A stretch of DNA of 64,000 nucleotides from Botryllus schlosseri (Eukaryota): contig CM119371.1 of NCBI GenBank assembly GCA_051294905.1, forward strand, positions 29,080,001 to 29,144,000, read 5' to 3'. Shown in pieces: positions 1 through 64,000 of the stretch. Every line of letters begins with the position of its first letter. Within the stretch, counting starts at the first letter, position 1. The notes beneath the pieces are model-generated. The model had not been told where the DNA came from. It saw only the letters and a program-made list of their open reading frames with translations, and did no database searches. A program made the position numbers and the translations under genes.

Positions 1-1034
1 TATCACAACTTGCACAAGTCATAAATCGATTTAGGCTTGATTATATCACTACATCTTGCAAACTTGAATAATTCATCCTGACTGTATGACCGATCGTTTA
101 TTCAGCTGTAAAGCTCGTTACTATTTTGTAAAACAAGCTCGTTACTATTTTGTTGTAAAACAAAGTATTTACTATTCGGTGCATATACGACTTGACATAA
201 ACCTATTATATTTTGAGTATACGAGATTTGATTACTCGTCCGATCAGGGACTAAGAATTAAATTACCACAAGTGAATCCGAATATTACACCGTAAAAATA
301 TTTTGAATGTCAGCAACTATTTACGACATAGTTATTACCACATTAGTTATTACCACATTAACTAAATTATCAGCTACCCCGTCATGTTCATTTTCGAAAT
401 CAACGCAAACATATTCACTGACTTGAGTTAACCACAAAAAAGCATCAATTTTTAAATTCTGCTTGTAGCTGTTGGATTATTCGCATTCATCGATAGAGAA
501 TATTACTGAACTCGTAAGTATGCTATTTGAGCGAACTTTCGTTTTATTCCAACCGCAAAAAATAACGTCTAATCGTAAGACCACATTTTTTGACGATAAC
601 ACACATACAGTAAAACATTATCGTGGTTTTGTAAACTGGTCATGCTAATCAACGCATTTGTCAATATTAAAATATAAGTCATCAGACCCTTTTGTTTAAA
701 GCATCATTTCAAATAGATTTGTTGTTGTCTATGTCATTCATACAAAATTACATTTCTGCGAGACCGAGGTAAAGTATTTTTTATTTGGATAAAACAAATC
801 ATTCATCTTCGACTTCATCACGAATGCGTTGTAATGAAGTTACGAAAAAGTTGCACAGCAAACTTTTTGAAAACATTGTTATTACCATCTCCGTTTGTGA
901 ATCTATCTAACACAATCGCGAGTCGATGTTTCCAAGTACACCGCCGTGTTTTAAACTAGCTAGAGTTGTCAATTTTAAAATTACGTATGTGTTTGAATTT
1001 CATAATGAAATATTAGGATTTACCAAAAAATGTA

Positions 1035-1135
1035 AACAAAAAAGACTTCGTTTTTTAGATATCATCAATTACTTGGCGCCTGGTTTTTCCTATGCTAAAT
1101 ATCTGAAAGCGTTCAAATGTGGTGGTACAAAAGTA
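1035..1135 (+). pseudogene. Short fragment of a Polinton/Maverick-type family B DNA polymerase
   Basis: Translates RLRFLDIINYLAPGFSYAKYLKAFKCGGTK, resembling the FLDxxNYLAPGxSYxxxLKA segment of invertebrate protein-primed PolB; isolated and truncated. Confidence 0.55.
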
Positions 1136-2029
1136 GCTTAGATCTCTGAATGAGCTTATAGCTTGAGGTACTGTGTATCTGAGCTCTATGATCCATAAAA
1201 TTCCCTGGAAGGTCGGCTAATAATTCGATTACTGGTCACAACACATGAGATGTGATGATTAAATATCAGTTCTGACGCATCGGTTCGCAACCCGAGTCCA
1301 GTGATACACAGCAGGTCTGGAAGCAGTCAAGTAACAATATTATTGAACTTCGAGCATTTTTCGCGCCGCGCGCTGCTAGTACCCACGCAATAGTTTGTCA
1401 AACAAATGTGATCCTTTGGTGGAAAAGGCTGGTCGCCTGGTTTAGAACAATAGTTACATATCACGAAAAATTACATACCGCCAATATTGCCACTGGTACT
1501 CTACCGATATTCATTGGCCGTCTCGATTTTCAAACGAACAAAATCTATCACTCGAGGTAGTGTGTCTTAATACTCAAATACTTCAACGCAGAACTAGTAC
1601 TTAACATCAAAGTCACGACTAGAATTGTTTGCTCAGTGTCAAGTCCCCATATCGAAGCATACATTTGAACAGTACAATCCAGTCCGATTAAAACCACGAA
1701 TCTATTTTCATTTTTTGTCATATAACGCAGCATGAAGAAAAACAAATTTCCTTACCCCGACGTCAAAAAACGTAATTGTAATCACTCAATTTTCATCAAA
1801 CACACAAGTCAATGCAAGTATTTACCTTCTATAACATCGTGATTTAGCTGTACATGTAGTTAAGAAAATCTGTTTATCAATGTGTATCAAAATCATCGTC
1901 TATGTACGGTGTTACTGTGCGTTTCGTCCTTGTGGACCTGTATCAAATTGGACTCGATATGACTGAGCGCACGGCGTCATTTTAATCGAGCACTCGCGCA
2001 ATTACAAGGTAATACAAGCAGCACACGGG

Positions 2030-2555
2030 ATTTTCCCGATGCTAGGTGTCTCAAGAAAAGATTCATCGATACTGATACGACTTCAGACAGGGCATTGTAA
2101 ACTGAACGCCTATTTACATCGCTTGGGTCGTCATGACGATGGTCTTTGTGCGACATGTGGCGTATCTGAAACGGTGGAGCGCTTTTGCTTCAATGCACGT
2201 GCAGCGAAGTTATTTATTGGGCATAGCAGAACTGAACCACGTACCTATTGATATTGTAGCTCTACTCGGCAACCCTTGCACCAGGAGTTCTCAACTTCCC
2301 TTGTATGACGGGCCGCATTTAAACAGCAAAAGACGCTGCGGGCCACAGAACATTATTATCATGTATTTGTGGGCTTCTATTAAAATTGCGTTACTGTAAC
2401 CTCAGTCGTATTGATGCATTCTAAAGCATTAATGGGCAGCGTTCGTGAGTTTGCAGTTGCTATGAGAATATGTATCCGCTAGCGGCGCAAATTAATCCCT
2501 TCATAGAAGGTGCATTGCATTAGCTGCCAAATCGGTATATGCACCTTCAAACTCT
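2030..2555 (+). mobile_element. 3' end of a non-LTR retrotransposon (I/Nimb/R1-group-like C-terminal zinc knuckle plus 3' UTR)
   Basis: ORF 2039: SRKDSSILIRLQTGHCKLNAYLHRLGRHDDGLCATCGVSETVERF matches the RLxTGH..LN..L.R...C..CG..ET.EH pattern; 5'-truncated and frameshifted; right boundary approximate. Confidence 0.65.
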
Positions 2556-3463
2556 GACGCATTGAAACCACCAGAGAACCGAACGCATTGAAACCACCAG
2601 AGAACCGAACTGTGTTTCAATGCGTGAGGGCGTAAGTATAAAATTACGGTCACAGAGGCCATTATCACTTTGAGCTCTCAGTGACATGAGGAGAAGTGGG
2701 GCGTTCGGGGTCATTTCTGAGCAAGCCAATCAATCCTTCTCCTTCTCCTTTCCTTCCATGGCTGGAACCCTGCACCAATATAGTTACAGAAGTCAGCATT
2801 GTCGAGTTGATGTTTTTCGCTAGTCCCCTCCCCACGTTTGCCCTGCAAGCATATCCACTACAAATATGTCCACTCTTATAAAATGCACCCAGATAATTGA
2901 GCTATGTAATGTGGCCTATGTGAAGTCGGTGGATTCGTCCAATGCTAGGCTCAAGTAGTCTACGCGGCAACACCAGGACATGCGATAAAAGAACGACTGG
3001 CATTGCTGTTACTCTTCTGGTCACGGTTAATTCAGACAACTGTAGCTTCGAAATTTGCTAGGTGATGTCTTCCTTCGGATAAGCTCCGGAAGTATCACAG
3101 TAGGTTCAGAGTTCTATTGAAATGCACCTTCTCTGTCAGATTTCTTAGGTTTAGCGATATCCCAAGCAGTTTTGAACTATGCGAATGTAACGTCGTCGGC
3201 TATACTAACGATCAGGAAACGTTTTTTTCTAGGAATCAGGCGAAACGTGTGACTGCAAAAGAAACTGTCGTGGTATTATTTTAAGCTTCTACGCTAGCGA
3301 CAAATTTTCATCGACAAATGTGACACATCGGTTTTCCATTCATATCTGAGAAAGCAAATTCATTGTTTAACACATAGTTACAGACCCAGTTTTTGACGTT
3401 GAATTTCCCGTTCCTTGTTCTTGTTTCTGTTTAAACCATTCGCGATGAGTGAAATACATATAT

Positions 3464-5182
3464 CAGTGATTCCCAACCGCGGCCCCCAGCTAGCCTTCTT
3501 GCGGCCCCCACAAAAATATTGAGAAATCGATTTATGAAAAAAATTTGCTTGGCTTGGAGTCTGTAGTTTTCAATTAGGATTGCAGGAAAGTTGTGAGTAG
3601 ACTGCTAAGATTAAGTCACTGCTGTTTCAATGCAATGTTCCCTAACTTTCCAGTTGAATGGGCAGTAAACCTATAGATGTAGGTATTGAAAGGACCGTAA
3701 CTGCCGCACCCCAAGCCCCCCAATTGGAGGGAGCGAGCTCGAAGGGGGCCCAAAATTATTTAGTGAATTATCATAAATTATAGAGTATTTTATGACATTT
3801 TATGCAACCTTTTCAAAGATTTTTCGCGCCGCGCGCGATTTCAAGTTTCCAAGTACCTTAATCATTCGGTACTCTTCGACAAAGATAAAATACGCAAAGA
3901 TTTATAGAAATAGGCATATCGGCGTTGGCCATTACCGCGCCACGACGCACGAAGACATATTAAGTTTTAGGCCATGTAACATGCGATTCCAAGAAGCGTG
4001 CCAGAACGATCGGCAGCGAGAAAACCTTAGCCGAAAAGAACTGACTTTACGCTGACCGACAACTTCGTTATGTGTATTGAAAATACATATTGGTATAATT
4101 GACCATATGTGCCTAAATGACTGGCGCCGAATGTTCCTGTCTTGGCAATCTGAACGCCACGAGACAAATAGGCTACCATCCCGCAGGGAAAAATTATATG
4201 CCAGTGAAGAACTACCAATTTGAAATCGTGTGCATCTTTTAGTTTTTTAGTATGTTCTGGCGATTCTATATTTCTTGATATAGCAGACTGGAGGTCACGA
4301 AATAACAAATAACATCATGTAACGAAGTCGTACCAACGGGTTCGCCCGTCCGAATATGTTTAATTATTATTTGCGGGCCCTACAGTTTCCAAGACACCTC
4401 ACTCAGCTCTACCGGTAAATCTGATCACGTGAGCAGAGAGGACAAGTAATTGATAGCAATATATATGCAATTGCCGATCTTATTGACCTATTTGACCTAT
4501 TTTATTTTGAATTATCGAAAATTTTCGCTATGGGAGCTCAAGACCTAAGTGTTTTGGGTGGCCTAACGAAGTGCTGTTTCGTTCCTGCCAACAGGTATAC
4601 GCCCGAACATGTTTAATTATTATTGAGTGGTCCTACCTTTTCAAACACATCACTCACTGGGCTCAACACATCACTCACTCGGCACAACTCGGTCAGAGAA
4701 ATGTTTTTTTGAAGGGGGGGCTGACGAAGTGCTGTTACGGCCCTTTATTGATAACTAATTTACGGATAGATGTGCATGTGCAACAAGTGACTCACGATTG
4801 AATACGCCGAAATGCGTACTGCTTAGCCGGCAAAAAGCAGCATAATTTGTAGTCCTATAGCTCGCGACCAAAGCGTCCGTATAATATGATATGTCGGTGT
4901 TTATCGAAAGCAAATGTCGCACTGATTCCAAAAATACGAGTTGAAATCTCGCCAGGGCAATAAAACTACTCCGAAATAGCCAGCAAAGGTTGATTGTTCT
5001 GAACAACGGGAGCGCGGCAACACAATGGCCAATGGCGTCAAGCGAATGATCGGAACAATGCCAATTTTCGTATTTTGGTGACTATTTTGGGCTCCTTCCA
5101 TTGCCTTGGTATTCGTGCGGCCCCGGCCGTACTCTGAAATTCTAAATTTGGCCCTGCCACCGAAAAAGGTTGGGAACCACTG
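3464..5182. mobile_element. Non-autonomous hAT (Charlie/Buster-like) composite element
   Basis: TIRs cagtgattcccaacc / ggttgggaaccactg (14/15); flanks acatatat / ctatatat (6/8 TSD match); contains the 3690-4745 repeat. Confidence 0.6.
3690..4745 (+). mobile_element. Dispersed non-autonomous DNA transposon family with CAGGGCCGTAAC-type ends
   Basis: Starts aggaccgtaactgccgcacc and ends gttacggccct. Homologous copies at 33723-35000 (+), ~10690-11516 (-), ~20380-20653 (-), ~43146-43400 (+) and ~62690-62958 (-). Confidence 0.75.
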
Positions 5183-5869
5183 CTATATATAAAGCTGTTC
5201 TACGCAGCCAGATTCCCTTGAACCACAGTCCAGCCGAATACCGATTCAAAACAATAACAATCTAAACCCGAGCTATATATCAAGAAACCAGAACACACCA
5301 AAGAATGAGTAATCAATCGAAACAGAGACGGGGCGATAAGAGAGCTAAGTAGCTAAATTATTATGTAACAATACTGTGCTATAGTAGTAATTGCGTTCAT
5401 AATGATAGATGTCGCGGGCCGCAAAATATACGTCTGCGGGCCGCGGGTTGAGAACCACTTCCTTACACCATTGTACCAGTCATTGAATTCTGATATCACT
5501 GCATAGGTGCGGTGCAGCTTAATCTGGTTTCTAGCCGCGTCCGTGTTCCACTTGTTTTCATGGCTTAGCATTTTCGAGACTCTGTGGTTGAATTTACAAT
5601 ATTAGTGATTTGTAAGCTGGTGGATGTGATTTGTAAACTGGTGGATGCTTGTGTCGCAATAACGAAATATATATATATATCTGGGATCACCCACGCCATC
5701 TCATCCGCGTAAGCGGTGCTTTACAAAAACATTGAAGTACAACCGAATCCCTGATCCTGCAATCAGCCCGTAATACGATGTACGTCATTATCTGACCACT
5801 GCATAGGGACTGAAGGACGCAAACAACATTTCTTTATTTTTTCACACAATTCAATGATCCGCATTTCAC

Positions 5870-6536
5870 AGCGTTACACTTACATGGCTAGCCACGTGTC
5901 TTGTGAGTCCATTTTTCTCGCATAAATCTTTTCGCACCAATACAGCATTCGTAGGGCTTGATGTCAGCATGAATATTCAATGTGACTTTAATTGAGTCTT
6001 CAGATGAAAATCTTTTCCACAGATCGGGCATTTTTCGTCTTCATGGATACCCATATGTCGTCTGAGCGAGCCTTCTTGACCGAACTCTTTCGCACAAATT
6101 TCTTCACACTTATGTGGCCTGGCATTGACATGCGCATTCAGGTGGTCCTTTGAACTCTGGGACTGAGTAAATGGGGTTTTGCACATATCCAACATTCATG
6201 TTTTTTAATCCCGAAGTGAGTAGCGACGTGGTTGGTGAAGTCAATTTTCCGGGTGAACATCCTGCAGCAGATATTGCACTCGTGGTGTTTACCGGCAGAG
6301 TGAAAAGCCTCGTGCGTTGTTAGATTCTCTTTCCGGATAAATCTTTTTCCACAAATTTGACACTCATGGCCACGTGTGTGTCTCGAAAAACTACTTTTTC
6401 GGGTGAAACTATCGCCACAAATACCACAGTGGTGATTCTTTATCCCCGCCTCTATATGGATATTCAAATTAGGCCTCGAGGCGAATTCTTTTCCACATAT
6501 CCAGCATGTAAGTGGGTTCATGGTTAGGTTGCACAC
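5870..6536 (-). pseudogene. Decayed tandem C2H2 zinc-finger array
   Basis: ORFs 6138-6536 and 5977-6195 contain repeated CxxCGKxF...LxxH...H fingers (CWICGKEFASRPNLNIH, CQICGKRFIRKENLTTH, CPICGKDFHLKTQLKSH) broken by a frameshift and stops. Confidence 0.85.
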
Positions 6537-7210
6537 TAAAAAATATTTCCTGAATATGACAAAAAATGTTTTAAGCCTTTCAGTGCATTCATTGCATTAA
6601 ATATGGTACTGTATGAAACCTGGTGATCGGCGTTGCGTATGTACGTTATCAGTGCCTCGGGGTCATCGGTAACAAATTCCTTAAAGATCGAATTCAGTTT
6701 GCTTAAAACCATTTGAGTATTCGCTTCGTCCAATTGCTTCGTGCTTCTATATACGCTTCTATATACATTGTACTTTTGCAGTAACTGTGATATAATAAAA
6801 CATAATACGCCACATGTAGCATGCATACGATTAATTAATACCTCGTTCAGGTCGGAGTCGTATATCAGTTTGTGGAAGTTGGCCTTATATACACGGCCGA
6901 CCCGACGTTGTGCTCTTCTGCAATTTTATCAGCGTGCATTTTCCTCCAATGCGTGGATATGTAGGACGTCCCCACGGAAGACGAACACAGCCCGCACCAC
7001 GACCTTGCGTGCTTCTGGGTAGGTGCAGACTCGGTATCGCGGACATATCGCACAGACCTTAACAAGAAACCACCTTTACGGACGTTACCATTTCTTGCAT
7101 AATGACATATGTAAAATAACTTTAGTTGGTCCTCTGTCCATCCGTGGACGGCTGCCATATATCGGAGTCTGTGTGATTTCGTTTCCACTCCGCATATGTG
7201 TCATGTGTCA
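6536..7210 (-). pseudogene. Decayed gene with atypical C2H2 fingers followed by a helical segment (possible tyrosine-recombinase N-terminus)
   Basis: Contains RYMAAVHGWTED and WCGLCSSSVGTSYISTHWRKMH, then ALITYIRNADHQVSYSTIFNAMNALKGLKHFLSY; the finger part is duplicated at 49710-50050. Confidence 0.45.
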
Positions 7211-7928
7211 TGCCTGATCCGCTTATTAGGATGTTCTTTAACTCTGCAGGAACAAATATATCGATTGACTTATGTTTGTTGGACTTATGTTTGTTGCATC
7301 TTCGGCAGTATACTCTAGAGTCGTCTACTTTTCATTGATAAATTCACATATGATTGGTCGAACGATCTCGAAAACCATATGTATATACTACATCAAAATT
7401 GGTATTTGTATTTGTCTCATAACGTCCTTACTTGACGACGTCTACACCCTTTTCCAATTCCGTCTTGCTCGTACCTCCTTCCGCCTTCTCATTGTCTTTA
7501 CTCCTGAAATATATGAACAAACGATGCTTCAGTACTGTATGCAATATGATATGCCTTTACACGACGTCATGAGTTGCACCACATCCTTCATTTACAGTTA
7601 TCATCCTTCATTTACAGTTATAAGTTTCTTGCGTTGCATACTCGAATGTTAAGTGCAGTATCTGCCATTAGGTTGGACCTTGTCACAGAGTATGTGCTAT
7701 ACGAATGGAAGCTTCTGATCATTTCCGATATGAATACCTACCTACGTCGTGAGTTAAGATGCAACGCGAAGCAAAGTAGGCTCGCGCCTAAAAGATGTCA
7801 CTTGACATCTGGATAGAAATGTCAAACCACAAGGCACGGAAATTGTTCAATCATACTCGGAGTTCGATATACCCAATACTGCGAGCCGCTCCATATTATC
7901 ACATTAAGGAGATGCGTTTATGCAAATG

Positions 7929-7991
7929 ACATGACGTTACGGGTGGCTAACATGACGTTACGGGTGGCTAACATGACGTTACGGGTGGCTA
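7929..7991 (+). repeat. 21-bp tandem repeat, 3 copies (acatgacgttacgggtggcta)
   Basis: Read directly; two copies at the paralogous site ~51845-51886. Confidence 0.9.
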
Positions 7992-8458
7992 TGTGTCTCA
8001 ATGGCTAAAACCAAATATGTACTTACGAACGACTTCCCTCGGGCGAATGCGCGAACGATTCGTGTCTGTTTAATAAAAACGAGTGGATGAGATATGCTTT
8101 GCAACGCAGTCGCTGCTCGATAGCATTGAACTTATACGGACACGAATGTCACTTACCCACTGTCGCTTTCACACTCTGAATCCATTGAATAATATTGTGT
8201 CCGAACGAGCAACCTCTCCACATGAGTCGACTTAAACGAGTGACGATTGAGTCGCGCAACTGTTGAAGTCGTGGACGTGATTGCAATCGCTTTGTCGCCA
8301 ATAATAATACTTTCTCGGTTCGGTTGATTACAGAGCATGGAGCTATCATAACATATCGATCATTAAAACTGTCGATCGTGTCCGCTGTCCATGAGTAACT
8401 TGTTATATTACGATAAGATGTTATATTACGATAAGATGTGCTTATCTGCTTACGATAA

Positions 8459-8667
8459 GATGTTATATTACGATAAGATGTGCTACGTACGTTGACTCGT
8501 TGACAATGCAGTTCTCGATCGCAATGTCGGCTCATGTCATAAGATACTGCGACAACCATCCATTATGAAGACATGTGAGTATCTTATGACATGAGCCGAC
8601 ATTGCGATCGAGAACTGCATTGTCAACGAGTCAACGTACGTAGCACATCTTATCGTAATATAACATC
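8459..8667. repeat. Perfect 90-bp inverted repeat (foldback) with a 29-bp spacer
   Basis: 8459-8548 is the exact reverse complement of 8578-8667. Confidence 0.95.
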
Positions 8668-9117
8668 AAAGAGGCCCATGCTGATCTAAACGCCGTCGAT
8701 TTCGGAAAAGATCCGCTGGAGCTCAAAAATTACATAAAGAAGCGAAACGATGTGAAACAAATTATGGAGCTACAAAGACAAGACATTTCACCAGCGCTGT
8801 ATGCAAAACTGCAGAAGTGTCAACCAACATCAGCGTCTGTGGAGCGCTCATTTTCCTCAAGTAATTTTTTTACGCCCAAATCGTAACTTTAAAGACTCCA
8901 ACATTCCACAATACATGAAATTGTACTATCAAAGTGGTTTAAAATAAAAATGTATATGTATTACTGTTATGTTGTTCATGTTTTACTCTTCAGTTCCATA
9001 AGTGACGTTGGTTACATGTAAAAATACATGAATTTCGCATAAAGTCATATAAAGTCATATTTTCCCAAAAATAAAGTCATATAATTGATTTTTTAAGGTC
9101 ATATAAAAATGGCCCTA
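8665..9117 (+). mobile_element. Truncated hAT element (inverted copy of the 13051-13511 part)
   Basis: Encodes CQPTSASVERSFS and ends in TIR aaatggcccta at 9117. Confidence 0.9.
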
Positions 9118-10478
9118 CTGATTACGTTACTGCTACGTCTTGTGTTGTACTCTTTTATGCAGTCGCTTTTAGTCACCGTCCGAGCAGTCGCTTTTAGTCA
9201 CCGCCCGAGCCAGTCGTCTTTAGTCTCCGTCGGACGAGCATCGTCATGTTTTATGTGTTTTAATAAAAGAGCAATGCTGACTTGTCTACTTTGACTTATC
9301 GAGCCGCGGACCAAGAAGAACGCGCGCCCACGACTGAGCACGCTATATTTTGGTGAACCCGACGTGATTTCGCTATTCAACGTGATAGCCGACGTGATGT
9401 TTTTGGAAATGCAATACCGCAAGCTCGACCAGGATCAATGATAGAAAACGATGAACTCACGATATGCGAAAACGAGATTTGCACTAGCTACATAGGAATC
9501 GTTAGTTTGTTTTCATGGATGCGGGATTTCAACGACGTGGAATTCGAACCTTTCCACGCGTACTTGCTTTGCTACGACGCTTCGACCCGATGCCACTCAA
9601 CGTCTGTGTCAGTTTAATTTTGATTGAGTACGCCATACTGCTGACAGAAGGCTCCAGAACAACTCCAATCTGCATGCTGAAGACTTCACCGAGTACAACT
9701 TCCTTCATCGATTGTGGACTTGCATGTTTGCGGCACGACGACGGCATGACCGAGCTTTAGCACAGCGACCACGTACACTGAATTCTCTTCGCAACTTCAT
9801 ATATCCGATCGCCCGACACCGATATACTTGTTTTTATACGTAGATATAGATGCAGCTATACTGTATCTGTCTCGCTACGCATTCCAACTGTGGAACGAAA
9901 GATGAGTCGAACGAAACTTTACGCAACCGACGGAACCATTATTCATGATGGGACCATGAATCGAACCGAATCGAATCACCTCGACATCGACAGAAACAGT
10001 GGGAAATGCGCTCAAACGCAGATCCCCCCCCCATCACTAAATCTTGTCGAGCGACGACTTGCAAGTTGCAACTAACCTATGACCTTGATAGGCATATTCC
10101 GAATGAAAACGCTCTTCGCCTCAGTATTATGTGACAGACGCGTTCGACGTTCTGTTCTACATTACCCGCTCACGCATCCGAGAAACTACTAAACTTCTCA
10201 CCGACCTTGGCGACACGACTTGCGAAATATGGAGTGCGCAAGAGCTAATTCGTGCAACGATGACAACGTGTTGTGACAATAACGCTCGAAGTTCAATCGA
10301 AATGTAGGGATTCTCTTAATCCATTGCCAGTGTACTTGTCGAACAATTCCGCTCCGTGATGTTGATAGACGTTCCCCTAGCAATATCTGCATATTCATTC
10401 ATTTGTTCCATGTGTATTGACCGTTTTTCAGTTTACTCGAATGAATTCTTATCGTTATTTTACGCCATCAGTCACGAC

Positions 10479-12035
10479 CAATGTTCCCTCTAATTTTTCA
10501 AGAGTCTGCGCAAACACGCCAACTCACTACGCAGGCCCTCGGACAACAGTGCGCAACCACGCTCCAATAGGGTGATAAAACTAACTACTGGGGGGCTTCG
10601 CCCCCCAGACCCCCCTACGGTTCTAGACTTCATCCGGTACTTATCATGTACATTGGGTGGACATTTAGTAGGCTATAGTAGCGTCCCTTAACGCGCCAGG
10701 CGCGAAAAATTTCTATAATTCATGATTGCATCGGCCAATATGATCAGGAATTGCATATAGGCTATATTGCTATCAATTTTTATCCTCTCCCTGCTCACAT
10801 AATCAGATTTAACGGTAGAGCTGATCCAGTGAGGTGTGTTGAAAAAGATAGGCCCTCTAAGTAATAATAAAACATATTGGGGCGTACCCGTTGATATAAT
10901 GACTTCGTTACATGATGCTATATTTGGTGACCCCCTATCTGCTATGTCAAAAGATATTGAAATCGCCAAAACGTACTAAAATAAAAGACGTACACGATTT
11001 CAAATTGGTATTTCTTAACTGGATAATAATGGTCCCTCGATATGGCATTTATCTTGTTGTGGGAATCGGGTCGCCAGGACAGGAACATTCGGCGCCAGCC
11101 ATTTTGGCGCCTATGGACATGGACAATTACACATATATTTTATGTATCGAAGTTTTCGGTCAGCACCGGGGCAGTCTTTTTCGCCCAAGGTTTCCTCGCT
11201 GCTGATCGTTCTGGCGCAATTCTTGGAGTCGCATGTTACATAGCCTTTAACTTCATTTGTCGTGGCGCGTCATGGGTGCGGTAATGGCCAACGCCCAACT
11301 GCCCATTTCTATAAATCATGCCTAATTTTTGTTGGGAAAGGGTACCCAATAATCAGATATTTTACAATAATAAAACGCGCGTAGCGCAAAAAAAAATCCT
11401 GATAAATTTCCAAAAAAATACACCATGATTTATGTTAATTCTCGAAATAATTTTGGCCCCCCTTCGAGCTCGGCCCCTCCAATGGGGGGGTTTGGGGTGC
11501 GAAAGTTACGGTCCTGAGTAAATCTTACGCAATGTTCATGCCACGCGGAGAAGACTATATTATTCGTTAGTTTCTCGCAGATTAACTTCGAGCTAGCCCA
11601 TTGTTATTTATAACTTTGTTAAACCATGTTATTTTGCCATTCCCAGAAAATAATGCGCTATTGAAATGATATCAGTATCGCTCACGTGTACGAGGCCATA
11701 CTAAAAAAATCGTGTACGAGGCCATACTAAAAAAATATCTTCCGTGAGGCGCAGGTGATTGTGAACTCTCATTTCTTCACGAAGCGCAATAGTTACCTTT
11801 GCGTGACGCACTTGTACCTCGGTTTCGGACTTCAGTGATAACAATGGTCCTGGCAATGTTCCATCTTAATTTTCACGAATCTGCGCGCCTGCGTGGTCTA
11901 TTGGACAACAGTGCGCAACAACTATAAAAACAAAACATCATTTCTGATTTTTTGTGCGCAGCGTAGATTTTCTGTGCGCAGAGACCGTTTCAGCACTGCG
12001 CATTTGCGCACGTGCGCAGCTTAGAGGGAACATTG
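10479..12035. mobile_element. Non-autonomous composite hAT element inserted in the LTR element
   Basis: Perfect 15-bp TIRs caatgttccctctaa / ttagagggaacattg; perfect 8-bp TSD gtcacgac (10471-10478, 12036-12043); extra internal left end at ~11854. Confidence 0.92.
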
Positions 12036-13050
12036 GTCACGACTAGACGTTACATATCCCAAAACTGTTGTAAGATTGATCATCACATGATATTACTAAC
12101 TTCGACTTATGTTAGCGAATTATGACGTTATCTCTTACGCCCAAAAGCTTTCTCAACCAATACCTACTTGCGTACCATAGGATTAGACGACGTTTGTAGT
12201 CGCGCAATTCAAAAAAATCTCACTCGACCGTTACTCGATCAACTATACATTTTCGCCATCGAAGCTCAGTAATGTGCATGGCACTTGAGAATGTGTTGCC
12301 TCGACATATAGTGAATCCCTCTTCTAGTATTATTCACTATTCACTCCGATGGTATCGGCTACGCTAAATCCAAACGCTCGTTCTCTGGGTTGCGCAGATG
12401 CCAGATAACTTTAATTCGAATTCAAAATCACACGTCCCAAACGATTATACAATTACGCACACGTTTTTTTGAAATGATAATCACACCGTACATCACTCAA
12501 GTTTGTTGTGTCCACATCAAGTTTTGATCCGCACTGAAATGTTTTTCACAATTCGAACGAATAACTGTCTGCATGACGCCACAACCGATTGGCTTCGTTA
12601 ATATGCCAGTGGCCGTATTATTCGTATCCCTCGTCACTTGAATGATTTTGTGTTGTCACCAGTAATTAAAATGGACAATTGCCGTTACACTCCTTCACTT
12701 TTCCGTCATCACTTGTATTAGTTACGCTGAAGGCTTATTAATCTCTTCGTATGTCACGAGTGTCCGTTATTGAGCCTTTCACATTGCGAAGTGCATCTTT
12801 GTCGCTTAACTAAACGCATCATTTTGTCGTTATAGCTTTACCACAACACCCACATCACTTTAGTTCGTCGTTTAAACCATTAGAATTGTACTCGTGTTTG
12901 AATCTTAGTCTGTAATCACTACCGTGTCACGCTGGTAGAGTTCATTCGTAGTTATATCGTTGACTGATGTAGTGTCCATATTATATCCTAAAGCTTTTAC
13001 CAACCAGGGGGCCCTTGTAGCGTACCGCTCCATGAATAACCTATAATTAC

Positions 13051-14031
13051 TAGGGCCATTTTTATATGACCTTAAAAAATCAATTATATGACTTTATTTT
13101 TGGGAAAATATGACTTTATATGACTTTATGCGAAATTCATGTATTTTTACATGTAACCAACGTCACTTATGGAACTGAAGAGTAAAACATGAACAACATA
13201 ACAGTAATACATATACATTTTTATTTTAAACCACTTTGGTAGTACAATTTCATGTATTGTGGAATGTTGGAGTCTTTAAAGTTACGATTTGGGCGTAAAA
13301 AAATTACTTAAGGAAAATGAGCGCTCCACAGACGCTGATGTTGGTTGACACTTCTGCAGTTTTGCATACAGCGCTGGTGAAATGTCTTGTCTTTGTAGCT
13401 CCATAATTTGTTTCACATCGTTTTTGTCCAATCGCTTCTTAATGTAATTTTTGAGCTCAAGCGGATCTTTTCCGAAATCGAGGGCGTTTAGATCAGCATT
13501 GGCCTCTTTGATAGTATCAAGTTTGAAATATTTTTGTAGTGGAGGCATATTTCTGTTAACTGACTCGTAACTCTGGATCGTTCACTGAATCTTTGACGCT
13601 CTTTACAATAACTCCTTCAGCTTCCCGTGCGTTGACTATTTCTTTCACTTGTGTAAGTCTCTGAACTTCAAATGACGTCCCATTTCAGTGCAGAAGTAAA
13701 ACAGATTGTGTAGTAACACAATGCAATGTGTGGCCTCATAATGCAATGTGTGGCCTCATAGGTCTGCGACTGTAATGTTATAGGCTAACCTCTTACAGTT
13801 TGCCTTCGTTCAATCAGAAATTGCCTTACTTTCTTAGTGCGCAATTGCTTCAATTGGCACTTTTTATTCAAAGTATACAACAATATGACTTTATAACTCA
13901 AATATGACCTAACCAGGAAAATATGACTTTATAACTTTCTTAATCTACCCCATATGGATGCGGTTTTTGCGTTAAAATTGATTTCACGACTTACTGATGC
14001 ATAGAAAAAAATATGACTTTAAATGGCCCTA
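13051..14031 (-). mobile_element. Internally deleted hAT transposon inserted in the 3' LTR
   Basis: TIRs tagggccattt / aaatggcccta; TSD ataattac on both sides; ORF 13282-13548 carries the hAT dimerisation motif CQPTSASVERSFS. Confidence 0.93.
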
Positions 14032-14269
14032 ATAATTACCCTCGCTGATTACTGATTACGTTACTGCTACGTCTTGTTGTGTTGTACTCTTTTATGCAGT
14101 CGCTTTTAGTCACCGTCCGAGCCAGTCGTCCTTAGTCTCCGTCGGACGAGCATCGTCATGTTTTAGTTGTTTTAATAAAAGAGCAATGCTGACTTGTCTA
14201 CTTTGACTTATCGAGCCGCGGACCAAGAAGAACGCGCGCCCACGACAGAGCACGCTATACGTAGTCGGA

Positions 14270-14870
14270 CGCACCGATCGATGTGTGACCACGTTTAACA
14301 CGGTATCATGTGGGTGTGTCGTTATAATGTTCGCCATTGCATGGAGACAATCGTTATATTCACGGACAGCATTCAGCATTGGATGAATGCATATAGTATC
14401 ACCTTTTGAGTGAACGGTTTGACTGAATCAAGTCCACAACTAATTGATCACTTATGTTATCACACATGCGAGCTAGTACTGGTTTACGTCCGGTACTTAT
14501 GTTATCACACATGCGAGCTAGTACTGGTTTACGTCCGGTTCTGAGTTCACTTGACGACTGAATTCCATAATAACAATTTGCGTTATGCAAGCATTTTTGT
14601 TCTATCCCTTATACTCTATATTTCGAACGGACGGTACCAGTTAGTGGTGATTACCCCAGTTGACGTTGCATTTCTTTGTTAAGATCCGTGAGAGTCGACT
14701 GACTGGCACCGGGAACATCTGTTTGATTGTTGCCATTATTCTGATGTTCGTTCAACACGAACAACTGGTTTCGTTAACTTTTTATATCCGGTTACTTGTC
14801 GACATAACGAGTTGTCCATCGCTACATGCATCCTGTGACAGACTTGTTGAGATGCGTTCTGCGTTGGAGA
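14270..14870 (-). pseudogene. SF3-helicase-like relic, type 1
   Basis: Minus strand reads ERISTSLSQDACSDGQLVMSTSNRI*KVNE...IMATIKQMF...NATSTGVITTN...NRSLKR*; nucleotide homology to 24175-24420. Confidence 0.6.
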
Positions 14871-15060
14871 CCGTGCGATTTTGCTGCAACTGTGCATATG
14901 TCACACGTGTCCTGTTTCATTATGTTTATTCTGCTATGTTATGTCTGTTTTCTATTTGTTGATGAGTATTCCTTTAGGTGTGCATGTATTTTGGTTGCTA
15001 TTTCAGGTTATATTATCACAAAATATGTTCAGTTGAATTTATGCACTGTTAGGGCATAAT

Positions 15061-15387
15061 TAGGGCAATTAGGGCAATTTTTTTTGACATGTCAAAAAAA
15101 GTCGAAATGGTAGCGTTAGGTCATGTTAGGTCAGTTTTTCATGTGAAAATCTGTCAGTTTTTGAGCCAAAAACGTTTTTTAGGCCAATCTACTTTGTAAG
15201 GACAGACAGTTCCAACCAGAAATGAAGATAAGTAGTACAATTTTAACATTATATGCGAAAAAACCTAATTTGCATACGTGAGGTCAAAATTTGGTCAAAT
15301 TTCAGTTTTTTTAGGTCAAAAAAGGTCAAAATTTAGATTTTTCAAGTCAAAATCTTCCGTTTTTTAGGTAAAAAAAAAATTGCCCTA
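15061..15387. mobile_element. hAT deletion derivative (same family as 52472-53357), specific to copy A
   Basis: Ends tagggcaattt / aaattgcccta; right flank ctcataat; left junction scrambled by repeated tagggc; empty site near 57728 in B. Confidence 0.85.
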
Positions 15388-15585
15388 CTCATAATATTTA
15401 TGTTGTCCTTCTGCTGGTCTTCACATTCAATGGGAATGCTAGCATCGTGACGGTCAGACCTCGGAATTGCCGACGTAGAAAATGTGCGTCTCCGTCCATC
15501 AGTAACATGCGAGTAGTCGTCTATTTATGGGGAGTTATGACCAGTCACAAACATAAATAACTCAGTATGCGTCTGTATTGTAATG

Positions 15586-16890
15586 AGAGAGAGAGAGAGT
15601 CTTTATTTTCGTCGAACCAAAATACATAACAAACGGCAGTGATGGTGGTACAGAAAATATGTGTGCACAGTATTCGGTATTAGATAGGAATGATCGATAA
15701 GACCGAGAAGGTCATCTAGTCTGATCACACCATCATCAAACAGGTACACTTGACTCTGAACAGTCTGGCTGTAAAAAAAAATGTTTACTTGATGGAAAAT
15801 AGAAAAAAAATCAAACAATGGTAGCAAATGATCAATGAAGCAATGTCTAGGTTAGGTAGGGCAACAATATGAATGTAACGACACTATTATAAGGCAATCC
15901 CTAAAATCTATTATAACGCAATTCACGGATATGTGGTGGTAATGCATTCCAGATGATAGGTCTCGATTAGTCGATATATCTCTTAGTTGAGTTGCTATTG
16001 GGTGGGGGTAAGTAGATGTTTCCTTTAGACGAGGATATCGTGTAATGGGAATGGACATGTTTAGCAGGTATAAAAAAAGCCATCAAACACAGGAGGCAGA
16101 CTATTGAAAACACATTTGTGGACAACATTTGATACTTCGAAGCGATGTAGTTGATCAACTCGCAAAATTCGATGCTTACGGTGTTAAGGCGATAAATTGG
16201 TACGTCAAGGTACAGATGAGATCAGCCGTGTCGCACGGTTTTGCAGCGTTCGAATTTTGCACAAAAATGTTGTCACAGCATTTCCCCATACCACGATTCC
16301 ATATTGCAGATGAGAGTGAAAAAGAGAGAATTGGGTTGTTCGTAGTACTGATCTGGAAACCAACGATTGGAGACGGGTCATTATTCCCACAAACCGAGCT
16401 AGTTTTGATATTGTGCATTCAATATGCTGCTTCCAATACAATTTTGAATCAATGGTGACGCCGAGATATTTTGCTGTGTCACATATTGAGATTTGTTTAT
16501 GATTGATGTTCACAGTGAAATTATGACTGGCATTTTTAAAACGAGCATCTCGGTCTTATCTGCATTCAAACTTGAGGAGTCTGTTTGCTTGGATCCATCT
16601 CGACACTTTTGGGAGTTCCCTATTCACAGATGCATGCAAACCATCGATAGTGTTGGAGGTTATGAAGAGGTCAGTATCATCAGCAAATAGCGTTGTGCGA
16701 AATAAAGATGCATTAACACTGTCGTTAATATACATAAGGAAAAAAGTCGGTCCAATGACTAAGCCTTGTGGCACTCCACAAGTTATATCTCTAGCAGTCG
16801 TTCTTAATGTCCCCAGTTTAACAAATTGTTTGCGGTTTGTCAGGTAGCATGCAAGTAGAGTTGCTGTATTACCCCTAATGCCATCCCAAA
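15586..16890 (-). mobile_element. 5'-truncated CR1/L2-group LINE (RT C-terminal half, 3' UTR, (CT)n tail)
   Basis: GVPQGLVIGPTFFLMYIND, LFADDT, KYLGVTIDSKLYWKQHI and YGIVVWGN motifs; AATAAA at 15602-15607 (minus) next to an (AG)n microsatellite. Confidence 0.9.
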
Positions 16891-16934
16891 ATTAGAATGA
16901 ATATCTTTCTAATGGCATTTTGACATGAGGTGTA

Positions 16935-17420
16935 CATTATTCAAAATCCATAAATGACGTTCACTTCGTGAGTGTGGATTTATAAGCACGTTTTAGGGTT
17001 TAATGTCGCGGTGACCGCTACCATTTTCATGACGATGTAGAATCGTGTCAGCCACTTGATGAAGGATGTCACGACATGTATCCTTTGTACTTCATGAGAA
17101 CTTCATGAGACTTTCGTGACTTCAGTAAATCCATGAGCGTGAGATATAAGGCTACACCACGAGTGCGTATAGATCGTCCTCCCGGAACCAGCCATCGGGA
17201 TGACTCCTGTTCAGTGATAAACGGTAAGAATAAACATCCGAGATACGTTTTCGGATAGTTACATATCTGAATCCCCAGTCAAAGTTTATGCAAATTCGAT
17301 GGGTACATGCTTGCCGTACAATACACCCCAGCCCATCTGCTGACCAATCTTTGCGCATGACTTTCAAGACGTTATGATTTTTACTCGCATTGCTTCGAGT
17401 GCCAGAGTCTCTTGACTAGA
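16935..17420 (-). pseudogene. Pim-family-like Ser/Thr protein kinase pseudogene fragment
   Basis: Minus strand with frameshifts: VLKVMRKD, WGVLYGKHVPIEFA, GWFREDDLYALVV, MDLLKSR, CRDILHQVADTILHRHENGSGHRDIKP*NVLI, then MDFE; motif order is colinear with Pim kinase subdomains II-VII. Confidence 0.75.
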
Positions 17421-19349
17421 CCGCAGCAACAGGCGGTCCGTGGATGCGAGCCAGTTGCGCAGCTACGTCGGCGTCGTCATCGTCAGACAGCCCCTCGCTG
17501 TCGCTCTCGGTGGTGTGCTCGAGCGCGTCAAGAGCATCCTACAAATGCATACGGGCCCGACCCAACATTTGATGTGCACGACTGGCCTTGGGTGTTCGAC
17601 CCGATCGGCTCCTTTTAAAAATCAGAGTCCGAAGAGTCCGACGTCCAGATACCAGTTCTGTAAGCGTCAATTGCCACTGCTACCGCGCTACCTACAATTA
17701 CCCACGTTAAAATATAAACTTATCACCGGTTGAAGTTGTAGCTTCCCAGGGTGGACGGTCGGCGTTTAGGAGGACGCTCATGTTTACTCATGCGGTATTT
17801 ACAGTTAACGCGAGGTCGGTCTCTGTTAGTCTATTACGTTCCGCGTAGCAATTCATGCCGTGCCGAGTCCAGTACCGTGCTAGTTAGTGTTAAGGATGAG
17901 GGCTCTCTCGCTCGCTATTCATACTGTTTTACGGCTCTTGTGCCAGCATCAGCACACTATATCACAAAAATACACACCATGAAAATAAACGATAAAAACC
18001 CACCTCCATTAAAATCACAGAAACACACACAGAATATTGTCAGTAAAAACAGCGGGACACTTGGACCGGTTAATCGCGTTTACTCTTCTTGGAAGAAGCC
18101 GGAGAATCGTCAGTTTTTTGTCTTTTCTTCTTGTTGTTTGCCTTCTTCGGAGTCATGAGGACTACCAGTCCCGAAGGAGTTTCCAGCGTATCCACGACGG
18201 CGGATACGGCTGGTCATGCGATTGCATTTTTTCTTGCTTGACTTTTCGGGAGTCGTAACGACGTCACTAGTCGAAGTAGTCGGAATTTCCGGCGTATCCG
18301 CGTCGGCGGATGTTCACGGTCTGTCATGCGTAAAGGTCTGCAATCTTTCTTTGATACATGCATTAATGAATGGCATTCACATTCGTTGGCAGTCCGTATG
18401 TACGTACCATTGTTATAAGTTTGTACGCTAAGTAGAATAAAATGGCTACTCTGCCCTAGTTGATATTTTGATTGGCTATCCGTAGGCAACTCTCCGGAAG
18501 ATATCTTTGGTACATTGAATTTGAACTCTATCAATGATGCTGAGAATAGAATATATATTTAAAATGAGCTGGATATTTCTTTGTTATTGTGGCTCGATGT
18601 TATTGTGGCTCAACCGATCACCAACACTACGTATGATCTCCGCCAACTCCATTGCAGCAGCATCGCGTCGCTCGACTCTGAGCTCTATGGATAATAATTC
18701 CGTTCTTTTTCAATTTGTACCTTTCTTTTGCAATTCATACATGGGAATTCGTTGTCGCTTGTGATTGGCAGGACAACACTTTCATTTAGCTCCTCCGTTC
18801 TGTCCAGCTCTTCCGAGTCGATACTCTCCTTTTGTCTTTTGGTTCCTGACCTCTTTACCTTCTATTAACTCCTTTTGGTTCCTGATCTTGCTAACTGAAT
18901 CCATGACCGCGCACAGGCCTTCTCTCGTTCCACCTTGCTGACTTTGAAGGGGCGCTGCGCTCTAAAAATAATGTGGTCTCAAATTGAAGGGCAAAACGAA
19001 CAAAAATTTTTGGCTGCAACCATTTCCTTCAGAATGCCACCGTAATGGAGCTGCAATTTTTTGAAATTTCCACAGCACCTTCACGCTCCAGCTGCTGCTT
19101 AACCCGTTACATGGCACGATGTCTTCATCGTTGCACTTGCTCGACGCAATGAGGCAGTCAGCACGCAGAAGACTAACCTCAGGCATATCTAGAATTCGTT
19201 CTCTGCATGACTGTGATAGAGGGAGTAGCTGCCAATAATGAATGGCCCTGTGATTGTATTCTTTCATACATTGATTCAAGTGTTTTGGATGATGAAGCAT
19301 AATTGGAAGCTTATACCGATCTTTGTTTATCCTGTGATCGTTTTGGTAT

Positions 19350-20050
19350 AACAACATCATTAGTCATTAAGACCACTAGTTTGTTGTATTTAACAATAAG
19401 TAGGCGGCTTGCAATGCTTTTTCTGGTATCGTAACTGTATTTTTCTGAGAATAGGGCATAAAGCACAGTTTCTTCCACAATGTACCATGGATGCGTCCTC
19501 AACTTATTGTGAGCAGATTCAGCAGCATCTTTATCGGTAGTTGTGTAACCGCGTGTCTCGTGAATGTATCTCAGGCGCGTCACGTCCAGTGATGCAGTCC
19601 AGCGAAGCAGGAACATAGAATAAGCTTAGAAACAAGTTCAAACAAGTTGAGTAACGAAACTTGACGAGTATTGCATCTGATCAGCCAACATGAACATATT
19701 CTGAGAATATTGAATAGTCCCCATCCACATGGCATGTGGTGCATTTGCTTAATAGGTATTATTCTTGCCATCTTTCATATTTTGACAACCTCCTCAACGG
19801 TTTGAAGAAGACAATCCTGTGTTCTGGTAGTTTTAGGACATCTCTTGCAGATACAACAAATACTGTAGTATACCTGGCGTGAGTAGGTAACTTTTGAGTG
19901 AATAATACGCTCAGATGAAAATCCGACCAAATGATGAGCAGACTTCGATCTTGTTATTGGTGGGTCCAGCACAACCTTTTCCAACGTTTCAGACATTCTT
20001 CTTCAACCAAATTCTAGTCTACCATCAAATTGGATAACACGGTATCTTAA
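19350..20050 (-). mobile_element. hATm-like transposase relic
   Basis: Contains SKLPT-like N-terminus, HAMWMGTIQYSQNMFM (HHARWMAK.IY-like) and HNKLRTHPWYIVEETVLYALFSE (HLWYL.EE...ALF-like); duplicated at ~61660-62310. Confidence 0.55.
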
Positions 20051-20821
20051 AGATACATATCTGACATTTATAGGACTGCATTTCAGTACACCTATGATAA
20101 CAGATATATTTCCCATCCCTATACAGCCGTTTTTAACTGATAACTTTGAACCAGTTACAGGGTCAACACTACAAAAAGAGATATGACATGTCTGTAGTAA
20201 GGAGAATTTACCCGTGGGGCTTTGCTGGCAAGAAAGATCGCGATGGAAATGACCAAAATCGCTTGTAAAAGTGTTTTGATGTACTAACCTATCATTTGTA
20301 ACTACGCAGAACAAGTTGCCAAAAATATGTCTAAATCTGAACAACCCTAATATAGTCAAAAGATGTATTAGCTTCGCAATGGCAGACACCGAAATGTTTA
20401 TTTCTATAAATTAGGCAGAATTTTTCCGTAAGGGGAGGGGTGTGCAATTGTTCATATTAAAATTGAGATGTCTAGCGAGATGAAATCACAAAGCGCGAAG
20501 GAAATTTTCAAGTTGATGAAGTTCTCACAATTACTCTTATTATTTTTAAATTACTCAATTATTATTTTTAGTTTTATTTTTATTTACGAATATGAGCCCC
20601 CTTCGAGCGACCCCCACCCAATTGGGGGTTTGGTGTGCGGCAGTTACGGTTTTGTCTAGAATGCAAATCATTAGGTGCGAGAAATCGCCAGCTATAAAGT
20701 TGGGCAATGGTATATTGTGACGTAAGAATCAAATGAAGTAACATTGTTCTCCCATGAAGCATTTTCATCGCAATCGGTAGGTATATTGCCTCCCAACATG
20801 TCTTCAAAGAGACGTTCTTAA

Positions 20822-22679
20822 CCGTCTCCCGCCGGCGTGGGTATTTTTACCCATTGCCGTTAGAGGGAAGCGTACTGTATTAGAACCACTATATATCCCG
20901 TTCTAATCGTGCTAGGTCGCTGCTGTTCATGTCTGCGGATATATATTGTTTGTGCAAGTTCATTGATACCATATTATTTGATATATATTATATCTAAGAC
21001 GTCGAAATCGGATATCAAATACCGTAGATAAATATGTTGCAAAATACACTGTCTCGGCAACACGCGCGTCATGACCACTCTCAGATAACGTACTGTATGT
21101 TTTGTTCTAGCCGTCTTAGAGCATAGTTGTTTCTTTCTGTGAAAAGCTAGTGTCCATACAAGTTCACACATATCTTCGTATCTGATATTAGTTACATATA
21201 AGGTGTTATAAATCTATGTGATAGGCCGCGTGACAAAGATATCCGCCGACCGCATCATTTCGCGGAAACGCGCGTTCCCGATACCCATCATATACCCTGT
21301 CGTATATTTGGTTTTATTCGTCATAGCCAGTTGTTGTAGTTTGTTTCTATGAATAGTGCTTGTCAGCTTCTGATTTTCTTGCTAAAACAACTTTACTAGT
21401 TATGTCTGCATCGCTCAAGGTTGCATTTGAAAACTGGGAAGAGAATTCTCGCAGCCTACCGTACCAGCTACAAGCAGATGGATGAATACTGGTCACAAAA
21501 CGGGATATGTATCGAGTTCTAATAGTGATATACCTTCATAGATTGTGTCTGTGAATAGTTGCTGCCTATACGATTCTAAATAATGGCTAATAGTCAAGTA
21601 TAATTCGGAATAAATACAATATTACTCAGCGCATATACCTACGCAAAAGTGTTCATCTGGATATACAAAGAGCTGTCGTATAACGATATATATCTTTCGT
21701 TGTAGTAATGAAAGACATTTATGGATTGTCTCTTTCAATAGAACTAGCCAATCTCCACCTTCAAGGCCAAAATAAACAACATTAGTTATGCCTATGTCAC
21801 CCCAAGACCGCTTCTAAAAATCGTGAAGAGAATTCCTGCAGACTACCACACTAGTGTCAAACGCTGGGACGAATATCTGTAACATAGTGTGTTATATCCT
21901 GAATTTTATCGGTAGTAGACATTCTTAGATTGTTTCTGTGGAGAGTACATGCCCATAAGATTATATCTACATCAGACTAACAGCTAATAGGGATGTATAT
22001 ATCGCAACAAGACCAATTCTACACGCTGTGTATTCCCCGCAAACGTGTGTATCAATGTATCATGTCTGTATGAAGTGCTACCAACTAACGTCATAAACCT
22101 TACGTAGTAGTAAGATATGCGTTTGTGGTTTGTCCTTATGGTTAAGTCTTGACAATCTCCGTTTATCAATACTAAAGTGACCCATTTACGTGCTCTATAA
22201 GCTTTGTAATTGCCCTGGAAGGCTACGCTACCCAATAAATACACGCGCGTCACTCACTCACTCGCTGATGACTCATTCACTCTGCGGCCTGGCGCGTGTT
22301 TATTGTGCAAACCGTCAGTATTGTATCTATTGGATAATGGCGATATTAGGGCGTATTAGATCGACTGAGCCATCTCCATAATCATGATTTCCTCGCCGAT
22401 ATGATTCACAAGAAGCCTATGTCACCAGATATCCATGTTAAGGTTTATAAAGAGTACAGTAAATGTAATACGTTTCTCATCAACGAATTCTCGGCTTGCT
22501 CTTGATATAAGTGGCCAGACACAGTGCTCGAAATGATTTGAGTGGCGCAATCGGATGCGCGTTGAAGTTCTGAATCGAACGACACCTTGCTTGACGTGTT
22601 CCAATCCTATTAAGGTACAGTTTTTCGACTTTGAAAATTGAAGTAAATTTTTTCGAAAATTGCAGCCGGCGCCAATCGG
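20822..22679. mobile_element. piggyBac-like non-autonomous element, specific to copy A
   Basis: TTAA on both sides (20818-20821, 22680-22683); single TTAA at the empty B site 63123-63126; imperfect TIRs ccgtctcccgccggc / gccggcgccaatcgg. Confidence 0.85.
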
Positions 22680-22741
22680 TTAAGGAGCAAAACAAATGTA
22701 ATCGTAGAGCTTCTTGAAGGTGCAGAACTCCAATATACAAT

Positions 22742-22897
22742 TGAATAGTATATTCATACTGAAATGAGCCCGAATATTTTCGGCCGACACTCGTCAGCAA
22801 CTAGTAGGAAATAACATTGTACTAGTTGCTGACGATTACCCCTGGCGAGTATCAGCCGAAAATATTCAAGTTCATTTCAATATGAATATACTATTCA
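22742..22897. repeat. ~155-bp palindromic hairpin element
   Basis: Arms gaatagtatattcatactgaaatg...cagcaactagta / tactagttgctg...catttcaatatgaatatactattc; also present at 63186-63346. Confidence 0.85.
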
Positions 22898-24174
22898 GAA
22901 GAAATCATAATCGCAATCGATTACATTCATGAATTACCCCATGTCTGGTGGTAATTAGGAAGACGGTGAGAATTTTGAAAACTGCATTGTCATGCCTGCT
23001 CTTCCCTGAGTTCAATCAACGCAATGTGCAAAACTGAATTCAACCTTTATGGCAGGCTTATATGTGTAGGGTAAAGTAAATTCGCGGGGATATTGATTTC
23101 AGGCACAGGGATATTGATTTCAGGCATGACAGCAATTTTGATTTGTCAGATCTGTACAAACTCCACGGCAAGCCCGTTTTCGATCAATGTTCGTTCGCTA
23201 TAGAATAGAATTGCGACACGTAAATGGCACAAAAGTGTGTCGCGGCAAACCGGTTGAGAACCAATGTATGGCCTACTAAACCATTATTTGGAATAATGAG
23301 AACGAAATTTCCTGACATTCATTCAAATGAAGTGGGAACTATGAAAACCTTGTGCAAGCGAGCTACTTTGAGAGAGAAGTATGTATGTTATTGGGAAGGT
23401 GATCCTCAGACAAAAGCTTGGGTATTTGCTATTTCGTTAATTGAAGTGAATCGCGTTCACCACACATCCTTTGCTTCGACGCGCGCGCCGAGAGATAATT
23501 ACATGCGCGCTGGTTCGGGTTGGTCGTTCGTAGGTTCGATCATTCATTGCTTGCTGTGTTCAGGACAGGACAGGACCTGGCCTGTTTGCGAGACAGTTCG
23601 ATTCTTTCGGCAATGGTTGAAGCTGTGTCGCGTAGCGCTTGCGTCTTCCAATTTCATCTTGTTCCGCGGTTGTCGTCTCTGTGTTCACTATCGCTTTGTT
23701 ATCTCGATCCGACTTGCCAACTAACATTATTACGCCTGGCGTTGATCCCGTTACGAATTGTAACAACCTGCAACCTGTTTTGTTCAGCTAGCATCCCAAC
23801 GACACCAAGCAGAAGAACCACCAACTCAAAATATGACAATCGGAAAGTGATCGGATCAGTCATAGTATATGATCTTACCCACCAGACGAGTATTGTCGCG
23901 AGTTCACCAGTATCATCTAGGTTCGAGATGACGGCGTTCCTCTTATCTTTGTTCTGGAGAGCGTGACTTCACGCATGGTATGGTATGGCCATGGTACCTA
24001 TATGGTATGGCATGGCCATGGTACCTATAAATTGGGGACGTCGCTGGTCAGCGTTAAGTCCTTTGAGCCCCTTTCCGTGTTTCAATTTTCACGTAGTTGT
24101 TACCAATGCATCGCCTGCATTGGTGCGGTTTGCAGGCAGAACGTAACAGCACCAGAGTATGATAAATATTTGGA

Positions 24175-24810
24175 AGAACGGTTTGACCGAAAGAAGTCCA
24201 CAACTAATTTACCAATGAGGTTCTCGCGTGATTACCGCGATTGTTGGTGCATTTTTCACGCGCCGTGAAATATCTGTTTGATTGCAGCCATAATTCCGAT
24301 GTTTTTCCAGAACGAAAGGCCGGCGTCGTCAACTTTCAAGATTCGGCTATTTGTCGACATAACTAGTTGGCCAACACCACATGCATCCTGGAGCATACTT
24401 GTTGAAATGCGTTCTGGGAAAAACAAAGCAATAGGCTGAGCAGTGATTTTCCCTCGAGTAGTATGTGTGGTGAATCCGCCACATCTTTACCAGGAGCCTC
24501 TATTGCAGCACACAGCAAACAAACCAATGACTCGTTATCGTTTATTATATGTCCTTTCAGCGTTGCCTTCGTGGCAGATGCAGTCAATATTTTGTTAACA
24601 ATCTCAAGCGCGTGGGACAGCGTCATGTTGTTGTGTGCCCGCCACTTCGCCGTTAGCTCAATTGCACGGATATGACTAACCGAAACATTTGTGGCCACTG
24701 TTGGTAACTGCGAGTTATAAACGTTGCAGGAGCCATGAATCCCAGTTTCTCGCACAAATAATGTCCTTCGCTTTCTTCGCGGGTCGTACCCGCCGCATAA
24801 GCATGATGCG
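24175..24810 (-). pseudogene. Parvovirus NS1/Rep-like SF3 helicase relic, type 2, copy 1
   Basis: MTLSHALEIVNKILTASAT; PHILLEG--KS (Walker A partly deleted); QDACGVGQLVMSTNSRILKVDDAG (Walker B at 24325-24342); IMAAIKQIFHG; IAVIT. Confidence 0.65.
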
Positions 24811-24874
24811 AAATCACGTTGAGGATTCCATGGGGCTTCAGTGCCAGTCTTTCACACCCGTCATCTTGTCCGTT

Positions 24875-27340
24875 TTCGTGTCCTGAATGTAGATTTATTC
24901 CATTCAGTCCAGATATGAAAGCCCCCCTCGCACATAATGGCGGAGAGGAATCTCAAATCGTGGACTCCCGCGTCATTGCACTTCAGAAGGTTCTAGGCGA
25001 TTCTTCCACAGCACTCGCAGCATTTATCGTCTTCGGGCGTCCCCTTGCTTTTTCCGGTCGGCATAGGCATGAGATTGCCACGAATTTCGACGGCCCCGAT
25101 ATAATTTCGCCCAGTAATAGGGGGGGTGCTCATTTTATCTACTCTTGGGCTTTCTGCAGTTCATTGGGGGGCTTTGAGGCCGCTACCATCCACGCGGCCA
25201 TCAGACGCTCTCGCATCCGGGCCGCCAGTGTCTCGTTGGTGTCCGTGGCTGAACACAACGGTTTCCGTGCGCTACGATAGGCGAATTCACCGCTTCGTCC
25301 TTTTTACGCCTTGGAGGCCAATCTCCGGGCTTCAGCACCGGTGTTTGTTGACTGAGTGACATAACACCTAGCCCGCCGTCGCCCTGATTCGAGTGGACAA
25401 ACGCGATCGGTGTATCCTTCGGGAGCCTAAGCCACCCCCGGACCGCCTCCCTCACCAGACGATCCATGCGACTCAAATATTCTTTGGTTGCATTCGCAAG
25501 CACCAGCTGATGTAACATAGTACATTAAGGTTGTGTTCTTCATTCATCTGATCTCCAATAACACGCAACACGCAAGGTCAATGATACCAAAGCAGGATCA
25601 CCTTCGCTCATCACAGTACTTTCTGAGCTCGTGTTACATAACTGAACTGTTTCCTGTACAGTTCCTTTGTTATCCGGCGACAGGTCGGGATCACGTTCTG
25701 CTCTGTCAGAGATAAACATTGTCAGAAGATGCCATGCTTGGTTTTCAACAGCTCTTTCCTCCTCAGTCGGCTGTCTTGTGTATGAACCTTCCCCACCAAC
25801 AGCTCCCTGGACCGCCCCACCAACAGCTCCCAGGACCGAAGACGATCCATGCGACTCAGATATCCTTCGGTCGCATTCGCAAGCACCAGCTAATGGAGCA
25901 TAGCTGGTAGTACGTGTTTGTTCAGTACGCACATACGCTGAAGCGGTTTCAAGGCAGCTCTTATAAGTTCGGAAAGCTTCTTTCTCAGACGGTCCGTTAC
26001 TTGGGCTCTGGTGTTTCAAGCATTGATTGCTACCCCGAGGTATTCGAACGAATCCGCAGGGCTCTCACGGACGCGCTGGCAACCCTCACGATGAAAGAAG
26101 GGTTGACCGCGCAGAGGTGTTATTCTTGCCGTCAGTCTGGATAAACAGACTTGCGCACTTCAGCGGGTTGATCTTAAGCCCGCATTCCGTCAGTTGCGAT
26201 TCAAGTTCCGCCAACTGCATCTGTAATGCCTTAGGATTCATGGCCGTAAGGATTATATCGTCGGCGAACGCCATGTGCGAGACACTGGCGCCCGCCAACT
26301 CAAAACCCAGTTCGCCATCTACTCGCGACCGGACCCAGTCAATGACTGTGTTAAATGAGACCAGATGTTGGATCACCCTGCCGGACGCCAGCACGGGTCG
26401 GTATGTTGTCTGGCCGAGACCCGGATACGCTAAGGCGAGTCGATAGAACGCTGAGGCCGGGGAAGGGGGCCGGGGCCCCCATTCTTCGCGACGCCGCAAG
26501 GATGGAATCTTGTGACACCGAGTCAAACGCCTTGGCTATCAACCGACACAAGGCACAGTTGCTTCCTCTTCTCCTACGCACAACCTATAAGCGTCTGCAG
26601 CAGAAAGGTATTCTGCAGGAGGCCGTCCCCTGGGCGTAAACGCCTTTCAGCGCGGATTCAGATTTAACCCGGCTTCCAGGCGCTGAGCCAGGATTCGATG
26701 AAAGGCTCTAAGAGTCACGTTAACTAACGTGATTGGACGATGTTCCGCCGGATCCGTCGTACCTTTCACTTTGGGTATTAGGATTGTATAAGCATCCTGG
26801 CGCCCGCCGGAGGATACGATGCGAGGAGACGGAGGTTGTAATTCGCTCTAAAGGTTTCCCTATCGAGCGATCGCGGCTCCTCGACGTCCGTCGGGTCTAT
26901 GTGCAGCGGCTTTCATTGTTCTTGAAGCCGCATCCAGCTCTGGTCTCTCGACCGGCCGGGCCAACTCCCATACCGTGGGGCTCAAAGACTCAGGCTCAGG
27001 GCCATTTCTGTCTCGAATATACCACGCCAGAACTCCTCGGCTTTCGCGGGGTGGAGCGGCACAGTGGCGGACTCTCTATGTTCACCGGATAAAACCCAAC
27101 GTGCACATTCCCCTCTGTTCATTCGGAATTTCCTCCGGCAGTGCCAGTAGTCCCAGCGCTTTTTCTCCAGAGGTCGGGAGGGTGGAGCAGGTTGCTTGCG
27201 CGCCACCGGGCGGGGTCTTTCGGGTCGACCGAACACCTCACGGTATTTGAGATCCACGAGCCTTCTGGTCTCCTCAGGATTGTCGAGGTCAAGTGTCTGT
27301 GGGTGGACCACAATGAGCTGGTGAGTCCTTGCAGAAAATA
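24875..27340 (-). mobile_element. Decayed R2-like (RLE-type) non-LTR retrotransposon: RT and thumb domains
   Basis: RPITLVNV..RAFHRILAQRL, AKAFDSVS, GVRQGDP, HMAFADDIIL, GLKINPLKC, VRGWLRLPKDTPIAFVHS..GDGGLG; ~390 bp of the endonuclease region is missing relative to 47820-48207. Confidence 0.9.
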
Positions 27341-27349
27341 ACCAAAGAA

Positions 27350-28050
27350 AAGGATATTTCAGAAATATCTCATCATAATCAGGAAATATGATGATAAGCT
27401 GGATTCGAATTTACGTGAAGCACCAAAATTGACGTATACATTATAGCTCAATGGGAAGCAAAATGTCAATTTTGCCCTGGCTTCAATCCATAATTCAAAT
27501 ATTGCAACTTGCTAAAGTTACTTGCCAAGCAAGGATGATATCGCTTCATTCTTGAGCCTTAGCAATGCTTGGTGGACAATTGTAAATTGGGGACATCGAT
27601 TTTCAACAACCCCTTGGCCAAAGCAGTGGTTCCACAAGATAGCAAAATCAATTTTCTTCGCGATTTCGCTAGTTGGCTTCTAAAATGGAGCGGATGTAAC
27701 CCCCAGAAGTATTCCCTGTCAAAGCAAACCTAATAAGCTCCAATTGAAACCACGCAGTTACAGATTATGGCAGACTTGTTTGCAGAGGAGTATCTGTTAA
27801 TCTAAGAAAATTCCAAAGTGACTCGATTGAACGAAAGTTCTCGTGGTATAAAAAATTTGCATAAATTACAGGGAGCATCATAGGGAGCATCATATTTCAG
27901 ACAAGTAAATGGATGATGTGGCGATTTAAATTACCGGATCAGTTCTATCTTCTAACAGTGACAGTGTATGTTGTTTCTGGGTACATTGGTAAGAAGGTCC
28001 TCAAAAATCGGCTTGACAGATGTGTTCCAAGTTATTTTTTTATCAGTCCA
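27350..28050 (+). mobile_element. P-element/THAP9-like transposase relic
   Basis: NLREAPKLTY..NGKQNVNFALA, FLSLSNAWWTIVN, KINFLRDFASWLLKW, RKFQSDSIERKFS, VSGYIGKKV; multiple stops and frameshifts. Confidence 0.75.
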
Positions 28051-28383
28051 GTGGTGCAAGTTCACACTTTTTCAACTTACTCGCTCGTGGGGGACTGCTT
28101 GCTCCCACAGAACGGCTCGCCAAGTTTGTTGCATCCAGTTTTTCAATCCTAGATGGTTCTGATCTCACCCCCTCGTTGCAGTGAGGGAAGCTAGCTAATA
28201 TGTTTCGCATCATTTTCGTGGGCCTTTGCATGTTATGATCATCGAGATCGAGCTTTGCAATCGACAATCATACAAAATTATATTGTGAATTTGTGTTACA
28301 ATAGGAATCGGACGCTGGTAAGTGCGTGTGTGAGAAAAGATGCCGTGAAAGACATCAGGGGTGGAGCCCAATTTCTCTGCTAA

Positions 28384-29900
28384 GGGTGGAGCCCAATTTC
28401 TCTGCTGAGTGGCGATTCTCTACTCAGCAACGATTTCGTTACTCAACTCACGCCAAAAAGTATACTCACACTCAAATGCGTCCAGATCAGCACTCAAATC
28501 TAAGTCAGCGCACCACCAGACTTGAGTAATAATTTTCACGGTCGAGCAGCCAACTGCAGGCAACACTCGCCAAATACCGGTACCAGAGTACCGGTATTGT
28601 CGTATACAGGACATAGGTACACTATTTCGCGATGTGAGGTTCTGCTGACGAATGACAGCGGTGGCGCTTGGACGGATGTTGTGTTTATGATTGTATTTGT
28701 CATTATCTTCTGTACCCTTTCGACTTGTCGTACGGCATCTCGGTGTACCGGAATTGTAACTTCAGCAGTCTGAATGCGCTAGCATCCCCCGCCGTCGCCG
28801 TTCTTACGGCGACAAAAAAGCCTAGAAAAAGACCCGACGAAAGAAAGCACTCATAAGGAATGGAAAAAACTAGAAAATGCCGTGGCTTCAAAAAGATCAA
28901 CATCGAAAAGAACTGTGATATCGGGCACTCTAGGCCGAGGTGGATGTCAGTATAAAAAAATATCGCAACTGCGTGTTGTTCGATGTCCTCATATCTGTTC
29001 ATTACATTGCATTGTGTCTTATCGCATTCTACATTGTGTGTATGACTTGTTCAGATGAAAAATATAACTCAACGATTATTATTAATATTACGCATGCTCT
29101 TCTCACAATTAAATAGACGAAGCATCTTGAACAGACCCCTAGCATGAACCTCGATCAGCTGATAGAGTTCCTGCAATATCAGTGTTGGGATGGATTCGCT
29201 ATACTTTCGAGCCAATTTTGACGATAACAGCAATAAGCCATTGGAAACAAACAATACTTAAATATTTAGGGGAGAAAATGTCGGGTGGTCTGGGTATTTC
29301 AGGAAGTTGAACGGTAGAGCGGCAAAGTGAATGGTCCGAAGAGAATTGGAGAGAAATCCTGAAAATATGTTGATTTTCCAATTTATTTTCACGATATGCA
29401 TTCTTTTTTTCTTTCCATAGCCTTATAAAGGCTATGGTTCTTTCAGGCCTGCACGTACGTGTTCGCCTGCTGTGAAACTTATCTTCATTAATTTCGAATG
29501 GGTTTGTAGCGTCTTGCAAATATACTTCTGTGGGGCATAGGAACGTTCCGGGTATCTTCAAGGATTTATATATTTCTATTGGGTCATCTTCAAAGAGTGT
29601 GGATCAGCTGGGGTGGTTCATTACATTTAGATAAAATCAGTGAGAACTGCGTCTACTCTGTACGTCAGTGACGAAATAGGGACGACAGCGTCGTGTTATC
29701 ACAAAATCGTTCACGCGTGTCCGGTCGAAGGCGAAAAAAAATCTGGCAACTACATCTCGGAACACGACGTCTGGAAATCTATACTTAACTGAGCAGAGAG
29801 AATTGGCGCGCACTCAACGCTGAGTACCAATCGATTTTTAGTTGAGTGGAGAATCGCATTTAAGCAGTACTTAGTTGAGGAGAAGAATTGGGCTCCACCC
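28384..29900. mobile_element. PIF/Harbinger element with decayed Myb/SANT-like gene on the minus strand
   Basis: TIRs gggtggagcccaatt / aattgggctccaccc; TAA TSD on both sides; ORF 29199-29561 has ERTIAFIRLWKEKKNAYRENKLENQHIF. Confidence 0.8.
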
Positions 29901-30220
29901 TAAAAAACAATAGTTGAGCAAGACGTAGCTTGCATGTGATGCATTTCATTCGCAGTACTTGTGGTCGAAGCTGGTCTGTTTGTATATACAATGTACGTTG
30001 TACATGTTTGTTTTCGCAAGCAGTTTCTCATATGACATTTATACCAATTCTTCACATACTCGAATTGATTTTACCATGCAATAAAAGAGTTCATGAGCAA
30101 GTCGGTGTTTTCTCACTACTTAGCCTACTGCGATCGGTGGATAACTGCATCTGCGACGACGTCTCTTGTCACTTTTTCGCGGTAAGATAATGATTTGGCT
30201 TGCTATACGGTACAATCAGC

Positions 30221-30845
30221 TCATTTGAGGCGAGGCGTCTGGTAGTGAGAAGAAAAATCGTGCATAAACGAGAATTTCAGTTCGGTGACCATCGGCCTGT
30301 TAGCTCTTGCAAGCGCAATGTACCAGACAAGGCTGTGAATATCGTAGGCCCCGGGTCGCCACCACTCAAGAAGTAATCGACTCGTCGTCATCAGCAGAAG
30401 CCAGGTCGCCCGGTAACTGTGCTGAGTCATCCACCAAGGAAAAGCAGCGTCATCATCGGCAGCAGCGTCAGCATGAAATTTCCGCTCGATGACTTCAGCA
30501 GGAATTTCGCACCGTTTAGTGCCAGAATCCTCCTCGATGATCTGTCTGATCGTTTCCTTCTGATTGCGCCAGAAACCGGACCGTAGGTGTTGTGCTGCCC
30601 CAGACCGATACTCGCGCTGGCCATTCAATCGTTCGACTATGGCATGTTTGGTTCTATTAAGGTAAGCATCGCCTTACTGGACGCTGGGCGATGCGAAACC
30701 CTAACCGTCCAACCATAATACTATCCAATCACTCTCACTACCCATGACGAGTATGGCCGCCAGGCCTTCATGGTCCGACCCCGGGGATGCGGTCAGATTG
30801 GTAGCCCTCTCTCAAGGCACAAGTATGGTGGCGGCGGGACAAGAG
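30221..30845 (-). mobile_element. Fragment of a second RLE-type non-LTR retrotransposon (region upstream of RT), continuing at ~36717-36900
   Basis: FWRNQKETIRQIIEEDSGTKRCEIPAEVIERKF resembles the pre-RT helix of R2/NeSL-type proteins; split by the 30846-36708 insertion. Confidence 0.55.
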
Positions 30846-31152
30846 CAATGTTCCCTCCAAGCTGCGCACGTGCGCAAATGCGCAGTGCTGAAACGGTCTC
30901 TGCGCACAGAAAATCTAAGCTGCGCACAAAAAATCCGAAGTGATGATTTTTTAAATCGTTGCGCAATGTTCCCCAAGGGACCGCGCAGACTCGTCAAAAA
31001 TTCTAGGGAACATTGCCAGGGATAAGTAGTGTTATCACTGAAGTCTGAAACTGAGGTACAAGTGCGGCTCATAAAGGTAAATATTACGATCCGTGAAGAA
31101 ATGTTAATTTGCATTGACGTGCGCCTCACGAAAAAGATTTTTCTTTTAGTAT

Positions 31153-32443
31153 GGGCCATTCCCAACCTGGACAACAAAAGTTGGAACCACTACAATCCCA
31201 AATCTTCTGAAATTCGGTACATGCATAGATGAGTTAATTTCGAACATAATAAAGTTTATTTGAGGAAATTGATTCCCGGGGTCAAAAGTTATGACATTTT
31301 GACAAATTGACGATTTTCTGCTCATTTCAGCTCTGCAGCATTCAGGTTTATCAATGTAAAATTCAAAAAAGGTGTAAACCAGAGGTGGGCAAACTACTGC
31401 CCGCGGGCCGCATGCGGCCTGCAATACCGTTTTGTGCGGCCCGCGAGAGTCTACAGCAGGGGTGGGCAAACTACGGCCCGCGGGCCGCATCTGCCCGCAA
31501 CACCGATTTGTGCGGTCCGCGAGAGTCTTAAACTCTTTTTTAATATTGATGAAATGAGTACTAAAAATCGAATTATTGCAGGGACTTGATCAATATATTT
31601 CAACATGATAATTCTAAGACACGTTCGAATCGTTTCTTAAGCACATCACTGAAATATTTAAAAATGAAGTGGCAAATCTGAAAGCCCACTTGTGATCCAA
31701 AGTATGTCAATCTCGTTGAAGCTATTCCGTTGTGATATTAAGTATTTACCTCAGATCAGTGATTCTCAAACTTTTTAAGACACGCCCCCACTCATGATGG
31801 TGGACGATTTTGCGCCCCCTTCCCGTCATATCACACAACGCAACTAAGATGCTAGCAAACCTACAACGGGTAGTTTTATGGCATGAAAGGTAACGAATGT
31901 GGATGAGAGATTTATAATTATCTATAATTCAGACTAAACGCAGAGCAATAACTATGATTTGAGTGTAAATCGCGCGGGGCGCGAAAATTTTTTCAGTCGA
32001 GCTCAAGGGGGGCGCGCCAATCAGTTTGAGAACCACCGTCTTAGAATTATCATATTGAAATATACTAAGGAAAAGTTATCAAGTCCCTGCAATAATTCGA
32101 TTTTTAGTACTCATTTCATCAATATTAAAAAAATAAGTTTCTTTAGACTCTCGCGGGCCGCACAAAAAACGGTGTTGCGGGCCGTAGTTTGCCCAACCCT
32201 GGTTTACAACTTTTTGAATTTTACATTGATAAACCTGAATGCGATAAACCTGAATGCTGCAGAGCTGAAATGATCAGAAAATCGTCAATTTTTCAAAATG
32301 ACATAACTTTTGACCCCGGGGATCAATTTTCCTCAAATAAACTTTATTGTGTTCGAAATTACCTCATTTATGCATGTAATAAATTTCAGAAGATTTGGAA
32401 ATGTGGTGGTTCCAACTTTTGTTGACCAGGTTGGGAATGGCCC
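31153..32443. mobile_element. Long-TIR foldback element with GGG termini and a 4-bp TSD (Sola2-like ends)
   Basis: gggccattcccaacctgg ... ccaggttgggaatggccc; gtat on both sides; arms ~31153-31620 and ~32038-32443; the homologous site near 11720 lacks it. Confidence 0.85.
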
Positions 32444-32865
32444 GTATGCTTGTACGCGTGAGCGACACTGATCTCATTTCAATACCGCAATTTTTTCCGG
32501 GAATGGCGAGATAACATGGTGTAACAAAGTTATAAATACCAATGGGCTAGCTCCAAGTTAATCTGCGAGAAACTAACGAATAGCGTGGCATGAACATTGC
32601 GTAAGATTTACCGTACAGTGTACACTGTACAGTCTACAATTACATTCCGTGAATTTTCGAAGTCATCACTTCCATCAGGCAAATCTGATCGCGTATGGTG
32701 ATAGGATAATATGCAGAATATGCAAGTATAAGCACCAATATTGTTTAAAGAATCCATCCATTCCCTTACAGACGTTGATCGGGAAATGCTGCAACTGTGC
32801 AGTGTAGTGCGTTGAATTACATCAGCTTCTCAGTAGCACAGATTATGATAATATTCGATTCGTTA

Positions 32866-33125
32866 ACCGACAAGATAGCGTAATGGTTAAGCCGTCCGGC
32901 TTCTTTATCGGTAGGTCGTGGGTTTGATCCCCGGCCGGGTCAGACCAAAGACCTGATTAGTAACACTGGTATCCATGGCTTCCCTGCTTGGCGCTCATGC
33001 ATTACTGGGATAGCATGGAGGGGTGGTGCATGACTTAGAAAGCCGTTAGGGCTATATCTGTACTTCCTTGTCCAGCGGCATATGCACATCATGCTCTCAA
33101 ATAAACTGCGTCCTTTCTTTCCTTT
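32866..33125 (+). mobile_element. tRNA-derived SINE with a Meta-domain-like body
   Basis: A box tagcgtaatgg (32876), B box ggtttgatccc (32921), body ggtcagaccaaagac...ggtatccatggcttccctgcttggcgctca, (cttt)-type tail. Confidence 0.8.
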
Positions 33126-33722
33126 GAACGGGAATCTTCTGTCGATAAGGGCATACGCTGATATTGTTCTTGGTTCAATCAGACTTGAATATTCGTATCA
33201 TTGTATCTGACTGTCTTGATAGTAAAGAGTGCATTGCCGGTATCAAGACGTCACATCAGTGTTTTAATGCGATAGGCCTATACATCGATCTCGATCGCAT
33301 GTATTGATTTTAACTGCGTTCTCGTGTAGTTATATATGTGACCATGTACACGGCTTTATTGTGGCGTCACAGATGGTCGCACAAAATGACGATTCGCCGT
33401 CTAGAATACTCGCGATTATAGGCGTCCGCGTCCATTTGTGTCGCTGCAAGTGTTTTGGCTGAATACTCGCTAATTCTGCTTAGCACTGTTTATACCAGAA
33501 ACGTGCTCGCGGGCCAGTTTTACCGTTTTGACGACGCTGCGGGCCGCAGCACTTATTTGGCGGAAATGAATTGTCCTATTGAAAGTGAGCCGATCCAGCA
33601 GACTGACAGTAAACACACATCGTCGAAATGTGATTTATTCTTGTATCAATTTAGGCCTGACACGAAAAAAATCATCACATTCATAACTATTTGTATAGAA
33701 TTGTTGTTGTAGGCCTACTTGC

Positions 33723-35000
33723 CAGCACCGTAACTGCCGCACCCCAACCCCCCAATTGGTGGGGGAGCGAGCTCGAAGGAGGCCCATAATTATTTCGTGA
33801 ATTAGCATAGATCATAGAATATTTTTTGAAAATTTATGCAATTTTTTCAAATTTTTTTCGCGCCGCGCGCGAATTCAAGTAGCCATTTGTCTTTGTTATT
33901 GGGTATTGGGCCATTACCGCGCCAAGACCTACCAAGAAATACAATCAAGTTTTGGGCCCATATAACATGCGACGCCAAGAAGTGTGCCAGAACGATCGGC
34001 AGCGAGAGAACCTTGGCCGAAAAGGTCTATCCCCTTATGCTGACCGAAGACTTCGTTATATATACAAAATACATATATGTTTAATTGTCCATAGGTGCCT
34101 AAATGACTGGCGCCGAATGTTGCTGTCTTTGCAATCTGAACCTCACAAGACAAATACCATCCCGCTGGTAATAGTTTTGTGCCAGTGAAGAAATGCCAAT
34201 TATAAATCGAGTGCGTCTCTTAGTTTAGAAGCTCACGTTTGGGCCATTCTATATTTTTTGTTATAGCAGACTGGAAGTCACGAAATAAAATCATGTAACG
34301 AAGTCATAGGAACGGGTCCACCCGCCGAAGATGTTTAATTATTATTTACGGGACCTCCCGTTTTCAAGACAGTTCACTCGGCTCTACCGGTGAATCTAAT
34401 TACGTGAGTAGAGAGGACAATAAATTGATAGCATAATATATATGCAATCGCCGATCTGATTGACCGATTTTATCATAAATTATCGAATATTTTCGCGCTT
34501 CGCGCTGCCTCACAATACAGTACAGATGATTTCGTGACAAACGCGAACAACGTGATGGGGGGGGGGGTCGTTTTACACCCTATGGGAGCACAAGACCCAC
34601 GTTTTTGGGGGCCTGACGAGATACTGTTTCGTTCCTGCCAATGGGTATACGCCCGAAGATGTTTAATTATTATTCAGTCGTCCTACCTTTTCAAACACAT
34701 CTCACTCAGTTCTACCGGCAAATCTGATTACGTGAGCAGAGAGAAGATAAAAATTGATAACAATAAATATGCAATTCCCGATCATACTGACCGATTCAAT
34801 CATGAATTCTAGAATTTTTCCGCGCTTAGCACGCTTAGACGATAAAAGCTCATTCACTAAACAAACTCCCAACAATATGATAAATAGCGGTATACAGGGT
34901 ATCGCAGGAGGGGGGTCTGGTTCGGCCTATAACCCTATGGGGGGCCCAAGACGAAGTTTTTTTTTGGGGGGGGGGCTGACGAAGTGCTGTTACGGCCCTG
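33723..35000 (+). mobile_element. Full-length copy of the CAGGGCCGTAAC-end family
   Basis: Ends cagcaccgtaac / gttacggccctg; flanks cctacttg(c) / cctacttg(a). Confidence 0.85.
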
Positions 35001-35787
35001 CCTACTTGATATATATTAATTATAAGAAATAGACACCATATGGGCGGACAAATGTATGATGCCATCATAAAAGCTATCGGGTTATAATTTTACAGCTACT
35101 ATGAATATTTTGAATTCAACAGTTTGATAATAGAGACTGATCTGATATCAAAACAATTATTAGATTGAGCATTGTAATTCCAATCCAGGATTCGGGTGTA
35201 CGTCAGATATGTAGGCTATTAATCTCATGGCCAAATATCTTCGAATACAATAGCAGAGAAAAATATCAATATAATATAAATATATTAATGAATGTGTCGT
35301 AGTGATTGAAATGTCGGAACGCTGAACGGCCCATTGTTGTTACATCGTTGGATCGTACCACTACGGTACTCGGTACCTTGAAGTGGCCTTAATAACATGG
35401 TTTTGCGACCAAATATGTAACTAACAGATTGCCCAAGGTTGCCATAACTACTTGCTTGCTTAGTTAGCGAAATACCAAGCTGCGACCTTCTGATCTATTA
35501 CTATTCACCTGATACGCGATTAGTTTGTTGTGTCCATGGTTCTAACAAATTCACGGCATTCCTAGTTTGTTCATGGTTCTAATAAATTCACGGCATTCCG
35601 AGTCAACTAGGGTCATTTTCATTTTGCCCTCGAGTTAGCCTGAGTCTGAGTAATTCTGAGAAAGGTCGCGTATAATTCCAACTCACAAATTTCAGTCACG
35701 AATCGTCTATGGGTCAGGTTTTGTCATCATGAATTGGAAATGTGGAGAAATAGTGAATCTTCCCCTGCATGGTAGCGTTTCCAATAG

Positions 35788-36010
35788 ATTTCGGAGCTAT
35801 TTAAGAGGGAATTTTGACTTAACAGCCTGAAACGATATATGTGACACTTGTATATTGTCAAATTATTTAAAATCGTGAAGTTTATTGAAAATCGTGAAGT
35901 TTGATGAATAGTTTCAGGATTTCGGAGCAATTTAAGAGGGAATTTCGACTTTATAACCTGAAACGATATATGTGACACTTGTATATTGTCAAATTATTAA
36001 AAATCGTATT
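35788..36010 (+). repeat. Tandem duplication with ~130-bp period
   Basis: gatttcggagc.atttaagagggaattt...gtgacacttgtatattgtcaaattat occurs at 35788 and 35918. Confidence 0.85.
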
Positions 36011-37646
36011 TTGTCAAATTATTAAAAATCTAAAATGTCGTCGCGGGCCGCGTGTTTGAGACCTCTGGTTTATACTGACGTGCCAAAACGAATGATTAAT
36101 TTTCCATCCCTTCACCCAGCCAAATTAACAAAGATGTGCGATTCATTTAACATGGAATAGTTGTCGGAGCATGTGAAAACGGATGACAAAACTATAAAAT
36201 TAGGTGAGATTTTTCGAGTGAGAAAGGTCTGCTCTGCACAATATGTCGCGTAGATAAAATAGCAAACGAATTTTCGGATGGTAAAATGTGGACACTGGAC
36301 ATCATGGAGGTCACGAAATAGCATCCTGTGACGAAGTCGTTGTACCAACGGGTACGCCCGAAGATGCTTGATTATTATTGAGGGGTCCTACCTTTTCCAA
36401 CACTCCTCAATGATCAGTTCTCCCGGTAAATTTGATTACGTGAGCAGATAGAGCATAAAAATTGATATCAATATACCGCTTCAATCATGAAATATAGAAA
36501 ATTTCCGCGCTTGGCGCGTTTAGCCCACACATCCACTAAACGGACATCCGATGCAGATGACAAGCAGCGATAAAAAGCGTAGAGCCAGCTGGGGGGTCTG
36601 GGGGGGCTTATCACCCTATGGGGGTTTGGTTGCGCACTGTTGTCCAAGGGCCTGCGCAGTGAGTTGGCGTGTTTGCGCAGACTCGTGAAAAATTAAGAGC
36701 GAACATTGGAGAAGAGGCCGCAGACGCCCCCAGCCAAAGCCTGCTTGTGCCAACTGTTTGAACCCTTGATAAGAAAGCAACCGACACAAAAGGGCCATAT
36801 TACGGCGCTTGTGACTTTGTGCTGTGTGAAACACCACAGTCTGTCACAAGCGTTACGGGGGAGGTTTACTGCGGTTCCTCCGGTTACCCCTAAAAACTGC
36901 ATATTTCATTTTTTATGATCTGATGCCGAATAAAATATTACAAACAAAAATATGATATATTGATACCCTTATATTAACGTGCACATGGAATGCATGATAG
37001 GTTACACCAGTGCTCTTCAACCGGGGTGGTCGTACACCCTAGGGTGTACCAGAATTTGCAAAGGGTGTACCACTCGGATGGGGTGTACAGGGGTGTACCA
37101 GATCCGAATCAAAATGAGCCGATGGCTAGCTATCACAAAGGCAGGTTTATGGGTCAGTACAGGTTGACGCACATGTTAATGAGCAATATAGTGCGATGTT
37201 ATCTCAAGTGTATACTGTACGCCGCTTGATTGTGATGTCATAAGAAAATATTTCTCCTATTCATTTAGCCGTCGGCAATAAACCAATGGTTCCGTTTGGT
37301 GTTGGAAAGTTCAGCTAGTCATTTGTCTTTTGTTGATTTTTGAGAAAACCGCCGTTATAGCTCAGACTTCTTGAACGGTACTTCCTACCCGACGTTAATA
37401 AATACCACAATGCACATAAATGAAGTGACGTAACCAACCAGGGTCGAAACAGCTTCCATGTTGAAATCGAAACCCTTCTGTTTTAAAATGCCGATTTTAT
37501 GTCCAATATTTCGCCATAGGCCTACATTTGTAATTTAGTATTTTGTTATTAGTGATGCAAATTAGTGACAATAGACTGCACATATCGGCATACGATCTGA
37601 GGTTGCTGACATCTCTTGCAGCCCATGTTTGTTGTTTGTTGTAGGG

Positions 37647-38902
37647 CAGGGGCGGGCAACTTCTCCAGTCGGCGGGCCGGACATAGGAAAATTAAGTACT
37701 CGGCGGGCCGGATTGCTGAGTCGATACATTATTGACCCATTTATCCACATGAATGTATTTTAACGGCAACATTGTCACTTCAAAGCCATTTCTCGCCGAT
37801 AATGACGAAGGCAATGTGGATTTGAGAATAGTATTGTCATACAGGCGCCGCCATGCGTGTTGCTCTCTGATCAATCAATGCACGGTGCAACAGTGGCGAG
37901 ATAGCGTACTGGTATAATCCATAGCCATAACACCAATGGGTGTGGGTTCGAGTCCGACCGGGGTCGACTCCAGAAATACTACCTAAGTGTTGGAGGTTTG
38001 TCTAGGCGTCACAATATCAAACTCCGTTACAATTTAACATTCCAGGCTGATTTTTTGGGGGGGTTCCAGGACCACGAGCAGATTTAAATTTATATTTTCG
38101 CAATCAGTACCGCGGTAGCTTTCGATTGATCCTCGTTTTATCAAATTTCGCGCTTGGCAAGCCGGTCAAAAGTTACCGTGAAATTGTCTTAGGCCAAATT
38201 GAAAGTGTGACGTAGACCAATTTCACTGAGCCGTGAGATTTGCTTGTGTCCACACCATATAGGACACTATGGTGCACTCCTTAATTAAGATTTCGAGGCA
38301 TTCGATAAGCCCGGTAGCCTACCCCAAATTTACCAACATATCAATTCATTAGGGTTGAGTAGGTGACGAGATAGCGTCGTTGTTGAACTGTGTGGCCTAA
38401 TTAATCTCGATATTGAATTTATGCGGCCCGCGTCCTCTATACGAAATTTGAAAAGTGACCCGCGACCCATTTTGAGTTGGCGACCCCTGGCATAAGCGGT
38501 GCCTTACAAAAGCCTAGGAGTGTGCCGTGCTACAAGTCGGCGGTTACGGAATCAAAAATATGAAATAGCAGTCTGGTGTAAATGACCATTGTAGTCGACA
38601 AACACCATGATTACCACAGACGACATTAGGGTTGAGTACATCGTAAATGCCAATAATGCAAGTCTTCTCGCTTCGACGAACTTACACGTTAGCTCCACTC
38701 TCGCACGCTGCGCATACTGCGCATGCACGTATATAAAAACATACAGTCACTGAAATTTGACATAGCAAGCAAGTAGTGGGGAATATCGCTTGACTGGGGA
38801 CGCAGACCACATTATCATGCAAGACGGAAAACTGCCCGCGGGCCGGACAAAATCCCTTCGCGGGCCGGATCCGGCCCGCGGGCCGTATGTTGCCCACCCC
38901 TG
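37647..38902. mobile_element. hAT (Charlie-like) element nested in the SINE
   Basis: TIRs caggggcgggcaac / gttgcccacccctg; perfect TSD ttgtaggg. Confidence 0.9.
37893..38640 (+). mobile_element. Second family-2 SINE copy, itself interrupted at ~37990-38490
   Basis: Head gtggcgagatagcgtactggt...ggttcgagtcc; body resumes with aagcggtgccttacaaaagcctag at ~38494; a body fragment also occurs near 5690-5730. Confidence 0.75.
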
Positions 38903-41474
38903 TTGTAGGGTGATTGTCGACTACTATGGTCATCTACACCAGGACCAGGCCGATATTCTTCTTATTTTCCGTAACTGCCGACTTATAGCACGGCCCACCT
39001 CTAGGCTTTTGTAAGACACCGCTGACGCGGATGAAGTGGCGAGGAGGACCCTAGGTATCGGAATTCGGAAGTCGACCTCGGTCGGACTCGAACCCGCACC
39101 CATTGGTGTTGCAGCCGCGGATTATACCACTGCGCTATCTCGCCACCTTGCTGCCGACGTGCTACTATCGAATGTGTGTGGTGTGGGGCAGGGCTGATAC
39201 GCAGTAGGCTGGTGCGCCTGCTATCATCGCTGATCTCAATTACCGCTTCTGCAGCAGTAGCTTTACCTAATCTCTCCCCAATACTGTTACATTTAGGTTG
39301 ATTATCGTTCGTAATGTCATGCTGTTTTTAGGTTGACACTAAATAAATTCCAATTTGCGTGGCGGGCGGCCTAACTGGCTGCGAATAGACTCTGTGACCA
39401 AATACTATTTTATTCAAATCCAAAGTTTTTGACGGCAATAACTCCGCTTCTGCTGGTTGGAATTGAATCAAATTTGAAGAACATCGTTTTTATAGACAAC
39501 CTGATACTTTCATGGGGTGAACAGAAAAATTTCAAATTTTTCGTTATTTATTTTAATAGATAAATAGAAACTTTCTTCCCCCGTAGCAACGCGGCTACTG
39601 GTTGGAATTGAACCAAATTTGGTATGTAGGCTTAAGTTAGATAACCTAACAATTTTATCAAGTAGCCAGTACGATTTGAGAAAAAAAGTCATTTTTGAAG
39701 ACCCCTAATGAACAGGGGTGTACGAGTTTTGAGCGAACGTTAAAAGGGTGTACCACGTCGAAAAAGGTTGAAGAGCACTGGGTTACACTACAGGAATAGG
39801 CGAACAAGTACAATATGGGACATAACTATGACTAGATCAGTTTCAATTATTATGGATGCTCGGGATATTAGCGACAACACCACGCGATAGATACACGACA
39901 GCACATTATTGATGCATTACGAACTGACTTACTACATACAACACGCAGAATAACTTGAAAACCAAGTGTACAATTCAATCAGTCGTACTGTTCCGTGCAT
40001 CAATCTATTATATACTATATCAATACAACAACCCTGACCATGATATGTAGGCAAGTGCACAGCAACAGGCGAATCAAGTACATGATGGATGCTCAGGTGT
40101 TTGTGGCAGCAGCCGATGATAGATAAAGACGACAACATATATTCGCTTACATATGGCAATGGATACATGTGCGGCAGCACGTGAATGTACAGATTATGGT
40201 ACCTATGATATATACGCTTGACAACAATGTAGCATCAGCATTGACCTTGTTGAAAAACAGTACGAGACTGAACGAAAGAACAGTATGAGAATGTACCAGT
40301 AATATGCTATTGCAATCAGTAATAGGCTATTGCAATAACGCAATAATAATATATGGTGTGACGTTGTCATGTGACATAAGTTAAATGTGATGCCACTGTC
40401 CAGCGTGTTTAGAAACATACCGCTTAATTAGTTTGATCTTTGATCGCATCTGTTCAAACAGTAACGATTCATCTTTTGCATCAATATATCTGTATACAGT
40501 GCACTCAGCAACGAACCGTTTTCGAACAAAAAGGACTGTATATCATCAGGGGCCAAGATAATCCTCTTGATAAGATCGACGGTCAGACGTGGAGCTGTAC
40601 GTGTTTTCCATTGACTGTTGTAAATGTCGTTCGCCCTGGCGTCCACATCGTTGTCTGCAAAAGCACATTACTGCTATGAGGAGGATGTTGTCGGATTATG
40701 TGCGCTGCGACTCGTCGTTCATCCGAGTCGGAATGGTTCATATTTGGTAATGGAACACCGATGGAATAAGGTATTGCTTAATTGGTCGTCCTGCTCGAGG
40801 CGACATTGGCAATATATCGGATATTGCAAAATTTAAGTTGAATGATATCAAAATGTGTGCTATTATTGTTTGCTTATGAGGCAAGACAAGACATTCATAA
40901 TGATAACTTAAATTGTCAATGTATAATGCGTTAAGAGTAGCAACAGAATTTATGTTTGGATGCATATTATATTCCGTGCACAATATACAGCAATTGATCG
41001 TCAAAATAGAAATATAGACATAGAAATATGTAGTACGTACGTACGTACACCGGACTAAGATTTGTAATTTTGTACTTGTCAAATAAAACATTACGGTTTC
41101 TACAACAAAGCATTAAAAATCATCAGCCGGTGATGCATATCATAACCTGAACCAAGCCGTTTTTGCCGTATCTCGTAAGTCGTAACGGCAGCTTGCTGTA
41201 AATTATCTGTATCAAGTTAAAAGCATAATTTTATGTTCTTTTCATCTTATTCTTATATGAATCTACTTGAAACGGGTAATGTTTTTACTCAACATTGGGA
41301 CCTGCCGCCATAGCCATGGGTTCATATATCATGTTAGCGTGGATTGTAGCTCAAATCAGGACCAAAACAGCAATTCGTCCCCCAGTCCAAACGTTGGTAT
41401 TTATCCCCCAAAGGATGATATCTTCAAGTTGAAGACTGAATTTTGTCATTAGTACTGGTAATTGCATTATATTA

Positions 41475-42230
41475 CACCGGTCCACACATATTTTTAGACA
41501 GACAAAGTAAGAGTGGTTTTATGGGTTCTGAAGGGCACTGATTCCGAATCTGACCGTAGTTTTTAAAAATTGGCTCTTGTTGTGGAGATAACCCAGGGGC
41601 TATTTTGACCAAAATCTCCTATTTTCGCGGTAATGACTAGATATAAAATCGGCTCAAGTTTAGAAATTCAATCTACTTGTTATTTTTACACACAGATGAC
41701 TATATTAAATCAAAATACAGCAACAGCACTAACTTTAGGGGTATTAGATTTATCATAGTAACATACGGATATCGTGTACATAAATAAACTCGAGTCATGT
41801 ATATAAGTATTTACGTAGATACTCGAATAACGTGGCATTAATTCAATCAGTTTTGCGTCAAACACCTATTGTGAATTTGAAATAATCAGTTGGAATGCAA
41901 TATTACTAATATTACTGGTATATTTTAAATCGAATGGTTTTTTTTGTACGATTTTCGCGTGTAAGCTGTTTAGTGCAGTTTCTCGAAAGGTTCCGGCAAT
42001 GGCGTGACATAATATGTTCAATGGTTCATCTCATCTGTCCTGGTATCTTTCTTTTGTTGTTCTGATGTCATTTTAGATCCTCTCCCCTTGCTAATCAACA
42101 AGATGATCGGGAAATTATCAAGATAACTGAACAGGAAGTGAACTTTTATGCTCATGTTTGTTCCAAGTTTTCGATATGCAGATACGAATTTTCGGACCAA
42201 CTGTTTGTATTTAGGTGCTTTCTAATCAGC
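41475..42230 (-). mobile_element. Chapaev3-like (CMC) transposon relic
   Basis: AYRKLGTNMSIKVHFLFSYLDNFP (MSxKxHFLxSHLDxFP-like) at 42018-42200; CACCG terminus preceded by TTA at 41475. Confidence 0.55.
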
Positions 42231-42337
42231 TAAAAAGTTTTATTTACTACATCTTAGGAGAAATTACATGCGGATTTTCAAACGCCACTGCTTATTATTA
42301 CGTCACAGGTATAGCTTTTCTCGACAGTAGCCTTATA

Positions 42338-44580
42338 CAGTGCTCTTCAACCTTTTTCGACGTGGTACACCGTTTTAACGTCTGCTCAAAACTCGTACAC
42401 CCCTGTTCACATAAAACAACCAGGTCGGTAATGGACTAATAATCTTAAGGATTAGCAAGCTATAGGAACTGCTAAATACTAATTAGGGCTCGAGATTATA
42501 CCGTACTAACTAATACAGGGGTTCTCAAAGGGTGGGGCATGGCCCACTGGTGGGCCACAAGAGCATTTGAGGTGAGCCCCAGAGCTATTTGGAAAATTTT
42601 AGAAATAAAGTAAGTTTAGTAAGTAATATTTGTTGTGTTAATCGCTAAAAAATAAATTCATATTAGTTTATTATACGTAGGCTACATAAAGCTTTTCATC
42701 CGAATCTGAGACGTAGCCTACGTAGTAGTATGTATGGAGTCAGCATTTAAAGTCGAAAATGGGAGGCAGAAACGGCGGCTTTTTCCACTGGCTGTGACTA
42801 CCTATGGCTAACAGCAACTAAAATAATTTCGCGTATAAAATTCCGTGGAAGGTAATGCTGAAGTAACCACGTAGTCTATTCCGGCAGGGTCATAATGTCG
42901 TATGCTGTCGAAAAGAGTGTGCAATAACCTCGGAATGAAGTGTAATTGATATAATGTACATTGACAGCATGCATGATAAGAAAATCTTCCTCCACTCCTC
43001 TGTAGTACCCCATTCACCAATGAATTGTTTGAAGCTGGCCCAGAATGAATATATAGGCCTACTATTTCCCTCAATAGTGGAACTAAAATCCCAATCACAC
43101 ACGGACGATCATAAAATACTGAGAATTTGTAGCATATGATCTATCAGAGACGTAACTGCCGCACCCAAACCCCCAGTTAGGGGAGCTAGAAGGGCCCAAG
43201 ATTATTTCGTTGGTCGTTTGTTGGAAGATATTCATTTAACTTGAAAATTTGCGTCGCGCTTGGCGCGACTTCATGCCCCGACATGTTTATATTTTAGTTT
43301 CATCAGTAAATAAGGAAAAAATTCGCTTATTTTAGAGTAATAGGCATATCGTCGACGTCGATTACCACGCATTGAACAATGACATGCTTTTAAGATTAGA
43401 GGTGGGCCGCAGCACATTTTCAAATCGGAAAATGGGCCATGGCCAAGTAAAGGCTGAGAACCCCTGATCTAATATATCGATACAGCGTAACGACACATAT
43501 CTGTTCCGTCACTTTTAAATATGTGTTGTACATGCTTTTTTAAATCTAAATTGTCTAGGCCAGTGGCTCCCAAACTGGGGGGCGCGCCCCCTTGGAGGGA
43601 GCGAAAGCTCGGAGGGGGGCGCGAAGCAGCGGTCAACTAAAGAAAAATTTCGCGCTTTGCGCGATTTACCTCCGATTCACGCGTGTTTCTCTATATATAC
43701 ACCGAAATTCATATTTTTTTAATTCTCTCATCAACAGGTATAATCTTCCATGCCACCACAAAATTTGTTGGAGTTGCTAGCATCCCGGTTGGATTTTGGG
43801 ATATGACGATAAGCGGGGTGCGAAAATTTTCACTATCCTAAATGGCGGCGTGTCTACAAAAGGCATATCAACATCCTTCATGCAATTTCTTTTTTTTTCG
43901 ATACAATTTGAACAAGTGCAGAAAATCCTTGCTCGCAAAGATATGTCGTAGGCATGCGAACAAGAATCGTTAGCGCTTTTCGACTCAGATTTTGATATTC
44001 CGGAATTTTTAGAAGTGTTTTAGTAATAGCTCAAATCAAGTACATGATTCAAAGTCTATTCAAAGCCAGTTAGGCCTCCCGCCACGCAAATTGGAATTAT
44101 TTCGTGTCAGCCCAAAAACAGCATGACATTACGAACGATAACTAACCTAAATGTAACAGTATTGGGGAGAGAGCAGGTAGAAAGCTACTGCTGTAGAAGC
44201 GGTAATTCAGACCGGCGATGATAGCAGGCGCACCACTAATAACAAAATACTAAATTGCTAATTTATGGCGAAATATTAGACATAAAATCGGCATTTCAAA
44301 TCAATAGAGTTTCGATTTCAACATGGAAGCAGTTTCGACCCTGGCTGGCTACGTCACTTTCATTTACGTGCATTGCGGCATTTATTAACGTTGGGTAGGA
44401 AGTATACCGATTCAAGAGGTCTGAGCTATCGCGGCGGTCTCCTCAAGAATCGCTAAAAGACAAATCGCTAGCTGAACACATGTTTGTTAACTGTATCCTT
44501 TCCAACACCCAAAGGAACCATTGGTCCATTGCCGACGGCTAAATGAATAGGAGAAATATTTGCTTATGACATCACAATCT
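42338..44580 (-). mobile_element. Inverted, rearranged second copy of the 37008-39780 element
   Basis: 42338-42410 = reverse complement of 39708-39780; 44070-44235 = rc of 39210-39372; 44235-44580 = rc of 37228-37553; the SINE-containing block is absent. Confidence 0.75.
42516..43466. mobile_element. hAT (Buster-like) composite element
   Basis: TIRs caggggttctca / tgagaacccctg; flanks aactaata / atctaata (7/8). Confidence 0.8.
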
Positions 44581-45269
44581 TGCGGTGTACAGTATTACAC
44601 TTGAGGTCAGAGATGCCACTCCTGGGTTTTTCCACCCAGATCTGGGTTTTTCTAGCATCACCTGGGTTTCTGGGTTTTTGTGCTTGAAATCTGGGTTTTT
44701 TTCAACATCATGTTTGTCAGGTCAATTTTACGGCGCAAAATTGATTTGGATTAGTAAGATCTTCTAATGTCGACGGATTCCACTGTGATTGAAACGGCAG
44801 AGTCCAAAGAGACCCATTTACTATTAAAATGAGAGGTCTTGGCGTGATGCGATAGAGCTTTATTGAATACTGACTACTAGGTCGCAAAAAGTCATGTTCA
44901 CAGGGCAACTCTGATTTAGGACTTGAATGCTACCGGTAGCGCTGCAACAAATTGTTGTGTGTCAGTAAATAGTATGTAACTGCTGTAAAGTATGCAATTT
45001 AAGCACATGGAAAGACCAATTGTTGATCTAACTAATTTACCGTGTTGACATCAGAGTATATTCGCTTTCAACAGGGACACTCAAAGAGAGACATTTTGGG
45101 CAACCGGGCTAGTTATTCAGAGTGAGAGGGGTTTGTTAAATCCAAATGTACTCTTAATTTCCTGATTTGGCAGTTTCTTTTTCGACTAAACATCCCAGAT
45201 AAAAGTGGGGATAGATGGGGATTAGCATTGTTACTAACATTACGAATATATAATACACTACGTATTGAC

Positions 45270-45365
45270 TAGAGGTCGACCGATATTGATTTTTACAGGC
45301 CGATACCGATACCGATATTTCGACGCTCACCAGGCCGATAACCGATATCATAGGCCGATATTAAT
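45270..45365 (+). mobile_element. Orphan hAT end with CCGATA subterminal repeats
   Basis: tagaggtcgaccgata followed by several ccgata motifs; no partner end found. Confidence 0.55.
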
Positions 45366-45661
45366 ATGGAAGGAGCAGAGAACTATTTCGCCAAAAATAT
45401 TATATATTAGGCAACGTGGCACTTGTTCGTGCCACAGAAAGGTGAACAACAAACGAGAAAACTGAAATCGAAAAGACTTATTGCTTAATTGTGAACATTC
45501 GTTGAAATTTGGGATAACCCGAAAATCAAAACGTTGTTGATTAGTTTTGAATGTTGTTAAATTGGTGACCTGCGGTCTGCTATATAGTCAAAAGATGTTA
45601 GCTTTGCCCAAACGTAGCAGACAAAACTAAAATTTATTTCTTGTGACGCATACACGAATTA

Positions 45662-46580
45662 TCATGTCTTCACGTGTCGCATCAATTTACTCTGTGGCTT
45701 TCTTTGGTAACACACTTTGTGGAGTCGAATGTTCGCCCAAACTAAATATTGCTGTTTCGACGGTGTTCCGGCTTCCGATGTCACGGCATTTGACGAGATT
45801 GCCGTATTTGACGTGGACGTTCCTTCAGAGGAACGCCGATTTAATTGCGACAACAGGTTCTTGCGAGCGATTGTCTCGCTGCTCGCGCTGTAGCTGTTCT
45901 TGTGGATGTAATCGACGTGTGCTACTTTAGCAAGCGTTTCCAATGACGGCTTTTTCCGAAATTCAGCGTTATGCGGTTTAATAGCTGACATCTCCGACAC
46001 TTTTAACGGATGATTCACAGCCCACATTGCGAGCCTCACTTGAATTGCCAACGAAAACATGGCGTTGGATGTTCGAACGTAGCTGTTCACGATATCCTTG
46101 AAGATGCCGCAATCTTCCGCTGGATTCAGCAAGTTCTTGAATCGTTTCAATCTAGCGGCACATTCGTTCTGGCTCATGTCCCGCCTCCTGTTTGGATTTT
46201 CGTTGTTATTCCAAAACACTTCAAGGACTTTGCTGAGCTCCTCCATTTTGCTGCTCCAGATGTTCTTGACGTCAGGGTTAGTCAAGCAACTCGCTTTCAG
46301 GTGTTATGTTTTTGCACTTAATGACCGTCTCGGCCAATTCGGACAGTGCGTATCCTGGTCTGTGAAGCCATTCGCAAGAAAAGGTTTGCAGACGTTTTTC
46401 GATAATCTCTGCGGTAAGCTCGTACGAATCCGTTGGATGTCCGTAAGGACGCAGAAAATCCTTCGGGAAGTGATAGTAGTACTTGATTTTCTCCTTCTCG
46501 CTTTTCGTTGGCGTTTTTTGAAACGGCCACCAGTTCGAAGCCACCAGACGAGTTATTGTCGCGAGTTCACAAGTATCCAC
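45662..46580 (-). pseudogene. ~300-codon gene of unknown function with one frameshift, directly downstream of the SF3 helicase relic
   Basis: Overlapping ORFs 46278-46580 and 45662-46285 with protein-like composition (FLRPYG...RLQTFSCEWLHRPGYALSELAETV; AMFSLAIQVRLAMWAVNHP; FRKKPSLETL); AATAAA at 45633-45638 (minus). Confidence 0.65.
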
Positions 46581-47104
46581 TAAGTTCCAGATGACGGCTT
46601 TCCTCTTTGTTCTGGAGAGCGTGACTTCACGTATGGTATTTGACCATGGTACCTACGACTGCCAGCACCTCGATAGGTTAGTGACGTCAGTGGTCAGCGT
46701 GAAGTCCTTTGAGCCCCTTCCCGTGTTTCATTTTTCACATAGTAGTTACCAATGCATCGCCTGCATTGGTGCTGTTTGCAGGCAAAACTTAACCGCATCA
46801 GAGTATGATAAATATGTAAAAGAACGGGGCACATCGGTAGTTATTCGCGGACAGGTCGGGCTAATGAGTTATGCGGCACTCCCCTTAGTGAGTTAGTTGG
46901 CAAGGCTGGCACGATATGTTTACTTCGGTGCGTAACGCCGGACAATGCCCAATATTGACTGCAAGACGCCGAGACGTCAGCCAGATGAGGCTTCGAATTG
47001 CAGCACGTTCGGTTAACACACAACAATGTCTTGGTTGTAATGGCTGTCCTGCGGTTCGTGTGAATCACCATCTTATAAAACACCGGGCTATGATGTAATG
47101 TTCC

Positions 47105-47640
47105 ATGTTTGATTGCAGCCATAATTCCGATGTTTTCTAAAACGAAAGGTCGGCGTCAACTTTAAAGATTCGGCTATTTGTCGACACAACTAGTTGGCCA
47201 ACACCACATGCATCCTGGGGCATATGCGTTCTGGGAAAAACAAAGTAGTAAGCAGTGTTTTGCCTGCTCCAGCCTCACCCTTGAGTAGTATGTGTGGTGA
47301 TTCCGCCACATCTTTACCTCGAGCCTCGATCGCAGCACAGAGCAAACAAACCAATGACTCGCTATCGTTTATTATATGTCCTTGCAGCGTTGCCTCCGTG
47401 ACAGATGTAGTCAATTAGTTGTTACAAATCTCAAGCGCGTGGGACAGCGTCATGTTGTTCTGTGCCCGCCTCTTCACCGATAGCTCAATTGCACGGATGT
47501 GACTAACCGAAACTATTTGTGGCCACTGTTGGTAACTGCGAGTTATGAACGTTGCAGGAGCCATGAATACCAGTTCGTCGCGCAAATAATGTCCTTCGCT
47601 TTCTTCGCGGGTCGTACCCGCCGCATAAGCTTGATGCGAA
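47105..47640 (-). pseudogene. Parvovirus NS1/Rep-like SF3 helicase relic, type 2, copy 2
   Basis: NWYSWLLQR/ITRSYQQWPQ, MTLSHALEI, PHILLKGEAGAGKT (Walker A at 47256-47279), DA.GVGQL, degenerate FKVD Walker B, IMAAIK. Confidence 0.7.
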
Positions 47641-47699
47641 ATCCCGTTGAGCTTTCCATGGGGCTTCAGTGCCAGTCTTTCAGGCCCGACATCTTGTCC

Positions 47700-48350
47700 G
47701 TGTTCGTGTCCTGAACGTGGATTTATTCCATTCAGTCCAGATATGAAAGCCCCCCTTTCACACAATGGAGGAGAGGACTCTCAAATCGTGGACTCCCGCG
47801 TCCTTGCACTTCAGAAGGATATCGGCGCTCTCTACGCACCATCCGCCAAGCCAGTTTAAAACAATGGCGCCGTGGACCACTCGGTCCACTTTCGCCCGGA
47901 CGTAATCCAAGTATTTATTCCCTCCGTCCGATATTTATCACTTTTCTTGCGGAATTCTGCCGCCAGGGTGGCATTATTCGCGACGATGGTAATGTCCACC
48001 ACCCTGGCGACCTTCTCATCCTTATTGATAAGGACGAGGTCGGGTTTAGGGAGTCCACTCTTCGTTTTGATATGTGGCTCCCACCAAGCTTCTTCGCCGT
48101 GCTTTTTAGCTTTATGCAAGACTAAGCGAGCGACGCGATCGTGGCGTCTAATTCGGGCGGCATGCGTCCTGGGGCACACTTATGTATGAGTATGTGCCCC
48201 AGCGACGCGATTCTTCCACAGCACTCGCAGCGTTTATCGACTTCGGGCGTCCCCTTGCATTTCCGGCCAGCATAGGCATGAGATTGCCACGAATTTCGAC
48301 CCCCCTATATAATTTCGCCCTATAAGGGGGGGGTGGTGCTCTTTCTATCC
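47700..48350 (-). mobile_element. R2-like retrotransposon C-terminus: zinc knuckle and restriction-like endonuclease
   Basis: CPRTHAARIRRHDRV, EPHIKTKSGLPKPDLVL..VVDITIV, KKSDKY, then IVLNWLGGW...DLRVLS...GGFHIW. Confidence 0.9.
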
Positions 48351-48708
48351 ACTCCTGCCTGCATTTATCGGTTGGCCTGTCGGAATTCTCAGCCTCCGAC
48401 TTTCCGCCAGTGGAACCGGTTTCGCTGCCGGAGCTTTCCGTTGAGGAGCTGTCGCTCGTGCTGACTAACAGCATCTTCTTCGGTTTGTTATACCCCGGCT
48501 TAACCGAAACGATCGCGACATCGCTGTCGCTACTCATGCTGTAGGCCGGTTCATCGTCATCGAGCAGCACGATCAATCTTTCTCGTTTTGCTTTTTCTCC
48601 CAATTTCATTCGCTCCATTTTGTTCGCCATTTGGCGATCTTGCCGTTCCCCGGACTCTTTGTCAAAGCCGCACATGGTGCAGAACCATTTATGATTACAA
48701 TTATCCAT
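48350..48708 (-). pseudogene. Small zinc-ribbon gene 1 (MDNCNHKWFCTMCG) with acidic/Ser-rich tail, fused to R2 sequence
   Basis: ORF 48148-48726; acceptor-like ttttcgcag lies 5 nt before the ATG at 48708. Confidence 0.5.
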
Positions 48709-48809
48709 TATATCTGCGAAAAACAAGATCTCATGTTATTCGTCAGGTTTTCGCTCGCCTTTCAGACGGGGGCCGGGTCGACGCCCGCTCATGCATTCCC
48801 CCGGCATAT

Positions 48810-49700
48810 TAGTCATTCTTCAGAAACCCTGGCGACTTTTTTCGGCTCGGCCGACTTCGAAAAAAAGCGACGGCGCACCGCCTCGAGCGCATATCGTGCT
48901 CTGAGCGTCGTTCGGTCTGGCCGTGAGGCCGACACGTCCGAGTCAGTTTTTCGGACAGTGATCGATTTCGAGAAAACAATTTGCGAAAAAAAAATGGCCC
49001 CGACGAGCCGTCGAAGCGACCCGTCGAGACCCCAACTGAAACCGTCACCTTCACCTTCACCGTCACCGATATCTCAAATCCGAACTATTGCGATAACGCA
49101 AAGTCGATGTCCGTAATGTGCTCCCCCACTACTCGCCTGGCAAAATCTCGAATTCTCGCGAGGAGTTCTCGCAAGCGGTTCCTGCAAGGCAAACGCAAGT
49201 CGTTTACGCATTTCGGAGTTATCCCTTCGCACTCAAAGCTCGTCGATGTGGAGCTGACTTCTCACGTAATCACGGTCGGACGCCTCTTCCTCGGCCGGAT
49301 CACTTCCGCTCGTACGCGGCATCCCACACTGGGAGCATACCCATTCGTGTTTGCATTTAGGATTAGCGCTCATTTTAATGCTGTAAACGCAAAGTCATAG
49401 CGTCATGCGAGGCTGAACGATATCATCGAGTCGAGGTGGAGGCCGGGTAATCAACCCGCTCATGCGGCCCCCCACCACTTTAGTCCTTTTTCAGAAACCC
49501 TGCTGACTTTATTCGGCTCGAACAAGTTCGAAAAAAGCGACGACACGCCGCCTCGAAGGGCTCAGACGCCCGACTCAAACATATCGTGCTTGGGACTCGC
49601 TCGGTCTGCCCTTCAGGCCGAGGCGCCCGGGCGACTTGTCGAACGGTCCGACCTCGAAAAAAAACTTGGCGAAAAAAAAAGACCCGATCGACCGCCGAAG
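48810..49700 (+). repeat. Diverged ~220-bp direct repeat pair (48810-49030 and 49481-49700)
   Basis: tagtc.tt.ttcagaaaccctg..gacttt.ttcggctcg...ttcgaaaaaagcgacg...cgcctcga...catatcgtgct is shared. Confidence 0.85.
49233..49373 (-). pseudogene. Small zinc-ribbon gene 2 (MSANPKCKHEWVCSQCG), probably prematurely stopped
   Basis: 46-codon ORF read manually; acceptor-like tttacag lies 7 nt before the ATG; the frame stays open after the TGA. Confidence 0.5.
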
Positions 49701-50050
49701 CCGAATAATGTCAGTTTGTGGAAGTCGGCCTTATACACGGCCGACCCGACGTTGTGCCCTTCTGCAATTTTATCAGCGTGCATTTTCCTCCAATGCGTGG
49801 ATATGTAGGACGTCCAAACGGAAGATGAACACAGCCCGCACCACGACCTTGCGTGCTTTTATGTAGGTGCAGACTCGGTATCGCGGACATATCGCACAGA
49901 CCTTAACAAGAAACCACCTTTACGGACGTTACCATTGCTTGCATAATGACATCTGTAAAATAACTTTAGTTTGTCCTCTGTGGACGGCTGCCATATGTCG
50001 CAGTCTGTATGATTTCGTTTCCACTTCGCATATGTGACATGTGTCATGCC

Positions 50051-51170
50051 CAGGCCTGTTTATTTTTGGATATTGGGTTTTATTTTTGGAGATTCTCCAA
50101 AAATAAGATTTGAAAACATCCAAAAATAAGATTTTTTTGGATGATGTTTTTCAGTGAAATATACAAGTCAGAGCGATGTAAACGACCAGAAAACTCATAA
50201 AACACACAAAACAGCACCTATGTGAGTGAAGGGGGTCACCGAAACGCTAGAACTACTTCCACTCAATCCACTTCACTTCGTCCACACGATGACGGGACTC
50301 ATCTGCTGATGCTTCAGACGGCAACACAACTTGATCCAGAGTAGATGGAAAGCGTGTGACCCAAGTTTGTTGACGCTCGTTTATTGTCAATGAAGAGGGT
50401 GGCCTCTTGGTTGACTGGAAACCGTACCAAACTCCTTGATGTTATGGACGAAAACAGTCCGACGTGTGCAACTTCGCTGCTGTGGTGGATCCATCTGATC
50501 GTTCTCGATCGCATGGTCACGCTCGCACATAGCTGAGCACCACCGTCACGAAGCTTCATGGTCTTGATGTTCTGATCATGGAGCAGCAGGAGCTCATGCG
50601 CCTGGTCAAACGCCTGTGTCCAGGTGGGGACTGGGACGAGGACCGCTACAAGGAAGGTTTTCTGGTCAGAGGGTGTTGGGATGTCAAGTTCAATGAGGCA
50701 CGCAACTTCGTGGAGGATCAGAGGTTTCAAGCGCATTACTGACGAGCGCTTTTCAGGAGCAAAGGCTTGGAAGATTGGAAAGTTTGAAGAGTTAGACATT
50801 CCTCTATTTTTGGACCCCTAACCTCGATGTTTCCCACAATTGCGACGTTCGAGGCCGATATCTCGAAAATCAATGGGGGGGGGGGGCGTCTCGCAGTGAT
50901 TAATATTCTCTAGACGGCATCCTCCAGGCCAAAGACTAAATTTGTGAAGAATGTATTGGAAAGTTAGATCAAGATCACTGATGATATCTATGTGTTGGAG
51001 GACTTGAAAACATGATAATAACATACTTTTGGTTGATTTTTTCAGTAGTAATAGGGCTCAAAACACCTTCAATTCTTATTTTTGGAGATCCTCCAAAAAT
51101 AAAATTTGAAAACATCCAAAAATAAGCTATTTTTGTTATTTTTGGAGAAATCCAAAAATAAACAGGCCTG
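50051..51170 (+). mobile_element. hAT element with transposase relic, specific to copy B
   Basis: Perfect 21-bp TIRs caggcctgtttatttttggat; TSD gtcatgcc; single gtcatgcc at the empty A site ~7207; plus strand 50345-50740 reads ESV*PKFVDARLLSMKRVASWLTGNRTKL...WWIHLIVLD...KLHGLDVLIMEQQE. Confidence 0.92.
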
Positions 51171-52471
51171 GTCATGCCTGATCCGCTTATTAGGAGGTTC
51201 TTTAACTCTGCGGGAACAAATATATCGATTGACTTATGTATGCTGCCTCTAGAGTCGTCTGTTTTTCATTGATGAATTCACATTTGATTGGTCGAACGAT
51301 CTCGAAAACCATATGTATACACTACATCAAAATTGGTATTTGTATTTGTCTCATAACGTCCTTACTTGACGACGTCTACACCCTTTTCCAATTCCGTCTT
51401 GCTCGAACCGCCTTCCGCCTTCTCATTGTCTTTACTCCTGAAATATATCAAACGATGCTTCAGTACTGTATGCAATATGATATGCCTTTACACGACGTCA
51501 TGAGTTGCACCACATCCTTCATTTACAGTTATAAGTTTCGTGCGTTGCATACTCGAATGTTAAGTGCAGTATCTGCCATTAGGTTGGACCTTGTCACAGA
51601 GCATGTGCTGTACGAATGGAAGCTTCTGATCATTTCCGATATGAATACCTATGTCGTGAGGTAAGATGCAACGCGAAGCAAAGTAGGCTCGCGCCTAAAA
51701 GATGTCACTTGACATCTGGATAGAAATGTCAAACAACAAGGCACGGAAATTGTTCAGTTCAATCATACTCGGAGTTCGATATACCCAATACTGCGAGCCG
51801 CTCCATATTATCACATTTATTAAGGAGATGCGTTTATGCAAATGACATGACGTTACGGGTGGCTAACATGACGTTACGGGTGGCGATGTGTCTCAATGGC
51901 TAAAACCAAATATGTACTTACGGACGACTTCCCTCGGGCGAAAGCGCGAACGATTCGTGTCTGTTTAATAAAAACGAGTGGATGAGATATGCTTTGCAAC
52001 GCTCGATAGCGTTGAACTTATACGGACACGAATGTCACTTACCCACTGTCGCTTTCACACTCTGAATCCATTGAATAATATTGTGTCCGAACGAGCAGCC
52101 TCTCCATGAGTCGACATGAACGAGTGACGATTGATTCGCGCAACTGTTGGAAGTCGTGGACGTGATTGCAATCGCCTTGTCGCCAATAATAATACTTTCT
52201 CGGTTCGATTGATTACTGATCGTTACAGAGCATGGAGCTATCGTAACATGTCCACCATTAAAACTGTCGATCATGTCCGCTGTCCATGAGTAACTTGTTA
52301 TATTACGATAAGATGTGATACGTACGTTGACTCGTTGACTATGCAGTTCTCGATCGCAATGTCGGCTCATGTCATATGATACTCGCATGTGTTCATAATG
52401 GATGGTTGTCGCAGTAATGGTTGTCGCAGTAGGTATCCACGCACCGCAATATGTTTGTGTAGGGTTATAAT

Positions 52472-53357
52472 TAGGGCAATTTTTTTGACCTAAAAAACGA
52501 AAGATTTTGACCTAAAAAATCTAAATTTTGACCTTTTTTTACCTAAAAAACTTGAAATTTGACGAAATTTTGACCTCACGTATGCAAATTAGGTGTTTTC
52601 GCATATAATGTTAAAATTGTCCTACTTATCTTCATTTCTGGTTGGAACTGTCTGTCCTTACAAAGTAGATTGGCCTGAAAAAACGTAGATTGGCCTGAAA
52701 AAACGTTTTTGGCTCAAAAACTGACAGATTTTTACATGAAAAACTAGTATTTCAACGAAATCTGGCCCTATGAAGAATTCCAGTAGTTACATTACGTATT
52801 CTGGTGGAAATAATTAAATTTTGTTGTAGTGCAACGAAAGATCCTTTCCTACATTCTCGGGTAGAAAGTGTCTGTCCTTACTACGTAGCTTGCCAAGAAC
52901 GGAGAAAGAACGTTCAACAGCAGCATTTGTTGGCTGACAACACTCAAGTTGTGTGCACACTGCTGGTGACAAACCGTGTTGCTTCATTCTGACAATGTTG
53001 TCTATATCACAATTTTTCAGCTTGCGCTTCTTGATATAAGAACCATGCAATGTCCAAGCAGTCTTGCTTCAGCTAGGATATTGCGGTACGTTGACCATAA
53101 ACCATGTCACTATTTCTTTCATTTGACCATTTATGATTCACAATGAGCAGGCGATGGTCCGTTTACAACGGTAGGCCTATAAAGTAGGCTACAAGCTGTA
53201 AAATATCAAATGATAAGTTCACCGACAGCGCAAAATCTACGATACAAACGAAATGCAGAGGTCAAAAAATATTTGACTTTGTAAACAATTTTGACAAATT
53301 TTGACCTAACGCTACAATTTTGACCTAATTTTGACATGTCAAAAAAAAAATGCCCTA
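52472..53357 (-). mobile_element. Internally deleted hAT transposon
   Basis: Ends tagggca / tgcccta; TSD gttataat on both sides; ORF 52814-53050 carries CQPTNAAVERSFSVLGKLRSKDRHF. Confidence 0.93.
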
Positions 53358-53473
53358 GTTATAATGCTAAGTGTACTCTAACGCCGTACAGTTGATCGAA
53401 TATCTACTATGAGCGACATCCATGATCGCGTTGGTATTACTAGGTGTCGCTGTCCTGAGACGCGTACCCTTAC

Positions 53474-54306
53474 CAGAGATGAGCATGGATTAGGATTAGG
53501 TTTTGAAAAAACAGGATTTGTGAAATTTTGTCGGATTTGGATTAGACATTTTTTTCAGGACGGATTAGGATTTGGATTGGATTTACATATTTTCTGGGAG
53601 ATTGAAATGTCGTGTGGCGAATGGCGACAAACTTTATTCAGATCAATTATTAATGTACTTATGGTTACTAAGTTATCTTGAATCAAGCGAATTGTTGGTT
53701 GTGAAAGAAAATTTTCGAATCCCTCCATTGCATAAATTAGTATTTATTCTGAATTTCCAGTTGGAATCGGATTAGGATTGGACATGGACTTGAATATGAA
53801 AAAGTTATGGATTAGGATTAGGATTTGAAGGTTCGGATTTGGATTGGATTAGGACATGGAAATTTCAAATCCGCTCATCTCTGACCCTTACCAGAGATGA
53901 GCATGGATTAGGATTAGGTTTTAAAAAAACAGGATTTGTGAAATTTTGTCGGATTTGGATTAGACATTTTTTCAGAACGGATTAGGATTTGGATTGGATT
54001 TACCTATTTTCGTGGAGATTAAAATGTCGTGTGGCGAATGGCGACAAACTTTATTCATATCAGTTATTAATGTACTTATGGTTACTAAGTTATCTTGAAT
54101 CAAGTGAATCGTTGGTTGTGAAAGAAAATTTTCGAATCCCTCTGTTGCATAAATTAGTATTTTTTCTGAATTTCCAGTTGGAATCGGGTTATGATTGGAC
54201 ATGGACTTGAATATGAAAAAGTTATGGATTAGGATTTGGATTTGGATTTGAAGGTTCGGATTTGGATTGGATTAGAACATAGAAATTTCAAATCCGCTCA
54301 TCTCTG
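53474..54306. mobile_element. Head-to-tail dimer of a ~410-bp hAT MITE
   Basis: Units 53474-53883 and 53892-54306; TIRs cagagatgagc / gctcatctctg; acccttac occurs left, middle and right; GGATT subterminal repeats. Confidence 0.95.
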
Positions 54307-56949
54307 ACCCTTACAGGCTGAATCGTCCGTCACTCGGTCACTGGTCCTATCTCGGCTGTTAGCTGTTAGATGTGATGTGAATAACAGTTTCGAAGGGGTC
54401 GTCGGGATTGGTTGTGATTACTGCACTGGCTGATGCATGTAAGTACTTGGACATCAGTTGATTACTTTACATATATTGTTCATTCTGTTTCCGTTATTTG
54501 CATATTGTCATTGCCGTTATACTGAATATTACTTGACTCTATCACTGACGCGTTATGTCATCCACTACCTAATCACACGGTTACTGATTTGATAGCGGCT
54601 CATGTCGTACATTTCATATAACACTTTAATGTATCGGTGAAATAACATGTCGGTGTGTACGCACTGCGATGATTCTTTCATTTGGAGTAACTGCATCTAA
54701 ATGAGGGGTTATGATTCCATTCTTGCGTAACTGCCGTCTGCTTCATGAATATATCACTTTCATTGTATGAGCACTGCCGATACAATTTGCAATGCATTCA
54801 TCAAACCTTGCATGCGTGACGTGTGTGAACATGAACATGCTATGCAACCCCAACGCCATTTTCGTTTCTGCTGCCAATAGCTTCTCCGTGTCTAACATAA
54901 TGGTATTTACACATAAACGTCTGTGCAACGTCGCCCCTGCTCAACTCTGGACCAGCAATGTATTGTCATGTTGTTTGTATCCATTTTCGCCATTCAGCAT
55001 TGTGTTGTTGCTTGGCTATCATGCTTTGCAGTACATATGGATGCTATCGTCGGTCGGCGTCATCAACTTCTATACACCAGTACGAACTACCTGATGGACA
55101 ATTTCAATTGCTTGGGACCGCGTCATGCCATTCCGAAATCTCCCATTAACCCACTTACCGGAGCCGTAGCAGGTATTGTGTTCCTTATCTTCATATGCGC
55201 GTTAATCGGGCAGAGGTACGAATTGCTAGTCAATGACGAAGAATTAACTGTGATATGTCCCTGTCATATGAACATTGTCACACATGTTTCAAGTGTCATC
55301 CCACAGAAGAATAGAAATTGCTTTTTCTAACGCAGGACAAGAACCAGCATCATATTTCTACTGCGTCTATCACGATGCAAGAGTTTCAGAGTTCAAATAA
55401 CCGCCGACGATGTAACCTTCCTGACGTCGCTTTATCGATTTGATTTGATGCTTAACCACCTATTTGTACAACATATTGATAGTTCTGATATATTTTTCAT
55501 TACGATTTTCTTGCCACACGGTTGGTCACATCACTCATTGTATGCACGTTTCACATTGGTTCATTATGTTTTTTTTTTGTATTTGTTACGGTTCATTATG
55601 TTTTTTTTTGTATTTGTTACTCTTCGCCTAACGTGTACGAAACATAACTCGCATGCAGTTCTGACATGTTATTCACATCAGACTCAAACACGTCAATATG
55701 AATAGTAACTGTCACCACGTTCTACGACAGCGCATGTGCCATGGACGTACTTGCTCCTCGACCCATCTGTGGACTCGCACAGATATTGACGTACGTGTGA
55801 TTTCGATTCGACTCTGCATATGTGGCACGTGTCCTGCCTTATTATATTTATACCGCTATATCTGTTTCATTTGTTTTATAATTGTTCTTGGTGATTCTTT
55901 TGGTATGCACACTATGTTTATTCGAATATAAATACATTTTCAGAACATACATGTTGTGATTATGTTGACCGCACGTGATCAAGTAGGTCACGTAAATGTT
56001 GTGGTGATACGTTCCAAGTGAGAGGGCCCGAGCAATCGAGATATCAATTAGTTTGATGAGATGGTCGTGGACAATGAAACTATGCTTGCCATTGTTACAA
56101 CGAGCATATCCGTCTTGTATGCATTCGAATCGATGGCCTTTTTGCCTGGTATATCAGGTGAGCAGCGACACTCTTTCAAGTTATAATGGTATATAATCTG
56201 AGCACAGGCACACATTCGAAACAGGCACATAGGGCTCTATAGATAGGCCCTGTGGATATATACAGTTCACGTAGTTGAAACGTATTTATTATATGTATGA
56301 AACGAAGGTTGCCAATAATATTGGTGAACAGCAAATAACTTATATATTAATAGCTGCGCATGCGCAAACCCCATGTTATCTGTCCATTATACGACATTAT
56401 AGCTAAATAAAGTGAACTTCAATCGTGATCACAATGTCATATCTTTACAACAGGGCGTATAGTTGGAGATCTCTTGCAACTTTCCGCGATTGTTGTTCCT
56501 GTGACTGTCGTGCCGGTATTAGTCTTTTGTGCATCTGACGTTGATCGTATTACCAACGTTACGGGATGATTCTACCTGAATGGTATGGTTGAGAGCCTCA
56601 AGAGTGACAGCAGTTCATTGCAAAAAGGTGTTGATTGCTATATCTATGAGTCAATTTATGTAGTTGTGTCTGACGTGTTATACAAAACGAATGTAATGAC
56701 GTATCCTACACAATTGCACATAATCTGTTATATATCCCGATGTCCGCCCTATTCGAATGCCCCTTTCAGTGGTATGTATTACATTCAGAAATTAAATTAC
56801 CATAACGGTCGCGCAACTCGTGTACTATAGAAAGATGCAGACCTTTCATGATAATGTATTGCTTGACCCAGGTGTGTTGGCAATAGGTACACGTACGAAT
56901 GGCTTTTATTGTCATATGTTGGCATATGCAATACTAATAAAACATACGT

Positions 56950-57540
56950 AGTCGGACGCACCGATCGATGTGTGACCATGACCACGTTTAACACGGTATC
57001 ATGTGGGTGTGTCGTTATAATGTTCGCCATTGCATGGAGACAATCGTTATATTCACGGACAACATTCAGCATTGGATGAAGGCATATAGTATCACCTTTT
57101 GAGTGAACGATTTGACTGAATCAAGTCCACAACTAATTGATCACTTATGTTATCCCACATGCGAGCTAGTACTGGTTTACGTCCGGTTCTGAGTTCACTT
57201 GACGACTGAATTCCATAATAACAATTTGCGTTATGCAAGCATTTTTGTTCCATCCCTTATAATACTCTATATTTTGAACGGACGGTACCAGTTAGTGGTG
57301 ATTACCCCAGTTGACGTTGCATTTCTTTGTTAAGATCCGTGAGAGTCGACTGACTGGCACCGTGAACATCTCTGTTTGATTGTTGCCATTATTCTGATGT
57401 TCGTTCTACACGAACAACTGGTTTCGTTAACTTTTTATATCCGGTTACTTGTCGACATAACGAGTTGTCCATCGCTACATGCATCCTGTGACAGACTTGT
57501 TGAGATGCGTTCTGCATTGGAGACCGTGCGATTTTGCTGC
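56950..57540 (-). pseudogene. SF3-helicase-like relic, type 1, duplicate
   Basis: Paralog of 14270-14870, including GVITTN. Confidence 0.6.
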
Positions 57541-57923
57541 AACCGTGCATATGTCACACGTGTCCTGTTTCATTATGTTTATTCTGTTATGTCTGTTTTG
57601 TGTGATTTTTATTTGTTGATGAGTATTCCTTTGTGTGCATGTATTTTGGTTGCTATTTCATGTTATATTATCACAAAATATGTTCAGTTGAATTTATGCA
57701 CTATTGCGGTCAATATATTTTCGTTTCTCATAATATTCATGTTGTCCTTCTGCTGGTCTTCACATTCAATGGGAATGCTAGCATCGTGACGGTCAGACCT
57801 CGGAATTGCCGACGTAGAAAATGTGCGTCTCCGTCCATCAGTAACATGCGAGTAGTCGTCTATTTATGGGGAGTTATGACCAGACACATATAAACATAAC
57901 TCAGTATGCGTCTGTATTGTAAT

Positions 57924-59280
57924 GAGAGAGAGAGTCTTTATTTTCGTCGAACCAAAATACATAACAAACGGCAGTGATGGTGGTACAGAAAATGTGTGCA
58001 CAGTATTAGATAGGAATGATCGATAAGACCGAGAAGGTCATCTAGTCTGATCACACCATCATCAAACAGGTACACTTGACTCTGAACAGTCTGGCTGCAA
58101 AAAATGTTAAGTTAAAGGAAAATAAAAAGAAAATCAAACAATGGTAGCAAATGATCAATGAAGCAGTGTCTAGGTTAGGTAGGGCAACAATATGAATGTA
58201 ACGACTAGAGATGAACTATTATAAGGCAATCCCTAAAATCTATTATAAGGCAATCCCTAAAATCTATTATAAGGCAATTCACGCATATGTGGTGGTAATG
58301 CATTCGCGATGATAGGTCTCGATTAGTCGATATATCTCTTAGTTAAGTTGCTATTGGGTGGGGGTAAGTAGATGTTTCCTTTAGACGAGGATATCGTGTA
58401 ATGGGAATGGACATGTTTAGCAGGTATAAAAGAGCCATCAAACACAGGAGGCAGACTATTGGAAACGCATTTGTGGACAACTTTTGATACTTTGAAGCGA
58501 TGTAATTAATCAACTCGCAAAATTCGATGCTTACGGTATTAAGGCGATAAATTGGTACGTGAAGGTACAGATGAGATCAGCCGTGTCGCACGGTTTTGCA
58601 GCGTTCGAATTTTGCACAAAAATGTTGTCACAGCATTTCCCCATACTACGATTCCATATTGCAGATGAGAGTGAAAAAGAGAGAATTAGGTGGTTCGTAG
58701 TACTGATCTGGAAACCAACGATTGGAGACGGGTCATTATTCCCACAATCCGAGCTAGTTTTGATATTGTGCATTCAATATGCTGCTTCCAATACAATTTT
58801 GAATCAATGGTGACGCCGAGATATTTTGCTGTGTCACATATTGAGATTTGTTTATGATTGAGATTTGTTTATGATTGATGTTCACAATGAAATTATGACT
58901 GGCATTTTTTAAAACGAGCATCTCGGTCTTATCTGCATTCAAACTTGAGGAGTCTGTTTGCTTGGATCCATCTCGACACTTTTGGGAGTTCCCTATTCAC
59001 AGATGCATGCAAACCATCGATAGTGTTAGAGGTTATGAAGAGGTCAGTATCATCAGCAAATAGCGTTGTGCGAAATAAAGATGCATTAACGCTGTCGTTA
59101 ATATACATGAGGAAAAAAGTCGGTCCAATGACTAAGCCTTGTGGCACTCCACAAGTTATATCTCTAGCAGTCGTTCTTAATGTCCCCAGTTTAACAAATT
59201 GTTTGCGGTTTGTCAGGTAGCATGCAAGTAGAGTTGCTGTAATACCCCTAATGCCATCCCCAAATTAGAATGAATATCTT
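57924..59280 (-). mobile_element. CR1/L2-group LINE, duplicate
   Basis: Paralog of 15586-16890; identical PQGLVIGPTFFLMYIND / LFADDT translation. Confidence 0.9.
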
Positions 59281-59319
59281 TCCAATGGCATTTTGACATG
59301 AGGTGTACCGCGTGAGGTG

Positions 59320-59720
59320 TGTCGCGGTGACCGCTCCCATTTTCATGACGATGTAGAATCGTGTCAGCCACTTGATGAAGGATGTCACGACATGTATCCT
59401 TGGTACTTCATAAGACTTTCGTGACTTCAGTAAATCCATGAGCGTGAGGTATAAGGCTACACCACGAGTGCGTATACATCGTCCTCCCGGAACCAGCCAT
59501 CGGGATGACTCCTGTTCAGTGATAAACGGTAAGAATAAACATCCGAGATACGTTTTCGGGATAGTTGCATATCTGAATCCCCAGTCAAAGTTTATGCAAA
59601 TTCGATGGGTACATGCTTGCCGTACAATACACCCCAGCCCATCTGCTGACCAATCTTTGCGCATGACTTTCAAGGCGATATGATTTTTACTCGCGTTGCT
59701 TCGAGTGCCAGAGTCTCTTG
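59320..59720 (-). pseudogene. Pim-like kinase pseudogene, duplicate
   Basis: DSGTRSNASKNHIALKVMRKD (VAIK-type motif better preserved than in A); truncated just after HRD. Confidence 0.75.
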
Positions 59721-62700
59721 ACTAGACCGCAGCAACAGGCGGTCCGTGGATGCGAGCCAGTTGCGCAGCTACGTCGTCATCGTCAGACAGCCCGTCGCTG
59801 TCGCTCTCGGTGGTGTGCTAGAGCGCGTCAAGAGCATCCTACATACAAATGCATACGGGCCCGACCCAACATTTGATGTGCACGACTGGCCTTGGGTGTT
59901 CGACCCGATCGGCTCCTTTTAAAAATCAGAGTCCGAAGAGTCCGACGTCCAGATAGCAGTTCTGTAAGCGTCAATTGCCACTGTTACCGCGCTACCTACA
60001 ATTACCCACTTTCAAATATGAACTTATCACCGGTTGAAGTTGTAGCTTCCCAGGGTGGACGGTCGGCGTTTAGGAGGACGCTCATGTTTACTCATGCGGT
60101 ATTTACAGTTAACGCGAGGTCGGTCTCTGTTAGTCTATTACGTTCCGCGTAGTCCAGTACCGTGCTAGTTAGTGTTAAGGATGAGGGCTCTCTCGCTCGC
60201 TATTCATACTGTTTTACGGCTCTTGTGCCAGCATCAGCACACTATATCACCAAAATACACACCATGAAAATAAACGATAAAAACCCACCTCCATTAAAAT
60301 CACAGAAACACACACAGAATATTGTCAGTAAAAACAGCGGGACACTTGGACCGGTTAATCGCGTTTACTCTTCTTGGAAGAAGCCGGAGAATCGTCAGTT
60401 TTTTGTCTTTTCTTCTTGTTGTTTGCCTTCTTCGGAGTCATGAGGACTACCAGTCCCGAAGGAGTTTCCAGCGTATCCACGACGGCGGATACGGCTGGTC
60501 ATGCGATTGCATTTTTTTCTTGCTTGACTTTTCGGGAGTCGTATCGACGTCACTAGTCGAAGTAGTCGGAATTTCCGGCGTATCCTCGTCGGCAGATGTT
60601 CACGGTCTGTCATGCGTAAAGGTCTGCAATCTTTCTTTGATACATGCATTAATGAATAGCATTCACATTCGTTGGCAGTCCGTATGTACGTACCATTGTT
60701 ATAAGTTTGTAAGCTAAGTAGAATAAAATGGCTACTTTGCCCTAGTTGATATTTTGATTGGCTATCCGTAGGCAACTCTCCGTAAGATGTCTTTGGTACA
60801 TTGAATTTGAACTGTATCAATGATGCTGAGAACAGAATATATATTTAAAATGAGCTGGATATTTCTTTGTTATTGTGGCTCAACCGTTCACCAACACTAC
60901 GTATGATCTCCGCCAACTCCATTGCAGCAGCATCGCTTTCGCTCGACTCAGTGCGTTCTGAGCTCTATGGATAATAATTCCGTTCTTTTTCAATTTGTAC
61001 CTTTATTTTGCAATTCATACATGGGAATTCGTTGTCGCTTGTGATTGGCAGGACAACACTTTCATTTAGCTCCTCCGTTCTGTCCAGCTCTTCCGAGTCG
61101 ATACTCTCCTTTTGTCTTTTAGTTCCTGACCTCTTTACCTTCTATTAACTCCTTTTGGTTCCTTCTATTAACTCCTTTTGGTTCCTGATGTTGCTAACTG
61201 AATCCACGACCGCGCCCAGGCCTTCTCTCGTTCCACCTTGCTGACTTTGAAGGGGCGCTGCGCTCTAAAAATGATGTGGTCTCAAATTGATGGGCAAAAC
61301 GAACAAAAAATTTTGGCTGCAACCATTTCCTTCAGAATGCCACCGTAATGGAGCTGCAATTTTTTAAAATTTCCACAGGACTTTCACGCTCCAGCTGCTG
61401 CTTAACCCGTTACATGGCACGATGTCTTCATCGTTGCACTTGCTCGACGCGATGAGGCAGTCAGCGCGCAGAAGACGAACCTCAGGCATATATAGAATTC
61501 GTTCTCTGCGTGACTGTGATAGAGGAAGTAGCTGCCAATATTGAATGGCCCGTGATTGTATTTTTTCATACATTGATTCAAGTGTTTTGGATGATGACGC
61601 ATAATTGGAAGCTTATACCGATCTTTATGTTTTATCCTGTGATCGTTTTTGTATAACAATATCATTAGTCATTAAGACCACTAGTTTGTTGTATTTAATA
61701 ATAAGTAGGCGGCTTGCAATGCTTTTTCTGGTATCGTAACTGTATTTTTCTGAGAATAGGGCATAAAGCACAGTTTCTTCCACAATGTACCATGGACGCG
61801 TCCTCAACTTATTGTGAGCAGATTCAGCAGCATCTTTATCGGTAGTTGTGTAACCGCGTGTCTCGTGAATGTATCTCAGGCGCGTCACGTCCAGTGATGC
61901 AGTCCAGCGAAGCAGGAACATAGAATAAGCTTAGAAACAAGTTCATGCGTTCCAGTTGAGTAACGAAACTTGACGAGTATTGCATCTGATCAGCCAACAT
62001 GAACATATTCTGAGAATATTGAATAGTCCCCATCCATATGGCATGTGGTGCATTTGCTTAATAGGTATTATTCTTGCCATATTTCATATTTTGACAACCT
62101 CCTCAACGGTTTGAAGAGGACAATCCTGTGTTTCGGTAGTTTTAGGACATCTCTTGCAGATACAACAAATACTGTAGTACCTGGCGTGAGTAGGTAACTT
62201 TGAGTGAATAATACGCTCAGATGAAAATCCGAACAAATGATGAGCAGACTTCGATCTTGTTATTGGTGGGTCCAGCACAACCTTTTCCAACGTTTCAGAC
62301 ATTCTTCTTCAACCAAATTCTAGTCTACAATCAAATTGGATAACACGGTATCTTAAAGATACATATCTGACATTTATAGGACTGCATTTCAGTACACCTA
62401 TGATAACATTTCCCATCCCTACCCTATACAGCCGTTTTTAACTGATAACTTTGAACCAGTTACAGGGTCAACACTACAAAAAGAGATATGACATGTCTGT
62501 AGTAAGGAGAATTTACCCGTGGGGCTTTGCTGGCAAGAAAGATCGCGATGGAAATGACCAAAATCGCTTGTAAAAGTGTTTTGATGTACTAACCTATCAT
62601 TTGTAACTACGCAGAACAAGTTGCCAAAAATATGTCTAAATCTGAACAACCCTAATATAGTCAAAAGATGTATTAGCTTCGCAATGGCAGACACCGAAAT

Positions 62701-64000
62701 GTTTATTTCTATAAATTAGGCAGAATTTTTCCGTAAGGGGAGGGGTGTGCAATTGTTCATATTAAAATTGAGATGTCTAGCGAGATGAAATCACAAAGCG
62801 CGAAGGAAATTTTCAAGTTGATGAAGTTCTCACAATTACTCTTATTATTTTTAAATTACTCAATTATTATTTTTAGTTTTATTTTTATTTACGAATATGA
62901 GCCCCCTTCGAGCGACCCCCACCCAATTGGGGGTTTGGTGTGCGGCAGTTACGGTTTTGTCTAGAATGCAAATCATTAGGTGCGAGAAATCGCCAGCTAT
63001 AAAGTTGGGCAATGGTATATTGTGACGTAAGAATCAAATGAAGTAACATTGTTCTCCCATGAAGCATTTTCATCGCAATCGGTAGGTATATTGCCTCCCA
63101 ACATGTCTTCAAAGAGACGTTCTTAAGAAGCAAAACAAATGTAATCGTAGAGCTTCTGGGAGGTGCAGAACTTCAATATACAATTGAATAGTATATTCAT
63201 ACTGAAATGAACCCGAATACTTTCGGCCGACACTCGTCAGCAACTAGTAGGAAATTGGAAATAACATTGTACTAGTTGCTGACGATTACCCCTGGCGAGT
63301 GTCAGTCGAAAATATTCAAGTTCATTTCAATATGAATATACTATTCTGAAGAAATCATAATCGCAATCGATTACATTCATGAATTACCCCATGTCTGGTG
63401 GTAATTAGGAAGAAGGTGAGAATTTTAAAAACTGCATTGTCATGCCTGCTCTTCCCTGAGTTCAATCAACGCAATGTGCAAAACTGAATTCAACCTTTAT
63501 GGCAGGCTTATATGTGTAGGGTAAAGTGAATTCGCGGGGATATTGATTTCGGGCACAGGGATATTGATTTCAGGCATGACAGCAATTTTGATTTGTCAGA
63601 TCTGTACAAACTCCACGGCAAGCCCGTTTTCGATCAATGTTCGTTCGCTACAGAATAGAATTGCGTTTGCGACACGTAAATGGCACAAAAGTGTGCCGCG
63701 GCAAACCGGTTGAGAACCACTGTAGGGCCTACTAAACCATTATTTGGAATTATGGGAACGAAATTTCCTGACATTCATTCAAATGAAGTGGGAACTATGA
63801 AAACCTTGTGAAGTGAGCTACTTTGAGAAAGAAGTATGTATGTTATTGGGAAGGTGATCCTCAGACAAAAGCTTGGGTAATTGCTATTTCGTTAATTGAA
63901 GTGAATCGCGTTTACCACACATCCTTTGCTTCGACGCGCGCGCCGAGAGATAATTACATGCGCGCTGGTTCGGGTTGGTCGTCCGTAGGTTCGATCATTC

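Follow-up and report, generated by a model that had tools for sequence, protein, structure and literature searches.

A decayed Rep gene in the genome of Botryllus schlosseri, a probable relic of a small ssDNA virus

Rep Remnants in the Analyzed Window

The window, i.e., the complete stretch of 64,000 nucleotides from contig CM119371.1 of Botryllus schlosseri analyzed here, contains four fragments related to Rep, the replication initiator of small ssDNA viruses. In line with an earlier note on this DNA that had counted four copies, they lie at 47591-47084, 24763-24235, 57512-57270 and 14859-14619, all on the minus strand. The features of interest are:

47592..48304, minus strand: unrelated repeat upstream of the first remnant that cuts off the 5' part of Rep; DNA copies at loci L007 and L012
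47084..47591, minus strand: first Rep remnant, linker/oligomerisation region and first half of the SF3-type ATPase core (tblastn and strand reading)
47415..47417, minus strand: in-frame TAA stop within this remnant, after ...ALEICNN (translation)
47256..47279, minus strand: codons for Walker A (P-loop) GEAGAGKT (translation; the G..G.GK(T/S) column is kept in a 31-sequence alignment)
47194..47214, minus strand: DACGVGQ, family signature D(S/A)xGVGQ, placed between Walker A and Walker B
47149..47169, minus strand: damaged Walker B, IFKVDAD vs. ILKVDDA in relatives, one codon short (alignment 'SRIFKV-DADLSF*')
46541..47062, minus strand: separate repeat unit abutting the Rep remnant
45662..46652, minus strand: putative 'partner gene' of the earlier note, a single frameshifted gene from a lineage-restricted orphan family, frames overlapping at 46278-46303
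24235..24763, minus strand: second Rep remnant, 88% identical with the first at the nucleotide level
57270..57512, minus strand: third Rep fragment, Walker B to motif C (VITTN), stops present (tblastn)
14619..14859, minus strand: fourth Rep fragment, a copy of the third, located in a duplicated block (tblastn)

The first remnant spans about 170 codons and retains Walker A, the DACGVGQ signature and the damaged Walker B; the nuclease domain, motif B' and motif C are missing. Its minus strand translation reads ...FITRSYQQWPQ...MTLSHALEICNN(stop)...ILLKGEAGAGKT...DACGVGQL...IFKVDAD. When the open reading frames (ORFs) of the paralogs L015, L018, L019 and L030 were used as tblastn queries against the window, residues 70-241 of the intact L015 ORF aligned with this copy with an E-value of 9e-64, far beyond chance. 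Both ends of the gene are missing from the remnant, the reading frame of which is broken by one in-frame stop and at least two frameshifts. The frame of DACGVGQ differs from that of Walker A, which places one frameshift near 47211-47229, and the damaged Walker B is followed by a stop and a second frameshift near 47137. An N-terminal nuclease region was detected at this copy neither by tblastn nor with our own nuclease-domain profile nor by tblastx. The second remnant, which translates to MTLSHALEIVNKILTASAT, ILKVDD, IKQIFHG and AVIT, has lost Walker A (PHILLEG-KSLLS) and B' by deletion, retains an intact Walker B (ILKVDDAG) and shows a decayed motif C region (AVITRE).

Most of the peptides quoted in the earlier note are present in the sequence. 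The peptide WYSWLLQR represents an out-of-frame reading, the frame common to all relatives giving ELVFMAPATFITRSYQQW instead, and the alignment by eye with 'GWLVDKGITSEKQW' of AAV therefore rests in part on a wrong frame. Moreover, the merged peptide assembled from two copies exists in no single one of them, as the first copy has Walker A but neither B' nor motif C, whereas its paralog lacks Walker A and has a decayed motif C.

Pfam and PHROGs scans of seven ORF pieces from the window yielded nothing above the cut-offs. The sole Pfam matches of the fragment, as of many of its relatives, are sub-threshold ones to AAA_16, AAA_22 and nSTAND over the P-loop, and a word-index homology search with a 118-aa read-through gave no match among longer proteins. 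No RNA reads covered positions 45536-49000 in any of four RNA runs (about 6-13% of each run read), and a search for sequencing runs listed no RNA holder. Given the stop, the frameshifts and the lack of RNA in the runs examined, the remnant does nothing now.

Sequences Adjoining the First Remnant

Homology to Rep is confined to 47591-47084 within the larger interval (45630..47640) originally assigned to a virus-like element; the remainder is other sequence including the gene at 45662-46652. The ORFs 46652-46278 and 46303-45662 constitute a single frameshifted gene, the family of which forms tandem arrays on another contig, has no Pfam match and finds three unnamed matches among public proteins. 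This orphan gene lies outside the virus-like element and is unrelated to Rep, and the repeat that joins the two (46541..47062) is likewise found in the absence of Rep at three further loci (L003, L009, and L010). The proposed two-gene arrangement is not supported. In the relatives, the real partner of Rep is an upstream capsid gene, which is absent at the window. The repeat bordering the remnant on its other side (47592..48304) presumably resembles the tail of an R2-type non-LTR element with its zinc knuckle and PD-(D/E)xK part; a Pfam match is lacking, so that the R2-type label stands without Pfam support.

Intact Relatives and Their Distribution

A search of the same genome for intact copies, as suggested in the earlier note, yielded 31 scored candidates, at least 28 of them matching at the protein level, with open frames of 403-563 aa; element termini were found in metagenome relatives and none are left at the window locus. 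A further 62 matches were identified among 1.84 billion public protein representatives. Names were checked for 30 of these 62 profile matches; the sole informative one was an 'uncharacterized protein' from the tunicate Styela clava, and none referred to a virus in general or to a parvovirus in particular. Scans of IMG/VR with two alignments did not return relatives, and no description of the Rep family was found in the open-access literature.

Intact relatives consist of an N-terminal HUH nuclease domain, a helical linker and an SF3 AAA+ helicase, as judged from motifs and predicted folds. The helicase part of intact paralogs and homologs features the motifs G.AG.GKT, D(S/A).GVGQ, K.DDA, W.AK.HG.K and IT(T/S)N followed by RRF. 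In alignment A2, the D, G, V and G of the signature reach a conservation of 90% or more. The stretch from Walker A through Walker B and B' to motif C takes up about 95 residues, which agrees with the SF3 motif spacing proposed in the earlier note. Most full-length homologs in the alignment carry the HUH motifs R.WAFT, H(R/H)HG(I/L) and YI.YMYK; motif II reads AHG, with a single His, in the clade nearest L030, and clade B has GHLGLI.

In a quick tree, the window copy falls into clade B, all eight rows of which stem from this genome. The N-terminal region of clade B, MANE..WWAFRS..GHLGLI, is much diverged (tblastx), and when the nuclease domain was sought near the window copy and the clade B copies by tblastn and with our own profile, only clade A copies matched. 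Long frames of clade B comprise 403-454 aa and are interrupted after the MANE start by stops and frame changes between the N-terminal blocks and the helicase frame. Comparison of two clade B loci revealed no conserved coding neighbor besides their own N-terminal region, and no capsid-like neighbor was found for this clade.

Many copies cluster on contig C3. dN/dS amounts to 0.15-0.41 in the six pairs with computable dS, the copies having diverged under constraint. L019 and L020 reside within a duplication of at least 19 kb (99.6% identity) and are therefore unusable for mapping the ends of the element. The genome also contains near-identical (98%) copies, intact frames of 554 and 890 aa and flanking inverted arms.

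Assignment of the Helicase and Nuclease Domains

No family reached its Pfam cut-off in five ORFs from this genome or in 26 public homologs, which bears out the divergence claimed in the earlier note. Parvo_NS1, Viral_Rep and RNA_helicase all stayed below their cut-offs in these proteins, with Parvo_NS1 matching none of the 31, and curated SF3 families (Parvo_NS1, RNA_helicase, DUF5906/D5, and PPV_E1_C) gave no match in the five ORFs from this genome. Among the 26 public homologs, DUF5906 scored 13.8-23.4 bits in five (cut-off 27.6) and RNA_helicase 15.0-20.0 bits in three (cut-off 21.5). AAA_16 reached 18-23.5 bits (cut-off 32.6) and nSTAND3 at most 21.3 bits (cut-off 27.2), the sub-threshold AAA_16, AAA_22 and nSTAND matches spanning 20-40 residues around Walker A. 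When solved structures were searched by sequence, neither L030 nor profile A1 retrieved anything but noise. Since the Pfam and solved-structure profile searches fail, the SF3 and HUH assignments of the family rest on motifs and predicted folds.

SF3 helicases lead both fold searches, in agreement with the notion of a Rep-like protein with an SF3-type helicase. Both queries were predicted models. For L030, bovine papillomavirus E1 was retrieved with a Z score of 13.0 (rmsd 3.7, 180 aligned residues) and AAV2 Rep68 with 12.6, the first non-SF3 row being ORC at rank 41 (Z 9.9). The model of P0015 (mean pLDDT 81), compared with 48,161 chains, yielded E1 (Z 13.4), AAV2 Rep40 (Z 12.9) and B19V NS1 (Z 11.0). 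Altogether, the top rows comprise E1, AAV Rep40/68, NrS-1, B19V NS1, ASFV primase-helicase and D5 with Z scores of 10-13.4. Generic AAA+ proteins do not exceed 9.9, with ORC, RuvB and Clp below the SF3 helicases in both structure searches, such that the values of about 13 for SF3 exceed those of generic AAA+ proteins by just 3-4 units. The predicted models exhibit an SF3-type AAA+ fold with a preceding helical bundle. In a viral structure library, both lists are led by NS1 of Parvoviridae, Rep of CRESS-DNA viruses and E1, Parvoviridae NS1 being the most frequent top match. Sequence identity to papillomavirus E1 and polyomavirus large T antigen is just 12-15%.

For the N-terminal part, the origin-binding domain of RepB from plasmid pMV158 aligned with residues 15-125 of the full model (Z 9.1, rmsd 2.8, 102 of 131 residues), and SV40 large T antigen aligned across model residues 11-461. 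Look-alikes of the nuclease domain in the protein-language-model Atlas belong to Rep_OBD, Viral_Rep and Gemini_AL1 clusters (score 0.91).

Capsid Gene and Terminal Repeats of the Relatives

Capsid ORFs occur upstream of Rep and on the same strand at L059, L060, L062, L072, L077 and L081, and in metagenome relatives Rep follows 45 bp downstream of the capsid gene. Among seven neighboring ORFs scanned, two belonging to one clade matched the PLA2-like family PF08398 with 31.9 and 31.4 bits (cut-off 23.9), and the N-terminus of the capsid gene product matched solved parvovirus VP1 chains with a best E-value of 1.8e-9. VP1 of these relatives combines an N-terminal PLA2 domain with a basic and a Gly-rich stretch. 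PLA2 was not found in the L081-type ORF or in the ORF upstream of Rep in the genome studied here; the former exhibits no similarity to the PLA2-bearing ORF and no match to a solved structure. Atlas features of the capsid ORFs score 0.93 with mixed capsid families and hint at a jelly roll.

In metagenome relatives, inverted terminal repeats flank a capsid-Rep pair of about 4.0 kb. Inverted arms of 27 nt around it lie 3974 nt apart at L072 and 3926 nt apart at L070, and the L065 junction forms a perfect hairpin with an 85-bp stem (-125.6 kcal/mol vs. -28.7 +/- 3.5 for shuffles, z -27). A conserved palindromic region is found 3' of Rep in many copies. In the genome of B. schlosseri, the intact Rep L030 is located downstream of a long Gly-rich ORF with inverted arms on both sides, which are short and imperfect (E 2e-4 each). 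Comparison of this Gly-rich ORF with the PLA2-bearing capsid gene of the metagenome relatives revealed no detectable similarity (BLASTP E 0.31, hhalign probability 1.9%). Contigs of the metagenome relatives also carry a piggyBac-type transposase and many of these relatives are frameshifted; they may be integrated copies too.

A capsid-Rep pair enclosed by hairpin ends corresponds to the organisation of a linear ssDNA virus, here known from sequence, no free virus, virion or episome having been seen. The endogenised, divergent Rep-encoding virus envisaged in the earlier note is therefore supported, as relatives possess a capsid gene with PLA2 as well as inverted terminal repeats and a hairpin.

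Comparison With Known Systems

The closest named kinds are the Parvoviridae and the Oomyviridae; membership is demonstrated in neither, the oomyviruses having been compared by description only. With NS1/Rep of the Parvoviridae the family shares the predicted domain order of HUH nuclease, helical linker and SF3 helicase as well as the predicted helicase fold (Z 12.9 for Rep40, 11.0 for B19V NS1), and the relatives from metagenomes resemble parvoviruses in their terminal palindromes or hairpins and in a unit length of about 4 kb. The VP1 with N-terminal PLA2, basic and Gly-rich stretches, in the clade that has PLA2, is likewise parvovirus-like. On the other hand, a sequence-level match to Parvo_NS1 is lacking, the D.xGVGQ signature is specific to the Rep family studied here, and Walker B is DD in the family but EE in parvoviruses. 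The capsid gene of the relatives is situated upstream of Rep, whereas in parvoviruses the NS cassette precedes the VP cassette or the arrangement is ambisense, and the nuclease domain of the relatives looks nearer to Reps of CRESS-DNA viruses and plasmids. The label 'Parvovirus NS1' in the earlier note consequently holds for fold and architecture and not at the level of sequence families. Assignment to the Parvoviridae is based on sequence-level homology of the NS1 SF3 domain (PMC13426907).

The Oomyviridae (order Lineavirales, Cressdnaviricota) are the former 'parvo-like hybrid viruses' NIH-CQV/PHV. They are described as having a linear ssDNA genome with a CRESS-related Rep, a PLA2-containing jelly-roll capsid protein and related endogenous copies in eukaryote genomes (PMC13426907; PMC12451638; PMC4419787; 10.64898/2026.04.22.720165). 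The relatives described here show the same combination of features, the jelly roll being hinted at, when set beside these published descriptions. Unlike the stramenopiles (oomycetes) that are named as predicted hosts of Oomyviridae, the carriers here look animal, as indicated by the homolog from Styela clava and the piggyBac-type transposase on the contig of a relative.

Papillomavirus E1 is the best structural match of the predicted ATPase core (Z 13.0-13.4), and SV40 large T antigen aligns over an origin-binding-like domain plus the helicase of the model. The Walker B context of the family, DDA..(F/C)W, resembles that of E1. Papillomaviruses and polyomaviruses are dsDNA viruses with an origin-binding domain devoid of the HUH catalytic residues, whereas most relatives studied here retain the H.H and Y..K motifs. 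Helitrons and Replitrons also encode Rep-type HUH proteins and are present in multiple copies in eukaryote genomes. Helitrons possess a two-tyrosine Rep fused to an SF1 helicase and Replitrons are described as having no helicase; in contrast, the helicase here is of the SF3 type and relatives carry a capsid gene.

Origin of the Remnant

Taken together, the sequence at 47591-47084 is probably a dead fragment of the Rep gene of a small ssDNA virus that was integrated in a eukaryotic genome and later copied by segmental duplication. The intact relatives apparently represent a virus lineage without description so far. By analogy with AAV Rep and papillomavirus E1, an intact Rep of this kind would nick a terminal hairpin origin and would then assemble into a ring, which would unwind or pump ssDNA. 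For clade B, including the window copy, a virus origin is extrapolated from clade A and from the metagenome relatives, because clade B is so far known from this genome only, no capsid-like neighbor was found for it and its N-terminal region is too diverged for our nuclease-domain profile.

Alternatively, the remnant could descend from a mobile element of non-viral nature or from a Rep-only family adopted by the host, with clade B as a transposon-like or domesticated offshoot rather than a set of virus integrations. The restriction of its eight rows to one genome, the large number of copies, many of them clustered on C3, the long frames (403-454 aa), the low dN/dS and the lack of a conserved coding neighbor other than the own N-terminal region at two loci all point in this direction. 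Still, we regard this origin as rather unlikely: the frames are broken between the MANE blocks and the helicase, defined terminal repeats or target-site duplications are not found in clade B, low dN/dS is equally expected from divergence as free viruses before integration, and the nearest clades feature a capsid gene and hairpin ends. It is unlikely, too, that the remnant derives from an ordinary endogenous parvovirus, i.e., a densovirus-like, true but very diverged member of the Parvoviridae. Parvovirus-derived elements are common in animal genomes (PMC13426907; PMC5013282). Such a descent would fit the frequency of Parvoviridae NS1 at the head of the lists from the viral structure library, the PLA2 region that relatives have at the N-terminus of VP1 (above the Pfam cut-off, E 1.8e-9 to solved VP1) and the hairpin ends of relatives. 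However, Parvo_NS1 matched 0 of 31 proteins, although assignment to the family rests on homology of the SF3 sequence (PMC13426907). In addition, none of the 30 names checked among the 62 profile matches is that of a virus, and the look-alikes of the nuclease domain are CRESS-type and plasmid-type Reps. The location of the capsid gene upstream of Rep on the same strand is not a known parvovirus arrangement either.

A better match to a host AAA+/NACHT family than to SF3, which the earlier note had named as an outcome that would overturn its proposal, did not arise. That the remnant is what is left of a host gene for a P-loop NTPase (AAA+, STAND or NACHT), with no viral link, might be suspected from AAA_16, AAA_22 and nSTAND being the fragment's only Pfam matches. 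Such a pseudogene is very improbable, given that all these matches are below the cut-offs and restricted to 20-40 residues near Walker A, that SF3 structures outrank ORC, RuvB and Clp in both structure searches and that relatives have an HUH-like domain, a PLA2 capsid neighbor and terminal repeats.

Returning to the ssDNA virus origin, a more far-reaching version can be put forward tentatively: the remnant would be a fossil of an undescribed, family-level lineage of linear ssDNA viruses, the members of which colonise the germline of animals, the one named carrier being a tunicate. Its Rep would stand between the Reps of CRESS-DNA viruses and the helicases of parvoviruses and papillomaviruses, and its capsid would be of the parvovirus type with PLA2, encoded ahead of Rep between hairpin ends in an order reversed with respect to parvoviruses. 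One branch in this genome would perhaps still be mobile, as judged from the near-identical copies, the intact frames and the flanking inverted arms, and clade B would perhaps have turned into a Rep element that lacks a capsid or into a gene family of the host. We consider this version possible, albeit doubtful as a whole.

Significance

As a dead relic the window fragment is minor in itself; its value is that of a pointer to a Rep family that is recognised by no curated profile and of which about 60 relatives are present in a set of 1.84 billion protein representatives. The family unites a CRESS-like nuclease domain and an E1/AAV-like SF3 helicase, both predicted, with a capsid gene that encodes PLA2, the whole being enclosed by hairpin ends. 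Should this be a distinct lineage, it would be relevant to the ways in which parvoviruses and the linear 'hybrid' cressdnaviruses (Oomyviridae) gained their capsids and PLA2 domains and to the true hosts of such viruses, a question that is live because many records of hybrid viruses are suspected reagent contaminants (PMC13141889). The copies also offer natural material for studying how Rep genes are retained or re-used in animal genomes.

A Decayed Rep Gene in the Window

The reverse strand between 47591 and 47084 carries the remnant of an SF3-helicase-type Rep gene. In the frame common to all relatives, translation yields ...ELVFMAPATFITRSYQQWPQIVSVSHIRAIELSVKRRAQNNMTLSHALEICNN, a TAA stop (47417-47415) and then LTTSVTEATLQGHIINDSESLVCLLCAAIEARGKDVAESPHILLKGEAGAGKTLLTTLFFPE; past a first frame change it reads ...MPQDACGVGQLVVSTNSRIFKVDADLSF followed by a stop, and past a second one ENIGIMAAIK. 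The motifs of the earlier note are real, as the remnant aligns with residues 70-241 of L015, an intact paralogous ORF in the same genome (E 9e-64), and contains Walker A, while B' and motif C are absent because homology ends at 47084. The peptide WYSWLLQR stems from a different frame over the same bases, so that part of the by-eye alignment with AAV Rep is lost; the other quoted peptides are present as read but are divided between two copies, at 47591-47084 and 24763-24235.

Rep fragments and adjoining features in the window
47279-47256 (-): Walker A of the Rep remnant, from translation
47592-48304 (-): unrelated repeat upstream of the remnant, taking the place of the 5' part of Rep; copies elsewhere (loci L007, L012)
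47062-46541 (-): repeat downstream of the remnant, also at three loci without Rep (L003, L009, L010)
46652-46278 and 46303-45662 (-): "partner" ORFs, one gene in two frames
24763-24235 (-): second Rep remnant, 88% nucleotide identity to the 47591-47084 copy
57512-57270 (-): third Rep fragment, Walker B to motif C (VITTN), stops inside
14859-14619 (-): fourth Rep fragment, Walker B to motif C (VITTN), stops inside

The second remnant has lost Walker A and retains ILKVDDAG, IKQIFHG and a decayed AVITRE. The third and fourth fragments lie within a duplicated block (14.6-16.5 kb and 57.3-59.3 kb) that also holds pieces of a reverse-transcriptase element, one of which, at 58929-59264, matched RVT_1 with 28.2 bits, slightly below the cut-off. 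The repeat at 47592-48304 resembles the tail of an R2-type retrotransposon, a putative label that received no support from Pfam. ORFs at 48148-48735 (-) and 49233-49394 (-) share a C.H.W.C..CG motif, are rich in Ser and Asp in the middle and are repeated nearby; the piece 48207-48357 recurs beside the second Rep remnant at 24997-25147.

Among the portions read of four RNA runs bearing the same species label (about 6-13% of each), no reads of at least 97% likeness fell on 45536-49000. The sole part of 45000-49000 with reads was a repeat at 45268-45535, where the reads fit partially and continue into unlike sequence and therefore originate in copies of a transcribed repeat located elsewhere. The Rep locus at 47591-47084 is a silent relic.

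The "Partner" ORFs

The proposal of a two-gene arrangement did not survive comparison with the rest of the genome. Homologs of the frameshifted "partner" gene are single ORFs lacking introns, about 300-447 aa long, with a motif HFP(K/R)D(Y/F)LRPYG...FSCEWL(T/H)RP and a tail rich in Lys; contig C13 holds many of them as tandem arrays (about 20.8-23.6 Mb, L045-L048). These ORFs matched nothing in Pfam, their three public relatives are all unnamed, and together they are an orphan gene family. Rep-like and partner-like matches share chromosomal neighborhoods tens of kilobases wide, and the two stand next to each other only at the window locus and its own duplicate. As the "partner" belongs to an orphan family with arrays of its own and adjoins Rep only there, our reading is that insertion and segmental duplication brought the two together by chance, and that they are not a two-gene element.

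Members of the Rep Family

A 118-residue read-through of the window copy, with the stop written as X, matched the genome at 28 of 31 scored candidate places. Among the open frames are those of L018 (454 aa), L019 and its duplicate L020 (403 aa), L030 (563 aa) and L032 (447 aa), and the alignment of own-genome ORFs displays the motifs G.(A/P)GAGKTLL, D..GVGQ, (K/Q).DDA..FW, MFH..WSAK.HGSK, IT(T/S)N and RRF. L019 (C1, about 13.16 Mb) and L020 (C5, about 20.77 Mb) share at least 19 kb at 99.6% identity including the 403-aa frame, reflecting a segmental duplication of very recent age or else duplication in the assembly.

A profile of seven natural own-genome sequences, searched against 1.84 billion protein representatives, recovered 62 proteins with E <= 1e-3, of which 29 had E <= 1e-30. 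Names were retrieved for 30 of the 62: one "uncharacterized protein LOC120344078" from the tunicate Styela clava, two "hypothetical protein", the rest unnamed. Several public relatives reside on contigs of 140-430 kb and are therefore integrated in large genomes. Full-length members carry an N-terminal domain with R.WAFT, (G)P.E...H(R/H)HG(I/L) and YI.YMYK, the motif set of Rep-class HUH nucleases.

Family Assignment by Sequence and Predicted Structure

None of five own-genome ORFs and 26 public homologs reached a curated Pfam cut-off. Recurrent sub-threshold matches among the 26 public homologs were to DUF5906 (five proteins) and RNA_helicase (three proteins), both of them SF3 families, and to generic P-loop families; Parvo_NS1 did not appear once for any of the 31 sequences. 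Going by sequence, the Rep-family protein cannot be filed in any curated family.

Structure searches with predicted models of L030 (core pLDDT 70-90) and the public protein P0015 (mean pLDDT 81) were both topped by SF3 helicases, namely E1 (Z 13.0-13.4), AAV2 Rep40/68 (Z 12.5-12.9), NrS-1 (Z 12.1-12.7) and B19V NS1 (Z 11.0-11.9), followed by the primase-helicases of ASFV and poxviruses, with cellular AAA+ proteins at Z <= 9.9. The N-terminal domain of P0015 matched the origin-binding/nuclease domain of RepB (Z 9.1, rmsd 2.8, 102 residues aligned), and SV40 large T antigen aligned across both domains. By language model the N-terminal domain resembled the clusters Rep_OBD, Viral_Rep and Gemini_AL1 (score 0.91), and the top ranks in a viral structure library were shared, in interleaved order, by Parvoviridae NS1, CRESS Rep and E1. 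These SF3 and Rep-type nuclease fold matches suggest that the protein would work like a viral HUH-SF3 Rep.

Upstream ORFs and Terminal Repeats

At L030 (with L051 and L056; C3, about 8427467-8432750) an apparently intact Rep of 554 aa from its Met, with the 554-aa public protein P0002 as a close relative, is preceded by a long Gly-rich ORF (742 + 200 aa), and short inverted arms flank the pair on both sides. Partial copies 98% identical to this unit lie 1.8 Mb away (L083, L084; C3, about 6.59-6.61 Mb), one with the Gly-rich frame unbroken over 890 aa, which suggests recent activity or recent duplication. No similarity of the Gly-rich ORF to the PLA2-bearing capsid was detectable; its position and composition make it a putative capsid gene.

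The PLA2-bearing capsid was encountered in metagenome contigs, which contributed 23 Rep loci from few samples. There, an ORF of ~430-555 aa precedes Rep on the same strand with a gap of about 45 bp. In the type found at L059, L060 and L077 it starts with MAPPSKRKYSEKGYRGGWTLPGYPHCGPFNE...QHDLEYGK, matches PF08398 (PLA2-like) with 31.9 and 31.4 bits (cut-off 23.9) and finds solved parvovirus VP1 chains with a best E of 1.8e-9. After this start come a basic segment, a Gly-rich segment and a region with features reminiscent of ssDNA virus capsids, the last of which we treat as a lead only. Inverted arms of 27 nt enclose the capsid-Rep pair at spacings of 3974 nt (L072) and 3926 nt (L070), and many copies have a conserved palindromic region of ~300 nt 3' of Rep. 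At L065:2602-2875 the end of one Rep gene and the start of a capsid ORF meet at a hairpin whose 85-bp stem is perfect and has a further 24-bp hairpin inside it (-125.6 kcal/mol, z -27), which looks like head-to-tail joining via a single terminal palindrome. Given head-to-tail or inverted rearrangements on several contigs, a piggyBac-type transposase in the flank of one and frameshifts in many copies, the metagenome copies are probably integrated in an animal genome too.

Divergence of the Window Copy and Comparison With Known Viruses

In a quick maximum-likelihood tree of 39 rows, several of them short, with SH-aLRT support only, own-genome Rep copies form two groups. Clade A (support 98) places L030 and L032 beside public sequences, among them the Styela protein; clade B (support 100, long stem) comprises the window copy, L014, L015, L018, L019, L021, L023 and L024 and has no public member in this tree. 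The N-terminal region of clade B, MANE..WWAFRS..GHLGLI, is strongly diverged, collinear with motifs I and II and absent from the window; divergence was too great for detection by a nuclease-domain profile, and the block is possibly a nuclease domain that has diverged or lost activity. A conserved start block MANE(F/Y)(F/Y)YM...WW(A/V)FRS...GH(L/I)GLI occurs at the clade B loci L021, L026, L029, L031 and near C1:13162541 and C16:22365058, with stops or frame changes and non-conserved distances between it and the helicase frame.

Pairwise dN/dS inside clade B ranges from 0.15 to 0.41 for pairs with computable dS (window copy against L015: dN 0.16, dS 1.06), so most of their divergence took place while the copies were working genes. 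Our preferred reading is that they diverged as free viruses prior to separate integrations; in the rival one they belonged to a Rep-only element that was active or had been adopted.

The architecture is common to two named kinds, Parvoviridae and Oomyviridae. The gene order of Parvoviridae is unlike that of the metagenome copies, where the capsid ORF precedes Rep. Parvoviridae assignment is based on SF3 sequence homology (PMC13426907), and none of the 31 scanned sequences of the Rep family matched Parvo_NS1. Oomyviridae, the former "parvo-like hybrid viruses", are described as cressdnaviruses whose genome is linear ssDNA, whose Rep is of CRESS type and whose jelly-roll capsid contains PLA2, with stramenopile hosts predicted from endogenous copies (PMC13426907, PMC12451638, PMC4419787, 10.64898/2026.04.22.720165, PMC13141889). 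The Rep family may be a sister of the Oomyviridae, belong to them or be independent. No description of the family was found in the open-access literature. The earlier interpretation thus holds as to kind, an endogenous and divergent Rep of the viral type, and fails for the partner gene. The Rep lineage behind the window relic looks undescribed and deserves specialist follow-up.
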